7,248 nt of DNA, taken from the IMG/VR virus record IMGVR_UViG_2671180417_000024. The stretch is one strand, 5' to 3'. Positions 1 through 7,248 of the stretch are shown in pieces. Every line of letters starts with the position of its first letter. Position 1 is the first letter of the stretch. This stretch comes from a virus. Its lineage: Duplodnaviria > Heunggongvirae > Uroviricota > Caudoviricetes. The translations under genes were made by a program, and so were the position numbers. The notes beneath the pieces were generated by a model. The model did no database searches and had not been told where the DNA came from. It worked only from the letters and a program-made list of their open reading frames with translations.

Positions 1-171
1 TCAATAAATCCCATCATTGCGATCAACCTCATCCTTAACCATTGATGCGAGCAGTTCTTCCAGTTTCTGCGCTGACAGCTTTACCTGGTGATCTTCAGCA
101 TCTTCCCGGGCTATTGTGGTTCGCGCAGTGGCTGATTTTGCTGACATCACCACAGGGGGCAGACGGACCAT
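1..171 (-). CDS. Hypothetical small protein (56 aa from the internal ATG), function unknown
   Basis: The ORF-track ORF 1..282 begins at a TTG lying inside the hairpin repeat. The first ATG (171) is preceded by GGAGG with a 10-nt spacer and gives MVRLPPVVMSAKSATARTTIAREDAEDHQVKLSAQKLEELLASMVKDEVDRNDGIY, ending at a TGA at 1-3. I recognise no family for it. Confidence 0.3.
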   Translation of the reverse strand: MVRLPPVVMSAKSATARTTIAREDAEDHQVKLSAQKLEELLASMVKDEVDRNDGIY

Positions 172-235
172 TGAACCATGGCCTCCGGAACAAATAAGGG
201 CAAAAATAACAACCACTATCGAAAGCTCACAAACT

Positions 236-451
236 AACCGCAGCACGTTCCTGCATACGACGTGTCTGCGGCATAATCCCAATGATTACTCCCTGACAGG
301 GTTTGCAGGCCACTCAATATCAGGTGCAGTTGATGTATCAACACGATTCAACAATACCCGATATTTATTCCATGCCTCCAGCAACGATCTTTCTTCCTCC
401 GTTGCGATTTCCAGATCTACAGCATCCTGCAGTGGCGCAATATACTCACTG
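236..451. repeat. Direct repeat copy A (3' end of the tfa-like ORF plus a degenerate copy of the hairpin), about 90% identical to 1286-1500
   Basis: Same alignment as copy B. The hairpin copy here (242-275) has lost perfect symmetry: CCGCAGCACGT versus ACGTGTCTGCGG with a 1-bp insertion. Confidence 0.85.
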
Positions 452-555
452 AATTCCTGGATGTAGAACTGTGTGGTGACGGTCTTCCAGCCATTCGGCT
501 CCTGCTGTATCGAAGCATACCAGGCTATTTCAATATCGCTATGCTGCGGCAGCAT
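286..555 (-). CDS. Short Tfa-like protein: novel 35-aa N-terminus fused to a conserved tail-fibre-assembly C-terminal segment (possible tfa remnant or alternative mini-chaperone)
   Basis: 89-aa ORF with SD-like AAGGGG 4 nt upstream of the ATG. The C-terminal ~51 aa ([51 protein letters not shown]) differ from the tfa C-terminus at about 5 positions; the N-terminus [35 protein letters not shown] is unrelated to tfa. Confidence 0.55.
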
Positions 556-563
556 TTAACCCC

Positions 564-592
564 TTGTAATTCATCGCCATAATTGATTTAAT
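564..592 (+). promoter_or_regulatory. Candidate sigma-70 promoter for the methyltransferase gene
   Basis: -35 TTGTAA (564-569), 17-bp spacer, extended -10 TGaTTTAAT (584-592), in a 56-bp AT-rich divergent intergenic region. Predicted start site near 599-600. Confidence 0.3.
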
Positions 593-611
593 TCACAAAT
601 AAAACTATAAC

Positions 612-1280
612 ATGGTGAAATCAATGAAAAAAAACACAGATGATGGGGCTAAAATTTACACACCACTTACCCTAAAGCTTTATGACTGGTGGGTTTTGGG
701 AGTATCAAATCGGCTTGCATGGGGATGTCCTACAAAGGAACACCTTCTTCCACACTTTCTGGAACATGTAGGTAACAACCATCTGGATATTGGTGTTGGA
801 ACTGGGTTTTACCTTACTCACGTACCTGAGAGTAGTCTGATATCTTTAATGGATTTGAACGAAGCTAGCCTGAACGCGGCATCTACAAGGGCTGGGGAAT
901 CAAAAATTAAACATAAAATTAGCCATGATGTTTTTGAACCTTATCCCGCGGCGTTACATGGTCAATTTGATTCCATTTCCATGTTTTACCTTCTTCACTG
1001 CCTGCCTGGAAATATATCTACAAAAAGCTGTGTAATACGCAATGCGGCGCAGGCCTTAACTGACGATGGAACTCTATACGGAGCCACAATTCTTGGCGAT
1101 GGAGTTGTGCACAATAGCTTCGGTCAAAAACTGATGCGCATTTACAATCAGAAAGGCATCTTTTCAAACACAAAAGATTCCGAAGAAGGCTTAACACATA
1201 TACTCTCAGAGCATTTCGAGAATGTTAAAACCAAGGTTCAAGGTACTGTAGTAATGTTTTCCGCTTCAGGGAAAAAATAG
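612..1280 (+). CDS. Class I SAM-dependent methyltransferase, substrate unknown (horizontally acquired cargo gene / moron)
   Basis: 222-codon ORF on the opposite strand to the tail genes. Motif I LDIGVGTGFY (GxGxG), downstream acidic LMDLNE and FYLLHCLPGN fit a Rossmann-fold methyltransferase. No DPPY/NPPF or PC-Q DNA-methyltransferase motifs. Visibly AT-rich with rare E. coli codons (AGG, CTA, ATA, GGA). The ATG at 612 has no SD; the in-frame ATG at 624 is preceded by GGTGA (614-618) and may be the true start. Confidence 0.85.
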   Translation: MVKSMKKNTDDGAKIYTPLTLKLYDWWVLGVSNRLAWGCPTKEHLLPHFLEHVGNNHLDIGVGTGFYLTHVPESSLISLMDLNEASLNAASTRAGESKIKHKISHDVFEPYPAALHGQFDSISMFYLLHCLPGNISTKSCVIRNAAQALTDDGTLYGATILGDGVVHNSFGQKLMRIYNQKGIFSNTKDSEEGLTHILSEHFENVKTKVQGTVVMFSASGKK

Positions 1281-1285
1281 CATCC

Positions 1286-1500
1286 AACCGCAGCACGTTC
1301 TTGCTTAAGACGTGCTGCGGCATAATCCCAATGATTACTCCCTGACAGGGTTCGTAGGCCACTCAATATCAGGTGCAGTTGATGTATCAACACGGTTCAG
1401 CAACACCCGATACTTTTTCCAGGCTTCCAGCAATGAGGTTTCTTCCTCCGTTGCAATTTCCAGATCTGCAGCATCCTGAAGCGGCGCAATATGCTCACTG
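1286..1500. repeat. Direct repeat copy B (3' end of tfa plus downstream hairpin), about 90% identical to 236-451
   Basis: Manual alignment of 1286-1500 against 236-451 gave roughly 21 mismatches and one 1-bp indel over ~215 bp, in the same orientation. Confidence 0.85.
1288..1320. terminator. Perfect 11-bp inverted repeat hairpin between the convergent tfa and methyltransferase genes (candidate bidirectional terminator / recombination junction)
   Basis: CCGCAGCACGT (1288-1298) and ACGTGCTGCGG (1310-1320) are exact reverse complements, with an 11-nt loop containing CTTAAG. It sits 7 nt after the methyltransferase stop and 14 nt after the tfa stop. On the minus strand a U-run (UAUUUUUUC) follows only after a 9-nt gap; on the plus strand there is no U-run, so terminator function is uncertain. 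Confidence 0.5.
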
Positions 1501-1919
1501 GCTACCTGCATCAGGTTGTTTTTTGTTTCTTCCGCCTCCCGGATCCGGAACAGTTTTTCTGCTTCCGTATCCTTCACCCAGGCTGTGCCGTTCCACTTCT
1601 GAAACTCCCCTTCCGGCGATAACCAGGTAACATTTTCCGGTAACGGACCGAGTTCAGAAATAAATAACGCGTCGCCGGAAGCCACGTCATAAACCGTTTT
1701 ACCCCGATGGTCTTCAAAGAGATGCCACGATGACTCATCACTGTTGAAAACAGCCACGAAGCCTGCCGGAATATCTAACGGTGCAATATCGGTACTGTTT
1801 GCAGGCAGACCTGTATGAGGCGGAATATATGCGCCACCTTCACCAATAAATTCATTAGTTCCGGCCAGCAGATTATAAATTTTTATGGTCCGTGGTTGTT
1901 CACTCATTCTGAATGCCAT
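1335..1919 (-). CDS. tfa: Tail fibre assembly protein (chaperone) Tfa
   Basis: 194-aa [50 protein letters not shown]…WPTNPVRE is near-identical to lambda Tfa as I recall it. Its ATG overlaps the stf stop as TAATG (position 1919 is shared). Confidence 0.95.
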
Positions 1920-4900
1920 TATGCAAGCCTCACAATATAGTTAAATGCGATGTTTTTGACGGTGTTTTCCGCGTTACCAGCAGCGTTAACGGTGATGGTG
2001 TGTCCATGTGAACCAATCGCAACGGAGTGCGCATGAGCACCAATTGGAACAGAGTGCGCATGGTTACCTGTAGTGCTTGTGGCACCAGACCAGGTTCTGG
2101 AAGCGTTAAAGTTTACAGGAACACCATAAGTAAATTGAGAGCCCGTAAATCCATGGGCTGGCGCAGAGCCACCCAGTGTAAATGCTCCACTTGCTGTATA
2201 GAAATTACCGCTATCACTTCTGAAGTAACCGAGAGTACCGGTAATTTCCATAGTGCCTCGGCTGTGGTTATGGTCACCAGTGGCATTTGAAGACTTAGTA
2301 CCATAATCAAACGACGACGTGGTTTTCGTCCCCAAATCCGTACTGGATGCACTGGCGCTGTGGGTGTGCGATTTAATGCCGTCCTGTTCCTGAGATAATA
2401 CGGCTCGACCACTGGCAGGTTTGCCCTTAATCGTCCAGCCACGCATATCAGGGATCACGCCTGACGGATAAGCAGCTGCAAGTTTCGGGTAAGCAGATTT
2501 GTCAAAAGTCTGCCCCTGCATCAGAGCATAACCAGACGGAACGGTATCTGATGGCCACGGGATTGGTGCGCCGACTGGGTAGCTTTCTGGTGGAAGATTT
2601 TTCGAGGTATAAACTTCTGCCCAGTCTTCCTCAAAACCATAACCGTCTCTTGAAGAACGGTAGAACAGACCACGATTTCTGTAATGCGCCTTCATCTGCA
2701 GGGTCCGGCAACTTCCGACTCCGGTATAGAAGTTAACCAGAATATAGCTGTCGCCAGAGCGGGTGACATTGTAAGCGCCTGATTCGGCATTCCAGGGAAC
2801 GGCTCCATCCGAATCCGCATAAGCCCCCGTCGAACGTCGGGCAAATGCACCAATATTTTCCGGCGTGAGGTTAATATCCGCCGAGCCATCAAACTTAACA
2901 CCGTTAATTTTTGGGACTGCCGCAAGTTTCGTCGCGGTATCGGCGTTCCCCTTCAGTGCCCCGGTGATCCCATCAGTAACAGACAACGGACCTGAAATAG
3001 TCCCTCCAGTCGTTGGCAGCGCTCCAATATCTGATGGTGTAGGTTTCTGATGTGAGCTATACATCGTATAAACAACACCACCGGTAACGCTGGAAGGCTT
3101 ACTCGCTGAATATGTTGGCGAGGTATAAATAGAAACTGACGCATTTGTAGTACAATCCCAATGGATATTTACACTCGTCGCATAATTGCCAATCTCAACG
3201 TAAATATCATATGTATCGCCGGATGTGTTGATCCAGGCGAAATTCGTTAATCCGACGGCTGTACGCTTCCACAAAGCTCCGGTAATCCCTTTGGGCTTTC
3301 CATTGCCTGCTCGTAGAACCAGTTCTGAAATGCCTGCCTGCTGTGGGGAGCCGACGTTGTAACCAGCGTCACCAATCAATGCGATGTAAACGATGGAACT
3401 CGCTTGTGGCATGGTAACCGTTGCCAGTTTGAACCACCCTGCCCCGCCAGAGAAAGAGATCGTTACTGAATTTAAAGTGCCAATATCTTTCGGTGTTAAT
3501 GTTATATCCGCAGTCAGTGCTTTCCCGTTAACTTTTCGGTTAGATGGTACCCTGCCATTCGCATTGTCATTCGCTGCTTTAACTGCCTTCGGTGTCGCGG
3601 CAAGCGTTTCAGATGTGCTGTTGGTTGCACTGCTGAGCTGTACTATCCCCTTTTTCGTCGTACTTGCATCCTCAAGCGCCACGGCGGATGCAATATCCTC
3701 TGCCCGTTTTGCCGCTGTCTCGGCGCGCGTTGCCGCGGATTCCGCCGTACTTTTGCTCTGTGCTGCCGCCGTCGCACTGCCAGTTGCCTCTGTCGCCTTC
3801 GTGGATGCTGTCGTGGCGCTGCCCTTCGCTGCTGACGCCTGTCTGGTCGCCTCATCTTTTGAAGCTGACGCCGATGATGCCGATGACGCCGCCGAACTAG
3901 CGGACGATGCGGCAGCCGTTTTTGAGGATTCTGCGCTGGTTTCCGACGCTTTCGCGTTCGTCTCGGATGTCTTCGCTGCGGAAGCAGACCTCGCTGCTGC
4001 ACTGGCCTGTTCAGTGGCTTCGCCAGCCTTCGTTGTGGCTGTTGAAGCAGACGAGGCGGCACTTTCTGCCGACTTTCCGGCAGCGGTGGCACTGGCTGAG
4101 GCCTGCCCGGCACTTGTTGACGCGGCACTGGCAGATAATGCAGCCGCTGTTTTTGAACCTGCCGCAGCTGAGGCGCTCTGTTCCGCTGCCGTCTCAGAAG
4201 ACTTAGCGTTCGTCTCGGACGTTTTTGCCGCCTTCGCAGAATTTGCTGTCGCCGTTGCCGAGGAAGCTGCGCTGCTGGCGCTCGAGGATGCATTCGTTTC
4301 TGAAGATTTCGCTGCCTCTTTTGAGGCCGCCGCACCCCGTGCCGAGGTGGCAGCTTCTGACGCCTTCGTGGTCGCTGTGGATGCAGAAGTGGCTGCCGAT
4401 TTTTGTGATGCTGCGGCATTCGTTTCTGACGTTTTCGCGGCACTGGCGCTGGTAGCTGCCGCGCTTTTTGATGACTCTGCAGCAGCAGCACTTTTTGCTG
4501 CTTCACGGGCCTTTGTCGATGCCGTTCCTGCGCTGGAAGACGCTGACTGAGCCGACGACGCGGCCTGTCCGGCTGACGTGCTGGCGGCACGTGCTGAGGC
4601 TGCAGCATCGGTTGCATGAGTTGCCGCCTCGCTGGCTGATGCACTGGCATCGCTGGCTGATTTTTTCGCGGCTGCCGTATTCTGTGCAACCGCGGAGGCG
4701 TTACGTGACACCTCTTCCACCATCTGCTCAAAGCGGCGCAGTGCCTCCGGTCGGACATCATCCTCCGTCATGGCACCGAGAAAATCATTCAGCGTACCTG
4801 GTCTGGAACCTTCATAGACGGTAATGGTCCCGGCATGTGAAGGCGGAAAACCTTCAACCAGCAGGGTGACGCTGTACTGACCATACTCGACGTCCATGCT

Positions 4901-5047
4901 GTAACGCCCTGCCTCATCCGGATTTTCAGAGGCCACCGTGTTCACCACCACCGTGCTGCTGGTTCGTCTGGCCTTCAGCACAATGGTGCAGTTCTGTACT
5001 GGTTTTCCTGTGCCATCTTTAAGCACGCCAGAAATTTTTACTGTCAT
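1919..5047 (-). CDS. stf: Side tail fibre protein (lambda Stf-like; mosaic with Ala/Ser-rich repeat shaft, phage-fibre repeat motifs and a T4 gp37-like HxH tip)
   Basis: 1042-aa ORF with SD GGTGGA 6 nt upstream of the ATG. N-terminus [28 protein letters not shown]…[14 protein letters not shown]…[13 protein letters not shown] matches the lambda Stf N-terminus as I recall it. Also present: conserved [24 protein letters not shown] motif and C-terminal GAPIPWPSD…[35 protein letters not shown]…[31 protein letters not shown]. Confidence 0.95.
3640..4710. repeat. Low-complexity, GC-rich coding repeats inside stf (Ala/Ser/Thr-rich shaft with recurring A-A-K-T/S-S-E-T-N-A units)
   Basis: Stf residues ~115-470 are almost entirely A/S/T/K/E, with the motif KTSETNA or KSSETNA occurring four times. 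The DNA shows recurring near-identical segments (e.g. ttcgtctcggatgtcttcgc, ttcgtctcggacgtttttgc, ttcgtttctgacgttttcgc). This is why long spurious ORFs open in several other frames here. Confidence 0.6.
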
Positions 5048-5061
5048 ACTTTTCCACCAAT

Positions 5062-5093
5062 AAAAAAAGCCCGCAGCAGTGACGCCACGGGCT
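5062..5093 (-). terminator. Intrinsic terminator between lom and stf, abutting the stf ribosome-binding site
   Basis: Minus-strand RNA GCCCGUGGC-GUCACU-GCUGCGGGC (9-bp stem including two G-U pairs; plus coordinates 5069-5092) followed by UUUUUUU (plus-strand A-run 5062-5068), then AUUGGUGGAAAAGU-AUG of stf. Confidence 0.7.
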
Positions 5094-5123
5094 TCAGGAC
5101 AGTGTAACTTTACGTTTCCTCAA

Positions 5124-5158
5124 ACGCAGTTCACCCCATAAGGTGGATGAACCTGCGT
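5124..5158 (-). other. Imperfect inverted repeat / stem-loop in the lom-stf intergenic region
   Basis: Plus strand ACGCAG TTCACC CCATAA GGTGGATGAA C CTGCGT: outer arms ACGCAG/CTGCGT (6 bp) and inner CACC/GGTG pair with bulges. Lies between the lom stop and the downstream terminator. Confidence 0.3.
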
Positions 5159-5198
5159 ATCATAACAATATTTACAGAAGATAAATCGGCGTCTGTTG

Positions 5199-5798
5199 TC
5201 AGAAACGGTATCCGATACCAACAATAAATGCATCCGTTCGCCAGTCGCCACTGCCGGAGCCTTCATAAGCAATATCAATGGCCACGGATTCGGTCGGGTT
5301 AAACTGCACGCCAGCCCCCCACGCCAGAGACGTGTTGCTGTGGCGACCGTCATCACTTCCGGTCAGCACATCGTGCGTTTTCCCCTTGTTGTCAGTTACG
5401 CGGAGATAATCCCCGGAGAAAGTCGACACACGGCTGTAAGCCACACCCGCCATCGAATACGCGCTGAACCATTCATTCACGCGTACAGACGGCCCCGCCA
5501 TCACGCTGAACCAGCGGTTACGCACGGAATCTTCATGCCAGCGGGTATCGCTGTAATGCGTTTTTTGCTCATCTTTGGCATTGGCATAACTGAATGACGT
5601 CACCAGCCCCAGCGTGTCCGTAAATTCATAACGGTATTTCACGTTAATGCCCTTCAGGTCATCACTGCCTGGCATATCAGTATGGGTCTGAAGATACCCG
5701 GCGCTTAGTGTGGACTGATGCTCTGCTGCGCTCGCTGGCGTACCAGCGGCAACCAGCCAGACTACTGCGGACAGAATAACAGCACATAATTTACGCAT
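5199..5798 (-). CDS. lom: Lom-like outer membrane protein (Ail/Lom/OmpX/PagC family beta-barrel), with N-terminal signal peptide
   Basis: 199-aa ORF. N-terminus MRKLCAVILSAVVWLVAAGTPASA/AE looks like a Sec signal peptide. GINVKYRYE and the C-terminal AYEGSGSGDWRTDAFIVGIGYRF with terminal aromatic residue match lambda Lom as I recall it. SD GAGG lies 6 nt upstream of the ATG. Position directly downstream of J is as in lambda. Confidence 0.92.
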   Translation of the reverse strand: MRKLCAVILSAVVWLVAAGTPASAAEHQSTLSAGYLQTHTDMPGSDDLKGINVKYRYEFTDTLGLVTSFSYANAKDEQKTHYSDTRWHEDSVRNRWFSVMAGPSVRVNEWFSAYSMAGVAYSRVSTFSGDYLRVTDNKGKTHDVLTGSDDGRHSNTSLAWGAGVQFNPTESVAIDIAYEGSGSGDWRTDAFIVGIGYRF

Positions 5799-5821
5799 AA
5801 TTACCTCTCGCTTTTCTGCAA

Positions 5822-5849
5822 TAAAAAAGGCGCCATTTCTGGCGCCCGT
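5822..5849 (-). terminator. Intrinsic (rho-independent) terminator between J and lom
   Basis: Minus-strand RNA reads GGCGCCA-GAAA-UGGCGCC (7-bp GC-rich stem, GAAA tetraloop; plus coordinates 5829-5846) followed directly by UUUUUUAUU (plus-strand A-run 5823-5828). Confidence 0.7.
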
Positions 5850-5865
5850 ATATGGGTTATAAAAT

Positions 5866-7248
5866 TCAGCTGATACTGATGCCTGCGGTGGCTTTCTTCA
5901 TCACCACAACCAGCAAATCGCTGATACTTGCTGTGGGATACCAGTTATTCACCAGCCATGCTGACACCGAAAACTCCAGCGTCATGTGACCGTGACCGGC
6001 AGGCATATCAATAACACCACTGTAAATCAGCGTATTATCCAGCGCGGTACGGTTATAAATTTCAGCACCGTTTTTCCGCACTATCAGACGGCATGAGGAG
6101 TAAATATCAGTATGCTCTCTCTCATGCTTAGCGCCACTGAATGCCACCGCCGGAATAACAATTTGCCGGTCAAACGGCTGATCGTCATAAACCCTGACGG
6201 TAATGGTCCCTGATGGCCACCGCTCCGGTGCACGGGAGTCCCGGGGGAAAGCTTTGCCCACTGTTTTAACGAGATCGCCTTCAATCTGGTTGGCGGACAG
6301 TTTTCCCAGAACCCGACAGTTCTCGTTAATCGTGACGTTGTTGAGCGTCCCGGAGTTCGCATTCACGTTACCGCTGATATCGGCATTTTTCGCCATCAGC
6401 CGCCCGTCCGGTGTCAGGGAAAATGCCGGAGGATTACCGCCGCTGGTAATGGTGGGAGCCGTCAGGTATTTCAGGAACACTTCGTTCATGAATATCTGAT
6501 CGCCCTGACCAACAAACATCGGCTTTGTGTTGCCATTCGCAGGATTAATCATCGCAATCCGGTCAGCAGCCAGAAGCACCTGACTCTGCATACCTGCTGG
6601 CGTATTCTCAATACCGGCTCCGATACCCGCAATATAAAGGCGTCCGTCCTTCATCTGCTGCAGTTTCACGGCCCACATGCTGTTCAGGTTATTATTTGTA
6701 TCAACCTGAACTTTCTGTATCTGCTGGATTGCCGCACTCTGGTCTTCCAGTTTTTTATTGACGGTCTGCGTGATTTCATTGCTGACATTCGTAATGGACG
6801 TCCTGATTTCAGCCAGGTCCGGCGCAAGCTGACCGTTATCAATCTGCGTCCACAGCTCCTGAGCCAGATGTGTTTTCCCGATTTCTCCTTTGAAAAAATC
6901 CAGGTAACCTTCCGCATCATCGCTCGCCCGACCGACAGCCTCCACGAATGCCGATTTGCCAACAGTATTCACACTGCGGATATAAAAATAATAATCATGG
7001 CCCGGTTTGATATTGATACTGGCAGCTATCCAGTACAGCGCCGAGCCAAGATAGCGGGCTGCGGTTTCAACCTGCCTGATATCCGCAATCCGCTTTTCCG
7101 AGAACCAGAACTCAAACTGTACCGTCGGGTCATAAACGGCAAGATGTGGCGTTGCGGTTATCTGAAAATAGCCCGGCGTCAGCTCAATCGTGGCGGGTAC
7201 CGCAGGTGCATTAATCCTGAACGTGGTGGTGGCCGGTTCCCCCTGCTG
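5866..7248 (-). CDS. J: Tail tip host-specificity protein J, C-terminal part (5' end of the gene lies beyond the right edge of the window)
   Basis: The minus-strand frame is open from 7248 down to the stop at 5866; I checked codon by codon that 6973-7248 has no in-frame stop, so the GTG at 6972 in the ORF track is not the real start. The translation (…[26 protein letters not shown]…[44 protein letters not shown]…) matches the lambda J protein as I recall it. Confidence 0.93.

Follow-up and report, generated by a model that had tools for sequence, protein, structure and literature searches.

Two tfa allele ends and a ybcY gene in a block probably exchanged among lambdoid phages by homologous recombination

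Why does the 3′ end of a tail fibre assembly gene (tfa) occur twice around a methyltransferase gene? The window analysed here is a stretch of 7,248 nucleotides from the right-hand end of a lambdoid prophage at ompW; it carries J, lom, stf, tfa, a methyltransferase gene (ybcY), the remnant of another tfa, and a DUF4376 pseudogene. The side tail fibre gene stf, which is partnered by tfa, lies at 1919-5047 (minus strand). According to the RefSeq annotation of the colinear locus of Escherichia coli 042, positions 1-235 are the prophage right-end flank with the remnant of a DUF4376-domain pseudogene (minus strand), and attR and a truncated ompW follow a few hundred bases further left. The repeats belong to an ordinary, already annotated tfa-ybcY-tfaX arrangement of E. 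coli lambdoid prophages. How common is it? Of 5426 complete E. coli genomes, 3433 (63%) cover at least 80% of window positions 300-800, which include the junction of the tfaX-like ORF (tfaX′) and ybcY, and 1113 cover at least 80% of the whole arrangement of 1-2000.

Two tfa allele ends in direct orientation

Local alignment of 236-451 with 1286-1500 in direct orientation gave 195 matches in 216 positions, with 20 mismatches and one 1-bp indel (90.3% identity). A first-pass annotation, which had counted about 21 mismatches by hand, was right about the coordinates, the orientation, and the identity of about 90%. The alignment score was 151, while 200 shuffles reached a maximum of 13, and a repeat-finding scan of the window also returned the pair. 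The two repeats are spaced 1050 bp apart, and the repeat edge is the base of a hairpin. On the minus strand, each copy consists of 55 codons and a stop codon (286-453 for the left copy, A; 1335-1502 for the right copy, B) followed by a stem-loop, much as the earlier description of the last 50 or so codons, a stop, and a hairpin had it. The coding part of copy A (about 286-452) is a relic of the Tfa C-terminal domain without the fibre-binding N-terminal domain and is 90% identical to 1335-1500. Its non-coding part (236-285) has a stem-loop with an "A-type" loop at 238-271 after the stop codon, and the non-coding part of copy B (1286-1334) has a stem-loop with a "B-type" loop at 1288-1320.

Both copies cover positions 75-130 of the 131 positions of the Pfam profile PF02413 (Tfa / Caudo_TAP), and both have the conserved C-terminal helical domain of this family. 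Tfa has been described as a protein in which a variable N-terminal domain binds the fibre and a conserved C-terminal domain mediates trimerisation (PMC9608196, citing North 2019). The repeats are the 3′ ends of two different tfa alleles, each with the C-terminal helical domain, the stop codon, and the terminator hairpin. Copy B, on the right, lies in the working tfa of the lambdoid prophage. This full-length gene (1335-1919, minus strand; PF02413, E = 2e-44) encodes a complete Tfa of 194 aa with the N-terminal fibre-binding domain, and its last 55 codons (about 1335-1500) are copy B. Residues 126-191 match the C-terminal part of the Mu Tfa chain 5YVQ_B.

The longest identical tracts between the copies are 39 bp and 38 bp. 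The dN/dS between copies A and B is 0.16, and the 3′ end of the phage lambda tfa is 89.9% identical to copy B. Thus, the 10% divergence is an older allelic difference and gives no date for the event. The first-pass annotation had taken it as a sign that the duplication is not recent. That argument falls away, since the difference is allelic and the block described below is nearly identical to that of free phages.

A chimeric ORF at the left copy

The left ORF (286-555, minus strand) encodes 89 amino acid residues and is equivalent to K-12 tfaX (PHROG 2341; E = 4e-61 for residues 1-88). Its DNA is colinear with tfaX of the DLP12 prophage, with the same fusion point, the same N-terminal sequence, and the adjoining ybcY gene. 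The first 38 residues are 100% identical across 12 phage records. This ORF, like K-12 tfaX, is a chimera of two parents. About 36 codons at 452-555 are the start of a phrog_3893-type small phage gene (minus strand), including an ATG of its own and the ribosome-binding site AAGGGG. A tblastn search with residues 1-38 led to phrog_3893 (E = 8e-6), residues 3-37 match PHROG 3893 (E = 3.3e-7), and BLASTP gave 53% identity over 36 aa. Relatives of the fragment include HK225 gp28 and an ORF of Klebsiella phage Kp4882-3, and the phrog_3893-type gene of phage Ayreon continues past the fusion point. The similarity to copy B stops at 451/452, while the phrog_3893 protein homology reaches 445. The in-frame fusion point with the Tfa C-terminal domain (minus strand) was therefore placed at 445-452, where CTCACTG is common to both parents. 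This inner edge of the left copy is thus an old illegitimate in-frame fusion and no tfa/tfa junction.

The left copy had been described as the end of a tfa-type gene. Its Tfa C-terminal domain, stop codon, and hairpin agree with that description, but the ORF starts as a phrog_3893-type gene and is not simply a shortened tfa. A complete Tfa protein has a variable N-terminal fibre-binding domain and about 175-200 residues; the left ORF product has 89, of which residues 1-36 derive from phrog_3893. In the colinear E. coli 042 locus, PGAP labels the ORF as a pseudogene with a "missing N-terminus". Probably, the phrog_3893 gene originally adjoined ybcY, and its first 36 or so codons were later fused in frame to a tfa end, which left a dead remnant known in K-12 as tfaX.

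Three other assignments were tried and rejected. A full-length tfa parent for 452-555 was sought among 5.8 billion proteins, and all close relatives start at the same MLPQH. In one genome, a PGAP pseudogene label places a DinI fragment antisense to 457-536; the plus-strand translation has no NCBIfam match, and I take the label for an annotation artefact. As for membership of ybcY or tfaX′ in a defence system, PADLOC gave just one meaningless weak match (E = 0.009).

Probable exchange of a block within the Tfa C-terminal segment

Mismatch maps and a per-segment table delimited a donor-type block of about 1.05 kb, from 346-1354 at minimum to 344-1454 at maximum. It contains the proximal part of copy A, the phrog_3893 fragment, ybcY, hairpin B, and the distal part of copy B. 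Phage PhiR26_1 shares it at 99.7% identity, differing at 3 of 1111 positions in 344-1454 and then at 9 positions in 1455-1572. The Fisher comparison set 3 differences in 1049 positions of the block against 36 in 666 positions of the flanking tfa (about 5%; p = 2e-12). The outer flanks (1-345 and 1356-1668) resemble a different set of sequences; they match empty alleles of the same ompW prophage, which lack the block, at about 99.4%. Compared with the empty allele of strain 190693, there are 3 mismatches in 1-345 and 1 in 1356-1668, versus at least 13 in 346-460 and 7 in 1301-1355. The nearest relative changes at 306-346 and at 1355-1455, as at the mosaic joints of lambdoid phages; the base-by-base comparison covered about 15 loci, and the right-hand breakpoint was placed on small counts (1 to 4 mismatches in 1395-1500). 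The flank 1-235 has 0-1 mismatches to filled and empty alleles alike.

Other loci have other ends. Phage 2G7b breaks at 331 and 1455, joining another fibre module, and further left-end classes lie at about 300-302, 308-309, 331, and 526 on other backbones. In HH97, the left copy has been converted to the other allele type. In the window itself, the part of the tfa body at 1669-1900 belongs to a third allele. Thus, the backbone itself is mosaic and there is no single "recipient".

The empty alleles lie at the same ompW site and have the same DUF4376 pseudogene flank. Two synthetic deletion products were used as queries; the 901-nt query merged both pieces of filled loci, and the 416-nt query separated them. 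Twenty records have full one-piece coverage of this 416-nt junction probe. Variants lacking 452-1285, with one tfa that has a hybrid 3′ end, had been predicted in the first-pass annotation, and they do exist at ompW prophages.

Since both ends of the block lie inside the repeat, the cassette probably travelled by homologous exchange within the 3′ end of tfa. I consider it likely that two tfa allele ends, ybcY, and the phrog_3893 fragment form one block which has spread by homologous recombination in the segment encoding the Tfa C-terminal domain. The DNA of this segment is conserved in many lambdoid phages, and it would therefore act as portable homology. The block of about 1.05 kb would hop between phage backbones with both exchange points within the segment. 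In the present case, a block of the PhiR26_1 / 2G7b / DLP12 type would have come to reside in a backbone type that is also known without it, and the single tfa 3′ end of the recipient would have been split between both copies. The first-pass annotation had attributed the cassette to recombination between tfa alleles of different phages. Two alleles do lie side by side and the block behaves as an exchangeable one, but the inner left edge is the phrog_3893 fusion.

A precedent is the work of De Paepe et al. 2014, in which a cassette flanked by tail-fibre homology, about 10% diverged, enters a lambdoid phage by two exchanges (PMC3945230). In the same study, lambda acquires marker cassettes from Rac and Qin via stf/tfa homology, Rad52-like phage recombinases are the documented agents of such exchanges, and on short, diverged sequences Red-beta outperforms RecA (PMC3945230). 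That study used engineered markers and measured frequencies, whereas the exchange described here is read from natural mosaics; moreover, both exchanges here fall within a single segment of 216 bp, of which the donor has two copies. The exchange agent was probably a Rad52-like phage recombinase rather than RecA. The first-pass annotation had named RecA for recombination between the two copies, and RecA is a poor candidate at 10% divergence.

Was the block gained in this lineage or lost from others? I lean towards a gain. However, insertion by two exchanges mirrors deletion by one, and therefore the empty alleles may have arisen by deletion and need not be of the recipient type. On this alternative, which is doubtful but has a real chance of being true, the filled allele is ancestral and the rare single-tfa alleles arose by recombination between the repeats, with the crossover in the 39-bp tract (307-345 = 1357-1394). 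The empty alleles show the hybrid expected from it, being of copy-A type in 236-306 and of copy-B type from 346. The two longest identical tracts are where a crossover is expected, and filled alleles far outnumber empty ones (1113 genomes versus about 20 clear cases). On the other hand, there is no empty allele whose flanks are near-identical to those of a filled one. For the PigCaeca_2 empty allele, the nearest filled matches reach about 96.5% identity, and the best empty match to the synthetic deletion product of the window is 96.4-96.9% identical. Thus, no recent event is visible, and the deletion-product probes found no recent deletion derivative among the 5426 genomes. Nor does deletion account for the contrast between the block, at 99.7% identity to free phages, and the flanks, at about 95%. 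The question of deletion concerns the direction alone and is compatible with the spread of the block by homologous recombination.

Could the left repeat have been kept because the 89-aa tfaX′ is a working gene? For example, the C-terminal domain made by a lysogen could enter mixed trimers with an incoming Tfa. The ORF is intact, it has an ATG and a good ribosome-binding site, identical 89-aa proteins form large clusters, and the unit is present in 63% of genomes. In K-12, a sigma-70 promoter has been reported to face tfaX (PMC3946193). These points are outweighed by the C-terminal end, which varies with the context (truncations or foreign tails of 61, 82, and 101 aa, and a split ORF in 2G7b), by the pseudogene call of PGAP, and by the lack of a meaningful PADLOC match; the position beside the ybcY promoter explains the retention. 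Selection for a working tfaX′ is thus very improbable. A bolder form of the idea, to which I would give slightly less credence still, is that TfaX′, with its phrog_3893 N-terminal piece joined to the Tfa trimerisation domain, is a lysogen-expressed decoy whose mixed oligomers poison the Tfa of superinfecting or co-resident lambdoid phages, and that it forms with ybcY a two-gene module spreading via its own coding homology.

It is highly improbable that the tfa 3′ end was duplicated locally in tandem and diverged in place, with the cargo inserted afterwards. The direct copies, 1050 bp apart, and the repeat ending exactly at the hairpin base would suit such an event. The dN/dS value, however, indicates divergence under selection on both copies, which is not expected for a dead duplicate. 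The mosaic contradicts it as well: the proximal half of copy A has the same sequence as the tfaX of unrelated phages, and its distal half matches the resident allele. In addition, copy A is fused to a foreign gene at its inner edge.

Invertible segments typically have alternative tfa copies next to a fibre gene, and a phrog_3893 gene of HK225 adjoins a DNA invertase. As in the invertible segments (Mu G / P1 C / e14 P; Gin, Cin, Pin), a second, partial or alternative tfa lies near stf-tfa. In those systems, however, the copies are inverted and accompanied by an invertase, while the copies here are direct, no recombinase gene is present, and the block ends coincide with ordinary homology tracts. 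The window contains no invertase, and no transposase, terminal inverted repeats, or target duplication around 452-1285; since these defining features are absent, a remnant of a Gin/Cin/Pin-type invertible or site-specific fibre-switching cassette, or a transposon insertion, can be rejected with near certainty.

Related loci, the ybcY cargo, and the hairpins

The K-12 DLP12 genes tfaD-ybcY-tfaX (b0561-b0563) have the same order and orientations, and window positions 309-1773 are colinear with them at 96.8% identity. Both direct repeats and the chimeric tfaX start are shared. In K-12, ybcY is a pseudogene and tfaD is truncated at the N terminus, whereas ybcY and tfa are intact in the window. The homology of K-12 tfaX ends at window position 309, where appY and ompT follow. 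In contrast, the left copy in the window has the complete C-terminal domain, the stop codon, and the hairpin, beyond which come the DUF4376 pseudogene and, at ompW, the end of the prophage. The temperate phages PhiR26_1, 2G7b (Nesevirus), ev243, Turner, and Kati carry ybcY and share the block at 99.3-100%. Left of window position 331, these phages have a hydrolase gene and ompT, not the rest of the Tfa domain. In 2G7b, the right copy too is reduced to a fragment of 40 codons, which meets a different fibre module at 1455.

The locus is a clean natural case of a principle already understood. Lambdoid phages and cryptic prophages use the conserved C-terminal tfa segment and the terminator as shared homology when they swap fibre modules and accessory genes. 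This accounts for the second "tail fiber assembly protein, partial" next to a methyltransferase in most E. coli genomes. The natural pair of filled and empty alleles can be used to measure repeat-mediated gain and loss of a moron.

Morons of lambdoid phages are genes of lower G+C content that sit between conserved genes and bring their own promoter and terminator. The cargo shows a distinct composition, a promoter-like site, the hairpin at 1288-1320, and presence/absence polymorphism. The G+C content is 40% in 556-1285, 48-52% in the flanks, and 50% in 452-555, and the AT-rich cargo and the adjoining stretch of normal G+C had been noticed correctly at first pass. The ybcY gene (612-1280, plus strand) encodes a class I SAM-dependent methyltransferase of 222 aa as called (Pfam Methyltransf_12/23/25/11; PHROG 2132, E = 4e-157), although its true start is probably the ATG at 624. 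It is at least 99.3% identical in 14 sequenced phages. The structure-level similarity of YbcY to UbiG and JHAMT is weak.

In the spacer between the divergent ybcY and tfaX′ (556-611), TTGATT-17-TATAAC can be read at 583-611, and a scan gave a promoter-like site starting at 556. The same promoter pair and H-NS binding were found by genomic SELEX at the K-12 ybcY/tfaX spacer, the data being in-vitro binding of RNA polymerase and H-NS (PMC3946193). The ybcY gene may be expressed from its own sigma-70 promoter as a moron. Like morons, ybcY (41% G+C) is encoded on the other strand from the late operon, has a promoter-like spacer of its own, ends at a hairpin, is placed between the last tail gene and the attachment site, and has filled and empty alleles. 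In HK225, the same slot is occupied by dinI on the opposite strand. Unlike a classic moron, ybcY is framed by a partial duplication of a neighbouring gene, and this repeat frame is a by-product of how the block travels.

The stem-loops just beyond the stop codons are stable. For the minus-strand RNA fragments around them, the folding energy is -29 to -30 kcal/mol (z-scores -3.7 and -4.35). As for other structured RNA in the repeat, the sole Rfam match was IS009 inside the tfa coding sequence, which I read as a family built on tfa fragments. A simple scan found a terminator-like site at 255-239 on the minus strand, flagging hairpin A alone and not B. Hairpin A is likely to be the terminator of the late tail operon. 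Hairpin B was rejected as a canonical intrinsic terminator; neither strand has an adjacent U-run. It lies 7 nt past the ybcY stop codon and 14 nt past the tfa stop codon and is common to both convergent genes. Among alleles, the variation of the hairpins is confined to the loop and one bulge position, and in the alleles compared the B-type hairpin is always tied to the 3′ end of ybcY.

Gene order and the repeated Tfa segment

From the ORFs and Pfam matches in the window, the gene order was read as the C-terminal part of the tail-tip protein gene J (5866-6972), lom (5199-5798), the side tail fibre gene stf (1919-5047) and tfa (1335-1919), all on the minus strand, a class I SAM-dependent methyltransferase gene on the plus strand (612-1280), and an 89-aa minus-strand ORF (286-555, hereafter tfaX') that matches the Tfa family in its C-terminal part only. 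E. coli 042 has a colinear locus, 99.3% identical to the window. This comparison places the window at the right end of a lambdoid prophage whose insertion site is ompW, next to yciE and the trp operon; immediately to the left of the window, the 042 annotation has a DUF4376 pseudogene and the end of the prophage. RefSeq also has a 45-aa "hypothetical protein" in E. coli 042 at 1225-1362 (minus strand), across the methyltransferase gene 3′ end, the right hairpin and the tfa stop codon, and this call is very likely spurious. The centre of stf (3600-4760) is Ala/Ser-rich with a G+C of 0.58-0.65, and its 26-nt repeats (families D2 and D3) lie multiples of 21 nt apart; the long other-frame ORFs at 3393-4550 (plus) and 3643-4761 (minus) look like by-products of composition. 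At the stf 3′ end, a tandem 27-nt repeat (1997-2050, minus strand) codes for repeated His-x-His motifs (22 residues).

The first-pass annotation had reported direct repeats of about 215 bp and 90% identity, and local alignment gave the same ends: 236-451 (copy A) and 1286-1500 (copy B) are direct repeats of 90.3% identity, with 20 mismatches and one 1-bp indel against 195 matches. Their alignment scores 151, and none of 200 shuffles scored above 13. Its reading of the composition was also right, as G+C is 40% in the AT-rich cargo region (556-1285), 50% in 452-555 and 48-52% in the flanks. Both copies hold 55 codons and the stop codon of a Tfa-type frame on the minus strand, with a strong computed stem-loop directly beyond the stop. 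Across alleles the stem is invariant and the loop varies, a pattern that would fit a terminator of the late operon; the copy B hairpin is common to tfa and the convergent methyltransferase gene.

In the 131-position Pfam Tfa profile, the repeat covers positions 75-130, and in the solved Mu Tfa chain it matches the C-terminal part. Tfa chaperones are described as modular in PMC9608196, which cites North et al. 2019: the fibre is bound by a non-conserved N-terminal domain, and trimerisation is driven by the helical C-terminal domain, which is conserved. The conservation extends to the DNA level, since the lambda tfa 3′ end with its hairpin is 89.9% identical to copy B. Short pieces of the Tfa C-terminal segment also persist in many lambda-like phages without annotation. 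Phages 2E9, 4A7, ev087, ev203 and others have a 58-bp relic of about 95% identity, equivalent to 1398-1455; scars of this segment are thus common. Between copies A and B, dS is 0.38 and dN/dS is 0.16. Thus, the 10% difference built up when the copies were still functional alleles of different phages, and it says nothing about the date of joining, although it had been taken as a sign that the duplication is not recent. The Rfam family RF02111 ("IS009") has a full-length match at 1378-1576 (minus strand; 225 bits against a gathering score of 117), which falls wholly within the reading frame of tfa and partly in copy B. This family seems to derive from pieces of the tfa gene and not from a genuine small RNA.

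The left copy and its phrog_3893 part

The left copy had been described as the end of a tfa-type ORF. It does contain the Tfa C-terminal segment, but tfaX' is a chimeric pseudogene whose 5′ part is of phrog_3893 type, not a simple tfa end; PGAP annotates it as a tail-fibre assembly pseudogene without an N terminus. The first 36-38 residues match the N terminus of phrog_3893, another small phage protein family (HMM, E = 3.3e-7 for residues 3-37). The N-terminal part of tfaX' also matches an ORF of Klebsiella phage Kp4882-3 (tblastn, E = 8e-6), shows 53% identity over 36 residues in BLASTP, and is more weakly similar to gp28 of phage HK225. A search for a full-length Tfa with the 5′ part of tfaX' found none, and the close relatives all start at MLPQH. 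Phage Ayreon has a decayed phrog_3893-type gene that, after the position at which the window turns into Tfa sequence, remains colinear with the family (E = 3.5e-14, 54% identity over 50 residues). The fusion point lies at 445-452, in frame, and only the heptamer CTCACTG is common with the tfa parent. Every tfaX-type sequence examined has the fusion, which is an old illegitimate joint.

In HK225 (locus L009, 1691-3408), the order is tail fibre, tfa, dinI on the opposite strand, gp28 (phrog_3893) and then a DNA invertase. It is likely that this is the original layout of fibre, tfa, opposite-strand accessory gene and phrog_3893 gene. The accessory gene is ybcY, the methyltransferase gene, in the window and dinI in HK225, and the slot appears to be a general site for such genes. 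In strain SCEC020023 (locus L011, 4150-4229, about window 457-536, plus strand), PGAP calls, on the strand opposite the tfaX' 5′ part, a "DinI family protein" fragment with a frameshift. Its plus-strand translation has no NCBIfam match, and the label is probably a naming artefact linked to the HK225-like dinI and phrog_3893 neighbourhood.

Filled and empty alleles

Empty alleles, with a single tfa and no cargo, were sought with a 416-nt synthetic probe for the deletion product. It detected prophages that share the ompW site and the DUF4376 pseudogene with that of the window; 20 records covered the probe fully in one piece (91.8-96.4% identity). In these prophages, one full-length tfa is followed directly by the A-type hairpin and the left flank, and its 3′ end is of copy-A type at 236-306 and of copy-B type from 346 onward. 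Thus, the predicted variants lacking 452-1285 with a single hybrid tfa 3′ end do exist. No recent deletion derivative was visible among 5426 genomes. In phage Ayreon (locus L002, 2888-3041), a deletion of 659 bp (window 586-1244), whose joint has a 4-bp overlap, has removed ybcY except for the last 36 nt of the ORF; only a C-terminal fragment of its upstream tfa remains, directly after a different stf.

Base-by-base mismatch maps and a per-segment table were used to define the transferred block. Compared with phage PhiR26_1, the window has 3 mismatches in 344-1454, 9 in 1455-1572 and many more beyond. From the empty strain 190693 allele it differs at 3 positions of 1-345 and at 1 of 1356-1668, but inside the block at 13 or more positions of 346-460 and at 7 of 1301-1355; the 1669-1900 region is a third allele. 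Block and flank mismatches are 3/1049 and 36/666 (Fisher p = 2e-12). Thus, the window is an empty-type backbone with a block of about 1.05 kb (minimum 346-1354, maximum 344-1454). Both block ends lie inside the Tfa C-terminal segment, in or near the longest identical tract of the repeats (39 bp, 307-345 = 1357-1394), and the single tfa 3′ end of the recipient is divided between copies A and B. The idea of a module-exchange junction through tfa homology is therefore supported and made more precise.

Other alleles show that exchanges happen in this segment. In phage 2G7b, the block meets an unrelated fibre module at positions 331 and 1455, and left ends in other backbones fall at about 300-302, 308-309, 331 and 526. 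The empty allele of 2023CK-01509 has the same 3′ end joined to a different tfa/stf. In strain HH97 (locus L012, 1837-2052), the tfaX' relic has copy-B or empty-allele bases at 10 of the 15 A-versus-B sites in 346-444, including all of 346-389, which points to gene conversion by a full tfa allele.

The repeat, the chimera, the identity breakpoints and the two allelic states are direct observations; the block itself would travel by homologous recombination, in which its two partial segments of the Tfa C-terminal region are the arms. A direct experimental precedent is that lambda picks up marker cassettes which had been put into the stf/tfa homology of Rac and Qin (PMC3945230). In that study, Red-beta dominates on short, diverged substrates, and 12% divergence costs only about 100-fold in the lytic cycle, while a divergence of 4% lowers RecA-type recombination in E. 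coli much more. Thus, deletion between the copies is possible, as had been proposed, but RecA is not the likeliest agent. Since insertion by two exchanges and deletion by one give the same sequences, either direction is possible in this lineage.

The ybcY gene and its distribution

The name YbcY comes from a phage annotation. The protein is predicted to be a generic class I SAM-dependent methyltransferase, weakly similar to UbiG and juvenile-hormone methyltransferase structures, and it had no defence-system match. TTGATT-17-TATAAC lies at 583-611 in the ybcY/tfaX spacer; the same K-12 ybcY promoter was reported by genomic SELEX, together with a divergent tfaX promoter and H-NS binding in the spacer (PMC3946193).

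The trio tfaD, ybcY and tfaX is found in the cryptic prophage DLP12 of the K-12 reference, colinear with 309-1773 at 96.8%, although ybcY is a pseudogene there. Of 5426 complete E. coli genomes, 3433 cover at least 80% of the tfaX'-ybcY junction (300-800), and 1113 cover at least 80% of the whole 1-2000 arrangement. The ybcY genes of 14 sequenced temperate phages have an identity of at least 99.3%. The arrangement is thus already annotated in K-12 and present in most E. coli genomes. E. coli Nissle 1917 (locus L010, 2903-5885) has a DLP12 remnant at tRNA-Arg consisting of an integrase fragment, a tfa fragment, an intact ybcY and ompT, with the tfaX' side trimmed to window position 526.

Follow-up and report, generated by a model that had tools for sequence, protein, structure and literature searches.

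A short tfa-like reading frame beside a prophage methyltransferase gene is probably an in-frame recombination joint

The stretch of DNA analyzed here (hereafter the window) spans 7,248 nt of the IMG/VR record IMGVR_UViG_2671180417_000024 (Caudoviricetes) and carries, besides a full-length tfa gene, a second and short ORF with a Tfa-like C-terminus. This raises the question of whether the short ORF is the remnant of an alternative tfa allele or a truncated chaperone still acting in tail-fiber assembly, and a first-pass annotation had left both options standing. Its description of the locus was confirmed: the ORF at 286-555 encodes 89 aa on the minus strand from an ATG start, an SD-like AAGGGG precedes it at 560-565 (minus strand), and it is divergent from a methyltransferase gene at 612-1280 (plus strand), from which a 56-bp spacer separates it; likewise, the conserved Tfa C-terminal segment, estimated at about 51 residues with about 5 substitutions, was essentially right, with 54 residues and 5 substitutions. 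Regarding the question itself, the 3' two-thirds of the ORF do represent the remnant of a second tfa allele, and decay is the closer of the two options, but what we describe below is a chimera rather than a truncated tfa. The features of the locus are the following.

1-189, minus strand: DUF4376-domain pseudogene fragment, the right-arm sequence after the fusion (PGAP on an identical region, translation)
236-462, minus strand: distal copy of a direct repeat, comprising a tfa 3' end and the 50 nt that follow it, where a hairpin occupies 237-272
286-555, minus strand: predicted chimeric ORF of 89 aa (ORF list; ATG start)
286-450, minus strand: 3' module of this ORF, codons 36-89 plus the stop, from a tfa 3' end (Pfam, nucleotide identity)
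451-555, minus strand: 5' module, codons 1-35, from a phrog_3893 gene (hhalign, tblastn, nucleotide identity)
451-459, minus strand: junction zone, ATCCAGGAA (three-way nucleotide alignment)
556-611, no strand: divergent spacer of 56 bp between the fusion ORF and the methyltransferase gene
560-565, minus strand: AAGGGG Shine-Dalgarno motif, inherited from the phrog_3893 gene (comparison of the EC2, Ayreon and C1 upstream regions)
612-1280, plus strand: class I SAM-dependent methyltransferase gene, ybcY-like, phrog_2132 (Pfam, PHROG)
1286-1511, minus strand: proximal copy of the direct repeat, covering the last part of the full-length tfa and the sequence right behind it, with a hairpin at 1287-1321
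1335-1919, minus strand: full-length lambda-type tfa, 194 aa, directly downstream of stf (1919-5047)

The short ORF is already known, as it is the ortholog of tfaX/ylcE (b0563) of the Escherichia coli K-12 prophage DLP12. The K-12 TfaX protein (61 aa) is identical along its entire length to residues 1-61 of the window ORF, the gene order tfa - ybcY - tfaX is the same in both, and phrog_2341, the PHROG family to which both belong, matches the ORF at positions 1-88 of 88 (E 4e-61). Over most of its length, the locus is present in approximately 1,700 of 5,426 complete E. coli genomes. Database labels for the ORF differ, including 'tail fiber assembly protein', 'protein TfaX', pseudogene and 'hypothetical protein'; in a genome 100% identical to the window across positions 1-1400, PGAP calls only 286-462, as a tfa pseudogene with a 'missing N-terminus'. 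In the searchable literature, tfaX, ylcE and ybcY receive incidental mentions only and no functional study. These mentions include a 2.55-fold increase of ylcE in a K-12 mixed biofilm (PMC3646849), a genome-wide screen for survival genes in which tfaX gave a 3-fold higher kanamycin MIC (PMC12924614), and the binding of RpoD holoenzyme (SELEX) and H-NS reported for the K-12 spacer between the divergent ybcY and tfaX (PMC3946193); we take the three reports as hints of expression in K-12, and count them against reading the ORF as a relic.

From the conserved C-terminal domain of Tfa, the 3' module keeps the last part of helix 1 as well as helix 2 and the DIEWP tail. ORF residues 31-86 align to positions 75-130 of the 131 in Pfam Caudo_TAP (PF02413; E 6e-25), and the first 74 positions, which hold most of helix 1 and the variable fiber-binding domain responsible for the specificity of Tfa, are absent. 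The last 54 residues align gapless with the C-terminus of the 194-aa tfa product, with 49 identical (~91%), the exceptions being Y/H, V/A, R/T, N/K and A/T; at the nucleotide level, the shared segment displays 17 differences in 162 nt. Furthermore, the C-terminal part is matched by phrog_3792, a family of ~78-aa 'tail assembly chaperones' in PHROG, and thus short Tfa-like proteins consisting only of the C-domain may exist as real genes.

The first-pass annotation regarded the remaining N-terminus as unrelated to Tfa. This holds insofar as it is not Tfa, but neither is it anonymous, as it corresponds to the in-frame 5' end of a phrog_3893 gene together with its SD. Residues 2-36 align to positions 1-35 of the 79 in this family (hhalign probability 96%, E 3e-9), the PHROG HMM of the family recovers the ORF with an E of 3e-7, and in tblastn the 5' module is 51% identical to a sequence of Klebsiella phage Kp4882-3 and 75% identical to one of phage Ayreon. 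Nucleotides 1-87 of the ORF share 87-93% identity with the intact phrog_3893 gene of an E. coli C1 prophage, and from nucleotide 105 on the identity is 87-93% to the window's own tfa, with a mixed zone in between. Within it, the 9-nt junction has as counterparts GTCCAGGAA in the phrog_3893 gene and ATGCAGGTA in tfa; being like both parents, it is an imperfect microhomology patch. A full-length Tfa carrying a matching N-terminus, which the first pass had suggested searching for, was absent from 800 database matches, among which every protein with this N-terminus begins with it and has at most 142 aa. Since residues 2-36, the SD and the start are homologous in frame to another gene, sequence comparison identifies the ORF as a chimera of a phrog_3893 5' end and a tfa 3' end, and not as a truncated tfa. 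Moreover, in phage Ayreon what is left of the methyltransferase 3' end lies beside an unfused, decayed phrog_3893 gene, and thus both genes were neighbors in an arrangement lacking the tfa fusion. Only loci of the Ayreon type were found, and no extant E. coli prophage with an intact methyltransferase gene beside an unfused phrog_3893 gene.

The donor, phrog_3893, is a conserved prophage family that includes HK225 gp29 and bears the NCBI name 'DNA polymerase V', which is a misnomer. Native members (79-80 aa) also possess a third helix and a wing of two strands, whereas the window ORF has neither: homology ends at about residue 36, the 5' module retains only helix 1, the beta-hairpin and helix 2, and donor elements H43-53, E57-59 and E69-72 are missing. 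An AlphaFold2 model of the family (mean pLDDT 85.5) was compared with the PDB by Foldseek, and the top matches were mostly winged-helix DNA-binding domains; none was significant (best E 0.13), and thus the winged-helix-like fold stays tentative, with the third helix and wing of the model as a putative recognition helix and wing. Regarding genomic context, perfect LexA boxes lie upstream of the native genes in Kp4882-3 and HK225, LexA-box-like CTG-N10-CAG motifs lie upstream of the E. coli C1 copy, and an S24 (UmuD-like) peptidase gene begins within 2 nt downstream of most native copies examined; in Pantoea prophages, the 79-aa gene is directly downstream of tfa on the same strand. The family is flagged here as misnamed, uncharacterized, predicted to be winged-helix-like, and located upstream of umuD-like genes.

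In the window, the ORF is followed by the hairpin and the DUF4376 fragment, with no S24/UmuD-like gene. No CTGT-N8-ACAG LexA box was found in or near the spacer, a promoter scan of the spacer gave no consensus-like sigma-70 promoter towards the fusion ORF (minus strand), and the -10 element of the only promoter proposed in the literature, once checked against the sequence, overlies the start codon. Judging from these upstream bases, the fusion ORF has lost the LexA-box promoter of the donor gene. The AAGGGG motif lies 4 nt from the ATG, a spacing that arises in the window allele because the ancestral start, now codon 2, is CTG. On the other side of the spacer, the methyltransferase probably starts at the ATG at 624.

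At the DNA level, the similarity between both tfa segments exceeds their coding overlap. Positions 236-462 and 1286-1511 form a direct repeat of 227 nt (~89% identical) that brackets the methyltransferase gene, includes 50 nt past each stop codon, and is far beyond chance. Each copy carries a GC-rich hairpin, at 237-272 (dG -24 kcal/mol, z -3.1) and at 1287-1321 (dG -28.5, z -4.7), the latter in the gap where tfa and the methyltransferase gene converge. A truncated ompW and the end of the prophage are located outside the window, a few hundred bases beyond its start.

In order to explore variation at the locus, we relied on a population sample of 79 orthologous IMG/VR loci, picked by similarity to the intact protein. 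The common variants in the tfa part of the fusion are haplotype blocks common to full-length or paralogous tfa genes, which indicates recombination, and its tail variants (ANPVRE, EEPDTM, TSPAE, AVPVME and TGPIIE) are the same set as in full-length Tfa. Upstream of the methyltransferase, the left breakpoints fall at tfa nt 1, 53, 147, 440, 465 or 488, or there is no tfa match; on the right side, 38 loci are colinear with the window, 39 diverge right after DIEWP, and 2 diverge at ORF nt 224. The cassette persists in degraded remnants devoid of stf or tfa (loci L057 and L009, and K-12 DLP12). It also occurs in ev243, an active phage with no Tfa-type chaperone annotated upstream of the cassette; the fusion there has 101 aa and is presumably the DIEWP-less form of the protein database. 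The methyltransferase is intact in all 72 complete copies (pN/pS 0.27; 20 nonsynonymous versus 21 synonymous polymorphisms, p 5e-5); its NCBIfam and PADLOC matches were sub-threshold only.

The fusion displays a different pattern. From the mostly conservative substitutions, the first-pass annotation had proposed purifying selection on the C-terminal segment, with a codon-level comparison of both copies as the check. This comparison did give a low dN/dS (0.116), although the value reflects two tfa alleles diverging as complete genes; as the two copies had diverged before the fusion arose and imported tracts are mixed in, it is uninformative on current selection, and the low ratio is a legacy of functional tfa alleles, renewed by recombination. 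Private mutations, on the other hand, number 22 nonsynonymous or stop versus 6 synonymous over the whole fusion, and 12 versus 2 in its tfa part, and the proposed selection does not hold for the present ORF. The polymorphism of the N-terminal part (11 versus 5) does not reject neutrality (p 0.17), and the comparison of private mutations in the fusion with those of the methyltransferase (14 versus 12) yields p = 0.08, with small counts. Disruptions were found in 16 of the 79 fusion loci versus 0 of 72 for the methyltransferase (Fisher p 1.6e-5); they comprise nonsense mutations at codons 12, 29 and 62 (two different stops at the latter), one frameshift and one tail replacement, and thus at least five independent events. 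In the protein database, forms of 61, 82, 101, 105 and 108 aa are common, and the DIEWP end is lost in very common alleles (82 aa, 101 aa and the 61-aa allele of K-12). Taken together, the private mutations look neutral, and the ORF appears to drift neutrally rather than to encode a working mini-chaperone.

With the integration of these findings, we consider it highly probable that the 89-aa ORF is a recombination joint that stayed in frame by chance, and that its protein has no selected function. One lambdoid phage would have carried stf, tfa, a terminator, the methyltransferase gene (antisense) and a small phrog_3893 gene, in this order. Illegitimate crossover at the 9-nt imperfect microhomology may then have linked codon ~35 of the phrog_3893 gene to codon ~141 of the tfa of a second phage, importing from the latter the tfa 3' end, the terminator and a right arm made up of the DUF4376 fragment and the prophage end. 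The product joins the winged-helix-like helix 1, hairpin and helix 2, helix to helix, to the last 54 residues of Tfa. What persists would be the DNA, that is, direct repeats of ~227 bp with the resident tfa 3' end, a sequence common to many tfa genes, which would let homologous recombination move the methyltransferase cassette, itself maintained by selection, among phages with differing fiber modules and right arms, while the ORF would be a hitch-hiker repeatedly patched by exchange with real tfa genes. Most likely, then, the role of the tfa-derived DNA is to supply the homology by which the methyltransferase cassette is shuffled.

A functional mini-Tfa or decoy, whose C-terminal helices co-oligomerize with the full-length Tfa or the nascent fiber trimers of either the resident phage or competing lambdoid phages, and thereby modulate or poison fiber assembly, is an unlikely alternative. 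Helix 2 and the DIEWP tail are kept, and in Tfa the variable N-domain is responsible for fiber binding while the conserved C-terminal helices are proposed to mediate trimerization (PMC9608196); however, the fusion retains only the last ~10 residues of Tfa helix 1 and no fiber-binding domain. An AlphaFold2 model of the fusion, used solely for secondary structure across the junction, displays a continuous helix followed by helix 2, but at low confidence (pLDDT 66, pTM 0.47). The frame of 86-89 aa is open in about 80% of the sampled copies, in the diverged EC2 allele (83% amino-acid identity), and in phages whose genomes were deposited as such, for several of which a propagation host is named (PhiR26_1, Turner, Kati, 2G7b and ev243); against this stand the neutral-looking private mutations and the recurrent truncations, DIEWP loss included. 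Similarly, the presence of an SD and the K-12 hints of expression are set against the lost native promoter and a proposed promoter whose -10 lies over the start codon, and the ORF persists in remnants without fiber genes. In NCBIfam and PADLOC, there was no match for the fusion or for the 79-aa donor family. More specifically, an expressed decoy that displays the Tfa C-terminal helices on a foreign scaffold and co-assembles with the Tfa of co-resident or superinfecting lambdoid phages, thereby altering or blocking side-tail-fiber assembly, is more unlikely still; if true, the methyltransferase cassette would carry along a small factor for competition between phages. As for the open frame, a 270-nt ORF at <10% divergence easily stays open by chance.

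A plain decaying remnant of an alternative tfa allele, with 35 N-terminal residues of junk read-through, ranks between these two versions of the mini-Tfa in its low probability. The final 165 nt of the ORF and the following terminator are clearly a tfa 3' end, and PGAP also calls a tfa pseudogene, but the 35 codons, the SD and the start are homologous in frame to an independent conserved family. The homology of residues 2-36 refutes the junk leader, and this explanation survives only in that the tfa-derived part is a remnant. Finally, the first pass had drawn an analogy with invertible host-range segments (Mu G, P1 C and e14 P). That the locus is what remains of such a segment, with alternative fiber-tip and tfa cassettes, is very improbable and was rejected: although both HK225 and the E. 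coli C1 prophage have a Pin-type invertase next to their phrog_3893 gene, and in L009 an N-terminal piece of Pin is fused to the 3' end of a tfa, the two tfa 3' copies of the window are direct and not inverted, no inverted repeats were found in window positions 1-2000, and no invertase-like gene or alternative stf 3' cassette is among the annotated ORFs of the window.

The recombination-joint reading leaves the current understanding of tail-fiber assembly unchanged. Its value lies in annotation, as the chimeric structure and the neutral pattern argue against counting the ORF as a second chaperone, and it offers a worked example of how a cargo gene can be flanked by a portable handle for recombination, here the conserved tfa 3' end. 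Our search of the literature found no description of a second tfa 3' segment kept by in-frame fusion to an unrelated gene.

Compared with its K-12 counterpart, the window shares a tfa gene (tfaD in DLP12), an antisense methyltransferase gene of the ybcY type and the divergent short ORF. In K-12, tfaX is cut to 61 aa by a stop at W62, ybcY is a pseudogene and the host element is the DLP12 remnant, whereas in the window the ORF is open at 89 aa, the methyltransferase gene is intact, and the prophage, located beside ompW, retains J, lom, stf and tfa. Genes of lambda-type Tfa follow their fiber gene directly, downstream and on the same strand; the window ORF is co-oriented with stf-tfa but not adjacent, with the antisense methyltransferase gene and the strong hairpin at 1287-1321 standing in between. 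Mosaic junctions at the conserved tfa 3' end are known from the tail-fiber modules of lambdoid, P2 and Mu phages, as are cargo genes ('morons') downstream of tail-fiber genes. The locus described here resembles these in that, to the left and right of the cassette alike, homology breakpoints are concentrated within the conserved tfa 3' segment or where it ends, with an independently conserved cargo gene between them; it differs in that the second tfa 3' segment is preserved in an in-frame fusion with an unrelated gene.

The 89-aa ORF at 286-555 (− strand) is real but ordinary: it is the tfaX relic, already catalogued, and the insight added here is that tfaX consists of the 5' end of a phrog_3893 gene, from a family of small prophage proteins, fused to the 3' end of tfa. 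The window, read on the − strand, covers a lambdoid prophage at its right end.

Features of the window
− strand: 3' part of J
5199-5798, −: lom
1919-5047, −: stf, side tail fibre, 1042 aa
1335-1919, −: tfa, lambda-type, 194 aa
Downstream of tfa, between tfa and the methyltransferase gene: GC-rich hairpin
612-1280, + (antisense to tfa): class I SAM-dependent methyltransferase
Between the methyltransferase gene and the fusion ORF: 56-bp spacer
286-555, −: fusion ORF, 89 aa
Beyond the fusion ORF: second hairpin copy
1-189, −: DUF4376-domain pseudogene fragment with an internal stop

E. coli ST131-type chromosomes are 100% identical to window positions 1-1400, and in them the prophage ends a few hundred bases past the window start, adjoining a truncated ompW. 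In L001, a genome sharing this identity, the DUF4376 fragment is followed by AT-rich sequence and then by the truncated ompW; the prophage right end and its attachment site in ompW lie there, just beyond the window start (L001:7573-8189). Identity between L001 and the window extends through position 1623 and divergence begins at ~1624, within tfa, indicating a mosaic breakpoint inside the full-length gene; in the L001 annotation tfa has an internal stop and lom is frameshifted, both being open in the window. PGAP annotated only 286-462 in an ST131-type genome, as 'tail fiber assembly protein, incomplete, missing N-terminus'. The central part of stf (window 3390-4760) is Ala/Ser/Thr-rich and repetitive, and is the source of long spurious ORFs in the remaining frames and on the other strand, at 3393-4550 (+, 385 aa) and 3643-4761 (−, 372 aa).

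The traits by which the first-pass annotation recognized the ORF were recovered: an SD-like AAGGGG is present 4 nt upstream of its ATG, and the Tfa-like C-terminus, described as carrying about 5 substitutions, differs from resident Tfa at 5 of the last 54 residues. Over these shared codons, 17 of 162 nt differ between the fusion and resident tfa, and ORF residues 31-86 match positions 75-130 of 131 in Caudo_TAP (Pfam). The underlying DNA repeat spans 227 nt (236-462 versus 1286-1511, ~89% identical), each copy extending 50 nt past the stop codon and including a strong hairpin. In PHROGs, the whole ORF corresponds to phrog_2341, labelled 'unknown function' (E 4e-61), and its orthologue in E. 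coli K-12 is tfaX (ylcE, b0563) of the DLP12 prophage.

The 35-aa N-terminus, previously described as unrelated to Tfa, turned out to be homologous to the 5' end of phrog_3893 and in frame with the start of that family. A tblastn search using the first 38 ORF residues retrieved this ORF from some 14 E. coli phages, and further matched small ORFs at their N-termini in Klebsiella phage Kp4882-3 (51% identity, E 8e-6), phage Ayreon (75% identity) and, weakly, HK225 (gp29), all of them members of phrog_3893 (79 positions), where window ORF residues 3-37 align to positions 2-36 (E 3e-7). With the Klebsiella ORF as database query, a family of 79-aa proteins was found in Klebsiella, Raoultella, Enterobacter, Salmonella, Citrobacter, Erwinia, Pantoea and E. 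coli; the NCBI name of most members, 'DNA polymerase V', looks like a misnomer carried over from neighbour genes. An hhalign comparison with a 38-member profile placed ORF residues 2-36 on positions 1-35 of 79 (probability 96%, E 3e-9). The E. coli C1 prophage harbors an intact 80-aa copy (MMPQRSDIEIAWHASIQREPNGRKTVTTQRFVQEL...), to which ORF nt 1-87 are 87-93% identical; from nt 105 on, the ORF is 87-93% identical to tfa, and the junction stretch ATCCAGGAA is similar to both parents. The SD site and start region also derive from the phrog_3893 gene, and the ORF is thus, on all these matches, an in-frame chimera of two unrelated genes. In EC2, Ayreon and C1 the ORF begins ATG ATG, the second ATG being where the family starts, at an SD spacing of about 7 nt (6 nt for C1); codon 2 of the window allele (550-555, − strand codons 1-2) is CTG, which leaves the upstream ATG with its 4-nt SD spacing as the sole start, and translation initiation is likely weaker in this allele.

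In its native setting, phrog_3893 (copies at L003:3004-3243, L004:3001-3300, L086:~4009-4251 and L089-L097:3001-3240 of the comparison loci) appears, from its sequence context, to be an uncharacterised SOS-associated prophage gene. Perfect LexA boxes lie upstream of it in Kp4882-3 and HK225 (TACTGTATATAAAAACAGTA and TACTGTATATACATACAGT), two LexA-box-like CTG-N10-CAG motifs are found in the C1 prophage, and dinI is divergent from it in HK225 and C1. Most copies, those of C1, Kp4882-3 and the Citrobacter/E. coli loci, have a gene for an S24 (UmuD-like) peptidase within the next 2 nt, the exceptions being HK225, with an invertase next, and the Pantoea loci, with an unannotated 107-aa gene. The gene occupies prophage ends, behind tail-spike or gtr cargo genes, and in Pantoea it directly follows tfa on the same strand. 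The AlphaFold2 model of the 79-aa family (pLDDT 85.5) predicts helix, hairpin, helix, helix, strand and strand, which is the winged-helix order; Foldseek matches of this model in the PDB were mostly winged-helix DNA-binding domains at the top, none of them significant (best E 0.13). Of these elements, the fusion retains no more than the two initial helices and the hairpin between them.

Several lines of sequence evidence suggest that the tfa-derived segment is a site of recombination. Upstream of the methyltransferase gene, the point where homology to the window tfa begins varies (nt 1, 53, 147, 440, 465 or 488), and some loci have no such homology. Past the fusion, on the downstream side, colinearity with the window runs to its first base in 38 loci; it breaks off at ORF nt 241-246, just past DIEWP, in 39 and at nt 224 in 2. 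Full-length Tfa proteins show the same set of alternative tails as the fusion (ANPVRE, EEPDTM, TSPAE, AVPVME and TGPIIE). Between EC2 and the window, the methyltransferase gene has a pS of 0.02 and the spacer 1 difference in 56 nt, and the tfa part of the fusion differs at 27 of 162 nt. We propose that a phage A would have carried tfa, hairpin, antisense methyltransferase gene and phrog_3893 gene in this order, and that one illegitimate crossover at a ATCCAGGAA-like patch would have joined phrog_3893 codon ~35 to codon ~141 of tfa from a phage B, whose right arm would have replaced that of phage A. The adjacency assumed for phage A is supported by Ayreon, where a fragment of the tfa 3' end and the hairpin are still present, along with ~45 nt from the 3' end of the methyltransferase gene, the last 27 nt of the spacer and a phrog_3893 gene that is unfused yet decayed. 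As the repeat copies are 11% diverged, an origin from two different tfa alleles is likelier than an internal duplication of recent date. At another locus (L009:1371-1721), the methyltransferase gene is immediately preceded by a tfa 3' end fused to an N-terminal fragment of a Pin-type invertase, with an inverted piece of J next to it; here the same conserved tfa segment has a second chimeric joint, of independent origin.

Between the two tfa C-terminal copies dN/dS is low (0.116, dS 0.39), but this does not show purifying selection on the fusion, as the value mirrors the divergence of two tfa alleles that were both then functional. Selection on the fusion itself was assessed in 79 orthologous loci from IMG/VR, most of which have an open frame of 86-89 aa; W12stop occurs in 3, Q29stop in 2 and W62stop, via both TGA and TAG, in 9, and a frameshift and a tail replacement were each seen once. 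Forms of 82 and 101 aa that have lost the DIEWP end are also abundant in the protein database, which further holds frameshift forms of 105 and 108 aa. The methyltransferase gene of the 79 IMG/VR loci is intact in 72/72 complete copies (fusion versus methyltransferase disruption, Fisher p 1.6e-5).

Variants in the fusion and the methyltransferase gene
Fusion N-terminal part (codons 1-35): 5 synonymous, 9 nonsynonymous, 2 stop; pN/pS 0.51, neutrality not rejected (p 0.17)
Fusion tfa part (codons 36-75), all variants: 16 synonymous, 15 nonsynonymous, 2 stop
Fusion tfa part, private variants only: 2 synonymous, 10 nonsynonymous, 2 stop
Methyltransferase gene: 21 synonymous, 20 nonsynonymous, 0 stop; pN/pS 0.27 (p 5e-5)

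Common variants in the tfa part are blocks also present in full-length tfa; its private mutations (12 nonsynonymous or stop versus 2 synonymous) speak against the purifying selection suggested for this segment. Among rare variants (in <=3 loci, plus the recurrent W62 stop), nonsynonymous or stop versus synonymous changes numbered 22 versus 6 in the fusion and 14 versus 12 in the methyltransferase gene (p = 0.08). Small as the counts are, they agree in indicating that the fusion is under relaxed constraint and the methyltransferase under purifying selection.

This neutral spectrum and the frequent truncations argue against a functional mini-chaperone or decoy, as do the domains that the fusion is missing. 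In Mu Tfa and Pam3 gp25, binding of the fibre tip falls to a variable beta-sandwich at the N-terminus, and trimerisation to the conserved C-terminal helices (PMC9608196); the fusion lacks the former, and of the first C-terminal helix it keeps just the final ~10 residues. Its low-confidence AlphaFold2 model (pLDDT 66, pTM 0.47) shows a continuous helix across the junction (28-47), a second helix (53-71) and a disordered tail. The promoter has also been lost: the window spacer has neither a LexA box nor a consensus-like promoter facing the ORF, and the sole promoter proposed for K-12 tfaX (ATGGCA-15-TTAAAT; PMC3946193) has its -10 element on the start codon when mapped on the sequence, so that its transcript would lack the SD site and ATG. 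Weak hints in favour of a function are RNA-polymerase binding in the K-12 spacer (PMC3946193), a 2.55-fold induction of ylcE in mixed-species biofilm (PMC3646849), and a 3-fold increase in kanamycin MIC with K-12 tfaX (61-aa allele) in a genome-wide survival-gene screen (PMC12924614).

The conserved element of the cassette is the ybcY-type methyltransferase gene (612-1280, +), whose PHROG alignment begins at residue 5, making the ATG at 624 the likelier start; neither an NCBIfam equivalog nor a PADLOC match was found for it. The cassette is retained in remnants devoid of fibre genes (K-12 DLP12, L057 and L009) and also in ev243, an active phage in which no Tfa-type chaperone is annotated upstream of it. 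After the cassette come an alpha/beta hydrolase gene and ompT in ev243 (L088), and appY and ompT in DLP12 (L005); in one lineage it thus seems to travel beside ompT-containing right arms. In K-12 DLP12, the gene order is tfaD, ybcY (a methyltransferase pseudogene) and tfaX, and K-12 TfaX is the same as residues 1-61 of the window ORF, followed by a stop.
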